A stretch of 64,000 nucleotides of DNA, taken from Pannonibacter sp. GTDB taxonomy: Bacteria; Pseudomonadota; Alphaproteobacteria; Rhizobiales; Stappiaceae. Under the pieces are notes generated by a model that had not been told where the DNA came from, searched no databases, and was given only the letters and a program-made list of their open reading frames with translations. A program made the position numbers and the translations under genes. Below are positions 1-64,000 of this stretch, one piece after another; positions within the stretch are counted from its first letter, which is position 1; each line of letters begins with the position of its first letter. The DNA is taken from NCBI RefSeq assembly GCF_051860505.1, contig NZ_JBHYDX010000020.1, forward strand, positions 9,057-73,056. The letters run 5' to 3'.

Positions 1-3000
1 GGCGGCGCTGTCCGAAATACCAGGTGGCCGGATCCGGGGTCTTGTAGCCGGTGAGATTGAGAATGCCGACATCCACTGCGGCGAGGGTCAGGTAGGCCTT
101 TTCGCCAGCTTCCAGGTTGGCGATGCGCACGCTGGTCTCCAGCGTCGAGCGCGGAAGCAGTGTCGCCGGCGCGTCGATCTCGACGGCCAGCTTGCGATTG
201 CCTGGTTCGACTTGTGCCCAGGACAAGCCAAGGGCGCGCGCTGGCATGCGTTTGGCTTCCAGATCCATCGGTCGGTACAGGGTCGCGGTGACATAGGCAC
301 CCGTTCCCCAGTCCTCTGTAATCCTGACATCAATGCTGGCCTCTCCGGCCGTGACCGGCACGGCTTCACTCGACAGAAGGCCGCCGGAGAAGACATTCAC
401 GACGGCAATGCCATCGAACTGCGGCTTCATGCGCAGGACCGCTGTCTCGCCGGGACGATAGGCCGTCTTGTCGAGACCGACCTCAAGAACATCAGGCGTT
501 TCGGATGCTGCGTCGGCAACATACCAGCCGGCGGTGAATATCTCGCTGGTGACCGCCGGCTCCGCGCCGCCAAGAGCGACCTCAAGGCGGTACTCACCCC
601 ATTTGACCGGAACTGAGAGCTTTGCCGGGGCTTCAGCCGAGACATCGACCTTGCCGGTGCCGACCCGTTCGGAGGTGGTGACCGGCTCATAGGCCCAGTT
701 GCCATCGCTGCGGTACCATTGGTATCGCGTTTCGATCCGCGACAAGGTCCAGTTAAGGCTGGATGCGGCCTGGCGCACGCCTTCACCGTCAATGACGATA
801 ATCTCGAACTCGGCCGGGCCACCCTCGTCGACACCGTCGCTGAACAGCGGCTTGACGCCAACGCGCGGCGAACCAGGCAGGACTGGCAGTTCAATGCGAC
901 GTTCGACATAGCGACCGCCGGTTTCAACAAGGCGCGTGATCAGCGAGGCTGTGTAGAGACCGGAACTGGGAGATACCTGCGGAAGGTTGACGGCAAAACG
1001 CAGGGCGCCATCGTCATCCGTACGCAGACCTTCTGCAAGGGAATCGCGCGTCGGGTACAGGCCCTCGTCGGCAAGGCCGAACTTGAAGCCCGGATAGGCC
1101 GGGGCCGTGCGGGTCGGAGCGACGGTGATGTCGCCCTCCAGAACCTGGCCGGAGGCCGGCGCGCCATAGAGGAAACGCCCCTCAAGCGACACTTGAGCCG
1201 GCACACCGAATGCGAACGCCTTGGCATCTGTGAGAAGTTGGTAATCGACGCGTTCGGGCTGGTAATCCTCCAGAAGGAACGTCTTCTGCGCCAGTGGCGC
1301 GCCCTTCGGATCCAGGAAGACCTTCATCGACCAGACGCCCTGCTGGATGCCGGGAGCCAGTTCCAGATCATAGGCGTAACCGCCAAGACCGGCATCATTG
1401 ATCGTTGTCCGCAGATGCTCAACGCCATCGGGACGTTCAAAGACCAGGGTCAGCGGCAGGTCGGTCTGGGCATCCGCGCGGGCATTGCGCAAGAGCGCCT
1501 GGGCATGGACCGTTTCACCCGACTTGTAGATGCCTTTCTCGGTCCAGGCGAAGACATCGAGCGGGCCTGGGGCTTCGCGGCCCTCGACGCCCCGGTCGGA
1601 CAGGTCGAATGCCGGCTTGCGCAGGTCCAGGAAGGAGTAATCGCCGTCCTTTGTCTCGGCAACCACCAGCGCGGGCGCACGGCCCCCGCGCCCACGGGTC
1701 AGGCCCGGCGCGAAGGTGGCGAGTCCCTTGGCATCTGCAACGCCCTCGCCAAGGATCTCATTATTGACAGCAACGAGCCGCACCGCAACGCCGTCCAGCG
1801 CCTTGGCGGTCGACAGGGAGCGCAGCGAAGCCACCACACCGTCGGGGCCAGAATAGGCAGCAAGGCCAATGTCGGAGACAATGAACCACTGGGTGGCGCG
1901 GGCACCCCATTCATTCTGGGTGTCGAGCTTCGAGCGGGCCGTCATGGCGTAGACGCCCGGCTTGAGGTCGAGACCAATATCTTCCAGCGGGATGGCGGTG
2001 GTCACGTCGGCGTTGAGCGGGCTGGCGGTGGTCACAACGCCTGACCAGAGCTTTTCGCCCAGTTCATCGGCGAGCTGATCGCCCTGATAGGGGGCAAGCT
2101 GGCGCAGGAAGCGCTCGTCGCGGATAACATCGACCAGACCACGGTCGCCGACACGGAAGATTTCTGCCGATACTTCCGTGGTGTTGACGGAAACGATCGG
2201 AATGGTGGCATCCTTGCCTTTCGGCAAGACATAGGCACGACCGAGGAAGTTCACCGAGGGAGAACGATCGCGGACATAGAGCGTCAGCTCGGCCGACTTC
2301 TCAAGCTTCTCGCCGTCAGCGGACGGAACGCCCGAGCGAACGGTCACGCCGTAACGGGCACCATGACGCACGCCGGTCACGCAGAGCTGCGCGCCATCGG
2401 CGGCAACGGCCGTGCCCGGCTCCCCGGTCACGCGCACGAAGGGCGAGAGGTCCTCGCCGCGCGGCAATTCTTCTGAGAAGACAACGCAAATGCGCGGCTC
2501 GGCGGAATCGGCATCAACCTGGTGGTTGACCACCCGGAAGCCGTGCTCTGCGATCACCTGGTCATAGCGCTCGCGCAGCGCCGGGCTGTTGTTCAGGGTC
2601 AGCGCAAGGCGCAGGGCCTTGATGACCGGTTTCCAGTTTTCATTGGCGGAGAAGGCACTTGCAATGAGTTCAAGGGCCTTCAGCCGCCCACCTTCGCTCT
2701 GCGAGGTCAGATAGGCGTTGATGGCCGAGGACGTGCTGTTCTGCCGAAGCTCCGAGCGGCGGTTCCAGTCGTCCGGATTCTGGCCGAGTTGGGCGCTGGC
2801 AAGACCGGCCCAGGCGGCGGAATCAGCCGCGTCGAGACTGACGAGGCCGGCATAGTCGGTCTCGGCCTGCTCAAGGCGGCCAGCTGACAGAGCTTCGCCA
2901 GCGCGCTTGCGCAGCACGTTTGCACTTTCGGACGGCGTTCCAGTCAGTCGCGGCAACGACAGGGCATAGCGCTGCGCCTCATCGAGCGTGTATTTCGGCA

Positions 3001-3358
3001 CGAAGGCAAGGTCTGCCTTGCGCGTCGCCGTCACATTCACCTGTCTGACCTGGCTGGCCACAATCCGCCCGGCAATGGCGCCTCGGAAACTCTGGACTTC
3101 TCCTTGAGTGTTCTTCAGGAAACACCAACGGGCGGAGGTGTTGTAGGTGAAGGCCTGACACTGGGCGTCATCGATACAGGCCGCCTCGCAGGCCGGGAGG
3201 TCAATATCCTTCACCGTCCTGTAGTCGCCGCCGAAATAGTCGGCATCTGGGATCGTGACGATCTTGCGGTCGGCAGCCGCAAGCGGGCCAGCCAGCGCCA
3301 GCGAGAGAAAAGCCATGGCAAGGGGCGCGCGGGCAGCGCGAGCGAAACTCCACAGCAT
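1..3358 (-). CDS. alpha-2-macroglobulin family protein, N-terminal ~1119 codons (3' end runs off the window start)
   Basis: Absent from the ORF track because it has no in-window stop. Manual translation from the ATG at 3358 gives a signal peptide (MLWSFARAARAPLAMAFLSLALAGPLAAA). A Cys-patterned PAN/Apple-like module follows (CEAACIDDAQCQAFTYNTSARWCFLK). The frame then stays open to position 2, ending ...LNLTGYKTPDPATWYFGQRR, which is typical of bacterial A2M. The 441-aa + ORF 719..2044 is its antisense shadow. Confidence 0.8.
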   Translation of the reverse strand, partial: MLWSFARAARAPLAMAFLSLALAGPLAAADRKIVTIPDADYFGGDYRTVKDIDLPACEAACIDDAQCQAFTYNTSARWCFLKNTQGEVQSFRGAIAGRIVASQVRQVNVTATRKADLAFVPKYTLDEAQRYALSLPRLTGTPSESANVLRKRAGEALSAGRLEQAETDYAGLVSLDAADSAAWAGLASAQLGQNPDDWNRRSELRQNSTSSAINAYLTSQSEGGRLKALELIASAFSANENWKPVIKALRLALTLNNSPALRERYDQVIAEHGFRVVNHQVDADSAEPRICVVFSEELPRGEDLSPFVRVTGEPGTAVAADGAQLCVTGVRHGARYGVTVRSGVPSADGEKLEKSAELTLYVRDRSPSVNFLGRAYVLPKGKDATIPIVSVNTTEVSAEIFRVGDRGLVDVIRDERFLRQLAPYQGDQLADELGEKLWSGVVTTASPLNADVTTAIPLEDIGLDLKPGVYAMTARSKLDTQNEWGARATQWFIVSDIGLAAYSGPDGVVASLRSLSTAKALDGVAVRLVAVNNEILGEGVADAKGLATFAPGLTRGRGGRAPALVVAETKDGDYSFLDLRKPAFDLSDRGVEGREAPGPLDVFAWTEKGIYKSGETVHAQALLRNARADAQTDLPLTLVFERPDGVEHLRTTINDAGLGGYAYDLELAPGIQQGVWSMKVFLDPKGAPLAQKTFLLEDYQPERVDYQLLTDAKAFAFGVPAQVSLEGRFLYGAPASGQVLEGDITVAPTRTAPAYPGFKFGLADEGLYPTRDSLAEGLRTDDDGALRFAVNLPQVSPSSGLYTASLITRLVETGGRYVERRIELPVLPGSPRVGVKPLFSDGVDEGGPAEFEIIVIDGEGVRQAASSLNWTLSRIETRYQWYRSDGNWAYEPVTTSERVGTGKVDVSAEAPAKLSVPVKWGEYRLEVALGGAEPAVTSEIFTAGWYVADAASETPDVLEVGLDKTAYRPGETAVLRMKPQFDGIAVVNVFSGGLLSSEAVPVTAGEASIDVRITEDWGTGAYVTATLYRPMDLEAKRMPARALGLSWAQVEPGNRKLAVEIDAPATLLPRSTLETSVRIANLEAGEKAYLTLAAVDVGILNLTGYKTPDPATWYFGQRR

Positions 3359-3531
3359 GATCGTCCTCCGGGGCGGCGATTCAGGGCGTGCCGCCTGTTG
3401 TTCAGGCAAAAATTCGAAACGCAAACGATGCCACGGGAAATTGTGGCAAATGCTCATGACAATACGATGGGAGCATCGCGGGCGGCGGGGCATCCGTCAA
3501 GCGCGATAGCGGCAACTGGAGCAGGCGAAGG

Positions 3532-4185
3532 TTAACCGGCCGGGTTCAGGTGCCGGCGCAAGGCTGCAACGAGAGCCAGCACCTCGCTTGCTGCCTTGCC
3601 GCGCGGATCGGTTTCAAGTGCCGTCAGCCCCTGCCCCATCGAGGCGGCAAAGGCCGTGCGGTTGCCCAGAACCGGATCCAGCCGGGCGAAGCCGGATGAG
3701 GCAATGGCCTCACTGACATCGCCGGTGAGCGCGGCCCGTGGCGGAACCCGGTTGAGCACCAGGACGGCCGCCTTGTCCTCGCGCCGTGCCATTTCGAAAG
3801 TCTGGCCGGTCGCCCAAAGATCTACGAGCGTTGGCTGCACCGGAACAATCACCAGATCGGCGGCATCGATCGCGGGACGGGCATCGACATCGGTCTTGGG
3901 CGGGGTGTCGATGAGAACGAAATCATGGTCGCGGGCGAGGCCTCGCGCCTCGCGCCGGGCGCCCCAGCCGCTGGCGGTGCGCAAGGTCAGGCCGGTTGCC
4001 GCCTCGCCAAGCCGCGCCTCGCGCGCCTCATACCAGGTGCCGAGCGAGCCCTGCGGGTCGACATCGAGAATGGCAATGCGCAGGCGCGGATCGGCATGCG
4101 CCAGACCGAGCGCCAGATGGGTCGTGACTGTAGTCTTGCCCGAGCCACCCTTCTGCTGGGCAATCGTGAGGATCGTTCCGGTCAT
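3532..4185 (-). CDS. ParA/MinD-family P-loop ATPase (orphan ParA-like)
   Basis: 217 aa. Deviant Walker A at the N-terminus (IAQQKGGSGKTTV) and an ILDVDPQGS motif. No parB-like partner is adjacent. Confidence 0.8.
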   Translation of the reverse strand: MTGTILTIAQQKGGSGKTTVTTHLALGLAHADPRLRIAILDVDPQGSLGTWYEAREARLGEAATGLTLRTASGWGARREARGLARDHDFVLIDTPPKTDVDARPAIDAADLVIVPVQPTLVDLWATGQTFEMARREDKAAVLVLNRVPPRAALTGDVSEAIASSGFARLDPVLGNRTAFAASMGQGLTALETDPRGKAASEVLALVAALRRHLNPAG

Positions 4186-4255
4186 CCGCTACTCCCGACC
4201 GGCGCGGCTCTCCTCCAGCCACACCCGTGAACCTGACACGCCCTGCCCGTTTGGA

Positions 4256-5464
4256 TCAGTCGCCCCCCAGCGCCTGATAGATGCGGTAGCCCGGACGACC
4301 GGTCGGCTGCAAGCCATAGTTTGCCTCGGCCCGCTTGATTGCTTCCCGCGTCGCAGGACCGACGCGTCCGTCGATCTCGTCGTTGTAAAAGCCTTTTTCC
4401 GCAAGCCGCTTCTGCAGGTTGAGCCGCTGCGCCCGTGACAGGCCCGGATCCTCGGTCGGCCAGGCCGCCTTGAACGGTTCACCGCCGGATATCAGCTGTG
4501 ACAGCAGCGCGATTGCCAGACCATAGGATTGCGAAGCGTTGTAGGAAAACAGGGCGTCGAAATTGCGCGTGACCAGAAAGGCGGGCCCCGCGTTTCCGGC
4601 CGGCAGGATCAGGCCGGCCTCCAGCCCCCCCGACAGCGACTTGCCATCCAGACGCACAAGGCCGCGTTTGGCCCAGGTCGCAAGGGTCGCCCGCTCCCGG
4701 CGCCCGACGGGGCCCTTGTAGCCGTTCGGCAACTTGACCTCATAGCCCCAGGGGCGGCCCTTTTCCCAGCCAGCGTCCTTAAGGAAATTCGCGGTTGAGG
4801 CCAGCGCGTCGGCTGTGGTGTCGACCAGATCCTTGCGTCCGTCGCGATCAAAGTCGACGGCAAGGCGCAGATAGGTAGTGGGCATGAATTGCGTCTGCCC
4901 GAAGGCCCCGGCCCAGGAGCCCTGGAATTTGTCGACGGGAACGTCGCCGCGATTGGCGATGAGCAACGTCTTCATCAGTTCATCGCGAAAATAGTTGGCC
5001 CGCCGGCCACCGGCGCAGGCCAGGTTGGCAAGGGCATGAGGGGTATAGAAATCCCCCTTGGCCTTGCCGTAGTCACTTTCAATGCCCCAGACCGCGACGA
5101 CCACATGCCGTTCGACGCCAAAGGCCTTCTCGACCGCAGCCAGCGTCTTGGCGTGCTGCTTCAGCAGAGCCTCGCCATCCTTGATCCGCTGTTCGTCGAC
5201 CAGAAAGGCCATGTAGTCCCAGATGGGCGTCTCGTACTCTGGCTGGCTCGAGGAAAAGCGGATGACCCGCTCATCTGCCTTGGCGGTCGCCAGCATACGG
5301 GCGATGATATCGGGGCGAATGCCCTGAGCCTCTGCCTCACGGGACAGGCGCGCCACACAGGCTTCAATGGCCTGTGCAGGGCCGGCGTTCGTCAACAGGA
5401 CAGCCGCAGCCAGCAAAAGGCCTGCCCCCGTCTGCCGTGCGAGTGTCCACTTCCGAATCGTCAT
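4256..5464 (-). CDS. lytic murein transglycosylase (MltB/SLT_2-like) with C-terminal peptidoglycan-binding domain
   Basis: Start moved to the internal ATG at 5464, which gives a signal peptide (MTIRKWTLARQTGAGLLLAAAVLLTNAGPAQA). Core motifs are VWGIESDYG and GQTQFMP. The C-terminus (LQKRLAEKGFYNDEIDGRVGPATREAIKRAE) is PG_binding_1-like. Confidence 0.85.
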   Translation of the reverse strand: MTIRKWTLARQTGAGLLLAAAVLLTNAGPAQAIEACVARLSREAEAQGIRPDIIARMLATAKADERVIRFSSSQPEYETPIWDYMAFLVDEQRIKDGEALLKQHAKTLAAVEKAFGVERHVVVAVWGIESDYGKAKGDFYTPHALANLACAGGRRANYFRDELMKTLLIANRGDVPVDKFQGSWAGAFGQTQFMPTTYLRLAVDFDRDGRKDLVDTTADALASTANFLKDAGWEKGRPWGYEVKLPNGYKGPVGRRERATLATWAKRGLVRLDGKSLSGGLEAGLILPAGNAGPAFLVTRNFDALFSYNASQSYGLAIALLSQLISGGEPFKAAWPTEDPGLSRAQRLNLQKRLAEKGFYNDEIDGRVGPATREAIKRAEANYGLQPTGRPGYRIYQALGGD

Positions 5465-5566
5465 CGCCGCTTCTCCACTGGTCTTTCCACTATGCCGGAG
5501 CGGCAGCTGAAGGCCAACGGACAGGAGACGGCAGTCTCGCCGATTGCCGACAACGGTCAATGCAAA

Positions 5567-5599
5567 TGAAAAGGGCGCCACCGGTTCCGGCAGCGCCCT
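5567..5599 (-). terminator. rho-independent terminator downstream of the phn operon
   Basis: GC stem AGGGCGC/GCGCCCT. It is preceded by AAAA on the + strand, which is a U-tail on the - strand. It lies about 25 nt after the phnE stop. Confidence 0.55.
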
Positions 5600-5623
5600 C
5601 TTCAATCACAACACCCATGGGGA

Positions 5624-6958
5624 TCAGTTGCTGCCCTCGATCAGCTTGCGACGCAGCCAGCTCGACAGGCTGTCCATAGCGCTGACCAGGATCAGGGTCA
5701 GGATGATGATGTAGGCCACGTTCTCCCAGTCCCGGGAGGTTTTCATCGTCTCGACAAGAACCAGACCGATACCACCTGCCCCCAGCGCCCCGATCACCGT
5801 GGCCGAACGGGTGTTGGATTCCAGATAGTAAAGGCCCTGGGACAAGAGTACCGGAAGGATCTGCGGAATGACGCCGAAACGATAGGACTGCAACTGGTTC
5901 GCGCCTGTCGAGTTAACACCTTCAAGCTGCTTTCCGTCAATGTTCTCAAGTGCTTCGGAGAACATCTTGCCAAGCGTACCCATATCAGTGATGGCAATTG
6001 CCAGTGAACCGGTAAGCGGGCCGAGGCCGAAGGCGCGGATGAAGATCAGCGACCAGATCAGCGAGTCCACTGTACGGACAAAGTCGAACAATCGCCGCAC
6101 TGCAAACCGGACCGCCATGGAGGGCGTGAAGTTCCGAGCCGCAAGGAATGCCAGCGGGAGCGCCAGGATAAAGGCGGTCAAGGTGCCGAGGACGGCCATC
6201 AGCAGCGTTTCGAACAGGGCGACAGCAATGACCCCATGCTGCCAGTCCTGATTGCCCCAGAAAGTGCTCCACACAAGGCTTGCATTCGACTGCGCAGGAT
6301 CGAGACGGTCCGCCGAAAACACCAGGGACATGACTGCACCAGCGCTCATGCCGTGCAGGGGCGAATTGAACGGGAACCAGAAATTCTCCCACCCAAAGAA
6401 GTAACGATGCACTTCGATCTTCGACCTGGAGACCTGGACACGGCGATCAAACGTGGGACGCGCGTCGAATTTCTGTTCGTTTCCGGTAATCCACTCAGGC
6501 GTCGGTCCGGGCAATGTCACCTGAACCTTGTCGTCCACAACCGTCGCGATGATAAGGCCGTAGTCCGGGACGTTAAATTCGAGCGTCGGGCCGTCGATCT
6601 GGGCAAGGTATCCGTCCCCGAGATCAATGGTTGTCCGATTGCCCTCGATTGCAACCCACTCCGGGCTGGTGCCCTTCGCATAGGTGGCCGTGCGCTCGCC
6701 TTCGATTGCAATCGTCAAATCACCACGGCGCAGGTTCTGCTCGACATGGACCTTATGATAGATCGTGTCGACGCCGAGCAGTGCCGCGCGCTGCGGATCC
6801 GCGTTGCCGAGGATGGCTGATACATCGAATGCCATCCAGGCATAGGCGAGATAGGCAAGAACGAGCAGGGGAATGCCAACGGCCCGCATCATACGGTCGC
6901 GAATGGCGCGTTGGGCAAGCTCGAGATTGGATCCCGAAGGGAGGGTGGCGGCGGTCAT
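5624..6958 (-). CDS. phnE: phosphonate/phosphate ABC transporter permease (long PhnE, PhoT-like)
   Basis: 444 aa. The C-terminal half is a typical PhnE permease (FDFVRTVDSLIWSLIFIRAFGLGPLTG...EALENID...GANQLQSYRFGVIPQILP). The extra N-terminal ~170 aa look periplasmic. Confidence 0.85.
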   Translation of the reverse strand: MTAATLPSGSNLELAQRAIRDRMMRAVGIPLLVLAYLAYAWMAFDVSAILGNADPQRAALLGVDTIYHKVHVEQNLRRGDLTIAIEGERTATYAKGTSPEWVAIEGNRTTIDLGDGYLAQIDGPTLEFNVPDYGLIIATVVDDKVQVTLPGPTPEWITGNEQKFDARPTFDRRVQVSRSKIEVHRYFFGWENFWFPFNSPLHGMSAGAVMSLVFSADRLDPAQSNASLVWSTFWGNQDWQHGVIAVALFETLLMAVLGTLTAFILALPLAFLAARNFTPSMAVRFAVRRLFDFVRTVDSLIWSLIFIRAFGLGPLTGSLAIAITDMGTLGKMFSEALENIDGKQLEGVNSTGANQLQSYRFGVIPQILPVLLSQGLYYLESNTRSATVIGALGAGGIGLVLVETMKTSRDWENVAYIIILTLILVSAMDSLSSWLRRKLIEGSN

Positions 6959-6973
6959 TGTCCTGTGCTCCCG

Positions 6974-7822
6974 TCAGTGACGCGCTGCGCCGGTCAACCG
7001 GGCGCGCAGGTATGAGGACGTCTGGTCGATGATGATGATGGCCAGGAACAGCAGCAGGAACAGAGCCGCCGTGTCATCGCCAGCCCCCTGGCCCCAACCG
7101 ATGGACCGGCGCAGTTCCGAGCCGATGCCGCCGGCGCCGACGAAGCCAAGGATCGCCGAAGCACGCACGTTGATTTCAAGGCGGAGCAGAAAGTAGCTGA
7201 GATAGTTCGGCGCGACCTGCGGCAGGACCGCAAAACGGATGCGCTGGATCCAGCTGCCGCCGACCGCTTTCAAACCTTCAATCGGCTTGCGGTCGATGTT
7301 CTCGTTGACTTCCGAGAACAGCTTGCCGAGCGCACCCGCCGTGTGGAAGGCCACCGCGATCATGGCCGGGATCGGGCTTGAGCCAAGCAGGAAGATCAGA
7401 AAAAGCGCGATGACCAACTCGGGAAAGGCACGCATGACATCCATGACGCGGCGCGTCACCGGGATCAACGGAGGCCAGACATCCAGGTTGCGCGTGCTCG
7501 CAAAGGACAGGCCCATCGCAAGGAAGCCGCCAATGATCGTTGCGACGAACGCGATGTTGAGGGTCTCGATCAGGGCAGGGAAAAAATGCCACATCAGACC
7601 AAGCAGTCCGAAGAGCCCAAGATCCCATGCTTCGATCACGATCTCGGACGGATAGTCGAAGAACTTGGTGAGGCCGGTCAGGAAACTGCCTGAGTTGAGT
7701 TCATTTGCTTCGCTGTAGCCCCAGGCCATCATGGCGACGACGAGAAGCACAGCCCCAAACGAATACAACTGCCGTTGCCGGCGCATGGCGAGCACGCTGG
7801 TGCCAAGGTCGATCACGGCCAT
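6974..7822 (-). CDS. phnE: phosphonate/phosphate ABC transporter permease (PhnE, PhoE-like)
   Basis: PhnE-type permease motifs (MDVMRAFPELVIALFLIF, SEVNENID, GGSWIQRIRFAVLPQV). Start set at the internal ATG 7822 (MAVIDLG), which is preceded by an AGGAG RBS. The ORF-track start is 7873. Confidence 0.85.
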   Translation of the reverse strand: MAVIDLGTSVLAMRRQRQLYSFGAVLLVVAMMAWGYSEANELNSGSFLTGLTKFFDYPSEIVIEAWDLGLFGLLGLMWHFFPALIETLNIAFVATIIGGFLAMGLSFASTRNLDVWPPLIPVTRRVMDVMRAFPELVIALFLIFLLGSSPIPAMIAVAFHTAGALGKLFSEVNENIDRKPIEGLKAVGGSWIQRIRFAVLPQVAPNYLSYFLLRLEINVRASAILGFVGAGGIGSELRRSIGWGQGAGDDTAALFLLLFLAIIIIDQTSSYLRARLTGAARH

Positions 7823-7889
7823 TCCGAACTCCTGTTGAGAAAAGGCGGCCCCGGGTGAACCCGGAGCCGCCAAAGTCAGTCAGACGAAC

Positions 7890-8807
7890 TCAGTTGCCGG
7901 CAGCGCGGCGAACTTCGACGATGTTCTCATAAGCGGAGTGGTTGATCGGCTTGAGACCGAGCACTTCGCCAGCCATGAAGCTGTAGGCGCATTCCTTGTC
8001 CATGAAGCCGAGCGAGGCGAGCATGCCGGTGATGTCGACCTTGACGCGCTCCGGCAGGGCCTTGCGCAGAACGATCGGGCCTTCGACGATGATCGGGGAC
8101 TTCCAGATCTCGACGAGCTGGGTCATGTCGACCAGACCAGCGTCGGCAGCCTTGCGCAGGGCACCCGAGTTGTAGCCATCTTCCCATTCGCCAAGGCCAT
8201 CGGCCCAGGTGACGCTGGCCGGATAGTCGCCGTTGAACACGCCAACGATCGACTGCTCATGGCCACCCGAGGTGACGACTTCCGAGAAGAACTCGCCGTT
8301 CTTCGTGGAATAGCCAGCCTTGTTCAGCTCATAGCTCGGGATGAGGTAGCCCGAGGTGGAGTTCGGGTCACCAAGAGCAAACTTCTTGCCCTTCAGGTCG
8401 TCCAGCGACTTGATGCCGCTGTCAGCGCGGGCAAAGCCGATGGCATGATAGCCAAAGGTGCCATCGACGTTGACCTTGACGAGAACCGGCTCAACAGCTT
8501 CCGGATCGGTCAGGTAAACCTTGGCATAAGCAGAAGCGCCGAGCCAGGCCATGTCGAGGTTACCGCCGAGCAGGCCTTCGATCACGCCGTTGTAGTCGGC
8601 CGGAGCGAAGATCTTGGTCGGAACGCCGAGCAGCTCTTCGGTCTTGGCGCGAATGCACTCGTTGGAGCGCAGGCGGTCGGACGAGTTCTCACCGCCGAGG
8701 ATGCCGATGCGGAATTCGGTGATTTTTTCCTGAGCGAGAGCCGGGGTGGCCATCAGGGCGATCATGCTGACTGCGGCAGCGGACGCAATCTTCGAGAAAA
8801 GGGTCAT
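7890..8807 (-). CDS. phnD: phosphonate/phosphate ABC transporter substrate-binding protein
   Basis: 305 aa. Signal peptide MTLFSKIASAAAVSMIALMATPALA. PhnD-like motifs (FRIGILGGEN, LDMAWLGASAY, LGDPNSTSGYLIP). Confidence 0.85.
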   Translation of the reverse strand: MTLFSKIASAAAVSMIALMATPALAQEKITEFRIGILGGENSSDRLRSNECIRAKTEELLGVPTKIFAPADYNGVIEGLLGGNLDMAWLGASAYAKVYLTDPEAVEPVLVKVNVDGTFGYHAIGFARADSGIKSLDDLKGKKFALGDPNSTSGYLIPSYELNKAGYSTKNGEFFSEVVTSGGHEQSIVGVFNGDYPASVTWADGLGEWEDGYNSGALRKAADAGLVDMTQLVEIWKSPIIVEGPIVLRKALPERVKVDITGMLASLGFMDKECAYSFMAGEVLGLKPINHSAYENIVEVRRAAGN

Positions 8808-8859
8808 ATCCGGTTACTCCGAGGATAAAGACGAGTGATGACGGAAGGGGTGCAGCGGA

Positions 8860-9702
8860 TCAAACCGCCGCTGCCGCAGGGGTCATCTGCCCGGCGGAAA
8901 CTGAAGAAAGGTGCGGATGCGCTGCGGGCGCCTCCAGGGCGGTGGAAGTTGCAGCCTCGTTGAAGCTGTCATCCGCACCGTAGATCTCACGGGCAACATC
9001 CGTGGTCAGCGCTTCAGGAGCGCCGTCGAACACGATGTCCCCGTCCCGCATGCCGATCACGCGCTCGCAATAGCGGCGGGCGGTGTCGAGCGTATGGAGA
9101 TTGCAGATGACGATTTTGTTGTCGCGGTCGTGGATTTCGCGCAGGGCGTCCATAACGATCTGGGCATTCATCGGATCAAGCGAGGCGATCGGCTCGTCGG
9201 CGAGGACGAGTTGCGGCTCCTGGACCAGGGCGCGGGCGATGGCGACGCGCTGCTGCTGACCACCGGAGAGTTCTTCGGCGCGCTTGATGGCTTCCTGCGA
9301 AATGCCAAGGCGATCCAAAGCCATCAGAGCACGCTCGATGTCCTCCTTGCTGAAGACGTTGAACAGGCTTTTCAGGGTCGAGTGGCCATTGAGACGGCCG
9401 AGCATCACATTGGTGACTACGTCAAGACGCGGCACAAGGTTGAACTGCTGGAACACCATGGCGCAATCGCGCTGCCAGCGGCGCTTTTCAGCCCCGGTAA
9501 GGCTCAGCACGTCGCGGCCGTCGAACATGATCTTGCCGGCGGACGCAGGCGTCAGACGGTTGATCATACGCAAAAGCGTCGACTTGCCAGCACCGGACCG
9601 ACCAATGATGCCGACCATCTGCGGCTTGTCGATCGAAAAGGTGACGTTGTTGACGGCTGTGCGCGAGCCGAACTGCTTGGTTACGCCTTCAAAGGTGATC
9701 AC
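8860..9702 (-). CDS. phnC: phosphonate/phosphate ABC transporter ATP-binding protein
   Basis: 280 aa. Walker [10 protein letters not shown], signature LSGGQQQRV, Walker B LVLADEP. It is the first gene of the four-gene operon. Confidence 0.9.
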
Positions 9703-9753
9703 CGGACGCCCCGTTGTTTGTTCTCATCTTGAGCCGACAAGAGCCACGGGTTT

Positions 9754-9876
9754 GTTACAACTCGATGACAAATCCTTTGCAGAACCTAAATTGAAAATGA
9801 AGTTTCAGTGACAATGCAGCAGCGATCGTCATCTGCATTGAGACCAGATTGAAACTTCAATACAATCTCATGACAA
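9754..9876 (-). promoter_or_regulatory. three Pho-box-like direct-repeat elements upstream of phnC
   Basis: Read on the - strand: TTGTCAT-CGAG-TTGTAAC (9771..9754), TTGTCAC-TGAA-ACTTCAT (9814..9797) and TTGTCAT-GAGA-TTGTAT (9876..9860). Each is a 7-nt repeat with a 4-nt spacer, like the rhizobial PhoB consensus CTGTCAT-N4-CTGTCAT. The nearest box is about 52 nt from the phnC ATG. Confidence 0.6.
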
Positions 9877-10268
9877 TCACGACCGGAAAAACACAAGCGG
9901 ATACGGGGCTCCTGGCTCGAACTGTCGCGCCCCCGTCATGAAACACGCACCTATCAGGCTCAATACAAGTACCTATGAATGCTGTTGCTGGTCCTTGCGC
10001 AAAACTGCCGTCGCTGACGGGAAATTGAGCTTCGCCGTTCCTCGGCCGGACATTTCCCAATGGGGCCGGCGCAAGGTTCGGGGACCGATTCAGGGGTTCT
10101 GCGCCACGGCGCGTGATGGCTGTTGCTGACACAAAGGCACTGTTGGCAAACCCGGCGCGGCCAAGCCTGTTCCATCTCGTCGCGTCCGGGCAACAAGGGA
10201 CGCAAGACCGGCTTGCCTTTCGTGCTGGAATTGCTCGTCAAGCGCGCGCACCGGACGGCGCACTGTTG

Positions 10269-11147
10269 TCAGGCCGTAACGAGTTTCAGCAGCGCTTGTC
10301 CGACGTCGGTCGCCGGATCGCAGAGGTCGAAAACGATATCGAAGTGATTGCGGTCACGGGCCCTGATCTCCGGCATGCCAAGCGCATCGGCATAGGCCCG
10401 GGTCTGGCGGTGAAAGCCCGGTGTCTCGTGTTCGGCGACGGCAATGACGGACCGCGGCGCGCCGGACAGATGGCGCAGCGGGCTCAGCATCTCGACCTCC
10501 TCCGGCGTCAGCTGCATCCAGTCCTGGACATGGCTGCCGGCAATCGGGGCCAGCTCGAACAGCCCGCTGAGGGGAAGTGCTGCCTTCAACACCTGTCCGG
10601 GCAGACCGAAGTCCTTTTGCCAGCCGGACATCATCAGCGTTCCGGCCAGATGCCCGCCGGCGGAACTGCCGGTGACCACGATGCGGTTGCGATCAATGCC
10701 GAGGGCGGCCGCCTCGCGCCAGAGATAGGCAAGGGCCGTCCGCATCTGACGGGTGATTTCGGTCAGGCTTGCGCCGGGCGCAAGCGTGTAGTCCGGAACT
10801 GCCGATGCGATGCCGAGATCGGCGAGCATCGGGGCCATGAAAGCGGAATGCTCCTTCGACAGGGCGCGCCAGTAGCCGCCATGTATGAACAGCACCAGCG
10901 GCCGCAGTTCGCCCTGGCGTGTGCCGAAGAGGTCGAGCTTCTCCCGGCTCACCGGGTCATAGACGAGATCCAGTTTCGCGCCGGCCATCGATCTGGCCGG
11001 AAGGGACCGGGAGGTATATTGGCCGATGATCGCCGTGAAGACATCCGGGGCGACACAGTCGCGCGCGGTGTAGTCGGCATCCAGCCGGTCGCGCGGCCAG
11101 TTGCCTTCGGCGATCAGCGAGGCTGGAGTGGCGGGCAGGTCGGACAT
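10269..11147 (-). CDS. alpha/beta hydrolase, AFMID/Bna7-type arylformamidase (kynurenine formamidase)-like
   Basis: HGGYW oxyanion motif (LFIHGGYWRALSKEHSAFMA) and nucleophile elbow GSSAGGHLA. The ORF-track start at 11192 is TTG. I prefer the ATG at 11147 (MSDLPAT), which has an AAGGAA RBS. Confidence 0.7.
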   Translation of the reverse strand: MSDLPATPASLIAEGNWPRDRLDADYTARDCVAPDVFTAIIGQYTSRSLPARSMAGAKLDLVYDPVSREKLDLFGTRQGELRPLVLFIHGGYWRALSKEHSAFMAPMLADLGIASAVPDYTLAPGASLTEITRQMRTALAYLWREAAALGIDRNRIVVTGSSAGGHLAGTLMMSGWQKDFGLPGQVLKAALPLSGLFELAPIAGSHVQDWMQLTPEEVEMLSPLRHLSGAPRSVIAVAEHETPGFHRQTRAYADALGMPEIRARDRNHFDIVFDLCDPATDVGQALLKLVTA

Positions 11148-11195
11148 GTCGGCTTTCCTTTCGGCCGGATTGCCTTCGAAGGGATCCGGCAAGGG

Positions 11196-12014
11196 TCACA
11201 GCACAAGGGCGCCGGCGCGGTTCTCGATCAGGCGGACCAGCGACAGGGCGGTCATTTCGGAGGACTTGGGATTGGTCGCCAGGGGGCGATTGGTGAGGGT
11301 GAGGTCCATCTCGCCAAAGGCTCCGCTGGCGCGGATGCGATGAATGTTGCAGGCCGCCCCCGGATCAGCAACCAGCGCCACCTCGGTGCGGTCCAACCCG
11401 ATGCCGGCAAGAGCCGAAATGACGGCAACATTGGCGTTCTGAGGATAGGCGGCGGCGGCCTGCCGGGCTGTCCCCTCGAAAAAGACATGCGCCTTTGCCA
11501 GCGCAGCCAGGTTACAGGCGTTTTCAGCCGGCGTGCCACGCCAGGCGGCCGGCGGCTTGATGATATCATGACGGACGCTGGCAAGGTCGAGCCTCGAGGC
11601 CGCTGCCAGCGCATCAATGCCGCCGAGCGCACCCGGCGGGACAAGTAGCTGGGCGCGGTTGCCACGAGCCAGTTGCAGGAACTCCTCCAGCAGGTCGCCG
11701 CTGGCAAAGGCTGAGGTGGACGACACGGCAAAATCGATGCTGGCGGACAGAGCGGCACGGCCCCAGGGGGCAACGCTGTCGCGTCCGGCAGCTTCGACTA
11801 CAAGGCGCGGACGCTCCCCTGCCCCGTCCGTCAGCTCGTCGGGAGACGTTACATGCCGGCAACCGGAAGGCAGATCCTGCAGTTCGGCGTCCGCGTCCCG
11901 GGTGGCAACGGCAATGAGCCGGACGGGAGAGCCCCGTTCGGCCAGAAGCCCACCCACACGCCGGGCAATCGCACCCCAGCCAACGAGCACAACGGGAAGG
12001 TCAGAGCCCGACAT
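11196..12014 (-). CDS. aspartate dehydrogenase (NadX) family NAD(P)-dependent dehydrogenase
   Basis: N-terminal Rossmann motif VVLVGWGAIARRV. The C-terminal part is typical of NadX (AAAYPQNANVAVISALAGIG...HRIRASGAFGEMDLTLTNRPLATNPKSSEMTALSLVRLIENR). The start at 12014 overlaps the livF stop by 14 nt. Confidence 0.75.
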   Translation of the reverse strand: MSGSDLPVVLVGWGAIARRVGGLLAERGSPVRLIAVATRDADAELQDLPSGCRHVTSPDELTDGAGERPRLVVEAAGRDSVAPWGRAALSASIDFAVSSTSAFASGDLLEEFLQLARGNRAQLLVPPGALGGIDALAAASRLDLASVRHDIIKPPAAWRGTPAENACNLAALAKAHVFFEGTARQAAAAYPQNANVAVISALAGIGLDRTEVALVADPGAACNIHRIRASGAFGEMDLTLTNRPLATNPKSSEMTALSLVRLIENRAGALVL

Positions 12015-12702
12015 AGGCCTGCACCCGTTCGGCATCCCGATCCATGTCAGCGCCGGAGCCAATCCAGACCGTGCGGCCCTTTTCGACGATATAATGACGG
12101 TCCGCGAGGCGTTTCAGCACCGAGAGGTTCTTGTCGATCAGCAGGATCGACTGTCCGTCCTGCTTCAGATGCTCGATGCAGTGCCAGATCTCGGTCCGGA
12201 TGACAGGGGCAAGCCCTTCGGTCGCCTCATCCAGGATCAGCAGGCGCGGGTTGGTCATCAGGGCGCGGCCGACGGCCAGCATCTGCTGTTCGCCGCCGGA
12301 CAAGGTGCCGGCGACCTGCTCCGACCGCTCCTTGAGGCGGGGAAACAGCGTATAGACCCGTTCCAGCGTCCAGGGATCGGACCGTTTCAGCCGGTTGGAA
12401 GCTGTGGCGACCAGGTTTTCGCGCACCTTGAGTGTCGAGAAGATCTGCCGGCCTTCCGGCACGAGACCGGCTCCAAGACGGGCAATGCGTTCGGGGGCAA
12501 GGCCGGCGGTGGCCACGCCCTCGAACTGGATGGCACCGCCCCGCGGGTTCAGCAACCCCATGATGCAACGGACCGTGGTGGTCTTGCCCATGCCATTGCG
12601 GCCCATCAAGGTCACGACCTCGCCATCCCGGATCTCGAGATTGACGTCGAACAGCACCTGGCTCTCGCCATAGGCGGCCTGAAGATTGGCGACACTCAGC
12701 AC
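12001..12702 (-). CDS. livF: branched-chain amino acid-type ABC transporter ATP-binding protein (LivF-like)
   Basis: 233 aa. GRNGMGKTT Walker A, LSGGEQQML signature, LLILDEATEGL. Confidence 0.85.
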   Translation of the reverse strand: MLSVANLQAAYGESQVLFDVNLEIRDGEVVTLMGRNGMGKTTTVRCIMGLLNPRGGAIQFEGVATAGLAPERIARLGAGLVPEGRQIFSTLKVRENLVATASNRLKRSDPWTLERVYTLFPRLKERSEQVAGTLSGGEQQMLAVGRALMTNPRLLILDEATEGLAPVIRTEIWHCIEHLKQDGQSILLIDKNLSVLKRLADRHYIVEKGRTVWIGSGADMDRDAERVQAYVGL

Positions 12703-13451
12703 AATTCGTCCTCCGCCCCGAGATAGGCCTCGCGTACGGCCGGGTTGTTGCGAATCTCGTCCACGGTACCGCTGGCAATGATGCGGCCATAGACGAGCAC
12801 GGAGATGCGATCAGCGAGCGCGAAGACAGCCTCCATGTCATGCTCGACCAGCAGCATGGCCGCGCTCTTGCGGGTCTCACCCAGCATCGCGATCATCGCC
12901 TGGCTTTCGACATGGCCAAGCCCGGCCATCGGCTCGTCGAGGAGCAGGAGCCGTGGCTTCATGGCAAGGGCCACGACCAGCTCCAGTTGTTTCTTCTCGC
13001 CATGGGAGAGATCGGCAACCCGGATGTCGGCGCGGTCCGCGAGGCCGCTGGAGGCCACAAATCGGCGTGCATCGTCCCAGACTGCCCGGCGGCCGCGCGC
13101 CAGATCGTAGATCCGGAAGTTATGACCCTCGCGGACCTGGATCGCCATGCCCACGTTCTCGATCACGGTCAGTTCATCGAGCAGGCTGGTGATCTGGAAC
13201 GTGCGACCGAGGCCGAGTGCGACCCGATCCGGCGTCTTCAGGCGGGTGATGTCGCGGCCCGCCAGATGGATCGTACCTGCATCCGAGACCAGTTCGCCGC
13301 AGAGCTGGTTGATCAGGGTCGACTTGCCAGCCCCGTTCGGACCGATGAGGGCGTGGATTTCGCCCTCATGGACGTCGAGGCTGACGTTGTCGGTGGCAAT
13401 CAGGCCGCCGAAAGTCTTTACCAGCCCCTCAATGGACAGGATGACGCTCAT
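12696..13451 (-). CDS. livG: branched-chain amino acid-type ABC transporter ATP-binding protein (LivG-like)
   Basis: 251 aa. GPNGAGKST, LSHGEKKQLE, LLLLDEPMAGL. It overlaps both neighbouring genes. Confidence 0.85.
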   Translation of the reverse strand: MSVILSIEGLVKTFGGLIATDNVSLDVHEGEIHALIGPNGAGKSTLINQLCGELVSDAGTIHLAGRDITRLKTPDRVALGLGRTFQITSLLDELTVIENVGMAIQVREGHNFRIYDLARGRRAVWDDARRFVASSGLADRADIRVADLSHGEKKQLELVVALAMKPRLLLLDEPMAGLGHVESQAMIAMLGETRKSAAMLLVEHDMEAVFALADRISVLVYGRIIASGTVDEIRNNPAVREAYLGAEDELC

Positions 13452-14434
13452 TTGACACCTCCCCGAACAAGCGCGGTGACGCGCTGAAGCAGCGCAGCAA
13501 GACCGCCCCGGGTGCCAAGCACGACGACAAGCAGAATGAGACCCAGGGCGAAGGGCCAGTGCTCGGACCAGGCCGCGAGGAATGTTTCGAGGATCAGGAA
13601 CGCAGCAGCCCCCAGGAATGGCCCGAACAACGTTCCAACGCCGCCGAGGATCACCATGATCATCAGTTCACCCGACTTGGTCCAGTGCATCATGTCCGGC
13701 GAAGCAAAGCGCAGGAAGTTGGCCATCAGGGCTCCGGCAAGCCCTGCCCCCATGCCCGACAGCACAAAGGCATAGAGCTTGTAGCGATAGGCCGGGATGC
13801 CGAGGGCCGCCATGCGGCGCTCATTCTGGCGGATGCCTGAAATGACCGTGCCAAAGCTCGATTGGGTCAGGCGGCGCAAGCCATAGAAGAACAGAACCGA
13901 GATCGCGAGGACGACATAGTAGAACGTCGCCTTGTCGCGCATGTTGAGGCCAGGCAGTGCATTGGTGCGCCGGATGATGATGCCATCCTCACCGCCATAG
14001 GCCTTGAGCGAGACGAACAGGAAGAACAACATCTGGGCAAAGGCCAGCGTGATCATGATGAACTGCACGCCGCCGGTACGCAGGGAGAGCGCGCCGATCG
14101 CTGCGGCGAAGAGGCCAGCGACCAGCACGGCCAGCGGCAGTGTCAGAAGCATCTGGTCGGTGCCGGGGATAAAACCGAACAGGGGTTCCCCACTGGCATG
14201 GTGCGTTGCCAGGATGCCGACCACATAGGCTCCGATGCCGAAGAAGGCCGCATGACCGAAACTGACCATCCCGCCATAGCCGAGGATGAAGTTGAGGCTT
14301 GCCGCAGCCATGCCGTAGATCAGGATGCGGGTGGCCAGCGCCAGAAGCGAGGCTTCGCCCAGCTCCTGCGTGACTGTGGGCAGGGCGGCGAGAGCGAGAA
14401 TGAGTATGAGTGCCAGGATCCGGTTGCGCATCAC
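13448..14434 (-). CDS. livM: branched-chain amino acid-type ABC transporter permease (LivM-like)
   Basis: 328 aa, polytopic. GYGGMVSFGHAAFFGIGAY motif. 4-nt overlaps with both neighbours. Confidence 0.85.
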   Translation of the reverse strand: MMRNRILALILILALAALPTVTQELGEASLLALATRILIYGMAAASLNFILGYGGMVSFGHAAFFGIGAYVVGILATHHASGEPLFGFIPGTDQMLLTLPLAVLVAGLFAAAIGALSLRTGGVQFIMITLAFAQMLFFLFVSLKAYGGEDGIIIRRTNALPGLNMRDKATFYYVVLAISVLFFYGLRRLTQSSFGTVISGIRQNERRMAALGIPAYRYKLYAFVLSGMGAGLAGALMANFLRFASPDMMHWTKSGELMIMVILGGVGTLFGPFLGAAAFLILETFLAAWSEHWPFALGLILLVVVLGTRGGLAALLQRVTALVRGGVK

Positions 14435-15345
14435 GACCCCGCTGCGAACAGGCCCTTGGGCCGGATGAGAAGGACGAGTGCCATCAGCAGGTAGATTCCC
14501 ATGGAGGAAATCCCGACCCCGAGCGCATCAGCTTCCGAGGCTGGCATGACGGTGCGCAGCATGCCGGGCAGGAAGGCGCGCAGGCAGGTGTCGATGACGC
14601 CAAGGCCGATACCGGCGACAAAGGCGCCGCGGATCGATCCGACGCCGCCGATGACAACGACGACAAATGTCGCCAACAGGATCTGTTCGCCCATGCCGAC
14701 CTGAACCGCCAGGATCGGACCGGCCATGTAACCGGCAAGACCGGCCAGCAGCGCGCCGAGGCCAAACACCACCGTGTAGAGCATGCGAATGTCAACGCCG
14801 AGGGCCCGGACCATGTCGCGATTGGTCGATCCGGCACGCACCAGCATGCCGATCCGCGTCCGGTTGATCAGGAAATAGAGCCCCACCGCAACCAGAAGCC
14901 CGGCGCCAATGATCAGCAGCCGATATGGCGGGTAGTACAGCCCGGGCAAGATCTCGACGGAGCCCTCGAAGGCCGCCGGCAACAGCGTGAACACCGGCGA
15001 GCGCCCGAACAGCATGACAATCAGCTGGTTGAACATCAGGATCAGGGCGAAGGTCGCCAGAACCTGATCGAGATGGTCGCGCTGATACAGCTTGCGGATC
15101 ACCAATGCCTCGATGGCAAGGCCCGTCAAGGCCGCTGCCCCCAGGGCTGCCGGAAGACCGAGCCAGAAGCTGCCCGTTTCAGCGGCAACAAAAGTGCCAG
15201 CATAGGCGCCGACCATATAGAGCGAGCCATGCGCAAGGTTGATCACGCCCATGATGCCGAAGATCAGGGTCAACCCGGCCGCCAGCAGGAACAGCATGAC
15301 GCCGTACTGGAGGCCATTCAGGAGTTGTTCGAGTACGAGGATCAT
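14431..15345 (-). CDS. livH: branched-chain amino acid-type ABC transporter permease (LivH-like)
   Basis: Start moved to the ATG at 15345 (MILVLEQLLNGLQYGVMLFLLAAGLTLIFG, a canonical LivH N-terminus). The ORF-track start is 15459. Confidence 0.85.
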   Translation of the reverse strand: MILVLEQLLNGLQYGVMLFLLAAGLTLIFGIMGVINLAHGSLYMVGAYAGTFVAAETGSFWLGLPAALGAAALTGLAIEALVIRKLYQRDHLDQVLATFALILMFNQLIVMLFGRSPVFTLLPAAFEGSVEILPGLYYPPYRLLIIGAGLLVAVGLYFLINRTRIGMLVRAGSTNRDMVRALGVDIRMLYTVVFGLGALLAGLAGYMAGPILAVQVGMGEQILLATFVVVVIGGVGSIRGAFVAGIGLGVIDTCLRAFLPGMLRTVMPASEADALGVGISSMGIYLLMALVLLIRPKGLFAAGS

Positions 15346-15538
15346 CCGCCCGCCCGATGATTGGAGTGCCAAAGCCTGCGCAGGCCGACTTGCGGTATCA
15401 CCGCATAGCCGGGCCGAAGCCCTCAGCGCGCCTTGTCGGCGACGCCCGGGGACACTCACGCGCCCTGCAGCGTAAAGGTGACGTCACGCCGACCACATCG
15501 ACGCGGCAACCTGCGCTGCCGCGTCGACACTTGTCAGC

Positions 15539-16705
15539 TTACATCTTGCACTGATCGGCGTAGGCATCGCCATAGTCTTCAAGGAGCTTGTCCTTGGTGA
15601 CGGCGACCGGCTTGCCATCGGGGCCTGCGACGATATCGAGCAGGTACCAGTCATGCACCGGATGCTGGTTGTTGCCGAACTTGAAGTCACCGCGAACACT
15701 CTTGAAGTCAGCGGCGCGAACGGCTTCGCGGAATTTGTCGAGATCGTCGACGCCGCCGGTCTTGGCCAGCGCAGAGGCAATCAGCTTCGCGGTGTCATAG
15801 CCCTGCGATGCGTAATAGGTGATCGGACGTCCGTATTTCTTGTCCCAGGCGTTCACGAACTCGAGGTTCGCGTCGTTCTCGAAATCACGGTTCCAGTGCG
15901 CGGTGGCAAAGATGCCGACAGCGCCCTCGCCGACTGCATTCAGAACAACCGCGTCAGTCGACGGCTCGGACAGGACCATCGGGATCTGCCCCGTCAGACC
16001 CGCCTGGGCATACTGCTTCAGGAACGCGATGCCGAGGCCGCCCGGGTGGAACTGGAACACGACTTCCGGATCAGCCGCACGGATCTGCGCCATTTCGGAG
16101 GCAAAGTCGGTCTGGTCGAGTTGGGTGTAGATCTCGCCGACGATGTCACCGCCAAAGGTGCGCTTGAAGCCGTTGATGGCATCCTTGCCGGCCTGGTAGT
16201 TCGGGGCGAGCACGAAGGCCTTGTTGAAGCCGAGCTTCTTGGCGGCAGCGCCAGCGGCTTCATGCAGCGCGTCGTTCTGCCAGGACACTACGAAATAGTT
16301 CGGATGGCACTCTGCGCCAGCCAAGTTCGAAGGACCCGCGTTCGGGGAGATGTAGATGGCATCGTTGTTGACGATGTCCGGCACGGTGGCGCCAGCAACA
16401 TTCGAGAACACGATGCCGGTCAGAAGCTTCATGCCGTCATCGCCCATGAACTTCTCGGCGATCTGGCGACCATTGCCCGGCTTCAGGCCATCGTCCTCGA
16501 CGACCAGCTCGACGGGCACGCCACCCAGCTTGCCGCCTTCCATCTCGATGGCGAGCAGCATGCCGTCGCGGATGTCCTGACCCAGATAGCCGGCCGGGCC
16601 GGACAGGGTCGTGATCATGCCAATTTTCAGCGGGTCCTGCGCCATGGCAGTTCCGCTCATCAGCGCAGCGATGCCCGCTGCGGCCAGAATCAGTTTCTTT
16701 CTCAT
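15539..16705 (-). CDS. ABC transporter substrate-binding protein, LivJ/Peripla_BP_6 family
   Basis: Start at 16705 gives the signal peptide MRKKLILAAAGIAALMSGTAMA, preceded by a GAGGG RBS. Typical motif KIGMITTLSGPAGYLGQD. Confidence 0.85.
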   Translation of the reverse strand: MRKKLILAAAGIAALMSGTAMAQDPLKIGMITTLSGPAGYLGQDIRDGMLLAIEMEGGKLGGVPVELVVEDDGLKPGNGRQIAEKFMGDDGMKLLTGIVFSNVAGATVPDIVNNDAIYISPNAGPSNLAGAECHPNYFVVSWQNDALHEAAGAAAKKLGFNKAFVLAPNYQAGKDAINGFKRTFGGDIVGEIYTQLDQTDFASEMAQIRAADPEVVFQFHPGGLGIAFLKQYAQAGLTGQIPMVLSEPSTDAVVLNAVGEGAVGIFATAHWNRDFENDANLEFVNAWDKKYGRPITYYASQGYDTAKLIASALAKTGGVDDLDKFREAVRAADFKSVRGDFKFGNNQHPVHDWYLLDIVAGPDGKPVAVTKDKLLEDYGDAYADQCKM

Positions 16706-16834
16706 GTCTTCACCCTCTGTTTTTTTGCCTTCCGGCATCAGCCAGATACCGGCGTTATCCGCCGGCTCCAGTCTTGATCTTGTTGTCAGGCCTCAGCTTG
16801 CAATGGGCAGCTGAATATTTCAAGCCTAAAACAA

Positions 16835-18359
<1,525 letters not shown>

Positions 18360-18421
18360 GTCAGCAACCTCATGCAGGACCGGTGCCGGTCGAAAGGGGT
18401 CGGGGCAGCCAGCGGGGCCGG

Positions 18422-19855
18422 TCAGATTTCCATGCGATGCGAGACGGTCTTGACGACCGTGTAATGCAGGATGCCTTCCGCCCCGCCCTCGCGGCCAAAG
18501 CCGCTTTCCTTGACGCCGCCGAAGGGCGTCGCGGCAACCGAGGCTTCCAGGGTGTTGATCGAGACATTGCCGGCCTCGATCTCGTCGGTGATGCGGTCGA
18601 CATTGGCGGCGGAATTGGTGAAGGCATAGGCGGCGAGGCCATAGGGCACGCCGTTGGCGCGCTTGATCGCCTCGTCCAGCGACGCCACCGGATTGATGAT
18701 GGCGAGCGGGCCGAAGGGCTCCTCCTGCATCACCCGGGCGTTGTCCGGAACTTCCGACAGGACGGTGACCGGGTAGAAGTAGCCGGGCGTGTTCGGGCGC
18801 TGGCCGCCGGTCAGCAGCTTGGCGCCCTTGGCGACGGCATCTGCCACCAGCATCTCCATAGCTTCAACGCGGCGGTGGTTGGCGGTCGGGCCCATTTCGG
18901 TCTCGGGGTTGAGGCCGTTGCCCATCTTCACGGCCTTTGCGCGCTCGACAAAGGCATCGCGATAGGCGGTAAATATCTTTTCATGGACAAAGAAACGAGT
19001 TGGCGAGGTGCAGACCTGGCCGGCATTGCGCGCCTTGCGGATGGCGGAGGTGATGCCGGCCTTCACCGGATCCGCATCATCGCAGATGATCACCGGAGCA
19101 TGTCCGCCCAGCTCCATCAGCACGGGCTTGGCATAACGAGCAGCGATACCGGTCAGGTGCTTGCCGACCACGGTCGAGCCGGTGAAGGCGACGAGCCGGA
19201 CCTGCGGCTGCGGGATCAGATAGTCCGAGATCGTTGCCGGCACGCCGAAGATCAGATTGAGAACACCGGCGGGCAGCCCGGCGTCATGGAAGGCGCGGGC
19301 GATGTGCCAGGCGCCCGCCGGGGTCTCCTCGGCGGCCTTCAGGATGATGGAGCATCCGGCGGCAAGCGCGCCGGCGACCTTGCGGGCCGGCTGGCTGAGC
19401 GGGAAGTTCCAGGGCGAGAAGGCCGCCACCGTGCCGATCGGCTGGTGATGCACCATGTAGCGGATGCCCGGCTCGCTGGGGATGATGCGGCCATAGAGAC
19501 GCTCGGCTTCACCGGCGTCCCATTCGAAGAACTCGGCGCCGCGGATCACTTCAAGGCGGGCCTGCTGCAGCGTCTTGCCGTGCTCGCGGGTAATGTCCGG
19601 GGCGATGTCCTCGATCCGCTCGCGCAGGAGGCTTGCCGCCTTGCGGATGATCTCGGCCCGGCGCATCGGCGCGGTCCGGCGCCAGATCTCGAAACCACGT
19701 GCCGCCGCCTCGAGGGCATCGTCGAGGTCAGAGGTCGCAGCGACAGGCAGCTTGCCAATCTCGGTCTCGTCGGCCGGATTGATCACCGGCAGGTGGTCCG
19801 CCGTCTTGCGCCAAGCGCCGCCGATGTAAAGCTGGAGATCGGGATAGTCGCGCAT
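18422..19855 (-). CDS. NAD(P)-dependent aldehyde dehydrogenase
   Basis: Start moved to the ATG at 19855 (MRDYPDLQLYIGGAWRK), which has a GAGGAA RBS. ALDH motifs are FTGSTVVGK, ELGGHAP and NAGQVCTSPTRF (catalytic Cys). Confidence 0.85.
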   Translation of the reverse strand: MRDYPDLQLYIGGAWRKTADHLPVINPADETEIGKLPVAATSDLDDALEAAARGFEIWRRTAPMRRAEIIRKAASLLRERIEDIAPDITREHGKTLQQARLEVIRGAEFFEWDAGEAERLYGRIIPSEPGIRYMVHHQPIGTVAAFSPWNFPLSQPARKVAGALAAGCSIILKAAEETPAGAWHIARAFHDAGLPAGVLNLIFGVPATISDYLIPQPQVRLVAFTGSTVVGKHLTGIAARYAKPVLMELGGHAPVIICDDADPVKAGITSAIRKARNAGQVCTSPTRFFVHEKIFTAYRDAFVERAKAVKMGNGLNPETEMGPTANHRRVEAMEMLVADAVAKGAKLLTGGQRPNTPGYFYPVTVLSEVPDNARVMQEEPFGPLAIINPVASLDEAIKRANGVPYGLAAYAFTNSAANVDRITDEIEAGNVSINTLEASVAATPFGGVKESGFGREGGAEGILHYTVVKTVSHRMEI

Positions 19856-19948
19856 GTCCGGGCCTCTGTTCCTCAGATTTTGTTGGCCGCCAGGTTGGCT
19901 CACCGCCCTGGCGTGGTGTTGATCGAGAGGATCGGACAAAGATGAATT

Positions 19949-19963
19949 ATCGACAAGGCGGAT
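19949..19963. promoter_or_regulatory. LysR-type T-N11-A box (ATC-N9-GAT) in an AT-rich divergent promoter region
   Basis: ATCGACAAGGCGGAT lies within the unusually AT-rich stretch 19940..20000, which also has repeated TTATCG. It sits between the divergent ALDH operon and the LysR gene. Confidence 0.4.
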
Positions 19964-20023
19964 TTATCGGATAAATTAATATAGATTTCGATATGAATTG
20001 CCCGTCACTTGGGGGCCGATCCG

Positions 20024-20926
20024 ATGAAACTCACGCTCAAGCAGATCCAAGGCTTTCTCGCCGTTGCAGAGGCCGGCAGTTTTTCCATGGCCGCCAAACG
20101 GCTCAACACGGCGCAGCCGGCCCTGTCGCAGGCGATCAAGGACCTTGAGGCCGAGCTGGGCGTGCGCCTGTTTGACCGCACGACGCGCCGGGTCGAGCTG
20201 ACGGATGCCGGACGTGAGTTCCATATAGCCAGCGCCAAGATCATCGATGATCTGGAACATGCGGTGGAAGGGGTGCACATGCTGGCCGAACGGCGGCGCG
20301 GCAAGCTCAGGGTCGCGGCCCCTCCCCTCCTGGCAAGCTACGTGCTGCCGAAGGTGATCGCGGAGTTCCAGGCCGCCTATCCGGGGATCGTCGTCCAGCT
20401 CTCGGATGTGGGCACGGAGCAGATCCTTGATGCCATCCGCACGGCCAAGGCCGACTGCGGCATCGGCACGTTTCCGCCGGCCGATGATGACATCGAACGC
20501 CAGCCGCTGATCCGCGACAGCCTGATGCTGTTCTGCCCGGCGCAGAGTGTGCTTGCCGGACGCGACCGGGTCGCCTGGCGCGAGCTGGCGGACCTGCCGC
20601 TGATCACGTTGACGCGCGAGTCGGGCATCCGTCTGCTGGTCGAGGTCGGGTTTGAAGCCGCACAGACGCCACCGCGCATTGCCTTCGAGGTGACGCAGGT
20701 GACCACTGCACTGGCCTTGGTCGAGGCAGGTCTGGGCGTTGCGGTTCTGCCGACCTATGCCCGCGCCGCAATCCGGCACGAAAGCCTTCGCGCCGTTCCA
20801 CTGGATGAACCGGTGATTGCCCGCGAGGTCATGCTGCTGAAATCCCGTGACCGGCCACCGGGGCCGGCCGCCAATGCCTTCATCGAGCATCTGAGCCGCG
20901 CCTTGCGCCGTTTGGCTGCGGAGTAA
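20024..20926 (+). CDS. LysR family transcriptional regulator
   Basis: MKLTLKQIQGFLAVAEAGSFSMAAKRLNTAQPALSQAIKDLEAELGVRLFDRT is a canonical LysR HTH. Start set at the ATG at 20024; the track start at 20009 is TTG. Confidence 0.9.
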   Translation: MKLTLKQIQGFLAVAEAGSFSMAAKRLNTAQPALSQAIKDLEAELGVRLFDRTTRRVELTDAGREFHIASAKIIDDLEHAVEGVHMLAERRRGKLRVAAPPLLASYVLPKVIAEFQAAYPGIVVQLSDVGTEQILDAIRTAKADCGIGTFPPADDDIERQPLIRDSLMLFCPAQSVLAGRDRVAWRELADLPLITLTRESGIRLLVEVGFEAAQTPPRIAFEVTQVTTALALVEAGLGVAVLPTYARAAIRHESLRAVPLDEPVIAREVMLLKSRDRPPGPAANAFIEHLSRALRRLAAE

Positions 20927-20994
20927 GGGGGGCGCTATGCCTACCTGGGGCGGGCAGTCGCAGTCGCCGCCTGACGGCTTTCGAGGCCTCGAAG

Positions 20995-21158
20995 CCCCCT
21001 CCCCCTCGTGGGGAGGGGTAAGGGGTGGGGGGTGGGGGGCCTCCGGAACTCGCCGCATCATGACGTTTCTGGAGCGCCGATCGCTAAAATTGGAAGTTCT
21101 TCCGCACGTTCAGTCAGTGCCCCCCACCCCCGGCCCCTCCCCACGAGGGGGAGGGGAG
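20995..21158. repeat. GC-rich inverted-repeat element (REP/MITE-like)
   Basis: Left arm CCCCTCCCCCTCGTGGGGAGGGG..GGGGTGGGGGGC (about 20995..21040). Right arm about 21119..21158. The right arm is the near-exact reverse complement of the left. Each arm is itself a hairpin, and they flank about 78 bp. A third degenerate copy (CCCCCTCAAAGGGGCAGAGG) lies near 21250. Confidence 0.65.
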
Positions 21159-21286
21159 CAGAGAGGCTCCGCCAGGATTGCATAAAGGCAGTGCGGTCGG
21201 CCCAGACGGGGCCTGATGCGCCGATTACCCCCTCTGGGCATCTCCCCCCTCAAAGGGGCAGAGGAGCGCCAGGTGTCCGAACCGGA

Positions 21287-22921
21287 TCAAGCGGTTTCGC
21301 GCAGGCGGAAGCGCTGGATCTTGCCGGTCTGGGTCTTGGGCAGGGCGTCGGTGAAGATGATCCGGCGCGGGTACTTGTAGGGTGCGATCACTGCCTTAAC
21401 GTGATCCTGCAGCCGCTTGACCGTTGCCGCATCCGGCTCGACCCCAGCGGCGAGGACCACATGCGCCTCGACGATCTGGCCACGCTCTTCGTCAGCGGCG
21501 CCAATGACACCGCATTCCAGCACGTCGTCATGCGACAGCAGCGCTGCCTCCACTTCCGGCCCGGCGATGTTGTAGCCGGCGGAGACGATCATGTCGTCGT
21601 TGCGGGCGGCGAAGTGGAAATAGCCGTCCTCATCCTGCCAGAAGGCATCGCCTGTGATGTTCCAGCCGTTCTGGACGTAGCCGGTCTGGCGATGGTCGCC
21701 GAGATAGCGGCAGCCGGTCGGCCCGCGCACTGCGAGACGGCCGACATCGCCCCGCTTCTGCTCGTTGCCGGCCTCATCGACGATTCGGGCCTCGTAGCCG
21801 GTGACCGGCTTGCCGGTGCAGGCTGGGTGGCTGTCGCCGAAGCGGTTGGAAATGAAGATGTGCAGCATCTCGGTCGCGCCGATGCCGTCCAGCATCGGCT
21901 TGCCCGTCTTGGCCATCCATTCCTCATAGACCGGCGCCGGCAGGGTCTCGCCGGCGGAGACGGCGGCGCGCAGGCTGGAGAGGTCAGCCCCCTCCTCCAT
22001 CGCCTTCAACATGACGCGGTAGGCGGTCGGCGCGGTGAAGCAGACGGTGGCGCGGTACTTCTGGATAATCTCGATCAGGTTCGGCGGCGAAGCGGTTTCC
22101 AGAAGGGCTGCGGCAGCACCGAAGCGCAGCGGGAAGACGGCAAGGCCACCGAGGCCGAAGGTGAAGGCGAGCGGCGGGGAGCCGACGAAAATGTCGTCCG
22201 GCGTCACGCCCAGCACTTCGCGTGCGTAGCCGTCGGCGATGATCAGGATGTCGCGGTGGAAATGCATGGTCGCCTTCGGCACGCCCGTGGTGCCGGAGGT
22301 GAAGCCCAGAAGTGCCACATCATCGCGGCCCGTCTTCACGGCCTCGAACCGGACCGGCTTGGACAGGGCGACCCGGTCAAGCTCGGCATCGTGGTTGGCG
22401 GTGCCATCGAAGCCGATGACCTTTTTCAGGTAATTGGATTCCTTGGCGCAGGCGACCAGTTCATCCATCAGCCGCGTGTCGCAGAGGGCGAGCGAGATTT
22501 CGGCCTTCTCGACGATCTTGGCCAGTTCGCCCGCGCGCAGCATCGGCATGGTGTTGACCACGACCGCGCCGGCCTTGGTGGCGGCAAGCCAGCAGGCGAC
22601 CATCGCCGGGTTGTTGGCCGAGCGGATCAGGATACGGTTGCCGGGCTTGACGCCATAGTCCTCGACCAGCGCATGGGCGATGCGGTTGGTCCAGTCGGTC
22701 AGTTCCTTGTAGGTGCGCTGACGGCCGTTGCCGATCAGAGCGACATGGTCGCCAAGCCCCTGCTCCACCAGCCGGTCGGTCAGCTCGACCCCGGCGTTGA
22801 TGAAATCCGGATAGTCGAAGCCATCGAGACGGATCTCTGGCCAAAGGTCAGCGGGCGGCAGGTTGTCCCGCGTGAACGTGTCGACATGGGCGCTGGGGCC
22901 CAGATTCAGGCTGGCGGTCAT
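21287..22921 (-). CDS. aromatic acid-CoA ligase (2-aminobenzoate/benzoate-CoA ligase family, AMP-forming)
   Basis: 544 aa. AMP-binding motif FTSGTTGVPKATMHFHRD, GYNIAGPEVE, C-terminal YKYPRRIIF..LPKTQTGKIQRFRLR. Confidence 0.8.
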   Translation of the reverse strand: MTASLNLGPSAHVDTFTRDNLPPADLWPEIRLDGFDYPDFINAGVELTDRLVEQGLGDHVALIGNGRQRTYKELTDWTNRIAHALVEDYGVKPGNRILIRSANNPAMVACWLAATKAGAVVVNTMPMLRAGELAKIVEKAEISLALCDTRLMDELVACAKESNYLKKVIGFDGTANHDAELDRVALSKPVRFEAVKTGRDDVALLGFTSGTTGVPKATMHFHRDILIIADGYAREVLGVTPDDIFVGSPPLAFTFGLGGLAVFPLRFGAAAALLETASPPNLIEIIQKYRATVCFTAPTAYRVMLKAMEEGADLSSLRAAVSAGETLPAPVYEEWMAKTGKPMLDGIGATEMLHIFISNRFGDSHPACTGKPVTGYEARIVDEAGNEQKRGDVGRLAVRGPTGCRYLGDHRQTGYVQNGWNITGDAFWQDEDGYFHFAARNDDMIVSAGYNIAGPEVEAALLSHDDVLECGVIGAADEERGQIVEAHVVLAAGVEPDAATVKRLQDHVKAVIAPYKYPRRIIFTDALPKTQTGKIQRFRLRETA

Positions 22922-23048
22922 TTTCTATCCCCTCGTTCTTCCATCCGCGTCGCGCGGTTGGCGGCCTTCCTGTTCCGGATGCGGGGTGACCCGTCTTTGC
23001 CGCCGGTAGTGTTGCTGAACCTTGTTGCGTGCGATCCGGCCCTTGGGC

Positions 23049-23501
23049 TCAGGCCGCCTCGTCCGGGACCACGGCGGTGGCCTCGATCTCCACCTTCGCC
23101 CGGTCCTCGACCAGGGCGACGACCTGCACCAGCGCCATTGCCGGGAAGTTCTTGCCAAGGTGACGGCGGTAGGCGGCGCCGATCTCGCGCAGGTTATCGA
23201 GATAGAGGCGCTTGTCGGTCACGTACCAGGTCATGCGCACGAGATGCTCCGGGCCGGCGCCCCCCTCGGCAAGGACTTCGACGATGTTCTTCAGGGTCTG
23301 GTCGACCTGCCCGACGAAATCGTCCGTCTCGAATTCCTGCTGGCCGTTCCAGCCGATCAGGCCGCCCAGGAACACCATCCGGCCACGGGCGGCGACGCCG
23401 TTGGCATAGCCTTTGGCCGGCTTCCAGGACTTCGGATTGAGGAACTCGTGCGGCGACTGGCCGCTGGTGGCTGAAGCGGCCATGGTCGTTGCATCGGTCA
23501 T
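23049..23501 (-). CDS. RidA/YjgF family enamine/imine deaminase
   Basis: YjgF-like core (GYANGVAARGRMVFLGGLIGWN...NLREIGAAYRRHLGKNFPAMALVQVVALVEDRAKVEIEATAVV). Start chosen at 23501 because it forms an ATGA overlap with the upstream stop. Confidence 0.75.
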   Translation of the reverse strand: MTDATTMAASATSGQSPHEFLNPKSWKPAKGYANGVAARGRMVFLGGLIGWNGQQEFETDDFVGQVDQTLKNIVEVLAEGGAGPEHLVRMTWYVTDKRLYLDNLREIGAAYRRHLGKNFPAMALVQVVALVEDRAKVEIEATAVVPDEAA

Positions 23502-23917
23502 TGGTCTTGTCCTTTCAGGCAATGGGCAGCCATCCGCTCGCGCAGGCGTGTCGGCCAGGCTTCGGGCCGGCCCTCGCGGCCAACCCAGACCAGGGTCAGG
23601 CGAACGGCGAGACGGGTGTCACCGTCCTTGGTGAGCTGGAGCGCGAAGTCGGCGCTGCTGGTTCCGATCCGGGTCAGGTCGAGGGTCCATGTCACCGTCT
23701 CGCCGAGCCGCGACGGCGTGCGGAAGTCGGCTTCGATGTGGACGGTCGGGACGGCATTGCCCTCCTCGAGGTGAATGCGGGAATAGGGATAGTCCAGCAC
23801 TTCGGCGAAGAACTGCTCGACCATCAGGTTGGTCATCTCGAAATAGCGCGGATAGAAGACGATCCCGGCGGCATCGCAGAGGCCAAAGGTGATGTCGAAG
23901 TGTCGCTGGTAGCTCAT
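23498..23917 (-). CDS. 4HBT/hotdog-fold acyl-CoA thioesterase
   Basis: 139 aa. N-terminal [14 protein letters not shown] motif typical of the YbgC/4HBT family. ATGA overlap with the upstream gene. Confidence 0.7.
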
Positions 23918-25062
23918 GACACCTGCTCCGCGAGCGCCGCACGGGCGATGACGATCTTCTGCACGTCGCTGGCGCCCTCGTAGATCCGGAGAGCCCGGAT
24001 CTCGCGATAGAGGCTTTCGACCATGAAGCCCTTGCGCACGCCATCGCCGCCATGCAGCTGCAGCGCCGCATCGATGACCTTCTGCGCCGTCTCTGTGGCA
24101 TGGAGCTTCGCCATCGCGGCTTCGCGGCTGACGCGGGGGGCGCCCATGTCCTTGGTCCAGGCAGCACGGTAGATGAGGAGGGCCGAGGCATCGACGCCCA
24201 GGGCCATGTCGGCGATATGCCCCTGCACCATCTGCAGGTCGGCCAGCGGTGCGCCGAACAGCTCGCGCGTCGTGACCCGGCCCAGCGCCTCATCTAGGGC
24301 GCGGCGGGCAAAGCCGAGAGCCGCCGCACCGACCGTGGAGCGGAACACGTCCAGCACGGACATGGCGATCTTGAAGCCGTCGCCGGGTCGGCCGATTAGG
24401 GCGCTGCCCGGCAGTTCGATGTCGTTGAAGCGCAGATGGGCCAGCGGATGCGGGGCCATCACCTCGATCCGCTCGACGATCTCGAGCCCCTTGGCATCGG
24501 CCGGCACCAGGAAGGCAGACAGGCCCTTGGCGCCGGGAGCTTCGCCGGTGCGGGCGAAGACGACATAGACATCAGCAATGCCGCCGTTGGAAATGTAGGT
24601 CTTCTCGCCGGAGAGGATGTAGCCACCCTGCACCGCGCGGGCGGTGGAGCGGGTGTTGGCGACATCGGAGCCGGAGCCCGGCTCGGTCAGGGCAAAGCCT
24701 GAGATCGCCTCGCCCTTGCGGGTCTTGTCGAGCCAGGCGCGCTGCTCGGGCGTGCCGAACAGCGACACCGCGCCCATGCCGAGCCCCTGCATGGCAAAGG
24801 CAAAGTCGGCGAGGCCATCATGGCGGGCCAGCGTCTCGCGGATGAGGCACAGGCTGCGCACATCCAGCTTCTCGCCCTCGCCTGCGCCCGAGTGGGTCAG
24901 CCAGCCGGCCTGCCCGAGATCGGCCACCAGCTTGCGGCAGGCAGCGTCGGTGTCGCCGTGGTCGACGTGAAGATGATCCCGGCACCACGCATCGAGCCCT
25001 TCGGCCAGCTCGCGGTGGCGCGGCTCGAAGAATGGCCAGCCGAGAAAGGAGCGATCCGCCAT
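23914..25062 (-). CDS. acyl-CoA dehydrogenase
   Basis: ACAD motifs ([28 protein letters not shown]-terminal [16 protein letters not shown]). Start set at the ATG at 25062 ([13 protein letters not shown]). Confidence 0.85.
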
Positions 25063-25063
25063 A

Positions 25064-25872
<809 letters not shown>

Positions 25873-25876
<4 letters not shown>

Positions 25877-26346
25877 TGGCTGTCCTTCCCCATCCGCTTC
25901 AGGATGTCTTTCAAGATGTCGAAATCGGCGTCGGTCAGGCGGGAGAACAGCATGTCCACCTCCCGCTCATGGTCGGCCGCAAGCTGTTCGAACTGGGCCA
26001 GGCCCGTGTCGGTCAGCGACACATGCACTGTGCGCCGGTCGGCTTCGCTCGGAACGCGGCGCACCAGTCCGTCCTTCTCGAGCCGATCGACGACGGTGGT
26101 GGCGTTGCCGTTGGAGACCAGCAGCATGCGCGAAAGCTCGCTCATGCTCATCGGCACACGGCGGCGGTAGAGCGCGGCCATGACGTCAAAGCGCGGCAGG
26201 GTCGTGTCATGCTCGACGCGCAGGAATTCGCGCAGATGCGCTTCGGCCGCCCGGGTCACCCCGAGCAGCCGGATCCATGTCTTCAGACGGCGCTTCGACA
26301 GGGAAACCTGCGGTTCGCTCACCGGTTGGTTCGGATCGGTCGTCAT
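25873..26346 (-). CDS. MarR family transcriptional regulator embedded in the operon
   Basis: The 157-aa product from the internal ATG at 26346 (MTTDPNQPV...) has a winged helix ([47 protein letters not shown]). ATGA overlaps at both ends. The remainder of the 306-aa track ORF is out-of-context Arg/Gly-rich sequence. Confidence 0.8.
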
Positions 26347-27095
26347 GCCTCGCCCCCCGAAATCGCCAAAGCCTGACCGTTGATGCCCTCCGATCCCGGC
26401 CCCGACAGATAGAGCGCCATGGCAGTGACCTCGTCCGGACGAACGAGACGCCCCTGCGGATTGGTCGCCGTCAAGGCGGCGAGCGCCTCGTCCCGGCTCT
26501 TGCCCGTCTTGTCCATGATGTTGGCAATGGAGCGCTCGGTCATTTCCGTGTCGAGGAAGCCGGGGCAGATGGCGTTGACCGTGATCGGCTTGCGCGCGAC
26601 TTCCAGCGCCAGAGCCTTCGTCAGGCCGACGACGCCATGCTTGGCCGCCACATAGGGGGCGACATAGGCATAGCCCTTGAGCCCCGCGGTGGAGGCGACC
26701 GAGATCAACCGACCCCAGCCACGCATCTGGTTGAGGCCGGCCCGGAAGGTGAGGAACACGCCGGTCAGGTTGACCGCCAGCATGGCGTTCCACTGCTCCA
26801 GCGACGTCCGACCAAGGGGCGCGCTTTCGGCGACGCCAGCATTGGCGATGACGATGTCGACGGGGCCGGCCGCAGCAAACAGTGCCGCGACGCTGGCCTC
26901 GTCGGTCACATCCGCAGAAATGGCGCGCACGCCGGGATAGAGCGCGGCGACGGCATCAAGCGGCTCCTGCCGCCGCCCGGCGATCACGACCTCGGCCCCC
27001 GCCGCGACAAAGCCGCGAGCAAGGTCGGCACCGGTTCCGGTTCCGCCTCCGGTGATGAGGACCCTGCGGCCCTGCTGCGCGCCAGCCGTTGTCAT
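26343..27095 (-). CDS. short-chain dehydrogenase/reductase (3-hydroxyacyl-CoA dehydrogenase-like)
   Basis: Start at 27095 ([24 protein letters not shown], a TGxxxGxG motif). Catalytic YVAAK motif. ATGA overlap with the upstream stop. Confidence 0.8.
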
Positions 27096-29377
27096 GCCCG
27101 GATCGTCTCCTGCTGCCGCTCGCGCAGGCGGAAGGCGAGATCGCGGCCACCCTTGTAGGGTGCGGGCCATTCGGATGCCGTATCGCCCTGTTCGACCGCA
27201 GCATGCAGCGTCCAGTAGGGATCGGCCAGATGGGCACGGGCGAGGCAGACAAGATCGGCTCGGCCGGCCATCAGGATGCCGTTGACCTGGTCCCAGTCGG
27301 AGATGTTGCCGACGGTCATGGTCGGGATGCCAGCCTCGTTGCGGATGCGATCCGAGAACGGGGTCTGGAACATGCGGCCATAGACCGGCTTTTCGCCCGG
27401 ATCGGTCTGGCCCGAGGACACGTCGATGATGTCGGCACCGGCGGCGCGGAACATGCGGGCGATTTCCACCGCATCTTCCGGCGTGACGCCATCCTCGCCC
27501 ATCCAGTCATGGGCCGAGATACGAACCGACATCGGCTTCTCGTCCGGCCAGACCTTGCGCATGGCGGCGAAGATCTCGAGCGGATAGCGCATACGGTTCT
27601 CAAGCGAGCCGCCGTACTCGTCCGTGCGGCGGTTGGTGACCGGTGAGATGAAGCTTGCCAGCAGGTAGCCGTGCGCCGCGTGCATTTCGATCATGTCGAC
27701 GCCGGCGCGGTTCGCCATCTGGGCGGCGGCGACGAACTGGTCACGCACCATGTCCATGTCCGTTCGGTCCATCGCCTTGGGCACCTGGTTGTGGGCCCGA
27801 TAAGGGATGGCGCTGGCACTCAGGATCGGCCAGTTGCCACTGTCCAGCGGTTGGTCGATGCCGTCCCAGGCGAGCTTGGTCGAGCCCTTGCGACCCGAGT
27901 GACCGATCTGGATGCAGAGCTTGGCACTCGTCTCGGCATGGACGAAGTCGGCCAGGCGCTTCCAGGCCGCCTCATGCTCGGGCGCATAGAGGCCAGGGCA
28001 GCCCGGGGTGATGCGGCCTTCCGGCGAGACGCAGGTCATCTCGGTGTAGATGAGCCCTGCCCCGCCCTTGGCCCGCTCGGCGTAATGCACGAGATGCCAG
28101 TCGGTCGGGCGGCCGTCGACCGCCTTGTACTGCGCCATCGGCGACAGCACGATGCGGTTCTTCAGGGTCATGTTGCGCAGCTTGAACGGCTGGAACATGG
28201 GGCGGCGGCCCTTCTGGCCACCGGCCTGTTCGGCAAACCAGTCCTCGGCCGAGGCAAGCCAGGCGGCATCGCGCAAGCGCAGGTTCTCGTGGCTGATGCG
28301 CTGCGAGCGGGTCAGCAGCGAATAGGCGAACTGGGTCGGCGGCATGTCGAGATAGCGCTCGACCTGCTCGAACCACTCCAGCGAATTGCGCGCCGCAGAC
28401 TGCAGGCGCAGCACCTCGATCCGGCGCTCGTCCTGGTAACGCTGGAACGCGGCTTCCATCGTCGGCTCGGAGTGCAGATAGGTTGCGAGCGCAATGGCGC
28501 TGTCAAAGGCAAGGCGCGAGCCCGAGCCGATGGAGAAGTGGCCGGTGGCGGCCGCATCGCCCATCAGGACGACATTCTCGTGGTACCACTTGTCACAGAT
28601 CACGCGGGGGAAGTTCATCCACACGGCCGAGCCACGCAGATGCGCCGCGTTGGACATGAGCTTGTGGCCGCCGAGGTGATCCGCGAACACCTTCTCGCAG
28701 GTCTCGATGGTCTCTTCCTTCGACATATGCTCGAAGCCGAACTTGTCCCAGGTCTCCTGGGTGCATTCGACGATCACGGTCGCGGTGTCGGCATCGAACT
28801 GATAGGCGTGAACCCACATCCAGCCGTGCTCGGTTTTCTCGAAGATGAAGGTGAAGGCGTCGTCGAATTTCTGGTGCGTACCGAGCCAGATGAACTTGCA
28901 CAGGCGCACATCGACATCCGGCTTGAACACCTCGGCATATTCGCGGCGCACCAGCGAATTGATGCCGTCGGTGGCAACCACCAGATCATAATCCTTGCGG
29001 TAGTCTTCGGCCGACTTGAACTCGGTCTCGAACTGCATGGTGATGCCGAGTTCGCGGGCGCGTTCCTGCAGCAGGATCAGCAGCTTCTTGCGGCCGATAC
29101 CGGCAAAGCCATGGCCGCCCGACACGGTGCGCACGCCATCATGGATGACGGCGATGTCGTCCCAGTAGGCGAAGTTGGAGCGGATCGCCTCGGTGCTCTT
29201 GGGATCGTTGAGCGCCATCTTGCCCAGCGCATCGTCGGAGAGCACGACACCCCAGCCGAACGTGTCGCTGGCGCGGTTGCGCTCCAGCACGGTGACGTCG
29301 TGGCTGGCGTCACGCAGCTTCATCGAGATCGCGAAATAGAGGCCAGCCGGCCCACCTCCCAAGCACAGGATCTTCAT
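27092..29377 (-). CDS. bifunctional FAD monooxygenase / Old-Yellow-Enzyme reductase (2-aminobenzoyl-CoA monooxygenase/reductase or salicylyl-CoA 5-hydroxylase type)
   Basis: 761 aa. The N-terminal FAD fold is [16 protein letters not shown]...[14 protein letters not shown]. The C-terminal OYE domain is [11 protein letters not shown]...[11 protein letters not shown]...[14 protein letters not shown]. Confidence 0.8.
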
Positions 29378-29434
29378 TGCCGCAGTCCCTTCCGGTTAAC
29401 GTGTTGAGCATGAGCCTGCCACCAGCCGGAAATT

Positions 29435-29450
29435 ATTTCAAGCTTGAAAT
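29435..29450. promoter_or_regulatory. perfect 16-bp palindrome ATTTCAAGCTTGAAAT (candidate operator)
   Basis: Lies about 58 bp upstream of the start codon of the monooxygenase/reductase operon. Its 12-bp core TTCAAGCTTGAA recurs at 29646. Confidence 0.45.
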
Positions 29451-29645
29451 ATCGGATTATGACAACTCGGCGCAGGTGCGGCTCTGGGAAAGTGATCAGG
29501 CCGCAACGGACCTTGGCACAGGCACCCTGAAGGCAGGGTTTGCCGGCGGTCTCGTTCGATCCTCCCCTAAAGCGTGCGCTTAGGCCGGCAGCACTGGGTC
29601 GACGTGCGCTCCCGGATCGGCTCGCCGTCCTCAAACCGCAAATAA

Positions 29646-29657
29646 TTCAAGCTTGAA
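29646..29657. promoter_or_regulatory. second copy of the palindrome core TTCAAGCTTGAA
   Basis: Exact 12-bp repeat of the core at 29437..29448. It lies about 105 bp upstream of the trpL ATG. Confidence 0.4.
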
Positions 29658-29762
29658 GCGACTGGTCCATTTTGCAACAGGGCCACGGGAAGTGATGCCG
29701 CGACAGGTCTTGCGGCCTTTCTTCCGTTGCCTGTGGCCCGTGGCTGCGCTAGGCAAACGGTC

Positions 29763-29810
29763 ATGAACACGCAGATGATCCTCAAGGGCTGGTGGTGGCG
29801 GGACGCATAA
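29763..29810 (+). CDS. trpL: trp operon leader peptide, 15 aa: MNTQMILKGWWWRDA
   Basis: A small ORF with three consecutive Trp codons (tgg tgg tgg). It is immediately followed by mutually exclusive hairpins and lies about 140 nt upstream of trpE(G). It is too short to appear in the ORF track. Confidence 0.7.
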   Translation: MNTQMILKGWWWRDA

Positions 29811-29858
29811 GAGCGGCCTTGCGATTTCTCATGTCCTGACGTGATCGAAGTTGACCCA

Positions 29859-29891
29859 AAGGCCGCCGCGGCAAGACCCGCAGGCGGCCTT
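29859..29891 (+). terminator. trp attenuator terminator hairpin (segments 3:4)
   Basis: AAGGCCGCC...GGCGGCCTT stem. Segment 2 (GCGGCCTT at about 29812..29820, just after the trpL stop) is identical to the 3' arm, so it can form the competing antiterminator with AAGGCCGC. The U-tail is weak (CGGTCTGTCT). Confidence 0.55.
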
Positions 29892-29950
29892 CGGTCTGTC
29901 TGGGGGCAGGCTCAAGGCCTGGAGCGGCGCCCAACGTGGAGGAAACCGGA

Positions 29951-32119
29951 ATGCCGGCATCGGCTCAGCAGATCTTCAAGACCGCAGGCGGGGTGACCAT
30001 CACCCGCAGCTCCCGTCCCTCCGACTATGCTTCCGGCACCTCCGACTGGATCGACCGGCTCGACGCCGAGCGCGGCGCCGTCCTCTCCTCCTCCTATGAA
30101 TACCCGGGCCGCTACACGCGCTGGGACATGGCGCTGGTCAATCCGCCGCTGGTGCTGGAAGCCGCCGACCGCAATGTCTCGATCCGGGCGCTCAACGGGC
30201 GTGGCCGCATCCTGATGCCGGTGGTCACACGCGTCCTCAAGGCCCACGCGGATGTCGCCTCTCTCACGGAAAGCGACGGCCGCATCGATCTCGTCGTCAA
30301 GACCCCGGACGGGCCGTTCCGCGAGGAAGACCGCTCGCGCCAGCCGTCCACCTTCTCGGTCGTGCGCGCCCTGAAGGAGCTGTTTGCCTGCGACGATGAC
30401 CAGCTCGGCCTTTACGGTGCCTTCGGCTACGACCTTGCCTTCCAGTTCGAGCCGATCGAGCTGAAGCTGAAACGTCCGGACGACCAGCGCGACGTCATCC
30501 TGTTCCTGCCCGACGAGATCCTGATCGTCGACCACCACGCCAAGCGCGCCTATGTGCTGGAGTATGACTTCGAGGTCGACGGCCAGACGACCCGCGGCCT
30601 GCCGCGCGACGGCGAGAAGCAGCATTACCAGCCGGCCAACGAGGATCCGGGCCGCGGCGACCATGAGCCGGGCGAATATGCCAGGATCGTCGACCGGGCG
30701 AAGGAGTACTTCAAGCGCGGGGACCTGTTCGAGACCGTGCCGGGCCAGACCTTCTACGAGCCCTGCGCCAACCCGCCGTCGGCCGTCTCGCGCCGGCTGC
30801 AGCAGATCAACCCGTCGCCCTATTCCTTCTTCTTCAATCTCGGCAACCGGGAATATCTCGTTGGCGCATCACCGGAAATGTATGTCCGCGTGACCGGCGG
30901 CCGGCGTGTCGAGACCTGCCCGATCTCCGGCACCATCCGGCGCGGCAAGAACGCCATCGAGGACGAGGCGCAGATCCGCAAGCTCCTGAACTCGGCCAAG
31001 GACGAGGCCGAGCTGACGATGTGCTCGGACGTCGACCGCAACGACAAGAGCCGCGTCTGCGTGCCGGGCTCGGTCAAGGTGATCGGCCGCCGCCAGATCG
31101 AGATGTACTCCCGCCTCATCCACACCGTGGACCACATCGAGGGCATCCTGCGCGAGGATATGGACGCGCTCGACGCCTTCCTGTCGCATGCCTGGGCGGT
31201 CACGGTGACCGGCGCGCCGAAGCGATGGGCGATGGAGTTCATCGAGGCCAACGAGAAGAGCCCGCGCGCCTGGTATGGCGGGGCCATCGGCGCGGTGCTG
31301 TTCAACGGCGACATGAACACCGGCCTGACGCTGCGCACCGTGCGCATCAAGGATGGTGTCGCCCAGATCCGCGCCGGCGCGACACTGCTCTATGACAGCG
31401 TGCCGGAAGAGGAAGAGGCTGAGACCGAACTGAAGGCTGAGGCGATGCGCGCGGCCGTGCGCGAGGCCGGGCTTGCCGTCAAGGCGGCTGAGACGGTGAA
31501 GGCTGCAAAGCCCGGCAAGGGGCTGAAGATCCTGCTCGTCGACCACGAGGACAGCTTCGTCCACACGCTGGCCAACTACTTCCGCCAGACCGGGGCCGAT
31601 GTCGTCACCTACCGCACACCGGTGGCCGACCACGTTTTCCACGACGTCAATCCGGATCTGGTCGTGCTGTCGCCGGGACCGGGCAGCCCGAAGGACTTCG
31701 ATTGCGCGGCCACCATCGGCAGGGCGCGGGCACGGGCGCTGCCGATTTTCGGTGTCTGCCTCGGGCTGCAGGCGCTGGCCGAGGGGCTGGGCGGGGAACT
31801 GGGCCAGCTCGACGTGCCGATGCACGGCAAGCCGTCGCCGATCTCGATCCTCGGCAACTCGCTGCTGTTCGAGGGGCTGACGTCGCCGGTCATCGTCGGC
31901 CGCTACCACTCGCTCTATGCGAGGAAGGACAAGCTGCCGAAGGAGTTCCGCATCACGGCGGAAACCGAGGATGGCGTCATCATGGCGATCGAGCACGAGC
32001 TGGAACCGATTGCTGCCGTGCAGTTCCATCCCGAGAGCATCATGTCACTCGATCAGGATGGCGGCCACAAGATCATCGAGAACGTGGTCACGCGGCTGGT
32101 GAAGGCGCGGAGTACCTGA
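29951..32119 (+). CDS. trpE: anthranilate synthase, fused component I-component II TrpE(G)
   Basis: Start at the ATG at 29951 with a GGAGGAAA RBS; the track start at 29936 is GTG. Motifs seen: rhizobial TrpE(G)-type N-terminus ([24 protein letters not shown]), chorismate-binding core ([18 protein letters not shown]), and a C-terminal GATase with FGVCLGLQ and the catalytic HPES. Confidence 0.9.
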
Positions 32120-32201
32120 TGCCTGATGTCAAGTCAGGTATGCCTCCCTTCCGTTATGGCCGGGCTTGTCCTGACCATCTGCAAGTCATTGACTTGTATA
32201 G

Positions 32202-32224
32202 ATCCTCGGCACAAGGCCGAGGAT
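32202..32224. terminator. hairpin between convergent trpE(G) and the hydrolase gene
   Basis: ATCCTCGGC-ACAA-GCCGAGGAT stem-loop. A second hairpin (CCTGATGTCAAGTCAGG) lies about 32121..32138. Both resemble short rhizobial intergenic repeat units. Confidence 0.4.
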
Positions 32225-32259
32225 GACGGTGGAGCGCTGAGGGCTGTTGAACCGAAACG

Positions 32260-33354
32260 TCAGCCCGGCGTGCCAGCAGCGGGGGCTGCCTGACAGATCA
32301 GCGGTCCCGCCGGCTGGAGCGGTGCCCCGGTCAACTCCGCCAGCCGGTCAGCCGGGCGGCCGGTGATGCGGGCCCAGAGCCAGCCGCCGTCGCCCTCACC
32401 CATGCGCCGGTGGCTCAGGTCGCGCTCGGCCGGGATGCCGCTCGCTGCGCCGTCGCGCAGATCCGCCAGGGCAAATTGGAACACATAGTCCGGGGTCATG
32501 CCCATGCGCAGGTCCGAGACGACAAGACGCCCGTCGCGCTCTTCGGCTTTCAGGAAGCCACGGCTGAACCAGGCGAGCTTGGCATAGGCATCGCTGCCTG
32601 CAACGCAGGCGGCAAGGTCCGGACGGCGGGGATGGGTGTAGACTGGCACCGGATCTGGCCCGTCGACCAGCGACAGGTAGACATTGTGATAGGCCTCATC
32701 CTCCAGGGCGATGACCTTCCACATCACCGTATTGAAGGGACCGGCAATCGCAAGCACCTGCTCGGGTACGATCCCGCGAGCGGCAAAGACCTCACGTGCC
32801 CGCGCCTCCATCTGTGACTGGATGACGACACCCCAGCCGAGATAGGCCGTGCTGAGCACCAGGGCCACCGCGACACCCCGGCCAAGCGCCCGGCTCCAGC
32901 CGGAGCGGACCAGCGCCCAGACGGTCACAGCCAGGAGCGGCAGCGTATAGAGCGGATCCGCGATGAACACCGAGCCGACGCCGACCGGATCGGGGAAGAC
33001 CGGCCAGAACAGACGCGTGCCGTAGATCGTCATGGCGTCCAGCAAGGCATGTGTCGACAGGCACAGGAATACCGTCAGCATGGCCAGGAGCCGTGCCTCG
33101 CGCAGGCCCTTGAACAGCCGCACCAACCCCTCGCCCAGCAACGGAGCGGCCAGGGCATGCACAAACAGCGAATGGGTCCAGCCGCGGTGATAGACGAAGC
33201 TGTCCACCGGATCGGCAAAGGGGATGAGGACATCGAGGTCCGGCAAGGTGCCAAGCACACCGCCAATCAACGCCGCCTTGCGCGCGCCAACCTTCGGACC
33301 GATGACAAGGGCGGACACGGCGGCGCCGAGAACAAACTGCGAGAGGGAATCCAT
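32260..33354 (-). CDS. membrane-bound metal-dependent hydrolase (YdjM/DUF457 family) with ~180-aa C-terminal extension
   Basis: Start at the ATG at 33354 (MDSLSQFVLGAAVSA...LPDLDVLIP...HRGWTHSL, the DUF457 signature). The track start is 33447. Confidence 0.7.
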   Translation of the reverse strand: MDSLSQFVLGAAVSALVIGPKVGARKAALIGGVLGTLPDLDVLIPFADPVDSFVYHRGWTHSLFVHALAAPLLGEGLVRLFKGLREARLLAMLTVFLCLSTHALLDAMTIYGTRLFWPVFPDPVGVGSVFIADPLYTLPLLAVTVWALVRSGWSRALGRGVAVALVLSTAYLGWGVVIQSQMEARAREVFAARGIVPEQVLAIAGPFNTVMWKVIALEDEAYHNVYLSLVDGPDPVPVYTHPRRPDLAACVAGSDAYAKLAWFSRGFLKAEERDGRLVVSDLRMGMTPDYVFQFALADLRDGAASGIPAERDLSHRRMGEGDGGWLWARITGRPADRLAELTGAPLQPAGPLICQAAPAAGTPG

Positions 33355-33495
33355 AAACCAGCCATTTTGGCCCAAGATGCGGGCTGAGTTGAGAAACGCC
33401 TTCTGATCTGGCATCTGGCTTACGGCTATACAACCCTTCGGGATCATCGCCGGTCCGGATATCTTAACTCAGCCCCTTCCCTCCCGGACATCCAG

Positions 33496-34527
33496 TCAGC
33501 TGACACCGGCCTTCTTCAGCACCTTTCTGAACCGGGCGGCTACCTTGGCAAAGCCGTCGTCGGTGCCGTGGATCTCGTCGATCCAGTCGGCGACGTCCGA
33601 CATGGCCCCACGACAGTCGACCAGCCAGATGTTGGTCTGTTTCGGATCGCCGGCGACATCACTGAGCATGTCGTAGAGCGCATCGACCAGGAACTTGATG
33701 ATGTTCCGGCGCAAGTCGCGGTCCTTGATCTTGCGCGCATCGAGTGGTTCGCCAAGCCACTCGTTCTTCTTGGCGTGTTTCGGCTTGCGCGGATCGTCGG
33801 GACTGTCCGGATACGGAAACGCGTAATCATAGCCGTGTATGAAAATCGGAACCTTGGCGAACTCCTTGTACTGGCGGATGTTGCCAATGACATGCCGATA
33901 GGCCTCGTCGAGATAGGCGATCTTCTGGGCCAGCACCGCCATGTTGATGTGCCCGGCGACGTCCGTGACATTGCCGTTGAAGTTCTTCAGCATGTCATGC
34001 AGCACGGCCACGCCGGTTTCCGGATCCTCACCGATGATGTCATTTCCAGCGGCGGAGAAGAGGAACCCCTTGACGTGCTTTCGCTGCGTCCACAAGGCCG
34101 CCAGATACTCGGTCCCGTTGTCCCCGGTAGGGCCATAGACCATGTTCTGCGCCGTGTCGCCCGCAGCTCCAACGGAATAAATGAGATAGTCCTTGCCGAG
34201 CTGGTCGATGACGTCCTTCACCAGCAAGGGAAACTGATGCCAGCTGTCCCCCTCCTCGACCAGAACGGGCAGCTTTTCGCCAGCGTTCAGCCGGTTGCGG
34301 AAGGTCACCTGACGGCGCCAGCGCGAGACGCTGTTGCCGATCTGCAGCGCATTCTCGAGTTCTTCGAGATCCGGCGTCATGACGACTTTCTTCGGGTCAG
34401 GCCGCAGTTCGAAGTCAAAGCCGCCGCGTCCCTTGCGCACGACCGACACAGCAAGAATCTGTTCGTCGGTCGTTGCAGGGTCGGTCAGGAGAGCGAGATA
34501 GTCCGGATAGCTGATTTTCTTTGCCAT
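33496..34527 (-). CDS. cytoplasmic SGNH/GDSL-type hydrolase with uncharacterised ~95-aa N-terminal domain
   Basis: 343 aa from the ATG at 34527 (MAKKISYPDYL), with a GGGAGGAA RBS. All four SGNH blocks are present in order: I VLVEEGDSW, II SVGAAGDT, III FSAAGNDIIG, V DWIDEIHGT. No signal peptide. By eye the gene is more A/T-rich than its neighbours. Confidence 0.6.
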   Translation of the reverse strand: MAKKISYPDYLALLTDPATTDEQILAVSVVRKGRGGFDFELRPDPKKVVMTPDLEELENALQIGNSVSRWRRQVTFRNRLNAGEKLPVLVEEGDSWHQFPLLVKDVIDQLGKDYLIYSVGAAGDTAQNMVYGPTGDNGTEYLAALWTQRKHVKGFLFSAAGNDIIGEDPETGVAVLHDMLKNFNGNVTDVAGHINMAVLAQKIAYLDEAYRHVIGNIRQYKEFAKVPIFIHGYDYAFPYPDSPDDPRKPKHAKKNEWLGEPLDARKIKDRDLRRNIIKFLVDALYDMLSDVAGDPKQTNIWLVDCRGAMSDVADWIDEIHGTDDGFAKVAARFRKVLKKAGVS

Positions 34528-34670
34528 GCGTTCCTCCCGAGGAGCACGTACCGGCGTCTGCCGGACTGCCGGTGGCGCCTCGGCAAGGACTAGCCTGCCG
34601 CTGCGGAACATCCTAAACTCTGAATTGCAGGGCGCGCAATACGCATCATATGACCTGCGAAGGAGCGATC

Positions 34671-35732
34671 ATGGGTATTTCGCTGGAACACCTAGGCGAC
34701 AGCCTCATGGAAGCGGCCGCCAAACGCGTCCGTGACCGCCTGCCGGCCCTCGCAAAATCGAAGACCTTCGCCCGGCGCGGTCTGGTTTCTCCGACCGAAA
34801 CCAAAGCCCGCATCACCCGCTATGTCGAGGCCACCAGCCGCGCCATCCTGCCGGAACGTGCGGCGGCCCGGGCTGATATCACAACGGGCCAGGAAGCCCT
34901 GATCGGCACCAACGATCTCTTGTCCATCGAGTTCCTTGAGGCCGGGCTGCTGGCGGCGCGCGCCGTGGGGCGGATCGAGATCATGGGAACCGGCCTTTTC
35001 GGCACGGGCTTCCTCGTCGGAGATCGCCTGCTCCTCACCAATCACCATGTCCTTCCGGCCCCAGCGCTCGCCGGAGCAACGGTGGTCACCTTTGGTCACG
35101 AGGAGCAAAAGTTCGGAACGCCCAGCGTTCCGGCAGACTTTGCTCTTGAACCGGCCCGGTTCTGGCTGACGGATTCCGAGCATGATTTCACCCTGGTCGC
35201 CCTGTCGGCGCAAAGCGATCTGGGCGTGTCCCTCGACAGCTTCGGCTGGCACCCGCTGCATGAGGAAGGCAAGATCCTCGAGGGCCATCCGGTTGCCATC
35301 GTGCAGCACCCGCAAGGCCGGCCGAAAACAATTGCCCTGCACAACAGCTATTTCCTCATCGTCGACAATGCCTCACCTGACGACCAGTTCTGCTGGTACT
35401 CCGGCGATACGGAGCGCGGCAGTTCCGGTTCGCCCGTGTTCAATCGCGACTGGCAGGTGGTGGCGCTGCATCACAAGGCGGTGCCACGCACCAACTCGCG
35501 CAACGAGATCCTCGACAAGTTCGGCAAGACCATGAGCGAGGCGCGCTACAAGGCCAATCCGGATCTGGTCGACTATGTCGCCAACGAGGGCGTGCGTGCT
35601 TCGCGGCTCAGACGAACCATCGCGTCCGCTTCCCTGGGCGATCCGGCTCAAGCCGCGCTGCGCGATGGCCTCATCGCCTTGTGGGACAGCCCCAAGGGCC
35701 GTTCCCTGCGCGCGCGTTTCCCAGCCCCGTGA
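34671..35732 (+). CDS. intracellular trypsin-like (S1/Trypsin_2) serine protease with N- and C-terminal extensions
   Basis: 353 aa from the ATG at 34671, with an AAGGAG RBS. Catalytic triad context: LLLTNHHVL (His), SEHDFTLVAL (Asp), GDTERGSSGSPVF (Ser). No signal peptide. The ~110-aa N-terminal region contains ALIGTNDLLSIEFLEAG. Confidence 0.75.
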   Translation: MGISLEHLGDSLMEAAAKRVRDRLPALAKSKTFARRGLVSPTETKARITRYVEATSRAILPERAAARADITTGQEALIGTNDLLSIEFLEAGLLAARAVGRIEIMGTGLFGTGFLVGDRLLLTNHHVLPAPALAGATVVTFGHEEQKFGTPSVPADFALEPARFWLTDSEHDFTLVALSAQSDLGVSLDSFGWHPLHEEGKILEGHPVAIVQHPQGRPKTIALHNSYFLIVDNASPDDQFCWYSGDTERGSSGSPVFNRDWQVVALHHKAVPRTNSRNEILDKFGKTMSEARYKANPDLVDYVANEGVRASRLRRTIASASLGDPAQAALRDGLIALWDSPKGRSLRARFPAP

Positions 35733-35746
35733 AAAACTCCCCCTGA

Positions 35747-36181
35747 CTACCGTGGCCGCGCCTTCAAGGTCGCCAGCATCAGGCTGGTCTCCGTCGCGGC
35801 GACACCTTCGATCATGCGAATGCGATTGAGCGCTGCATCGAAACTGGCAAGATCGGGAGTGGCAAGATCAATGACCAGGTCCCAGCGACCGTTCGTTGAA
35901 TGGATTGCACGGGCTTCCGGCATTCCGGTAATGCGCCGGATGACGCCGTCAGAGCGCTTGCCTTCGATGGCCAGCAGCATCACTGCCCGGATCGGCAGGT
36001 CCTGCGCTTCGTTGCGCAGAACAGCGGTAAAACCCTGGATCTCTCCAGTGGCGATCAGCCGGTCAAGCCGGCTGCGAATGGTCGCGCGGGACAGATCCAG
36101 ATCGAGCGCCAGATCCGAAATCGACCGACGACCATCCTGGCGCAGGGCCGCGATCAGTGCCCGATCGGTCTCATCCAGCAT
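35747..36181 (-). CDS. Lrp/AsnC family transcriptional regulator
   Basis: Start at the ATG at 36181 (MLDETDRALIAALRQDGRRSISDLALDLDLSRATIRSRLDRL). Divergent from the arginase gene. Confidence 0.85.
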   Translation of the reverse strand: MLDETDRALIAALRQDGRRSISDLALDLDLSRATIRSRLDRLIATGEIQGFTAVLRNEAQDLPIRAVMLLAIEGKRSDGVIRRITGMPEARAIHSTNGRWDLVIDLATPDLASFDAALNRIRMIEGVAATETSLMLATLKARPR

Positions 36182-36306
36182 GATTTTTCCATTTTGCTCG
36201 AACGCACTTTTCAATCTGCGCAAAGATACGCGCATTTTGGGCGCTTATCCAAGTTCTTTCCGCCGCTTTTGTCAGTCATTCTATTTAGAAATGTCAGCTG
36301 CTGCGG

Positions 36307-37248
36307 ATGGAGGATCCCTTGCGCTCAATCGCCCTGCTGGGTGCGCCGATCGAGGAAGGCGCCGGACGACGGGGCTGCGTGATGGGCCCTGCCGCCTATC
36401 GCACGGCCGGTCTTGTCGAGGAGTTGGAGGCGCTTGGCCTCATGGTCACCGATCTTGGCGATGCCGCACCGGATGCCGCGCTTGATGTTCCTGGTGACGA
36501 TCCGAAGCTGAAGCACCTGCGCAAGGTCGCCGGCTGGACGCGCAGCCTTGCCCGCCACGCTGAAGAGCTGGCCATGGGGCCACAGCTGCCGATCTACATG
36601 GGCGGTGATCATGCGCTGGCGCTCGGCACGCTGGCCGGCCACGCCGCCGCAGCCGCAAGGCTCGGGCGCCCGCTGTTCGTGCTGTGGCTAGACGCGCACT
36701 CCGACTTCAACACGTTCGAAAGCACCGTCAGCGGCAATCTGCATGGCACTCCGCTCGCCTTTGCCTGCGGACTGCCGGGCTTTGACGTCCTGATGGGCGA
36801 ACCGCTCAAGCACACGGTGGATCCGGCCAATCTTTGCCTTCTCGGCCTCAGGTCGGTCGATCCACCGGAACGGCGCATGATCAAGGATCTCGGTGTGACA
36901 GCGCATGACATGCGGGCCATTGACGAGACCGGTATCGCCCGGCTGCTCGGGCCGTTCCTGGACCGCTGCGCCGCCGCAAACGGCCTTTTGCATGTCAGCC
37001 TCGACGTCGATTTCATCGATCCGGATATCGCGCCGGCCGTGGGCACGACAGTGCCCGGCGGCGTCACGTTCCGCGAGGCGCATCTGGTGATGGAGATGCT
37101 GCATGACAGCGGCCTCGTCACCTCGCTCGATCTCGTCGAACTCAACCCCTTCCTGGACGACCGGGGCCGCACCGCGCGGCTGATGGTCGATCTGACAGCC
37201 AGCCTGTTCGGCCGGCGCATCATGGACCGTCCGACCCGGAGTTTCTGA
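36307..37248 (+). CDS. arginase
   Basis: 313 aa. Ureohydrolase Mn-binding motifs GGDHALA, LDAHSDFNT and SLDVDFIDPDIAPAVGT. Confidence 0.85.
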   Translation: MEDPLRSIALLGAPIEEGAGRRGCVMGPAAYRTAGLVEELEALGLMVTDLGDAAPDAALDVPGDDPKLKHLRKVAGWTRSLARHAEELAMGPQLPIYMGGDHALALGTLAGHAAAAARLGRPLFVLWLDAHSDFNTFESTVSGNLHGTPLAFACGLPGFDVLMGEPLKHTVDPANLCLLGLRSVDPPERRMIKDLGVTAHDMRAIDETGIARLLGPFLDRCAAANGLLHVSLDVDFIDPDIAPAVGTTVPGGVTFREAHLVMEMLHDSGLVTSLDLVELNPFLDDRGRTARLMVDLTASLFGRRIMDRPTRSF

Positions 37249-37250
37249 TC

Positions 37251-38321
37251 ATGGCCTATGCCCCGTCAAAACTTGCTCTCGTGCCCTTCGTCAGCGTTGA
37301 AAACATGCTGCGACTGGTCAACACCATCGGCATTGAAACCTTCCTGACCGAGCTTGCCGGCTTCATCGAGGAAGACTTCCGCCGCTGGCCTCTGTTCGAC
37401 AAGACGCCGCGCGTGGCGTCCCACTCGCGCGAAGGCGTCATTGAGCTGATGCCGACATCGGATGACGTCTCCTACGGCTTCAAATACGTGAACGGCCATC
37501 CTAAAAACACGCAGACCGGCCGCCAGACGGTGACCGCCTTCGGCGTAATGGCGGAAGTCCAGACCGGTTATCCGGTGCTGATCACCGAGATGACCCTGCT
37601 GACTGCGCTACGAACGGCGGCAATGTCGGCGGTCGCCGCCAAATACCTGGCACCGAAGACGGCCCGGTCCATGGCCCTGATCGGCAATGGCGCGCAATCC
37701 GAATTCCAGGCGCTCGCCTTCAAGACCCTGCTCGGCGTCGACCGGCTGCGGCTCTATGACATCGATCGTGCGGCCAGCCTGCGCTGCGCCCGCAATCTCT
37801 CCGGCTTCGGGCTGGATGTTACCGTCTGCACCGCCCCGGAAGCCGCCGTCGAGGGCGTCGACATCATCACCACGGCGACGGCCGACAAGCAGCTTGCCAC
37901 GATCCTCACCGACAACATGGTCGCCTCGGGACAGCACATCAACGCCGTCGGCGGCGACTGCCCCGGCAAGACCGAGTTGCACCGGGATATCCTGCTGCGG
38001 TCCGATATTTTTGTCGAATACACACCACAGACCCGGATCGAGGGCGAGATCCAGCAGTTGCGCCCAACCCACCCGGTGACAGAGCTGTGGCAGGTCATGA
38101 CCGGCGCCGCCGAGGGCAGGACGTCCGAGCGGCAGATCACGCTGTTCGATTCCGTCGGTTTCGCAGTCGAGGATTTTTCGGCGCTGCGCTATCTGAAATC
38201 GCTGATCGGCCGGGTGCAGGCCTATGAAATGCTGGACCTTCTGGCGGATCCCGATGATCCGCGCGACCTGTTCGGCATGGTGCTGAGGGCGCGCGCCGAA
38301 CTGACTGATCTGGCGTCCTGA
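37251..38321 (+). CDS. ocd: ornithine cyclodeaminase
   Basis: 356 aa. The N-terminus (PFVSVENMLRLVNTIGIETFLTELAGFIEEDFRRWPLFDKTPRVASHS) and IGNGAQSEFQA Rossmann motif match the Agrobacterium/Sinorhizobium OCD type. It starts 3 nt after the arginase stop. Confidence 0.85.
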   Translation: MAYAPSKLALVPFVSVENMLRLVNTIGIETFLTELAGFIEEDFRRWPLFDKTPRVASHSREGVIELMPTSDDVSYGFKYVNGHPKNTQTGRQTVTAFGVMAEVQTGYPVLITEMTLLTALRTAAMSAVAAKYLAPKTARSMALIGNGAQSEFQALAFKTLLGVDRLRLYDIDRAASLRCARNLSGFGLDVTVCTAPEAAVEGVDIITTATADKQLATILTDNMVASGQHINAVGGDCPGKTELHRDILLRSDIFVEYTPQTRIEGEIQQLRPTHPVTELWQVMTGAAEGRTSERQITLFDSVGFAVEDFSALRYLKSLIGRVQAYEMLDLLADPDDPRDLFGMVLRARAELTDLAS

Positions 38322-38327
38322 AGCAGG

Positions 38328-39113
38328 TCAGCCGAGGTTGGGCGCGTTGCCGGGAACGAAGACATAGTCCCAGATGCCGGTGCGCTCCGCTTCGCGATAG
38401 CCGAGGCTTTGAAGAACCAGGCTGACCTCGGCGTGATTGGCTTCGAAGATTTCGATGAAGATCACGGGGCGGTGGCGTGCAAGAAACATCCGTGCGCCTT
38501 GCAGGACAGCAGCCTCGAAGCCTTCGACGTCAATCTTCACCAGATCCACGTGATCGAGAGCCAGATCCTCTGCAAGCGTATCCAGGCGAGCCAGTCGGAG
38601 ATCACCATCCGGGTCCGCAGCCATGACCGCAGCCCCGCTGTTGCGGGCGGTGAAATGCGCCACCCGCGCGCGGCCATCCTCGGCGCCAAGAGCGATCTGA
38701 TGTGCCTCGATCCGGTCGCCGAAGCCGTTTGCAGCGATGTTTCGGCGCAAAAGGGCATGGTTTGCCGGCGCCGGTTCGAAACAGACAAGACGCCGCGCCT
38801 TGCGGTGAAACGCCCAGTAGAGCGCGTGGTTGCCGATGTTCGCTCCAATGTCGAGGATGACGGCAGCCTCGGGCAGGTAGCGATCAGCAACTGCCAGTTC
38901 CGTGCGGGCGGTGAAGTTCCGTGCCCGGAAAATGTCCCGTTGCAACGCATCATCGGCGAGGTCCGGCAAATGCATCAGCACCCCGCCGGCAAGTTCGACT
39001 GGCTGATCCGCCTGGCGGATCTGCGCCTTGAGAAACTCGATGTCCTCGCGCAGTTCGCGCACCACGCGGGTGCGCTTCACCAGACTGTTCACAGCCTTCA
39101 GTACGAGTTTCAT
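38328..39113 (-). CDS. FkbM family SAM-dependent methyltransferase
   Basis: Start at the ATG at 39113 (MKLVLKAV), with a GGGGAGGG RBS. Motifs ILDIGANIGNHALY and VKIDVEGFE. The N-terminal ~45 aa look coiled-coil-like. Confidence 0.75.
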   Translation of the reverse strand: MKLVLKAVNSLVKRTRVVRELREDIEFLKAQIRQADQPVELAGGVLMHLPDLADDALQRDIFRARNFTARTELAVADRYLPEAAVILDIGANIGNHALYWAFHRKARRLVCFEPAPANHALLRRNIAANGFGDRIEAHQIALGAEDGRARVAHFTARNSGAAVMAADPDGDLRLARLDTLAEDLALDHVDLVKIDVEGFEAAVLQGARMFLARHRPVIFIEIFEANHAEVSLVLQSLGYREAERTGIWDYVFVPGNAPNLG

Positions 39114-39241
39114 GCGCCCTCCCCGATCCGGCTCACGCCACCGGAGGACTGAGCTGCCAGTCCTTACGTTACGGTCTTCATTTGCAACGTCAATGCCTCG
39201 AGGCAAACCTTTGCATTGACTCAGTCATGTCGGTTCCGCAG

Positions 39242-39616
39242 TCAGCCGAGATCAGCCGGATCAACGCGCTCCAGCCTGCGATGCCGCAATTTCTTCGAGA
39301 CATGGGCGATCGCCTGGATCGCAGGAATGAGCTCTAGCCCAAGATCGGTCAAAGCATATTCAACCGAAGGCGGCGACGTCGGCATAACCTTACGCTGAAC
39401 CACGCCTTGCTCCTCCAGCTGGCGCAGGCGCTCGGTCAGGACCTTGGCCGAGATCGGGGGAATGTCCACGCGCAACTCGCTGAACCGGCGCGGCCCGCCG
39501 GACAGATACCAGATGATGTTCGGTGTCCATGCCCCGCCAAGCAGGGACATGCAGTCACTCAAGGGGCAGTTGCCCGGTGGATGCGGCGTCCGGTTCTTAC
39601 GCAGCTTCAAAGCCAT
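39242..39616 (-). CDS. HxlR family transcriptional regulator
   Basis: 124 aa from the ATG at 39616. CPLSDCMSLLGGAWTPNIIWYLSGGPRRFSELRVDIPPISAKVLTERLRQLEEQGVV is a canonical HxlR wHTH. Confidence 0.85.
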   Translation of the reverse strand: MALKLRKNRTPHPPGNCPLSDCMSLLGGAWTPNIIWYLSGGPRRFSELRVDIPPISAKVLTERLRQLEEQGVVQRKVMPTSPPSVEYALTDLGLELIPAIQAIAHVSKKLRHRRLERVDPADLG

Positions 39617-39776
39617 CGTGATGCTCCTGTGACAGGTGGCGAGCCTTGGAGTTACCGGTTGGTAATCCCATTCTCGTCGTAACCTATCGTACCCTGGTTT
39701 ACAAAAGTAACCATCACCTCCTACATGGGCAGCGCGGACAGCGTTTCGTCCGCATCCGAACCCCACGGAGTATGAG

Positions 39777-40388
39777 ATGAAGCTTTACTTCTCCCCCGGC
39801 GCCTGCTCGCTTGCCACGCATATCGTCCTTCGCGAACTCGATCTCGGCTTTGACAGCGAACGCGTCGACACCAAGACCAAGGTGACCGGGTCGGGTGCCA
39901 ATTTCTATGACATCAACCCGGACGGCTATGTGCCGGCGCTGCAGCTGGACAATGGCGAAATCATCACAGAAGGGGTCGCCATCCTGCAGTATCTGGCCGA
40001 CCAGCACCCGCAGTCGAAACTTGCTCCGGCACCGGGTTCCTGGGAACGCACCCAGCTGCACCGCCAGCTCAATTTTATCTCAGCCGAACTGCACAAGTCC
40101 TTCTCACCGCTGTTCCGTGGCGCCGAGGGCGATGCACGCACGGCTGCCATCGACACGCTTGGCGTCAAGTTCAAGCATTTCGACCGACTGTTTGCCGATG
40201 GCCGCCCTTATGTGATGGGCGACACCTTTACGGTGGCCGATGCCTACCTCTTCACCGTGCTGAGCTGGACACGCGTCGTCCAGGTCGACCTGTCACCGTG
40301 GCCGGTTCTCGTTGCCTATCTGGAGCGCGTTGGCGCACGCAAGCCGGTGCAGGACGCACTGGTCGCAGAAGGCCTCGTCGCCGCCTGA
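39777..40388 (+). CDS. glutathione S-transferase (beta-class-like)
   Basis: 203 aa. MKLYFSPGACSLATHIVLRE... is a bacterial GST N-terminus. Divergent from the HxlR gene. Confidence 0.85.
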   Translation: MKLYFSPGACSLATHIVLRELDLGFDSERVDTKTKVTGSGANFYDINPDGYVPALQLDNGEIITEGVAILQYLADQHPQSKLAPAPGSWERTQLHRQLNFISAELHKSFSPLFRGAEGDARTAAIDTLGVKFKHFDRLFADGRPYVMGDTFTVADAYLFTVLSWTRVVQVDLSPWPVLVAYLERVGARKPVQDALVAEGLVAA

Positions 40389-40454
40389 TACCTCTGAGGT
40401 GCCGGCCCGCCCGGTCCGGTGCCTCCCCCTCCTCTGTAACAACAGGCTGCTCAG

Positions 40455-40829
40455 ATGGATACGACGCTGGAAGACCTGAAAGCGGTCATCCTTTCCTATT
40501 TCGACGCGCTCAATCGCAGCGATGCGGAGCTGCTGGGCTCGGTCTTTCACGACAAGGCGCTCTATGCATCGACGACAGGCGGCGACGTCCGTTTCTGGTC
40601 GATGGACCACTACCTGCCCATCGTGGCGGCAAGGCCAGCCCCCGCCAGTCGCGGCGAAGCGAACAACGGCCGCATCGTCTCGATCACGATTGCAGGTCCC
40701 GATGCCGCGACAGCCATCGTTCAGATGACATTGCTTGGCCGCGACTACACCGACATCCTGTCCTTCGTGCGCCAGGACCGGCGCTGGCGGATCGCCGCCA
40801 AGGTTTTCGATTCCACCAAGAAGCCCTGA
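40455..40829 (+). CDS. NTF2-like (SnoaL/lumazine-binding-like) small protein
   Basis: 124 aa. The pattern LKAVILSYFDALNRSDAELLGSVFHDKA...RWRIAAKVF is typical of the NTF2-fold family. Confidence 0.55.
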   Translation: MDTTLEDLKAVILSYFDALNRSDAELLGSVFHDKALYASTTGGDVRFWSMDHYLPIVAARPAPASRGEANNGRIVSITIAGPDAATAIVQMTLLGRDYTDILSFVRQDRRWRIAAKVFDSTKKP

Positions 40830-40857
40830 ACGGCTTCACGGCAAAAAGGCACATGGC

Positions 40858-41067
40858 ATGCCCTATGTGAACATCAAGGTGACCCGCGAGGGCGTCACCG
40901 CCGCCCAGAAGGCGCAGCTGATCGAAGGCGTTACCACGCTGCTGTCCGATGTGCTTGGCAAGAACCCCAAAACCACCTTCGTGGTGATTGACGAAGTCGA
41001 CCTCGACAACTGGGGCATCGGCGGGCTGCCCGTGACCGAGTTCCGGCAGCGGCAGGCAAAGACCTGA
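40858..41067 (+). CDS. 4-oxalocrotonate tautomerase family protein
   Basis: 69 aa starting MPYVNIKVT (catalytic Pro1 after Met removal). This is an internal ATG of track ORF 40735..41067. Confidence 0.8.
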   Translation: MPYVNIKVTREGVTAAQKAQLIEGVTTLLSDVLGKNPKTTFVVIDEVDLDNWGIGGLPVTEFRQRQAKT

Positions 41068-41101
41068 CCACGCGACTGGCACCGTCCTGTCACTGGACAT
41101 G

Positions 41102-41137
41102 AAAAGGCCGGGCATTCTTCCGAATGCCCGGCCTTTT
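41102..41137. terminator. bidirectional rho-independent terminator
   Basis: AAAAGGCCGGGCATTC-TTCC-GAATGCCCGGCCTTTT, a perfect 16-bp stem with A/T runs on both sides. It lies between the convergent 4-OT gene and ilvD. Confidence 0.8.
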
Positions 41138-41182
41138 ATCTGATTGCATCTGCGGTGGGACGGACAGGCCCGCCCGTCCGGA

Positions 41183-43018
41183 TTACTCCGGCAGCACGCG
41201 GACCGCGCCCTTGTCGGCCGACGAGGCGAAGGCCGCATAGGCCTTCAGCGCCGTGGTCACGTTGCGCTTGCGGAACTCGGCCGGCTTCCAGCCCAGCTTG
41301 TCCTGCTCGGCGCGGCGTGTGGCGAGTTCAGCTTCCGGGACCAGCAGGTTGATGGTGCGGTTCGGAATGTCGATCTCGATGGTGTCGCCCTGACGGACCA
41401 GACCAATGGCACCGCCCTGAGCGGCCTCCGGTGATGCGTGGCCGATCGAGAGGCCCGAGGTGCCACCCGAGAAGCGGCCGTCGGTGATGAGCGCACAGGC
41501 CTTGCCGAGGCCCTTCGACTTCAGGTAGCTGGTCGGATACAGCATTTCCTGCATGCCGGGGCCGCCCTTCGGGCCTTCGTAGCGGATCACCACCACGTCA
41601 CCTGCCTTGACCTCATTGCCAAGGATGCCCTTGACGGCAGCGTCCTGGCTTTCGAACACCACGGCCGGACCGGTGAACTTGAGAATTGATTCATCGACGC
41701 CCGCCGTCTTCACGATGCAGCCATCCAGCGCGATGTTGCCATAGAGCACGGCAAGACCACCATCCTTGGAGAACGGGTGTTCGACCGAGCGGATGACGCC
41801 GCCTTCGCGGTCGGTGTCCAGCTCGTCCCAGCGCGAGGACTGGCTGAAGGCAACCTGGGTCGGCACGCCGCCCGGCGCTGCCCTGAAGAACTCGCGCACG
41901 CTCTCCGAGTTGGTCCGGGTGATGTCCCAGCGGTCGATGGCGTGTCCCAGCGTCTCGGCATGAACCGTCGGGCAGTCCCGGTTGATCAGGCCGCCGCGGT
42001 CCAGCTCACCCAGGATGCGCATGATGCCGCCGGCGCGGTGGACGTCTTCCATGTGCACGTCCTGCTTGGCCGGCGCGACCTTCGACAGGCACGGCACCTT
42101 GCGCGACAGACGGTCGATATCGTCCATGGTGAAGTCGACACCGCCCTCATGTGCGGCTGCCAGGATGTGCAGCACCGTGTTGGTGGAGCCACCCATGGCA
42201 ATGTCGAGCGCCATGGCATTCTCGAACGCAGCCTTCGAGGCAATCGTGCGCGGCAGGACGTTTGCGTCATCCTGCTCGTAGTAGCGGCGCGCCAGATCCA
42301 CGATCAGATGGCCGGCCTCGATGAACAGGCGCTTGCGGTCGGCGTGGGTTGCCAGCGTCGAGCCATTGCCCGGCAGGGACAGGCCCAGCGCCTCGGTGAG
42401 GCAGTTCATCGAGTTGGCCGTGAACATGCCCGAGCAGGAGCCACAGGTCGGGCAGGCCGAGCGCTCGATGACCTTGACGTCCTCGTCGGAAATCTTGTCG
42501 TCTGCGGCAGCGACCATGGCATCGACCAGATCCAGCGCGACAGTCTTGCCGTGCAGGACCACTTTGCCTGCTTCCATCGGGCCACCGGAGACGAAGACCG
42601 CCGGGATGTTGAGCCGCATGGCGGCCGAGAGCATGCCCGGGGTGATCTTGTCGCAGTTGGAAATGCAGACCATGGCGTCGGCGCAATGGGCGTTGACCAT
42701 ATACTCGACGCTGTCGGAGATGATCTCGCGCGACGGCAGCGAGTAGAGCATGCCGTCGTGGCCCATGGCGATGCCGTCATCGACCGCGATGGTGTTGAAC
42801 TCCTTGGCAACGCCGCCCGCCTTTTCGATCTCGCGCGCGACGAGCTGGCCGAGATCCTTCAGGTGCACATGCCCGGGGACGAACTGGGTGAAGGAGTTGA
42901 CCACGGCAATGATCGGCTTGCCGAAATCCTCGTCCTTCATGCCGGTGGCGCGCCAAAGGCCGCGCGCACCCGCCATGTTGCGGCCGTGGGTGGTGGTTCT
43001 GGAACGATAGGGGGGCAT
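41183..43018 (-). CDS. ilvD: dihydroxy-acid dehydratase
   Basis: 611 aa from the internal ATG ([53 protein letters not shown], a canonical IlvD N-terminus). Fe-S ligand context CDKITPGM. The track ORF extends to 43177. Confidence 0.95.
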
Positions 43019-43270
43019 CTGGAACTCCCTCGAATTTTGTTGTTGCGGGAGCGTCTTCCCGCAGCCGGCGTTGCAGCACGGCTTGATAATTAGGGTGTGC
43101 CAGCTTTTGCCAAAGTGGGAAAGGGCAGAAAGGCGGAAAAGAGTACGCTGCGGTACGGTTTTGCGGCCTTCCGCCATGAACGACGCAAAGGCCCCGCAGC
43201 CTGGGGCAGCTGCGGGGCCGGTCTGCCTGCCCGCAGAGAGGACCGGGCAGGCGGAAACTGCGATGAAAGG

Positions 43271-44377
43271 TCAGGCCGCCTTTTCGGCACCCAGTACCGG
43301 GTAGTCCGTGTAGCCCTCAGCGCCGCCACCATAGAAGGTGGTGCGGTCCGGCTCATTGAGCGGGGCGTTCTGCTTCAGACGTTCGACCAGATCCGGATTG
43401 GAAATGAACGGACGGCCGAACGCGATCATGTCGGCGCGGCCACTCTCGACCGCGGCAATGGCGCTGTCGCGGTCGTAGCCATTGTTGGCGATATAGACAC
43501 CGCTGAAGCGCGCGCGCAGGGCGTTGATGTCATGGCCCGGTGCCAGCTCGCGCGGCCCACCGGTCTGGCCCTCGACCATGTGCAGATAGGCAAGGCCGTA
43601 GCCGTTGAGAATGTCGATGGCGGCACCAAAGGTCTCCATCGGATTCGCGTCGGAAATGTCGTTGGCGTTGGAGAACGGGCTGAGGCGGATGCCGACCCGG
43701 TCCGCGCCGATGGCACCGACGACCGCGTCCATCACTTCGCGCAGGAAGCGGGTGCGGTTTTCCAGGCTGCCGCCGTAAGCATCCGTGCGGGTGTTGGAAC
43801 CGGTGCGCAGGAACTGGTCGACGAGATAGCCATTGGCCGCGTGCACCTCGACACCGTCAAAGCCGGCGGCAATGGCGTTCTTCGCGGCCTTTGCGTAGTC
43901 CGCGACAATGCCGGCGATTTCCGAGGTCTCCAGCGCACGTGGCATCGGGGTGTCGACAAAGGCGGTGCCGTCAAAGGTCTTGGACTTGGCGGCAATGGCA
44001 GAGGGGGCGACAGGGGCGACGCCGCCCGGCTGCAGCACGTTGTGCGAGATGCGGCCCACATGCCAGAGCTGGATCACGATCTTGCCGCCCTTGGCGTGAA
44101 CCGCTTCGGTCACCTTCTTCCAGCCTTCGACCTGCGCATCGGAATAGATGCCGGGCGTCCAGGCATAGCCCTTGCCCTGCGGCGAAATCTGCGAAGCTTC
44201 GGTGATGAGCAGGCCGGCGCTGGCGCGCTGCGCGTAATATTCAACATTGAGCGCATGCGGGATATCGCCATCCGGCAGGGCCCGGTTGCGGGTCAGCGGC
44301 GCCATGGCGATGCGGTTCGCCATATCGATGGCACCGGCCTTGAGCGGGGAATACAGCTTGCTGTCAGACATCGGCAC
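43271..44377 (-). CDS. NADH:flavin oxidoreductase, Old Yellow Enzyme family (NemA-like)
   Basis: 368 aa. MAPLTRNR, QLWHVGR and HAANGYLVDQFL motifs. Confidence 0.85.
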   Translation of the reverse strand: MPMSDSKLYSPLKAGAIDMANRIAMAPLTRNRALPDGDIPHALNVEYYAQRASAGLLITEASQISPQGKGYAWTPGIYSDAQVEGWKKVTEAVHAKGGKIVIQLWHVGRISHNVLQPGGVAPVAPSAIAAKSKTFDGTAFVDTPMPRALETSEIAGIVADYAKAAKNAIAAGFDGVEVHAANGYLVDQFLRTGSNTRTDAYGGSLENRTRFLREVMDAVVGAIGADRVGIRLSPFSNANDISDANPMETFGAAIDILNGYGLAYLHMVEGQTGGPRELAPGHDINALRARFSGVYIANNGYDRDSAIAAVESGRADMIAFGRPFISNPDLVERLKQNAPLNEPDRTTFYGGGAEGYTDYPVLGAEKAA

Positions 44378-44410
44378 TTCCTTCTTGCGTGTTCGATTTC
44401 GTTACTGTTC

Positions 44411-44426
44411 TGGACTGTTCAGTCCA
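44411..44426. promoter_or_regulatory. palindromic operator TGGACTGTTCAGTCCA upstream of the OYE gene
   Basis: Perfect 7-2-7 palindrome about 35 nt upstream of the OYE start. The same core recurs at 45149. Confidence 0.55.
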
Positions 44427-44479
44427 ATATTATCCACACGCCTGCCCGACTTAAGGGGCTTGCAGGGCGTTGGAACGGG

Positions 44480-45112
44480 TCAGCCGGAGGGCGGGCGGGC
44501 AGCGGCGTCCAGCGGGCTCTGCAGCAGTGCGGCCAGTCCCTGGCCGAGCGCTGCGTCGATATGGTCGGCGGGCAGACCGGACTTGCGCAAGGTCAGCGTT
44601 CCGATGGCCAGCGCCGTCAGCGCCCGTGCCCTGTCGAGCGCCAATGCAGGTGCGTCGGGTGACAAGGTCTCGGCGATCAACTGCTCGATGGCTTCGAGGT
44701 GGCGGCGGCCAAGATCAGCGACATCTTCGTTCTGCGGTGCCAGTTCCGTGATGCAGTTGACGAGAAGACAGCCATGATTGCCGCTCACCGGGTTGGCCAG
44801 AGCCGCCAGCATGGCCGGCACGGCTTCTCCCCCCGGCGCTGCCGCAATGGCGCGCAGCGCCGTCAGCGCGCGGCCGGAGTAGGTTCTGAGGGCCGCCAGC
44901 AACACATCATGCTTGGAGCCAAAGGCGGCGTAGAGCGATGAGCGGCTGATGCCCATGGCCCCAGTGAGATCGTCAAGCGAGGTTGCTTCAAAGCCCTGAC
45001 GCCGAAACAGTTCGAGTGCCGCCATGAGCACCTGATCCTCGTCATAGGCGCGCGGGCGACCCGGCCCTGAATGGGCGGCGCTGGAGCGGGACTGATCGGC
45101 ACGTGGGGACAT
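44480..45112 (-). CDS. TetR/AcrR family transcriptional regulator
   Basis: Start at the ATG at 45112 (MSPRADQ...). HTH: LELFRRQGFEATSLDDLTGAMGISRSSLYAAFGSKHDVL. Confidence 0.8.
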   Translation of the reverse strand: MSPRADQSRSSAAHSGPGRPRAYDEDQVLMAALELFRRQGFEATSLDDLTGAMGISRSSLYAAFGSKHDVLLAALRTYSGRALTALRAIAAAPGGEAVPAMLAALANPVSGNHGCLLVNCITELAPQNEDVADLGRRHLEAIEQLIAETLSPDAPALALDRARALTALAIGTLTLRKSGLPADHIDAALGQGLAALLQSPLDAAARPPSG

Positions 45113-45148
45113 GGGGCCATCGGCTTGTTGTTCGTCTGCCCTTGAATA

Positions 45149-45163
45149 TGGACTGTTCAGTCC
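45149..45163. promoter_or_regulatory. second copy of the GGACTGTTCAGTCC operator, between tetR and the LLM gene
   Basis: TTGAATATGGACTGTTCAGTCCGTAATTCAA, an extended palindrome in the divergent promoter region. Confidence 0.55.
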
Positions 45164-45218
45164 GTAATTCAAGAGGGACGTTTCAACACTCTGCCACCCA
45201 CGCTTTCCAGGAGGCACC

Positions 45219-46247
45219 ATGCTGCCCTACAGCATTCTCGACCTTTCGCCGATCCCCGCCGGCGGCAGCGCTGCCGATGCCCTTGCCAACACGCTGGACC
45301 TTGCCCGGCACGCCGAGGCGCTCGGCTTTAACCGGTACTGGCTGGCCGAGCATCACAACATGCCCGGCATCGCCAGTGCGGCGACAGCCGTGGTGATCGG
45401 GCATGTCGCCGGCGGCACGCAGCGCATTCGGGTGGGGGCCGGCGGCATCATGCTGCCGAACCACGCCCCGCTCGTTATCGCGGAGCAATTCGGCACCCTC
45501 GCCACCCTCTATCCAGATCGCATTGACCTGGGTCTGGGCCGTGCGCCCGGGACCGACATGGTCACCGCCCGGGCGCTGCGCCGCAGCCTGGAGAGCAGCG
45601 ACGATTTTCCGGCCGATGTGGTTGAACTGATGGGCTACCTCGGCAAGCCGCAACCCGATCAACGGGTCAGCGCCGTGCCGGGGCAGAACACGCATGTGCC
45701 GGTGTGGATCCTGGGCTCCAGCCTTTACGGCGCACAGCTTGCAGCCCACCTTGGCCTGCCCTACGCCTTTGCCTCGCATTTCGCCCCGCAGGCGCTCGGT
45801 GAAGCGGTCGCGATCTATCGCTCCCGGTTCCAGCCCTCCGTCTATCTGGACAAGCCCTGGTTCATGATGGCCATCAACGTGCAGGCGGGTGCAGATGACG
45901 CAGAAGGCGCCTACCTGCGCTCGTCCCAGCAGCAAGCCTTCGCCAACCTCAGAACCGGGCGCCCTGGCCCCCTGCCCGCTCCCGTGGAGGACATCACCTC
46001 CATTATCGAACCGCCGGTTCTGGCCATGGTCGACATGGCCCTGTCCGTCTCGGCGGTCGGGGGACCTGATCGGGTGCAGCGCCAGCTCGGCGAGCTGATC
46101 GCGCGCTACCGGCCGGATGAGGTGATGCTGACGGGCATGATCCACGACCATACGGCGCGCAAGGCCTCGTTCACCCGGGCAGTCGAGGCGCTGCAGGCGT
46201 TGCAGCCGGGGAAGACGAGAACAGCTGCCCTTGCCCGCGGCCATTAA
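45219..46247 (+). CDS. LLM-class (luciferase-like) flavin-dependent oxidoreductase
   Basis: 342 aa. [12 protein letters not shown]...[19 protein letters not shown]...[13 protein letters not shown] is typical of the YhbW-like LLM group. Confidence 0.85.
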
Positions 46248-46303
46248 CCCGTCGGGCACCGGGCAGCGATAGAGTGCAACCGGACCCTGTCAGGAGACCC
46301 CGC

Positions 46304-46813
46304 ATGCGCATGTCCGCTGCCGTCCTCACCCTCTTGCTTGCCACCGGAACGGGACTTCTGGTTTGCGAGACTGGCCTGTCCAGCGCCGCAGCAGGCTCGG
46401 CTTCCGGCCCGAAGGACTGCGCCGCAGAGGCAAAGGCTTTCGCTGATCGCTTTGTTGGCGACAAGGACGCAATGACCAAGCTTGTCGAGGGCGGCATCAT
46501 AGGTGCGGTTTCCGGTGGCGCGTGGCTTGGTTCGGAAAATGGTGCCGACAGGGGCGCAAGAACGGGCGCGGCCAAGGCCTATGCCGGCAGCATGGCACAG
46601 GATCCGCGCGTCTGGCAGGGGCTCTATGACACTGCCTACCAGACCTGTACTGCGGGCAAGGCAGCTTCCGGTGCAGGCTCATCGGTCACGACCAACGGAT
46701 CCCAGATCGGAACCGGGGCTGCCTCGCAGGGCTGCCGGTCGCGCGCGGGTGTTGTGGGTTCATCTGGTGGCGGCACGCTCTCCGCCGGGTCCGGGGCAAC
46801 CGGTTGCCGCTGA
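46304..46813 (+). CDS. hypothetical secreted Gly/Ala/Ser-rich protein with glycine-zipper segment
   Basis: Start at MRMSAAVLTLLLATGTGLLV (hydrophobic signal-like segment). GGIIGAVSGGAWLG glycine zipper. Four Cys. I recognise no family. Confidence 0.45.
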   Translation: MRMSAAVLTLLLATGTGLLVCETGLSSAAAGSASGPKDCAAEAKAFADRFVGDKDAMTKLVEGGIIGAVSGGAWLGSENGADRGARTGAAKAYAGSMAQDPRVWQGLYDTAYQTCTAGKAASGAGSSVTTNGSQIGTGAASQGCRSRAGVVGSSGGGTLSAGSGATGCR

Positions 46814-46846
46814 CCTGTCGGGACCATCAATAAGTCCGGGTTCCCC

Positions 46847-47383
46847 TCACCCCTTGGCGCGGGTTGCCTCGAAAACCTCAGAGAGGCGCGGCGCGGCGGT
46901 TTCCAGCGCCTCGCGCAGGCGGTCGAGATCGGCCTGCATCCTGCGAGCGTCCTCGTGGGTCAAACCGGTCGCCGCACCGAGGCAGAGCGGGATGCCTGCC
47001 GCCATCGCCTTCAGTCCGCTTCCCTTGTCGCTGAGACGCACCCGCACCTGACGCTCGTCCTCGGTGCAGCGATGACGGCTGACCAGTTCCATCGCTTCGA
47101 GCCGCTTGACCAGTGGCGTCAGCGTGTTGGACTCCAGCCCGAGCCGGCTGCCCAGTCCGCCGATGGTCTGGCCGTCATGTTCCCAAAGCGCGACCATGAC
47201 AAGATACTGCGGATAGGTCAGGCCGAGCTTGTCGAGTATGGGCTTGTAGGCCCGCGTGAAGGCATGGCCAGTCGAATAGACCGAGAAGCACAGGAAGTTT
47301 CCAAGCTTCAAGAGGTCCTCGCACGTGGCCTCGGCGGCAGGCGTCGCTGCAGACGTCTCGCGGGAACCCTTTGTGTCGCTCAT
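46847..47383 (-). CDS. ohrR: MarR family regulator, OhrR type
   Basis: Start at the ATG at 47383 (MSDTKGS). Sensing Cys context LKLGNFLCFSVYS and the wHTH LTYPQYLVMVALWE. Divergent from ohr. Confidence 0.8.
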   Translation of the reverse strand: MSDTKGSRETSAATPAAEATCEDLLKLGNFLCFSVYSTGHAFTRAYKPILDKLGLTYPQYLVMVALWEHDGQTIGGLGSRLGLESNTLTPLVKRLEAMELVSRHRCTEDERQVRVRLSDKGSGLKAMAAGIPLCLGAATGLTHEDARRMQADLDRLREALETAAPRLSEVFEATRAKG

Positions 47384-47463
47384 GCGTTGCTCCTTTGCAC
47401 CAGAGATAGATCGCACGCGAGCCATTGACAATGGATTGACAACAAGCGCCCGATCAGCAATAT

Positions 47464-47490
47464 ATCGCTTGCGATTAAATCGTACACGAT
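47464..47490. promoter_or_regulatory. tandem palindromes ATCGCTTGCGAT and ATCGTACACGAT (candidate OhrR operator)
   Basis: Two related 12-bp palindromes 3 bp apart, in the AT-rich ohrR-ohr intergenic region. Confidence 0.5.
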
Positions 47491-47529
47491 AAATTTTCTT
47501 CAGATCACGTCCCGTCAGAGGAGCGTCTC

Positions 47530-47955
47530 ATGCCCGTGAATGTTCTCTACACCACCTCCGCCCGCGCAACCGGTGGCCGCGACGGCGCAGCCGAAACGCT
47601 GGACGGCACGTTCAAGGTGAAGCTGGCCACACCGAAGGAGCTTGGCGGCGCCGGTGGCGAAGGCGCCAACCCGGAGCAGCTGTTCGCCTCCGGCTATTCG
47701 GCCTGTTTCCTTGGCGCCATGAAGTTCGTCGCCGGTCAGTCGGGCGTGAAGATGCCGGCCGACACCTCGGTTCAGGCCACCGTCGGCATCGGCCCGCGCT
47801 CGGAAGGCGGCTTTGGCCTGGAAGTGGCGCTGCAGGTCAGCCTGCCGGGCATGGACAGCGCGGCTGCCAATGATCTGGTCGCCAAGGCGCATCAGGTCTG
47901 CCCCTACTCCAACGCCACCCGCAACAACATCGACGTCAAGCTGACTGTGGCTTGA
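47530..47955 (+). CDS. ohr: organic hydroperoxide resistance protein
   Basis: 141 aa. Ohr/OsmC fold with both catalytic Cys contexts ([10 protein letters not shown] and [11 protein letters not shown]). Confidence 0.9.
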
Positions 47956-48023
47956 GGCCGGACCAAGCAGCCATCCCCGCTGGCTGCGGTTGACAGGGTG
48001 TGGCCGGGTGCCGTCAACTGCGC

Positions 48024-49310
48024 ATGACTTTCGCGCGATTGACGGTGCCCGCCATGCCTTTTTCACATCGCCCAGCTTTTCAGTGCCCTTTGCCCCTCCA
48101 ACCGGATGCCAGGCGCCGTGCTGGACGCAACACCGGCCTGCTGGTTGCCGGCCTGTCGGCCCTGCTCCTGTCCGCCGCCACGGCCGAGGCCGATACCCCG
48201 TGCGGCGGTGACTTCAAGGCGTTCCTCGCCGGCGTGAAGGCCGAGGCCGTGGCCGACGGCGTTCCGGCAACTGTCGCAGAACGGGCCCTGGCACAGGCAC
48301 GTCTCGACAAGCAGGTCATTTCCCGCGATCGCGGCCAGGGCGTCTTTCGCCAGACCTTCCTCGAATTCTCGGCCCGCTCCGTCTCCTCGGCAAGGCTGAA
48401 ACACGGGGCCAACAACATGGCCAAATACGCCAAGGTGTTCGAGCGGGCGGACAAGGAGTTTGGCGTACCGGCTGCGGTCATCACCGCCTTCTGGGGCCTG
48501 GAGACCGACTTTGGCGCGGTGCAGGGCGACTTCAACACCTTCAACGCCCTGGCAACGCTGGCGCATGACTGCCGCCGGCCGCATCTGTTCAGGCCGCAGC
48601 TCATTGCAGCCCTGCACATGATCGCCCATGGCGATCTGGATCCGGCCACGACGACCGGGGCCTGGGCCGGTGAAATCGGTCAGGTGCAGATGCTGCCCGA
48701 CGACATCATCCGCCACGGCGTCGATGGCGACGGTGATGGCCATGTCAACCTCAAGACATCCTCACCGGATGCGATCCTGACCGCCGCAAAATTCATCGCC
48801 TCGCTCGGCTGGCGCAAGGGCGAGCCCTGGCTGATCGAGGTTGCCGTTCCTGCCGACCTTCCCTGGGCCGAGACCGGCCTTGGCCGGGAAAAGACGCTCG
48901 CCGACTGGTCCAGGCTCGGGGTTTCGTCGCGCGGGGCGAAGCTGCCCTCCCCCTCGCTTCCGGCCAGCCTGATCCTGCCGCAGGGCCGCAAGGGGCCGGC
49001 CTTCCTCGTCTTCCCGAATTTCTCGATCTATCTGCGCTGGAACCAGTCCTTCGTCTACACGACCAGCGCCGCCTATTTCGCCACGCGCCTCGCCGGCGCC
49101 CCCAAGCTCACGCCGGGCTCACCGGAGACGGGTCTTTCCGTGGACGAAATGAAAGCGCTGCAGACGAAGCTCGCCGCCCGGGGCCACAACGTCGGCAAGG
49201 TCGACGGTATCCTGGGTTCGGGAACACGCGCGGCCGTACAAGCCGAACAATCCCGCCTCGGCCTGCCCGCCGACGGCTGGCCGACGGCGGCGCTGCTGGG
49301 GCGGCTGTGA
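48024..49310 (+). CDS. lytic murein transglycosylase (paralogue of 4256..5464) with C-terminal PG-binding domain
   Basis: FWGLETDFG, GQVQMLP, and C-terminal LQTKLAARGHNVGKVDGILGSGTRAAVQAEQ. The start is uncertain: ATG at 48024 or 48054, while the track start at 48000 is GTG. Signal-like segment LLVAGLSALLLSAATAEA. Confidence 0.8.
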   Translation: MTFARLTVPAMPFSHRPAFQCPLPLQPDARRRAGRNTGLLVAGLSALLLSAATAEADTPCGGDFKAFLAGVKAEAVADGVPATVAERALAQARLDKQVISRDRGQGVFRQTFLEFSARSVSSARLKHGANNMAKYAKVFERADKEFGVPAAVITAFWGLETDFGAVQGDFNTFNALATLAHDCRRPHLFRPQLIAALHMIAHGDLDPATTTGAWAGEIGQVQMLPDDIIRHGVDGDGDGHVNLKTSSPDAILTAAKFIASLGWRKGEPWLIEVAVPADLPWAETGLGREKTLADWSRLGVSSRGAKLPSPSLPASLILPQGRKGPAFLVFPNFSIYLRWNQSFVYTTSAAYFATRLAGAPKLTPGSPETGLSVDEMKALQTKLAARGHNVGKVDGILGSGTRAAVQAEQSRLGLPADGWPTAALLGRL

Positions 49311-49352
49311 TCTGGAAGGACCAGTTTGCGGATGCCCCTCCTCCGTCGTCAT

Positions 49353-49380
49353 CCCGGGCGCAGCGAAGCGGAGACCCGGG
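49353..49380. repeat. short palindromic intergenic repeat unit (REP-like)
   Basis: CCCGGGCGCAGCGAAGCGGAGACCCGGG hairpin. A related TCCGGAATGACG-containing unit lies near 49440..49480. This sequence type is common in rhizobial intergenic DNA. Confidence 0.45.
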
Positions 49381-49501
49381 ACCGGTGAGCCATGGCCTTT
49401 CCAACTTTGACAAATTGAAAAACCTAGACCTCGACTCTCCGGTCCCGGCTTGAGCTGGCGCTCGTCCGGAATGACGCCTGCTCGCCAAGCGGCTTTCGGC
49501 C

Positions 49502-49535
49502 CCATGAACGCACGCCTAGATGCGTGGGTTCATGG
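49502..49535. terminator. long palindrome between convergent genes
   Basis: CCATGAACGCACGC-CTAGAT-GCGTGGGTTCATGG. Lies 20 nt beyond the M16 peptidase stop. Confidence 0.5.
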
Positions 49536-49555
49536 GAGATTGTCACCGCTTTCGC

Positions 49556-50884
49556 TCAGCTGGCAGCCGGGCCGACGGTGACGACCAGAGGTGCCGCGTT
49601 TTCCAGCAGGCGCTTGGCGACGCGCTTGACGTCATCGAGGGTCACCGCCTCGATCTCGGCATTGCGCCGGTCGAAATAGTCGATGCCGAGCCCGGATGTC
49701 TTCAGGGCAACGAGTTGCCGGGCGATCTTGCTGGAGGTGTCGAAACGCAGGGCATAGGAGCCAGTGAGGAAGGCCTTGGCCTTGGCCAGTTCCTCTTCCG
49801 TCGGGCCTTCTTCTGCCATCCGGCGGAACTGCGCCAGGATGATGTCCAGCGTTTCGCCGGCCCGGTCCGCACGGGTCGCCGCCGAGGCGAACAGCAGCCC
49901 GGTGCGGGCATAGGGCACGAGAGAGGACCCCGCCCCATAGGAAAGGCCGCGTTTCTCGCGCACCTCTTCATAGAGCCACGAAGTGAAGCTGCCACCGCCC
50001 AGGATGTGATCCATGACAAAGGCCGCCTGGAAGTCCTTGTCGTCGCGTTTCAGGCCGGGCACACCGATGAGGATCGTGGTCTGCGGCACATCCATGGTCC
50101 GGGCAATGCGCTCACCGGTCTTCGCCGTCACGTCGGCCACCGGCGGCAGGCTGCCTTTCTCCGGCAGGGCGCCGAACACCGTGTCGAGCAACGGTGCCAG
50201 CGTCTTGGCGTCGATCGCCCCGACAACGCCGATCACCAGCCCTTCACGAACGAACAATTTCTCACGCTGCGCCTTCAGGTCCTCGGGCGTCAGCGCGGTC
50301 ATGCTTTCAAGGGTGCCATCGCCCGGACGGGCATAGGGATGGCCGGGGAAGGCCGCTTCCATGAAGCTGCGCGAGGCAACCGCATCCGGATCCTCCTCGG
50401 CCTGCTTCAGGCTGGCGAGGATCTGCGCCCGCATACGCTCGACTGCATCTGCATCAAAGCGCGGCGCGTTGACAGCAAGGCGCAGCATCTCGAAGGCCTC
50501 GTCGCGCGTGCCAGTCAGGGTGCGCAAGCTGCCATAGGTCTGGTCACTGCCGGCGTCAAAGCTGACGCTGATCGCCAGCTCTTCCATCCGCGCCTGGTAA
50601 GCAGCCGAATCGAGATCGCCCGCCCCTTCATTGAGCGAGGCAGCCATCAGCGAGGCGGCGCCCTCCTTGCCGGCAGGATCCTGCGCCGATCCGTTATTGA
50701 AAGCGAAGTTGACGGCGATGATCGGCAGGGTCTGGTCTTCCACCAGCCAGGCCTCGACGCCGCCGGGGCTGATAACGCGCTGGATTGTGGTGGCCAGTGC
50801 CGGCCAACCACCGGCGATCAGCAGCGCGGATCCGACAAAGGCGATGCGGGCCGGCCGCTTCAGAAAATCAAGGGAATGAAACAT
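49556..50884 (-). CDS. M16 family peptidase, non-catalytic (beta-like) subunit
   Basis: 442 aa. Signal-like N-terminus and pitrilysin fold similarity, but no HxxEH motif. Confidence 0.75.
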   Translation of the reverse strand: MFHSLDFLKRPARIAFVGSALLIAGGWPALATTIQRVISPGGVEAWLVEDQTLPIIAVNFAFNNGSAQDPAGKEGAASLMAASLNEGAGDLDSAAYQARMEELAISVSFDAGSDQTYGSLRTLTGTRDEAFEMLRLAVNAPRFDADAVERMRAQILASLKQAEEDPDAVASRSFMEAAFPGHPYARPGDGTLESMTALTPEDLKAQREKLFVREGLVIGVVGAIDAKTLAPLLDTVFGALPEKGSLPPVADVTAKTGERIARTMDVPQTTILIGVPGLKRDDKDFQAAFVMDHILGGGSFTSWLYEEVREKRGLSYGAGSSLVPYARTGLLFASAATRADRAGETLDIILAQFRRMAEEGPTEEELAKAKAFLTGSYALRFDTSSKIARQLVALKTSGLGIDYFDRRNAEIEAVTLDDVKRVAKRLLENAAPLVVTVGPAAS

Positions 50885-50909
50885 GGGGCGGTCCTTCTCG
50901 GGATCAGGG

Positions 50910-52340
50910 TCAGGACTTTTGTCCGGCCGGCGTGACGACGCTGGCCGAAGGCTTCAGGAGATGATCCTGGTCCGGCGGCGTCAGATAGCCCGTAATCGGG
51001 TCGGCACTGAGATAGGCTTTTGCAACTGCCTGGATGTCGGCAGCGGTCACGGCAGAGATCTGGGCCGGCCAGGTCTGGACGTCCTCGATGCTCTGGCCAC
51101 TGGTCAGGGCTGACCCAAACAGGCGGGCGAGACCCATCTGGCTGTCCTGCGCATAAATCGCCGAGGAAACGAGGCTGTGCTTGGCCCGCTTGAGTTCGTC
51201 CTCGCCGATGCCGTTTGCGGCAATGTCACGGATCGCTGCTGTAAACTCGGCCTCAAGGTCCGCAAGGGTCGCCTCGCCACGTGGTGAGCCATAGAGCATG
51301 AAACGGGTGTTATCGAGCGCGGTGTCGAGGTAATAGGCGCCAATACTGACGGCAATCTGCTTGTCGAGAAATGCCGACTGGTACAGCCGGCTCGTCGGCC
51401 CGCCGCCGAGGATCTGCGCCAGCAGTTCCAGCGCTTCCGGCTCGTTTGCCTTGCCCGTCGCCTGGCTGGGAACCAGCCAGGTCCAGGAAACCGTCGGCTG
51501 ACGCACACGCTCGTCTTCCAGATGCACCGACCGGCGGCCGGCGAGCGGGGGCTCGGCCGGGCGCAGACGGGCTTCCGGTTCTGCCCGGCGCTCCACCTGG
51601 CCATAAGTCGCCTCGGCGAGCTTGCGCACCTCATCGGCATCAACGTCCCCGGCGACCACGAGAACGGCATTGTTGGGCGTGTAGAACCGGTCGTAGAAGT
51701 CGATGGCCGACTTGCTGTTCAGCGCCTCGATCTCGCTCTGCCAGCCGATCACCGGTGAACCATAGGGGTGGTTGACATAGGTCACTGCCGAGAGCGCCTC
51801 CTGCAGGCGCGAGGACGGATCGCTGTCGACCCGCATGCGTCGTTCCTCCAGCACCACATCGCGTTCCGGAGCAACGACCTCGTCGGTGAGGACGAGGTTC
51901 TGCATCCGGTCGGCTTCCAGTTCCATCATCAGGGGCAGATGTTCCTTGGCCACGCGCTGGAAATAGGCCGTGTAATCGTTGCTGGTGAAGGCATTTTCCT
52001 GGCCGCCGATGCTGGCAACCGTTGCCGAGAACTCGCCGTTGGGTCGTGTCTCGGTGCCCTTGAACATCAGGTGTTCCAGGAAATGCGCCACACCGGACTG
52101 ACCGGCCGGCTCATCCGCAGCCCCGACCCTGTACCAGATCATATGGGTGACCACCGGCGCGCGGCGATCCGGGATCACCACCACCTCAAGCCCGTTGGGC
52201 AGCGTGAAGTGGCTGAGATTGGCTGCAATGCGCGCCGGCTCGGTACCTTGCGCAAGGGCGATAGGGGCCAGCGGCGACAGCAGGGTAGCCGACAGGAGGG
52301 TTGCGGCAAGGCAACGGCGAAAGGCGGCGTTCATCCGCAT
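50910..52340 (-). CDS. M16 family zinc peptidase (insulinase/pitrilysin), catalytic subunit
   Basis: 476 aa. Inverted zinc motif HFLEH (GVAHFLEHLMFKGT) and a signal peptide ending ALAQG. Confidence 0.85.
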   Translation of the reverse strand: MRMNAAFRRCLAATLLSATLLSPLAPIALAQGTEPARIAANLSHFTLPNGLEVVVIPDRRAPVVTHMIWYRVGAADEPAGQSGVAHFLEHLMFKGTETRPNGEFSATVASIGGQENAFTSNDYTAYFQRVAKEHLPLMMELEADRMQNLVLTDEVVAPERDVVLEERRMRVDSDPSSRLQEALSAVTYVNHPYGSPVIGWQSEIEALNSKSAIDFYDRFYTPNNAVLVVAGDVDADEVRKLAEATYGQVERRAEPEARLRPAEPPLAGRRSVHLEDERVRQPTVSWTWLVPSQATGKANEPEALELLAQILGGGPTSRLYQSAFLDKQIAVSIGAYYLDTALDNTRFMLYGSPRGEATLADLEAEFTAAIRDIAANGIGEDELKRAKHSLVSSAIYAQDSQMGLARLFGSALTSGQSIEDVQTWPAQISAVTAADIQAVAKAYLSADPITGYLTPPDQDHLLKPSASVVTPAGQKS

Positions 52341-52663
52341 GGATCTCGGTCTCCCGGTCTGGCGCAGCCGAAGCAGCTGCGCGCGCTCGAAACAATGGCG
52401 TGATCCTGAATATGGGCGGGCAAGAGGCAGCGCGAAGTTAAATTTTCGTCATCCGCCGGTTTTCCGTCCCAAGTCGCTGCGCGCCTTGATGGGGAAATGG
52501 AACATCCGCATCGTTCCGTCGGGTGGATCCTTGCATGCTCCTCGGATGGGGGCCTGGTCTGCCGGGATCCGGTGTCGGATCCAACGCTTTCCCCATCTTG
52601 TCCTGACATGGAATTCGGCGTAGGCGATTTGCGGTCCAATCAAGTCAACACGCGGGAGCCGTC

Positions 52664-52867
52664 ATGATCGAAGAGCGGATCGAGAAGCTGGAAATCGACC
52701 TCGCCCACGCCAATCACACGATTGACGAGCTGAATGCCGTTGTCATCGAGCAGGGCAAGCAGATCGACCGGCTGACGCGCAAGCTGATGGACATGACCGA
52801 CCAGATCGAGGAACTGGTGGAAAGCGGCCTGCCGACCCACCGCGTCGACAAGCCGCCGCATTACTGA
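52664..52867 (+). CDS. slyX: SlyX family protein
   Basis: 67-aa coiled coil, MIEERIEKLEIDLAHANHTIDELNAVVIEQGKQIDRL... Confidence 0.8.
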   Translation: MIEERIEKLEIDLAHANHTIDELNAVVIEQGKQIDRLTRKLMDMTDQIEELVESGLPTHRVDKPPHY

Positions 52868-52921
52868 GCCAGACATTATGGCCCGGATTCAGGCCAGTCT
52901 CAGGTCTGTTTCAGGTCTGTT

Positions 52922-53935
52922 TCAGGCAGCCACGAAGCCGTTGATCATGGCGGCGATCACGCCAGCCTGGTTTGCCGTCACCTGCAGTGAGGCAAGATTG
53001 CGGTTGTAGACCGGGAAACTGCGGAAATAGTCGCGCGGATAATACTGGTCCCCGGCCTGGATCATCGGGCCAGTGACCGCCACCCCGTGCAGGCCCGGAT
53101 AGGAAGCACGCTGCTGGAAAGTGCCGAGCCGGGTGAAGTTCGCCCAAATCGTGCCACCTGCCACATTGCCCGCCGGACTGGGATAGACTTGCGCCTGATA
53201 GTAGGCGCGGAGGTTGTTGACATCGATCAGACTGTGGCCGACATGCACATTCGCCCGGTCGTTCGGGATCAGGGCCAGGGCGTTCCCAAAGTTGTTACCG
53301 GTCGCCTGCGCCGTGGCAACCTGGTTGGCGGCAATGGGGAAATCCATCAGGCACAGGGGCCGATAGCGCTTGTTGACATCGCTGCCGAAAAAGGCGCTCT
53401 TCCAGCCGGAGCGCTTGAAGGCCCAGAACGTGCCGGCGAGATCACCTGCGGTGACATAGACGACGCGGGTCAGGCCGGTCACATTGCTGGCTGCATTGGC
53501 ATTGACCAGTTCGTCGGTCGTGATCAACTGGGCAACGTTCTGAAGGGCCGCCAGGGTCTGCGCGAAATCGGTTCCCGAAACTCCCAGCCGCACATAGACA
53601 TAGTATTTGCTCTTGTAGACCGGGTCAGCCACCGCCTCCCAACTGCTCGACAGCGCGTTGCGCGGGTTCTGCATATCGCCCAGCAGACCAGCAACCGCGA
53701 AATACAGCCGCGTGCCGGCCGTGGTTGCAACAAAGCCATGCTCGTGCAGCGGCCGCAGCCGCAGCGTGTTGTTGCTGATCGCCGAGCCATAATAGACGCT
53801 TGGCATCTGCGCCGGCGTCAAAGCGAGGTGATTGAGATAATCTCCGGCATCCGCCGCCGGCTCGAGGCGTACCGTGCCGAAACCGGCGTTGTTTGCGTTG
53901 ATCATCATCAGGCTGGGGTCGTCTTGTGCCGGCAT
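52922..53935 (-). CDS. hypothetical protein, no recognisable family (337 aa)
   Basis: Start at the ATG at 53935 (MPAQDDPSLMMINANN), with GAGGA 7 nt upstream. The track start at 53989 lacks an RBS. No signal peptide or TM segment. N/A/G/Y/F-rich and K/E-poor, which suggests a beta-rich fold. Confidence 0.55.
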   Translation of the reverse strand: MPAQDDPSLMMINANNAGFGTVRLEPAADAGDYLNHLALTPAQMPSVYYGSAISNNTLRLRPLHEHGFVATTAGTRLYFAVAGLLGDMQNPRNALSSSWEAVADPVYKSKYYVYVRLGVSGTDFAQTLAALQNVAQLITTDELVNANAASNVTGLTRVVYVTAGDLAGTFWAFKRSGWKSAFFGSDVNKRYRPLCLMDFPIAANQVATAQATGNNFGNALALIPNDRANVHVGHSLIDVNNLRAYYQAQVYPSPAGNVAGGTIWANFTRLGTFQQRASYPGLHGVAVTGPMIQAGDQYYPRDYFRSFPVYNRNLASLQVTANQAGVIAAMINGFVAA

Positions 53936-54046
53936 GGGCGGGTCCTCATGACTGCGGGAGGTTGCGCCTCCCGATCTGGACAGGGTCATGAGTGGAGACG
54001 CGCGTTACGCGCGGCTGTGACGCCATGAAGGCACAAAGCGGACCGC

Positions 54047-54775
54047 TCAGCCTGGGGCCAATTCCGGGCGCTGCGCTGCAGCCATCACCAACAGGATCAC
54101 AACCGGCAGCAGCAGGGCCCAGAACCCGAGATGCATCATGCCGAAGCCGGCCATCAGCCCCCCGCTGACGAAGGCCAGGATGACCTGCGCGTGCTGGATC
54201 GCCCGCGCCCGCGCATCGGTGACCTGGTCCGGTGCCGCGGGGGTTGTCGCGAGCCAGCCGGACACCAGTCCGGCTATCAGCCGCATTGTGTTGCCAGTCA
54301 TGAAAGTGGTCGGGGCATGGTAGCTTAGCAGCTCGCTCATGATCACGTTCTGCAGCGACATGGCGAGGGTCGAGATCACGACAGCAGCGATGGTCGCCAT
54401 TGCAAGCGGGTGCTCCAGCGGCCCAGCCAGCAGGGCGACCAGCATGAAGCAAAGGAGGATCGCCGCCTCCAGCGTCAACAGCGGGGCAAGACGCAGGCGG
54501 CCGGCCGCCTTGAGACGAACAACCAGTTCATACCATCCAAGCGTTGCCGCGAAGAAGGTCGCAAGGACAACGAGTTTCAGCTTTGCATCATCCGGCAAGG
54601 TGAAGATTTCCGTGCACAGAACCACAAGCGTACCGGTGACAAAGGCAGTGAAGGTGTGAAACAGGCCCAGCACGCAGATGACGTCGACATAACAGGCGCA
54701 AAACGCCAGCATCATGGCCGCCGGAGGCTTCGCCGGATCAAACAGCCCAAGCTTGCCCGCCTGTTCACCACCCAT
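54047..54775 (-). CDS. YoaK/DUF1275 family inner-membrane protein
   Basis: 242 aa, polytopic. Characteristic FTAFVTGT and TTFMTGN motifs. GGAGGA RBS. Confidence 0.75.
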   Translation of the reverse strand: MGGEQAGKLGLFDPAKPPAAMMLAFCACYVDVICVLGLFHTFTAFVTGTLVVLCTEIFTLPDDAKLKLVVLATFFAATLGWYELVVRLKAAGRLRLAPLLTLEAAILLCFMLVALLAGPLEHPLAMATIAAVVISTLAMSLQNVIMSELLSYHAPTTFMTGNTMRLIAGLVSGWLATTPAAPDQVTDARARAIQHAQVILAFVSGGLMAGFGMMHLGFWALLLPVVILLVMAAAQRPELAPG

Positions 54776-55080
54776 GCGCCAGTCCTCCCGCCGGTCGAAT
54801 TGTCTGAAAGTGGCTTGGCGACGTTAAGGAGTTGTTGACCAGCTCGGGCAAGGCTCAAGAAAAGCTTGAGGATGTGGCCCGGTGAAGTTCTTGACCCAAC
54901 TCAGTACTCATGGCATAAGCGCCCCATCATCAAGAGTAGGGCTGGCGCCCTCGCCAACCTGCCCGGCCGGGCAAGGTGGTCTCCGCAGAGGGATGTGGCT
55001 GGAAACTCGTTTCCGGCAACCAAGCGGTCCGGTACTACAATGCGCCAGTCCTCCTCGGGCAACCGATGGAGGATTTTTTA

Positions 55081-55389
55081 ATGTCGAACGAGAGTAAGGC
55101 CATGACCGTTTCTCCCCTCCTTGTCGTTTCCGGGGTGCAGCCGGCTGACCTGGGCGTTTTTCCCGCCTATGACCAGCTGACCACCTCGGAGTTTTATGTC
55201 CTGCAGCGCCTGCGCCAGTTCAAACTGCGCTCAGTCCTGCGCCGTCCCCATGCGCCGCTGACCTCAGAGATGCGCAAGACCCGGATTGAAGGGCTCATGT
55301 CCCTGTGGAACTCCGGGTGTTCGAAAGCCATCGACGAAAATCTCTACGCCGATCTCGAGCGTCGCGCCCGGCAGATCCTTCGCGGATAA
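55081..55389 (+). CDS. hypothetical protein (102 aa)
   Basis: The ATG at 55081 is preceded by GGAGGA-N8. Product MSNESKAMTVSPLLVVSGVQPADLG... matches no family I recognise. The track ORF starts at 54976. Confidence 0.5.
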   Translation: MSNESKAMTVSPLLVVSGVQPADLGVFPAYDQLTTSEFYVLQRLRQFKLRSVLRRPHAPLTSEMRKTRIEGLMSLWNSGCSKAIDENLYADLERRARQILRG

Positions 55390-55565
55390 GCCGCACCAGA
55401 CCCTTTTCCCAGATCAAGTCCGTTCCATTGCACGCTGCAAAGCGATGCGGGGCGACAGATGTTGCCGGGGCATGCCCCGGTAACCGGTAGCGGCTGCGCA
55501 CCAGTTCGCCACAGCCACGACAGAGCCAGTGAAGGGGCGCCGGCCAGCCGCGCCCCAACTGGCCG

Positions 55566-55979
55566 TTATTCGACTGCGGTTCCTTCCGGCGGTACCGGCA
55601 CCGGCCGGCCGTCGTCATCCACGGCCACAAAAGTGAAGGTGGCTTCCGTGACCTTTTCCCGGCGGCCAAACCTGTGGCGCAACGCCCAGGCTTCCAGGTT
55701 GATTTCCATCGACGTGCGCCCGACCCGGCCGACGCGCGAATAGACGCAGAGCACATCGCCCACATGCACCGGCCGGATGAACTTCATCTTGTCGACTGCA
55801 ATGGTCACCACACGGCATCCGGACCGTTGTCCGGCGGCAATGCCGCCGGCCAGATCCATCTGGGACAGCACCCAGCCGCCGAAAATATCGCCAGCGGCGT
55901 TGGTATCGGCCGGCATGGCCATTGTGCGCAGGGTCAGGTCGCCGCTCGGGGCTTCGGTTTCATCAGCGGCCACGGCCAC
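55566..55979 (-). CDS. acyl-CoA thioesterase, YciA-like hotdog fold
   Basis: 137 aa. LRTMAMPADTNAAGDIFGGWVLSQMDLAGG is the canonical YciA/BFIT motif. Confidence 0.85.
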   Translation of the reverse strand: MAVAADETEAPSGDLTLRTMAMPADTNAAGDIFGGWVLSQMDLAGGIAAGQRSGCRVVTIAVDKMKFIRPVHVGDVLCVYSRVGRVGRTSMEINLEAWALRHRFGRREKVTEATFTFVAVDDDGRPVPVPPEGTAVE

Positions 55980-56018
55980 GGCAGATCTCCATTTGAGGTG
56001 TCTTGATCGGGGGGAGGC

Positions 56019-56723
56019 TCAGAGCGTTGCGGCCTTTTGCAGGATTTCCGGTCTCTCCAGACAATAGTAGCCAGAGATCCGGGTGATCGTGCCAAGCCGC
56101 TTCCAGTCGTTGAGCACGCGGCTGACGTTCTCGCGCGCGGCTCCCGCCATGTTGGCGATTTCCGACTGGCTAAGCTTGTAGTGGATGAGGATACGGCCGT
56201 TGTCGAGCGGCTTGCCGAATGTCTCGGACAATTGCAGCAGCGTCTGAGCCACCCGGCCCGGCAGCGGCAGGAACGAGCGGGCCGCCAGCACGTCGTTGGA
56301 ATGGCGCAGCCGTTTGCCGACGATCGACAGCATATGCCGGTAAAGTTGCGGGTTTTCATCGGCGAAGCGCTCGAAGGCTTGCTTGTCGATGAAGGCAAGG
56401 CGCGCGGCCTTCAGGGCCGAGACGGTCGCCGAGCGCGGTCGGCCATCCAGCAGCGCCAGTTCGCCGACCAGATCGCCCGGCCCCAGCACGGCCAGCAGTT
56501 GTTCGTCCCCCTCGACCGAGAGGATCGACACCTTCAGCGACCCTTCCAGAATGGCATAGCAGCCATTGCCGGGATCCCCCGCCTCGAACAGAATCGCCGC
56601 CGCATTGACCTTCATCGGCCGCGCCAGCTTGCTGAGCCCGTCTGCAAGTTCGCAGGGCAGGCCCTGCAAGGTGAAACTGTTTTCCAGAAAGCCAGCGAGA
56701 TCCGCCACGGCTGATGCCCCCAC
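56019..56723 (-). CDS. Crp/Fnr family transcriptional regulator
   Basis: 234 aa. cNMP-binding domain (GDLVGELALLDGRPRSATV) and C-terminal HTH (SQSEIANMAGAARENVSRVLNDW). GTG start. No N-terminal Cys cluster, so it is not an Fnr-type O2 sensor. Confidence 0.85.
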   Translation of the reverse strand: MGASAVADLAGFLENSFTLQGLPCELADGLSKLARPMKVNAAAILFEAGDPGNGCYAILEGSLKVSILSVEGDEQLLAVLGPGDLVGELALLDGRPRSATVSALKAARLAFIDKQAFERFADENPQLYRHMLSIVGKRLRHSNDVLAARSFLPLPGRVAQTLLQLSETFGKPLDNGRILIHYKLSQSEIANMAGAARENVSRVLNDWKRLGTITRISGYYCLERPEILQKAATL

Positions 56724-56770
56724 AGCACGTCTGTCATCGGCCAGCGTCAGGAGTGCCGGCCCCGCACTTC

Positions 56771-56786
56771 TGTGACCTGTATCACG
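56771..56786. promoter_or_regulatory. CRP-like site TGTGACCTGTATCACG
   Basis: Matches TGTGA-N6-TCACA at 9 of 10 positions. It lies about 50 bp upstream of the Crp-family gene, and 20 nt separate its 3' end from a CTATAT -10-like hexamer (56807..56812) on the + strand. Confidence 0.45.
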
Positions 56787-56818
56787 TGCACTGTCTCAAA
56801 CTCGGCCTATATGTACAA

Positions 56819-56906
56819 GCAGGGAAGCAACAGACCTCCGGCTTCCTCCAACGTCCGTCCAAAGGACAGGTACGAAAGGCAGCCCTTCCCCGCGGGCTGC
56901 TTTTTC
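56819..56906 (+). ncRNA. candidate ~90-nt small RNA
   Basis: Bounded by a CTATAT -10-like hexamer and an intrinsic terminator (GGCAGCCC-N8-GGGCTGC-TTTTTCGTTTG, 56879..56910). No coding potential. Internal hairpin GGAAGC...GCTTCC and a C/U-rich CUUCCUCC anti-SD-like stretch. Confidence 0.35.
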
Positions 56907-56916
56907 GTTTGCAGGG

Positions 56917-57714
56917 TCAGTAGAGAAAGATGTCCTTCTCGGCGAGGGTATTGAAAAACGTCTGGCTCGCCAGCACGCGCCTTTGCACCTCGCGCTGTTC
57001 CACCTGCGTCTGCCGCTCGAGCCGGCGCAGGCGGTCATCGGCTTCCCCGGGCCGGCAGACGACCACTGCCCTGTCCGGCAATCCATCGAAATGCAGCCGC
57101 AATGCTGCCTGCAACGCCGCCTCGTCCTCCAGATCCGGCAGCCGCGGTCCGCAGGGCAGCGTGTCAAGACCGTGCCGCGCCGCGAAGCGGGCAAACCGCC
57201 GCGCTTCCCAGCCATCGGCCTGAGGGTAAACCAGCAGCGGAAGGGGGGCGACAGACTGGTTCTCCAGCGCCGCCAGCAGCAGCCGCGCCACCGGGCGATG
57301 GCGTATCAGGCCGTTGCGCAGGGTGAGGAATTGCGGCGCCGCGCCCCAATAGTCCTGAAACCGCACAATCTGGGCCTCAAGTTCCGCGACAATCACTTCA
57401 TCTGGCAGAAGCCCGGTCACAGACCTGCGCGCATACCAGGCTGGAGATTTGAAGGCCTCGCCGAACGTCGACAGCCAGCGCTGGCTCTGAGGCTTGAGGC
57501 CTGGCCCGCTGAGCACGGCCGTCAGCCCGACCAGGCCATGTCCGCCGACCTCGTCGGCCACCTCGCGCAAGGGCTTGTATTCGCGGGTCCACAGGTCAGA
57601 TGCGACAAGACAGCCGACAGCGCTAAGTCGGCCCTTCGACAGAAGATCGCGCAATGCCCGGTCGATACCGAAGGCAAGGCCATAGTCGACCGCCGCAAGC
57701 GTGATCCGCTTCAT
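56917..57714 (-). CDS. YdjC/ChbG/HpnK (NaxD-like) family deacetylase
   Basis: Start at the ATG at 57714 (MKRITLAAVDYGLAFGIDRAL...). It is the last gene of the GT2-GT39 operon. Confidence 0.7.
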   Translation of the reverse strand: MKRITLAAVDYGLAFGIDRALRDLLSKGRLSAVGCLVASDLWTREYKPLREVADEVGGHGLVGLTAVLSGPGLKPQSQRWLSTFGEAFKSPAWYARRSVTGLLPDEVIVAELEAQIVRFQDYWGAAPQFLTLRNGLIRHRPVARLLLAALENQSVAPLPLLVYPQADGWEARRFARFAARHGLDTLPCGPRLPDLEDEAALQAALRLHFDGLPDRAVVVCRPGEADDRLRRLERQTQVEQREVQRRVLASQTFFNTLAEKDIFLY

Positions 57715-57827
57715 GTCTGCCCCCACTCGCATGCCGCTGCGAGACCCCTGCCTTTCTGACTACGGCATTTCCAGGGGAAAAGGCAATGATTTCTGCAGGT
57801 TCAGGTCCAGGAGCCGCGCTACCCCTG

Positions 57828-59375
57828 TCAGGGTGCGTTGCCGGAAAGCCACGTCTGCGGGTTGATCGGCTCAAGCGGGACCCGCACCGGATTCGCTAGC
57901 CTGTAGACGACCAGATCTTCGAGCGGCGTTCCCAATACGCTTCGGGTCAGGGTCGCAACGGGCGTCACCTCCCCGTAAAGTGCTTCCAGCTTGACCCTTT
58001 CATCGCGGCGGGCTTCTGCGACATAGAGCCCGGTCGCTGCCAGCCGTTCCCGGTCGGGCGGGGGCATCATCACATAGCGGATGCGCTCGGTGAGCTGGTT
58101 GACCGGCAGGCCGGCGTGGCGCAACCCATAGGCCAACTGGCCGGTCAGGCCATAACCGGTGGTCGCCACATAGGCCGCGCCTTCCTGCGCCGCAATCCGC
58201 TCGACCTCGCCGGTGATTTCAGGCCAGCCGCGCAGCTGGAATGTCGGATCCTTGCGCGCGAACCGGCCGGTAAAGGCATCGACGGCGTGCAACTGCACCA
58301 CGATCCCAAGCGTCAACCCGATCCCGATCGCGGCAATCGCGACCCCGCGCCAGATCCGCCCGGTCTGGCCGCTGATGAACACCGCCGCCATCACGCAGGC
58401 AACCGGGAACAGGGGCGCCGGCCAGTTGCCCTGCACCCGCGAGTGCAGCGCATGGAACAGAAGATAGGCCAGGAACGGCAGCGAGGTCAGAAGCAGCAGC
58501 CCGGCCGCCCCGTTGTCGTGCCGCAGACGCCGCGCCAGCAGCCCGGCACCGGCGACGGCCGGCACCGCGATCAGCGGATTGAGCAGGCCCACAAAAGCGC
58601 CGATGAATTCGAACATGTATTTGCTCGTCCAGCCGCCGCCGCGGCCGGCACGGCCGAACTGCTTGTAGAACGAGGCCCAGTCGTGGGCGTGGTTCCAGAC
58701 AAGCGCCGGGGCGAACACGGCAATCGCCAGCGCACCGCCTGCCCAAAGCTGCCAGCAAAGGAGCCAGCGCCGGGCCGTGGGAACGGCCAGCAGCCACAGC
58801 ACGATGCCAACGCCAAGGAAAAGCACCGAGTATTTCGACAGCAGGCCGCAGCCGGCGAACAGGCCCACGGCCAGCCACCAGTTGGCCCGACCGGACACAT
58901 GCAGTTCCGCCAGCGCCCAAAGCGCCAGACCCCAGAACAGCACCGAGGGCGCATCCGGCGTGATCAGGATCCCGCCAATGCCGACCAGCAGCGTCGCATT
59001 GAGAAACAGCACCGAGAGGCCCGCGACCTTGCGGTCAAACAGGATGTCCGCCATCCGCCACAGCGCCAGCGATCCAACGGCCGCCGACAAGACCCCCATC
59101 AGCCGAAGGCCCAGCGCCGTGTCACCGGCCACCGCCTGGCCGAGCCAGATCCACCAGCCGACCATCGGCGGATGATCATAGTAGCCAAGGGCCGGGTAGA
59201 GTCCCCAGAGCCGGTAATAGGCCTCGTCCTCGACCAGTCCGGCATTGTCCGCGCTCCACAGACGGAACACGGTCAGAAGAACGACCACCCCCAGCACGAA
59301 CCGCGGCGCCAGCCAGGCCGGCAGGTCACCGCCGCCATGACGGTGCGCGGCGGCGCCAGGGTACGGGCCGCTCAT
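57828..59375 (-). CDS. ArnT/PMT_2-like (GT39/GT83-type) polyprenyl-phosphate-sugar-dependent glycosyltransferase
   Basis: Start at 59375 forms an ATGA overlap with the upstream stop. Polytopic, with an N-terminal DEAYY motif (LVEDEAYYRLWGLYPALGYYDHPPM). Confidence 0.8.
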   Translation of the reverse strand: MSGPYPGAAAHRHGGGDLPAWLAPRFVLGVVVLLTVFRLWSADNAGLVEDEAYYRLWGLYPALGYYDHPPMVGWWIWLGQAVAGDTALGLRLMGVLSAAVGSLALWRMADILFDRKVAGLSVLFLNATLLVGIGGILITPDAPSVLFWGLALWALAELHVSGRANWWLAVGLFAGCGLLSKYSVLFLGVGIVLWLLAVPTARRWLLCWQLWAGGALAIAVFAPALVWNHAHDWASFYKQFGRAGRGGGWTSKYMFEFIGAFVGLLNPLIAVPAVAGAGLLARRLRHDNGAAGLLLLTSLPFLAYLLFHALHSRVQGNWPAPLFPVACVMAAVFISGQTGRIWRGVAIAAIGIGLTLGIVVQLHAVDAFTGRFARKDPTFQLRGWPEITGEVERIAAQEGAAYVATTGYGLTGQLAYGLRHAGLPVNQLTERIRYVMMPPPDRERLAATGLYVAEARRDERVKLEALYGEVTPVATLTRSVLGTPLEDLVVYRLANPVRVPLEPINPQTWLSGNAP

Positions 59376-60523
59376 GCCTTGCGCCAGGTGAGCACCGACG
59401 AGGCGGCGTAGTTCCAGACCGCGCCCATGGCCGCACCGGCCGTGCCGGCCAGCCACCAGACCGGCTCGTTCTCGTAGATCAGATTGGCGACGCCGACATT
59501 GGCCAGCACCCCGACGCTGCACACTGCGTAGAAGGTCAAGAGGCCGCGGAGCATCGCCAGGCCGGTGAGGCGGCGATCCCGATAGGTCAGTTGGTTGTTG
59601 AGCGCGAAATTGGTCGTCATCGCGACAAAGGTCGCCAACGTCTGCGCCACGTTGAAATCAAGCCCCAGCCCGAGCATGGAGCCACGCAGCGCAAACAGAT
59701 GCACCAGCACACCGCTGGCCCCCACCAGCGAGAACATCAGGAAGCGGACCGACACGAGGTCGCCGAAAAATTTAGACACCAGCAAACCCAGGTAATCGAA
59801 CGTCACGAGCGTATCGAGCTTGCTCTCGCCCTCGCGCCGCTCGCGGAAAACAAAGGGAAACTCGACGATGCGCAGGCGGCCTTCGCCGCTCGCCACGATG
59901 TCGAGCAGAATCTTGAAGCCTTGCGCCGAGAGTTTCGGCGCCAGCTCGTCGACGATGGGACGGCGCAGCATGAAGAACCCGCTCATCGGGTCGCTCAGCG
60001 TCACCTTCAGCAGCTTCTGTGCCAGCGCATTGGCAAGGTTGGAGCCGGCCGCGCGGATTTTCGACAAGCCCTCGCCGATGGCACCGCCTTCGGCCTTGCG
60101 GCTTGCCACTGCCAGGTCCACGTCGCCGGCCTTCAGCGCCGCCAGCATCCGTGGCAGCAAGGTTTCGTCATGCTGCAGGTCCGCATCCATCACCGCGACA
60201 AACGGAGCGGAGGAGGACAACATGCCTTCGATGCAGGCGCCCGCCAGACCGCGTCGACCGACCCTGCGGATGACCCGCACGCGCGGATCCGTCGCTGCGA
60301 TCTCACGGGCTGCGGTGGCCGTTCCATCGGGCGAGTTGTCGTCGACAAAAACCACCTCGAAGGCAATCCCCGCAAGAGCCTTCTTCAGCGCATCAACGAT
60401 CAGCGGCACATTGGCGCGCTCGTTGTAGGTGGGCAGCACGACCGTCAGTTCAGGAACCACCATGGATCCGGCCGGGGCCGGGGCAGTTGCCGCGCCGGCC
60501 TGATGCAGGGAACTCACTTCCAT
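59372..60523 (-). CDS. GT2 polyprenyl-phosphate glycosyltransferase (ArnC/DPM1-like) fused to a GtrA-like membrane domain
   Basis: VVLPTYNERANV, VFVDDNSPDGT and MDADLQHD motifs. The C-terminal four TM helices look GtrA-like. Confidence 0.8.
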   Translation of the reverse strand: MEVSSLHQAGAATAPAPAGSMVVPELTVVLPTYNERANVPLIVDALKKALAGIAFEVVFVDDNSPDGTATAAREIAATDPRVRVIRRVGRRGLAGACIEGMLSSSAPFVAVMDADLQHDETLLPRMLAALKAGDVDLAVASRKAEGGAIGEGLSKIRAAGSNLANALAQKLLKVTLSDPMSGFFMLRRPIVDELAPKLSAQGFKILLDIVASGEGRLRIVEFPFVFRERREGESKLDTLVTFDYLGLLVSKFFGDLVSVRFLMFSLVGASGVLVHLFALRGSMLGLGLDFNVAQTLATFVAMTTNFALNNQLTYRDRRLTGLAMLRGLLTFYAVCSVGVLANVGVANLIYENEPVWWLAGTAGAAMGAVWNYAASSVLTWRKA

Positions 60524-60773
60524 GGAGACGGTCCGTTCGTCACGTTGAAAGGCCTCGCCGCCAGGGGGAGGCCACTGGCCAATTGCGCGCGGAACATAGC
60601 CAAAAGGCCGGGTTTTGCAAGCAGAGCCCGTCTGGCCGCGCTTCTGGCCTCCTGTCTGCCGTTCGATCTGGCCGAGCGGCGCATTGTCGCGAAGCCCTGT
60701 TCCTGCTCGCCAGGTCCGCTGGCGACCGGTAGGCTGATATCGTCCGCCGAGTGCAGCAGCAGAAAGCCATTAG

Positions 60774-61235
60774 ATGGAACAAGTCGACATCCGCCCCGCT
60801 GTCCAGCGCGTTCCGCTGCATGGGTCCATCACCCGCGAGCACATCGCCACACTCGTCGACAGCTTCTATCTGCGCATCCAGGCCGATGCTCGCCTTGGCC
60901 CCATCTTCGACGCCCGGATGGCCGGTCACTGGGACGTCCATCTCGACAAGATGAAATTGTTCTGGGCCTCCGTGCTGCTCAAGAGCGGCGAGTACAAGGG
61001 CCGTCCCGTTCCGGCGCACATGCAGATGAAGGGCGAAGTCGAGAGCGACGACTTCCGGCTCTGGCTGGACCTGTTCCGTTCGACGGCGCACCAGGTCTTC
61101 TCCGACCCCGAAGCGGCAACTGTCGTCATCCGTCAGGCGGAGAAGATTGCCACCAGCCTGTGGCTTGCCATGCTGGGCTCGCCCTTCGACCGCCCGCCGG
61201 CCTTCCTGTTCGAAACGGCAGAAACAAGACCGTGA
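60774..61235 (+). CDS. group III truncated haemoglobin
   Basis: 153 aa. LVDSFYLRIQADARLGPIF...HLDKMKLFWASVLLKSGEYKGRP..AH is typical of trHbIII (Ctb-like) globins. Confidence 0.7.
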   Translation: MEQVDIRPAVQRVPLHGSITREHIATLVDSFYLRIQADARLGPIFDARMAGHWDVHLDKMKLFWASVLLKSGEYKGRPVPAHMQMKGEVESDDFRLWLDLFRSTAHQVFSDPEAATVVIRQAEKIATSLWLAMLGSPFDRPPAFLFETAETRP

Positions 61236-61259
61236 GTCGCGCCCCCTGTCTGGCGCGTC

Positions 61260-61871
61260 CTAGCAGGGGGACGAGCAGCAGCTCGGCGGTGCCGCAAGGA
61301 GCTTGGAAAACAGCTCAAGCCGGGCTTCGAGCTGAGCCTGGCTGAAATGCTTCAAGCCGAACAGTTTCAGATACCAGACGCCCTCAACCGCGAGGAAGGC
61401 GAGTTCCGCCAGATCAGGGGTCTCGCTGGTGGCGCGCAGTTCGGCAAGAAGGCGCTCATTGTGCAGGCGCACCGGTTCGAGCAGTCCGGGTTCTTCGGCA
61501 ATGGCAGCCACAAGCCCCATGGGAGCCTGGGTCTCCATGCACAGATCCTGCGAGACGGCGGTGAGATAGGCCCGGATCAGGGCATTGGGCTGCCGGTCCC
61601 GGGTCAGATCGGCGTGGGCAGCGCGGATGGCCTCGGCAAGTTGCGCCAGATGACGGGCGACCATGGCCTGCAGCAATTCGGACTTTGACGGAAAGTGATA
61701 CAGAAGCCCGCCCTTTGACACGCCGGCGCGCTCGGCAACCGCATCCAGCGACAAGCGGCGGGCGCCATCTTCAAACACAACATCCATGGCAGCATCGACC
61801 AGCCGCTCACGGGTCTGTTCCCGATTGCGGGGGATCCGCTTTCCCGATGCCCTGCCTGTTTCGCTCGTCAC
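61260..61871 (-). CDS. TetR/AcrR family transcriptional regulator
   Basis: 203 aa. HTH: LSLDAVAERAGVSKGGLLYHFPSKSELL. Divergent from the efflux operon. Confidence 0.85.
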   Translation of the reverse strand: MTSETGRASGKRIPRNREQTRERLVDAAMDVVFEDGARRLSLDAVAERAGVSKGGLLYHFPSKSELLQAMVARHLAQLAEAIRAAHADLTRDRQPNALIRAYLTAVSQDLCMETQAPMGLVAAIAEEPGLLEPVRLHNERLLAELRATSETPDLAELAFLAVEGVWYLKLFGLKHFSQAQLEARLELFSKLLAAPPSCCSSPC

Positions 61872-62007
61872 GCTCTACCTTGCCTGTTTCCCAGGGACAT
61901 GTCCCGTCCTAGCACCCTGCATCACAGCGCGTTCCCACATCGAAATATGCAGACCGGCAGGTGCAGGCCGGCAATGTTTGCGTACTTCTGATGCGGAACG
62001 ACACTTG

Positions 62008-62031
62008 ACTTTACCGTCCAGACGGTAAAGT
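62008..62031. promoter_or_regulatory. perfect inverted repeat ACTTTACCGTC-CA-GACGGTAAAGT (candidate TetR operator)
   Basis: 11-bp arms overlapping a TTGACT -35-like hexamer. Located between tetR and the MFP/RND genes. Confidence 0.6.
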
Positions 62032-62173
62032 TAGCAAGTCTGGATCGGACCCATATGCGCAGATTCACGTCTGTGTCGTGTCTGTCGTTCCACTCTGTTA
62101 TAAAGATCGCGTGCCCGTCCGGGTGCCCGGTTTGCTCTCTTGCGCGGCGCATTCAGCCGCATGGCCAGGTTCC

Positions 62174-63295
62174 ATGATCATTCGTTTTCTCCTTGCCCTT
62201 CTCGTCGTTGCAGGTCTCGGCTATGGCGCTTTCTGGTTCGTCGGTTTCAAGGACCAGATGATCGCTGCCTATTTTAAGCAGCCGCGGCCGCCGGTGACAG
62301 TTTCCACAGTTGATGTGAAGCCGGAAGAGTGGACACCGGGCATCGAGGCGATCGGTACGGTCAAGGCCCGACAAGGCGTCGAAGTCCCAGCTCGCACATC
62401 GGGGATCGTCAAGTCTGTGCTCTTCACGTCCAACCAGGAGGTGACCAAGGACACGCTCCTGGTGCAACTCGACGACGAGACCGAGCAGGCCGACCTGATC
62501 GCGGCAAAGGCCAATGTCGAACGTGACAGCCAGGCCCTAAAGCGCACCTCGACCCTGACCGATCGCGGCTTCAACTCCACGTCCAACCTCGACAACGCGA
62601 CCGCTGCGCTCGACGCATCGCGCTCGCAGCTCGAGCGCGTGCAGGCCGCCATCAACCAGAAGCAGATCGTGGCGCCCTTCTCCGGCACCATCGGCATTTC
62701 GCGCATCGATGTCGGCCAGTATGTTCCGGCCGGCACGGCCATTGCCACGCTGCAGGACCTCAAGATCATGAAGGTGGACTTCACCGTCCCCGAGCAGCAA
62801 CTCACTGAGGTCAAGATCGGCCAGTCTGTGCAGCTCGGCCTCAACGAAGGAAACTACACGCACACCGGCACGATCACCGGCATCGATCCGAAGATCGATC
62901 CGCAGTCACGCCTGATCTCCCTGCAGGCCGAGGTCGACAACACTGACGGCGCACTCTACCCGGGCCAGTTTGCCTTCGTCCGTGTGGTGCTGCCGACCGA
63001 ACAGGATGTCATTGCCCTGCCGCAGACCGCTGTGGTGCAGAGCCTTTACGGTGCCTATGTCTTCAAGGTCGTCGAGGAAGCAAAAGATGGCGAGGCGACG
63101 GCGAAGCAGCAGATTGTCCGCCAGGTGTTCGTCACGCCAGGTCGCCGGTTCGGTGGCCGGATCGAGGTCAAGACAGGACTGACTGCCGGCGACATCATCG
63201 TCAGCGCCGGCCAGAACAAGCTGACCGTCGGCAATCCGGTCGTGATCGACAACACGGTCAACCCGGCCCCGGCCGAGATGAAGATCGGGGGCTGA
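62174..63295 (+). CDS. RND efflux periplasmic adaptor (membrane fusion protein)
   Basis: Start at the ATG at 62174 (MIIRFLLALLVVAGLGYGAFWF membrane anchor). HlyD_D23-type motifs (QLDDETEQADL, IVAPFSGTIG). Confidence 0.85.
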   Translation: MIIRFLLALLVVAGLGYGAFWFVGFKDQMIAAYFKQPRPPVTVSTVDVKPEEWTPGIEAIGTVKARQGVEVPARTSGIVKSVLFTSNQEVTKDTLLVQLDDETEQADLIAAKANVERDSQALKRTSTLTDRGFNSTSNLDNATAALDASRSQLERVQAAINQKQIVAPFSGTIGISRIDVGQYVPAGTAIATLQDLKIMKVDFTVPEQQLTEVKIGQSVQLGLNEGNYTHTGTITGIDPKIDPQSRLISLQAEVDNTDGALYPGQFAFVRVVLPTEQDVIALPQTAVVQSLYGAYVFKVVEEAKDGEATAKQQIVRQVFVTPGRRFGGRIEVKTGLTAGDIIVSAGQNKLTVGNPVVIDNTVNPAPAEMKIGG

Positions 63296-63299
63296 GACC

Positions 63300-64000
63300 A
63301 TGAATTTCTCCGAGATCTTTATCCGACGGCCCGTGCTGTCGACGGTGGTGAGCCTGCTGATCCTTCTGATGGGCGCGCAGGGCATCCTGAACATGTCGAT
63401 CCGCCAGTACCCGAAGATCGAGGAAACCGTCATCACGGTGAACACGATCTTCGTCGGCGCCAGTTCGGATCTCGTCCAGGGCTTTATCACCACGCCGATT
63501 GCCAAGGCCGTGGCTTCGGCCGAGGGCGTCGACTACGTCTCCTCCTCGAGCACCCTGGGCCTGTCCACCGTGTCAGTGCACATGCAGCTGAACACGGATC
63601 CGGACAAAGCCCTCACCGAGATCATCTCCAAGGTGCAGCAGGTGCGCGGGCAGTTGCCGACGGAAGCGGAAGATCCGGTGATCCAGAAGGGCACCGGCCA
63701 GTCCTTCGCCATCATGTACCTGTCCGTCCTGTCTGACGTCATGTCGCCGCAGGAAATCACCGAGTTCACCTCCCGTGTGATCCAGCCGCAGCTGACCATC
63801 GTCAACGGTGTCGCCGACGCCCAGATCCTTGGCGAGCAGACCTTCGCCATGCGCATCTGGATCGACCCGATCCGGCTCGCCTCGCGCAATGTGACGGCGG
63901 CCGAGGTCCTGGCCGCGATCCAGCAGGCCAACTTCCTGTCGGCACCGGGCAAGACAGAGAACGAGTTTTTCGCCTACCAGATCGAAACCAAGACGACGCT
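63300..64000 (+). CDS. RND (AcrB/MexB family) efflux transporter, N-terminal 233 codons (runs off the window end)
   Basis: Not in the ORF track because it has no in-window stop. Manual translation gives MNFSEIFIRRPVLSTVVSLLILLMGAQGILNMSIRQYPKIEE..., a canonical RND N-terminus. Confidence 0.85.
   Translation, partial: MNFSEIFIRRPVLSTVVSLLILLMGAQGILNMSIRQYPKIEETVITVNTIFVGASSDLVQGFITTPIAKAVASAEGVDYVSSSSTLGLSTVSVHMQLNTDPDKALTEIISKVQQVRGQLPTEAEDPVIQKGTGQSFAIMYLSVLSDVMSPQEITEFTSRVIQPQLTIVNGVADAQILGEQTFAMRIWIDPIRLASRNVTAAEVLAAIQQANFLSAPGKTENEFFAYQIETKTT

Follow-up and report, generated by a model that had tools for sequence, protein, structure and literature searches.

The window, by which we mean the whole 64,000-nucleotide stretch of Pannonibacter DNA that was analysed, contains a pair of divergently transcribed genes encoding an SGNH-type hydrolase and a trypsin-like protease (Table 1). 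The head-to-head arrangement, the 143-bp divergent gap and the strong ribosome-binding site (RBS) in front of each gene, all described in the first-pass annotation, were confirmed together with the coordinates and the starts, and the codon positions given in Table 1 were checked as well. For both genes the RBS and the lengths of the homologues agree on the start codon, an ATG at 34527 for the hydrolase (GGAGGA 5 nt upstream) and an ATG at 34671 for the protease (AAGGAG 6 nt upstream). The hydrolase homologues are 335-345 aa long and begin with MxKISY; a longer hydrolase ORF extending to 34611 is probably not used. The conserved intergenic block hardly differs between the window, Pannonibacter sp. 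SL95 and P. carbonis; P. tanglangensis retains most of it and P. phragmitetus does not retain it. No sigma-70 consensus promoter was found in the intergenic region, and inspection by eye revealed no LexA box of the alphaproteobacterial type (GTTC-N7-GTTC) there.

Table 1. Coordinates of the divergent gene pair and of its functional elements in the window.
Feature	Position	Strand	Description and basis
SGNH-unit hydrolase CDS	33496..34527	minus	343 aa + stop; ORF, RBS/start, homologue lengths, SGNH fold
SGNH catalytic core	33499..34272	minus	residues 86-343; invariant columns and Foldseek
Hydrolase core codons	Ser95 34243-34245; Gly123 34159-34161; Asn162 34042-34044; Asp317 33577-33579; His320 33568-33570	minus	
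Hydrolase N-terminal alpha/beta domain	34273..34527	minus	residues 1-85; AF2 secondary structure
Divergent intergenic region	34528..34670	none	143 bp; both RBSs and presumably both promoters
Conserved block GGAACATCCTAAACTCTGAATTGC	34605..34628	none	intergenic; candidate promoter or operator; Pannonibacter comparison
Trypsin-like (S1, Trypsin_2) protease CDS	34671..35732	plus	353 aa + stop; ORF, Pfam, invariant triad, AF2 fold
Protease N-terminal helical domain	34671..34850	plus	residues 1-60; candidate regulatory, docking or pro-domain; AF2
Protease disordered, length-variable linker	34851..34925	plus	residues 61-85; pLDDT 48-55
Protease domain	34926..35597	plus	residues 86-309; Pfam Trypsin_2 and invariant triad
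Protease triad codons	His126 35046-35048; Asp172 35184-35186; Ser252 35424-35426	plus	
Protease C-terminal helical extension	35598..35729	plus	residues 310-353; AF2 helices 310-349

The pair indeed lies between unrelated metabolic genes, the flanks being verified as YdjM, AsnC/Lrp, arginase and ornithine cyclodeaminase genes, and there is no space for a third gene because the gaps to the flanking genes are only 48 bp and 14 bp. The same locus is occupied by the pair in five Pannonibacter genomes; such a stable place among metabolic genes is atypical of fast-turnover defence genes and speaks against the reading that we favour below. The hydrolase gene had also been described as A/T-rich, as would fit horizontal acquisition. 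It is so weakly (GC 59.1% vs 63.8% for the window), but its GC3 (0.785) is like that of its neighbours. Composition is thus a weak sign of recent acquisition, and we do not retain it as evidence for such an event.

All four SGNH blocks recognised at first reading are present in the right order (GDSW, G, GND, DEIH) and conserved in 49 homologues. In block I (G93-D94-S95-W96), D94 and S95 are invariant; G123 of block II is nearly so, and block III (G161-N162-D163), which forms the oxyanion hole with block II, is invariant, as is block V (D317-E-I-H320), which carries the catalytic Asp and His. The AF2 model of the hydrolase (pLDDT 87) has the three-layer alpha/beta/alpha SGNH fold and matches the SGNH esterases 7pzh, 1esc, 2hsj and 3bzw with a Foldseek probability of 1.0 (E 1e-5 to 1e-4), as well as 8zbc, also with a probability of 1.0. 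The hydrolase shares with classical SGNH/GDSL esterases (the sialate O-acetylesterase 7pzh, the Streptomyces esterase 1esc, the Ape-type peptidoglycan esterases) the flavodoxin-like SGNH fold and blocks I, II, III and V, with conserved Ser, Gly, Asn and His. Unlike them, it has a private 85-aa N-terminal domain, no signal peptide and an obligate linkage to a protease, and it goes undetected by Pfam and NCBIfam models: no match was obtained at E<=1, Lipase_GDSL_2 (PF13472) included, although distant fused relatives do pass the Lipase_GDSL_2 threshold. The hydrolase matched no PADLOC model, and a sequence-profile search of the PDB with its family returned nothing meaningful. The N-terminal domain, modelled by AF2 as a small alpha/beta domain of about 85 aa, has no recognisable relative and no PDB sequence match, in agreement with its earlier description as unrecognisable. 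This domain and the SGNH core move as one unit, profile positions 1-340 aligning as a block in standalone and in fused proteins.

The complete S1 triad attributed to the second protein also stands, H126, D172 and S252 being invariant in 53 protease homologues, and Pfam Trypsin_2 (PF13365) recognises residues 111-266 with an E-value of 2e-21 (77.5 bits vs a cutoff of 27.6). Pfam detected no nuclease domain in the window protease. In fold, its AF2 model (pLDDT 91) comes closest to the FAM111A protease domain, DegS, SplA and V8, and by sequence the protease groups with the V8/Spl/exfoliative-toxin (glutamyl-endopeptidase-like) proteases. Beyond the catalytic domain, the AF2 model contains as extras only a helical N-domain of 60 aa and a C-tail of 45 aa. 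The N-domain (helices 5-59, pLDDT >90) has an invariant R19 and is largely missing where the SGNH unit is fused N-terminally, tblastn matches then beginning at residues 20-74; the helical C-tail has an invariant W338. In P. tanglangensis, the linker of the protease carries a 44-aa insertion that partly explains the low identity of this protein (64%), and we did not retain the swapping of the protease allele by homologous recombination as an explanation. Both the hydrolase and the protease look catalytically competent.

Neither protein has a signal peptide, a lipobox or a TM helix, as first noted: the maximum Kyte-Doolittle values over 19-mers are 0.88 and 1.25 for the two window proteins, which contain no hydrophobic stretch, and the fused relatives inspected are likewise devoid of signal peptides and TM segments. 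Each protein has one conserved cysteine, C305 of the hydrolase and C241 of the protease, so that there is no disulfide signature.

The two genes co-occur as neighbours across unrelated genomes. Using the hydrolase alone, we recovered 23 genome loci, and in 22 of them a protease homologue lay beside it, divergently or in tandem, or was fused to it; these loci span Pannonibacter, Pseudovibrio, Ruegeria, Roseicyclus, Methylobacterium, Bosea, a cyanobacterial MAG and Phycisphaeraceae. The linkage was also present in all further loci looked up and on plasmids; the hydrolase unit adjoins or is fused with the protease in 34 of the 35 informative loci, in at least four phyla, and the flanks of the pair are unrelated between genera. 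Pairwise identities of the hydrolase and of the protease co-vary (r=0.88 overall, 0.52 between genera). The two genes are thus a genuine functional unit and not chance neighbours. The family is large, with 2763 clusters at 50% identity (486 with E<=1e-30). The pair was found on plasmids, ICE and Tn3 elements and in IS-rich DNA, and its behaviour as a horizontally mobile cassette is supported. No relatives were detected in phages, either by tblastn of 50,697 phage genomes or in an IMG/VR scan, which rules out prophage or phage cargo.

The whole 340-aa hydrolase unit recurs within proteins of 500-1650 aa in which the domain order is shuffled. The fusion partners are proteases (trypsin, caspase and subtilisin domains), nucleases (Endonuclease_NS, EEP, Endonuclease_1) and peptidoglycan hydrolases (Amidase_2/3, Peptidase_M15, GH46), so that all co-fused domains identified by Pfam are degradative enzymes. 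Among the architectures are SGNH-Trypsin, Trypsin-SGNH, Trypsin-EndoNS-SGNH and SGNH-Trypsin-EEP, as well as SGNH-Amidase_3-Trypsin-EEP, SGNH-caspase and SGNH-GH46-S8. The protease class is interchangeable in these fusions (trypsin, caspase or S8). Fusions to nucleases, peptidoglycan hydrolases and alternative proteases fit a role in conflict or cell death. Those with peptidoglycan hydrolases and PG_binding domains, on the other hand, suggest a target outside the cytoplasmic membrane, which argues against the reading that we prefer.

We scanned with Pfam and PADLOC the 145 neighbour proteins from about 15 unfused loci, plus 87 more. Among these 145 + 87 proteins, neither a third gene nor a sensor or immunity gene recurs: no family is present in more than two of the 145 neighbours, and neither a recurrent NTPase family, nor a conserved small neighbour of the immunity-gene type, nor a conserved secretion-system neighbour was observed. 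Known defence systems near the unfused loci amount to one clear case, SIR2-HerA (locus L040), while the PADLOC matches near the fused forms are scattered, single and uncalibrated. In this sample, the expectation that the pair regularly resides in defence islands found little support. The broader assignment to conflict systems holds in part: it agrees with the mobility of the unit and with the fusions to nucleases, peptidoglycan hydrolases and proteases, but not with the scarcity of defence neighbours and the lack of a sensor or third partner. Similarly, the statement that the pair belongs to no named system is correct insofar as PADLOC returned for it only a weak match of the protease domain to RT-Protease_XI, but its protease side seems to fall within a network outlined before as trypsin-NucA "System 3", of which Caulobacter LypC is an example. 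Our literature search turned up nothing relevant on SGNH or GDSL proteins in connection with trypsin, caspase, defence, conflict or abortive infection.

"System 3" is mostly alphaproteobacterial (Kaur, Burroughs, Iyer, Aravind, eLife 2020; PMC7159879). At its core, a trypsin-like peptidase is fused to Endonuclease_NS or encoded beside it, occasionally joined by an S8 peptidase and by co-effectors that attack peptidoglycan; the system is predicted to fire by a proteolytic cascade and to recruit effectors of the latter type (PMC7159879). Precisely this trypsin-EndoNS architecture is seen in relatives of the window protease encoded beside an SGNH unit, those of Methylobacterium, Bosea and R. johnstonii (loci L015, L018 and L040). 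By contrast, the window protease has no nuclease, and the pair has neither EAD1 nor a STAND/Death-like component. No esterase or lipase appears anywhere in the text describing "System 3" (PMC7159879), and GDSL does not occur in the literature listing either.

Caulobacter LypC (CCNA_00579) has a trypsin-like region of about 335 aa that occurs with or without an endonuclease (PMC13236601). Its peptidase activity, and not its nuclease activity, is required for GTA lysis in Caulobacter, the downstream lytic effector having been left open; the C. endophyticus homologue has no nuclease, and lypABC lies outside defence islands (PMC13236601). Compared by described architecture, the window pair resembles LypABC in having a trypsin-like protease and, as it appears, in lying outside a defence island. 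Among CARD-NLR systems, of which the Lysobacter gasdermin system is one (PMC10312443), variants replace gasdermin by a phospholipase or endonuclease effector. The pair differs from both LypABC and CARD-NLR systems in that no CARD-protease or NLR-like STAND ATPase lies near it at any sampled locus, and from the CARD-NLR systems in that the putative effector is an SGNH protein, whereas theirs is a gasdermin or a lipase of the patatin type. A "Nuclease, putative" of Roseibium aggregatum is listed as a structural homologue of LypC (PMC13236601); the partner protease in the R. aggregatum assembly that we examined is a plain 359-aa Trypsin_2 protein, and a link to LypC through this species is not established.

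Hydrolase zymogens cleaved by caspases or trypsins are documented in antiphage defence (PMC12642450, PMC12799240). Like the window pair, these modules (trypsin-MBL/HamM, caspase-alpha/beta-hydrolase, Pepco, EACC1) consist of a co-evolving protease and hydrolase as neighbours, their hydrolase being latent; they also resemble the SGNH family in that one effector family is found with trypsin, caspase or subtilisin proteases and in their modular transfer between contexts. In particular, the trypsin, caspase and S8 partners of the protease-activated MBL effector are interchangeable (PMC12642450), which is mirrored by the swappable partners of the SGNH unit. In the reading preferred below, the window hydrolase would be a zymogen of this kind, activated by site-specific cleavage. 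The SGNH fold is nevertheless not among the ten surveyed effector families, and the genes are head to head instead of effector-upstream in one operon. Unlike nearly all characterised protease-effector modules, moreover, the pair has no sensor (STAND, Hachiman, DRT, Argonaute) or NTPase fused or adjacent to the protease. Polymorphic toxins and the cell-wall, lipid and nuclease effectors of T6SS likewise join variable degradative "warheads" of the amidase, muramidase-like, nuclease and esterase kinds in a single protein, but the SGNH relatives have neither trafficking or pre-toxin domains nor immunity genes beside them, and no secretion system is consistently linked to them. An SGNH partner is thus not mentioned in the closest descriptions, those of "System 3", of Caulobacter LypC and of the recent protease-effector zymogen modules.

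Our preferred reading, to which we give a probability of about 0.45, is that the cytoplasmic trypsin-like protease and a latent SGNH esterase form a self-contained, mobile, protease-gated lytic or death module. The pair would then probably be an undescribed variant of the protease-gated modules for cell killing or lysis known from bacterial immunity, and the conflict that it serves could be abortive-infection-type defence, mobile-element maintenance or programmed lysis. Latency, licensing by proteolysis, the trigger, the bonds on which the esterase acts and the final death or lysis are all inferred. Both proteins would be made without export signals and held inactive, the protease being restrained by its helical N-domain and flexible linker. 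A trigger, sensed by the N- or C-terminal extensions of the protease or by a factor encoded elsewhere, would lead the protease to cleave itself and/or the esterase. Once released, the SGNH unit would hydrolyse ester bonds of the envelope, either in membrane lipids or in O-acetylated glycan or peptidoglycan, and the cell would be permeabilised or lysed; in the relatives, the same chassis would be loaded with more payloads, such as a NucA or EEP nuclease and peptidoglycan amidases or peptidases. If this reading is true, two genes without a sensor are enough to make up such a module, and the pair provides a concrete candidate for the envelope breach by systems of the trypsin-NucA/LypC type. This large family has no Pfam or NCBIfam model and we found no paper on it, yet it is genetically easy to test. 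A wider generalisation, more speculative and in our opinion somewhat unlikely, would be that the 340-aa "N-domain + SGNH" unit is an unrecognised class of protease-licensed lytic effectors that, with a LypC-like trypsin (or its caspase or subtilisin equivalents), makes up the two-gene minimum of a modular "cell-demolition" toolkit, widespread and assembled from esterases, peptidoglycan hydrolases, nucleases and proteases, and is the type of lytic enzyme missing from the Caulobacter LypABC and CARD-NLR pathways.

Divergent transcription and the metabolic flanks in Pannonibacter might suggest that two unrelated housekeeping or scavenging enzymes have become neighbours by chance, but this is hardly credible and effectively refuted by the synteny retained across phyla among unrelated flanks and by the fusion of the two domains in multiple orders. 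The frequent fusions with cell-wall hydrolases leave more room for the main rival reading, that of an exported bacteriolytic or antibacterial enzyme set, attacking the envelope of competitors or acting in the medium, a view that we nonetheless consider unlikely. Delivery would be non-classical, as T6SS or eCIS cargo, in vesicles or by colicin-like lysis of the producer; the SGNH protein would act as a lipase or remove O-acetyl groups from peptidoglycan or glycan, and its fused relatives would be toxins with several heads (lysozyme, amidase or nuclease). De-O-acetylation by Ape-type SGNH esterases sensitises peptidoglycan to muramidases, and such a role would fit here. The fusion partners suit an extracytoplasmic attack (Amidase_2/3, Peptidase_M15, GH46 and a weak, sub-threshold PG_binding_1), the fused nucleases Endonuclease_NS and Endonuclease_1 are of the secreted type, one locus has an eCIS core gene and a PG_binding_1 protein in its vicinity, and arrays of such large lytic proteins occur on rhizobial plasmids. 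However, besides the lack of export signals, of a disulfide signature and of conserved immunity or secretion-system neighbours, no trafficking domain of the PAAR, VgrG, Rhs, MIX, LXG or RTX type was found in the 20 multidomain relatives scanned, and a swappable protease class is not readily explained by a toxin. If this alternative were true, the proteins would represent a new family of signal-less bacteriolytic enzymes.

It is less probable still that the pair is a lysis effector domesticated for a host programme (release of GTA, DNA or vesicles) and not for immunity, the protease being a LypC-type peptidase minus the nuclease and the SGNH esterase the downstream lytic enzyme. This would agree with the need for the peptidase only in LypC lysis and the missing effector, with the nuclease-free C. 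endophyticus homologue and the position of lypABC outside defence islands (PMC13236601), with the trypsin-EndoNS partners of the SGNH unit in three genera and with the stable chromosomal position in Pannonibacter. Against it, neither LypA nor LypB (CARD-NLR) genes lie beside any sampled pair, and carriage on plasmids, ICE and Tn3 elements is more in keeping with selfish or defence cargo than with a host programme.

The fusions from Rhodobacterales end in a C-terminal domain of about 365 aa that has no sequence relative in the PDB. By eye, this domain appears to have an L,D-transpeptidase-like His...SxGC motif and a PG_binding_1-like tail, the match of the latter to PG_binding_1 being sub-threshold (18.6 bits vs a cutoff of 23).

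Following the suggestion of the first-pass annotation that the two genes be checked for co-occurrence across genomes, we scanned the genome collection with the hydrolase as sole query. In 22 of the 23 loci a protease homologue was encoded directly beside it or within one polypeptide with it; ORFs in these and the other fetched loci were called with a simple in-house filter. The two genes stood head to head in Pannonibacter, Pseudovibrio, Ruegeria lacuscaerulensis, Roseicyclus, Methylobacterium and Bosea and in tandem in one cyanobacterial MAG; they were fused into proteins of 1040-1100 aa in a Paracoccaceae MAG, Shimia, two Ruegeria and a Phycisphaeraceae MAG. When metagenomes and genomes were searched for exact protein matches, the divergent pair was recovered on beta- and gammaproteobacterial and other contigs, and tblastn of plasmids found the SGNH unit (the whole block of N-domain and SGNH core, about 340 residues) on 34 of them. 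Flanks outside Pannonibacter had nothing in common with those of the window. The pairwise identities of hydrolase and protease co-varied (r=0.88 overall, 0.52 between genera). The hydrolase and the protease thus form one linked unit, and chance adjacency is excluded by synteny and the fusions. No Pfam family was seen more than twice among the 145 neighbour proteins of the 15 unfused loci, hence there is no conserved third partner, sensor or immunity gene. The sole sampled locus lacking a detectable protease neighbour, L005, is a MAG contig of 5583 bp, with 1.8 kb available upstream of the hydrolase and 2.7 kb downstream.

Coordinates of the pair and of features at homologous loci (L, sampled locus)
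Feature	Location	Strand	Remark
Hydrolase ORF, intact	window 33496-34611	minus	longest frame; inner start ATG 34527 favoured
Protease ORF, intact	window 34650-35732	plus	longest frame; inner start ATG 34671 favoured
YdjM-like gene	window 32260-33447		missing in P. phragmitetus (L004, L013)
24-nt block GGAACATCCTAAACTCTGAATTGC	window 34605-34628		conserved in four Pannonibacter genomes
Hydrolase gene, apparently frameshifted	L013:10001-11027		P. phragmitetus 905_3
Intergenic region enlarged by a GC-rich insertion	L003:9634-10000		P. tanglangensis
Hydrolase without detectable protease	L005:1798-2850		MAG contig
SGNH-trypsin fusion clusters	L022:368-10945; L023:13031-18132; L034:1373-8958		Rhodobacterales
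YcaO genes	L033:19274-20341; L038:1425-3398		few kb from fused SGNH-protease genes
eCIS_core/Gp5-like protein (1214 aa) and AAA ATPase	L031:13051-17065		about 4 kb from the pair

In the window, inner starts were chosen for both genes because of homologue lengths and ribosome-binding sites (GGAGGA ahead of the hydrolase start codon, AAGGAG ahead of that of the protease), and the spacer between them is exactly 143 bp. The gaps to the outer neighbours, 48 and 14 bp, leave no room for a third gene beside the pair in a gene order of trpE/G, YdjM-like, pair, AsnC/Lrp, arginase and ornithine cyclodeaminase (flanking identities checked with Pfam). The structural details of the first-pass annotation were all borne out, from ORFs, spacer and ribosome-binding sites to the triad, the SGNH blocks and the lack of signal or hydrophobic segments. 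Its remark that the hydrolase gene is A/T-rich, hence acquired, is weak: GC is indeed 59.1% vs 63.8% for the window, but GC3 is unremarkable.

With its counterparts in Pannonibacter sp. SL95 and P. carbonis the hydrolase shares 94% identity, and the entire neighbourhood is syntenic. The conserved 24-nt block, outside which the spacer is variable, may be a shared operator or promoter element; the P. phragmitetus spacer is different and AT-rich. In this species trpE/G directly follow the hydrolase in place of the YdjM-like gene, so the left junction of the pair varies within the genus. In strain 905_3 tblastn broke the hydrolase into two HSPs, covering residues 1-135 and 138-342, over a pair of overlapping ORFs; the protease beside them is intact, so that the esterase may be inactivated in that strain. 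In P. tanglangensis the intergenic region is enlarged to about 370 bp, the disordered linker of the protease carries a 44-aa insertion, and this protein is only 64% identical to that of the window, compared with 88-98% for the flanking genes.

The database searches and monomer models proposed in the first-pass annotation assigned both folds. The protease (353 aa) is a clear Trypsin_2 member (E 2e-21) with a triad, His126, Asp172 and Ser252, invariant in 53 homologues. Its confident AF2 model (pLDDT 91) comprises a helical N-domain of ~60 residues, a disordered linker (residues 60-85), a double-barrel protease domain and a helical C-tail; the closest folds are the FAM111A protease domain, DegS, SplA and V8, and by sequence it falls with the V8/Spl/exfoliative-toxin (glutamyl-endopeptidase-like) proteases. 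The hydrolase (343 aa) matched no Pfam, NCBIfam or PADLOC model and no PDB sequence. Its SGNH blocks I, II, III and V show no variation among 49 homologues, and its AF2 model (pLDDT 87) resembles SGNH esterases with a Foldseek probability of 1.0; the N-terminal ~85 residues fold into a small alpha/beta domain without recognised relative. As read from these sequences, both enzymes appear catalytically competent. The pair has no export signals, neither window protein showing a hydrophobic segment or signal-like N-terminus. JGI names single-domain hydrolases (proteins P0022, P0024, P0035 and others) "N-acetylmuramoyl-L-alanine amidase" and single-domain proteases (P0127, P0132, P0136 and others) "endonuclease G"; no such domains are present there, and the names were most likely carried over from fused relatives.

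Searched with a family profile, 1.8 billion representative proteins yielded 2763 clusters with the SGNH unit, 486 of them at E<=1e-30; the complete 340-residue unit, N-domain included, lay at the N-terminus, C-terminus or middle of proteins of 500-1650 aa. The architectures seen when these and plasmid-borne relatives were scanned with Pfam comprised Trypsin-EndoNS-unit, unit-Trypsin, Trypsin-unit, unit-Trypsin-EEP, Trypsin-EEP-unit, unit-Amidase_3, unit-Amidase_3-Trypsin-EEP, unit-DUF2272-Amidase_2-Trypsin-EEP, unit-GH46-S8, unit-caspase (S. meliloti pSymA) and unit-Amidase_3-M15 (R. etli), the last adjoining two large genes with trypsin domains, of which the second bears the annotation trypsin-like/phospholipase D-like. 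The protease partnering a standalone unit in some cases bears a nuclease: it is Trypsin-EndoNS in Methylobacterium, Bosea and R. johnstonii and Trypsin-EEP in Mesorhizobium. The protease class is swappable (trypsin, caspase, subtilisin), and all Pfam-identified partner domains are macromolecule-degrading enzymes or proteases. Inspected relatives had no signal peptide, and the 20 multidomain relatives scanned had no known toxin-trafficking domain. The C-terminal ~370 aa of the fusions at loci L019-L023, without Pfam or PDB sequence match, contain a conserved His...SSQGC (by eye) that recalls the L,D-transpeptidase (YkuD) active site, followed by a PG_binding_1-like tail.

In protease-effector modules, a latent hydrolase is licensed by a partner protease (PMC12642450; PMC12799240). 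The pair is like them in its obligate linkage, Rosetta-stone fusions, swappable protease class, purely destructive co-domains and lack of export signals and immunity genes, and this agreement with the logic of such modules is why we favour a reading of that kind. The protease side of the family resembles the trypsin-NucA "System 3", an earlier comparative-genomic prediction, mostly alphaproteobacterial and at times joined by S8 peptidases and peptidoglycan-attacking effectors, for which firing through a proteolytic cascade was proposed (PMC7159879). The System 3 type is represented in Caulobacter by LypC, a trypsin-plus-endonuclease protein. GTA-linked cell lysis requires the peptidase activity of LypC, not its nuclease activity; its downstream lytic effector is still to be found, one relative is wholly without nuclease, and the operon lies outside any defence island (PMC13236601). 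From these matches we tentatively propose, with a probability of roughly 0.45, that the pair is a minimal form of such a protease-effector or lysis device, killing or lysing the cell. We infer its latency, direction of control, substrate, trigger and outcome as follows: the cytoplasmic protease would restrain itself until activated and would then process its own chain, the SGNH unit or both; the esterase activity of that unit would damage the envelope and kill or lyse the cell.

A rival reading, an exported bacteriolytic pair, draws on how often the family is fused to amidases, M15 peptidases, GH46 and a weak PG_binding_1-like tail, and to nucleases from classically extracellular families. It is weakened in that export signals, trafficking domains, immunity genes and links to secretion systems are all lacking, and we hold it to be unlikely. 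A close cousin of the protease-effector model, a lysis function domesticated in the sense of LypC, seems to us quite improbable. Under the protease-effector reading, the kind of system, protease plus degradative effector and the trypsin-NucA network, is already known; what is new is that the partner is an SGNH unit and that two genes stand head to head with no sensor. Neither Pfam nor NCBIfam has a model for the hydrolase unit. Literature searches turned up no report connecting an SGNH/GDSL domain with a trypsin or caspase protease, whether in bacterial conflict, in defence or in lysis; the text of Kaur 2020 mentions neither esterase nor lipase, and the search listing gives no GDSL occurrence in it.

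As to the defence-island setting raised by the first-pass annotation, known defence genes are not regular neighbours, the 15 unfused loci giving one clear SIR2-HerA system (L040) and generic matches, and the fused forms single matches to several PADLOC candidates, all in uncalibrated counts. Searches of 50,697 phage genomes and of IMG/VR gave no member of the hydrolase family. The sole sampled link to a contractile injection system is L031, where a PG_binding_1 protein directly adjoins the hydrolase. Of the two unrelated loci with YcaO genes, L038 also has TfuA, and L033 contains a pair of RhiA-family genes and an additional Trypsin_2 gene immediately upstream. The Rhodobacterales fusions are surrounded by a set of large unknown proteins that recurs between loci (a TPR protein of ~530 aa, a PAP2-like one of ~400 aa, a weakly S8-like one of ~700 aa and one of 690-830 aa whose C-terminus is weakly OmpA-like); in L034 this cluster is on a Rep3/ParAB plasmid.

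Other hydrolase copies adjoin IS elements or sit on Rep/ParAB plasmids. One identical hydrolase, P0053, is listed in 79 collection blocks (23 contigs were read), and the DNA that carries it includes transposases (Tn3, IS66, IS21), integrases and conjugation genes (TraL/E/K). At L024-L027, Betaproteobacteria from wastewater metagenomes, it lies on Tn3, IS66 and ICE-type DNA, invariably accompanied by the divergent protease, by another Trypsin_2 gene (326 aa) and by four small ORFs that share one direction (166, 230, 188 and 118 aa) and have no Pfam match; this arrangement may be an extended version of the module.
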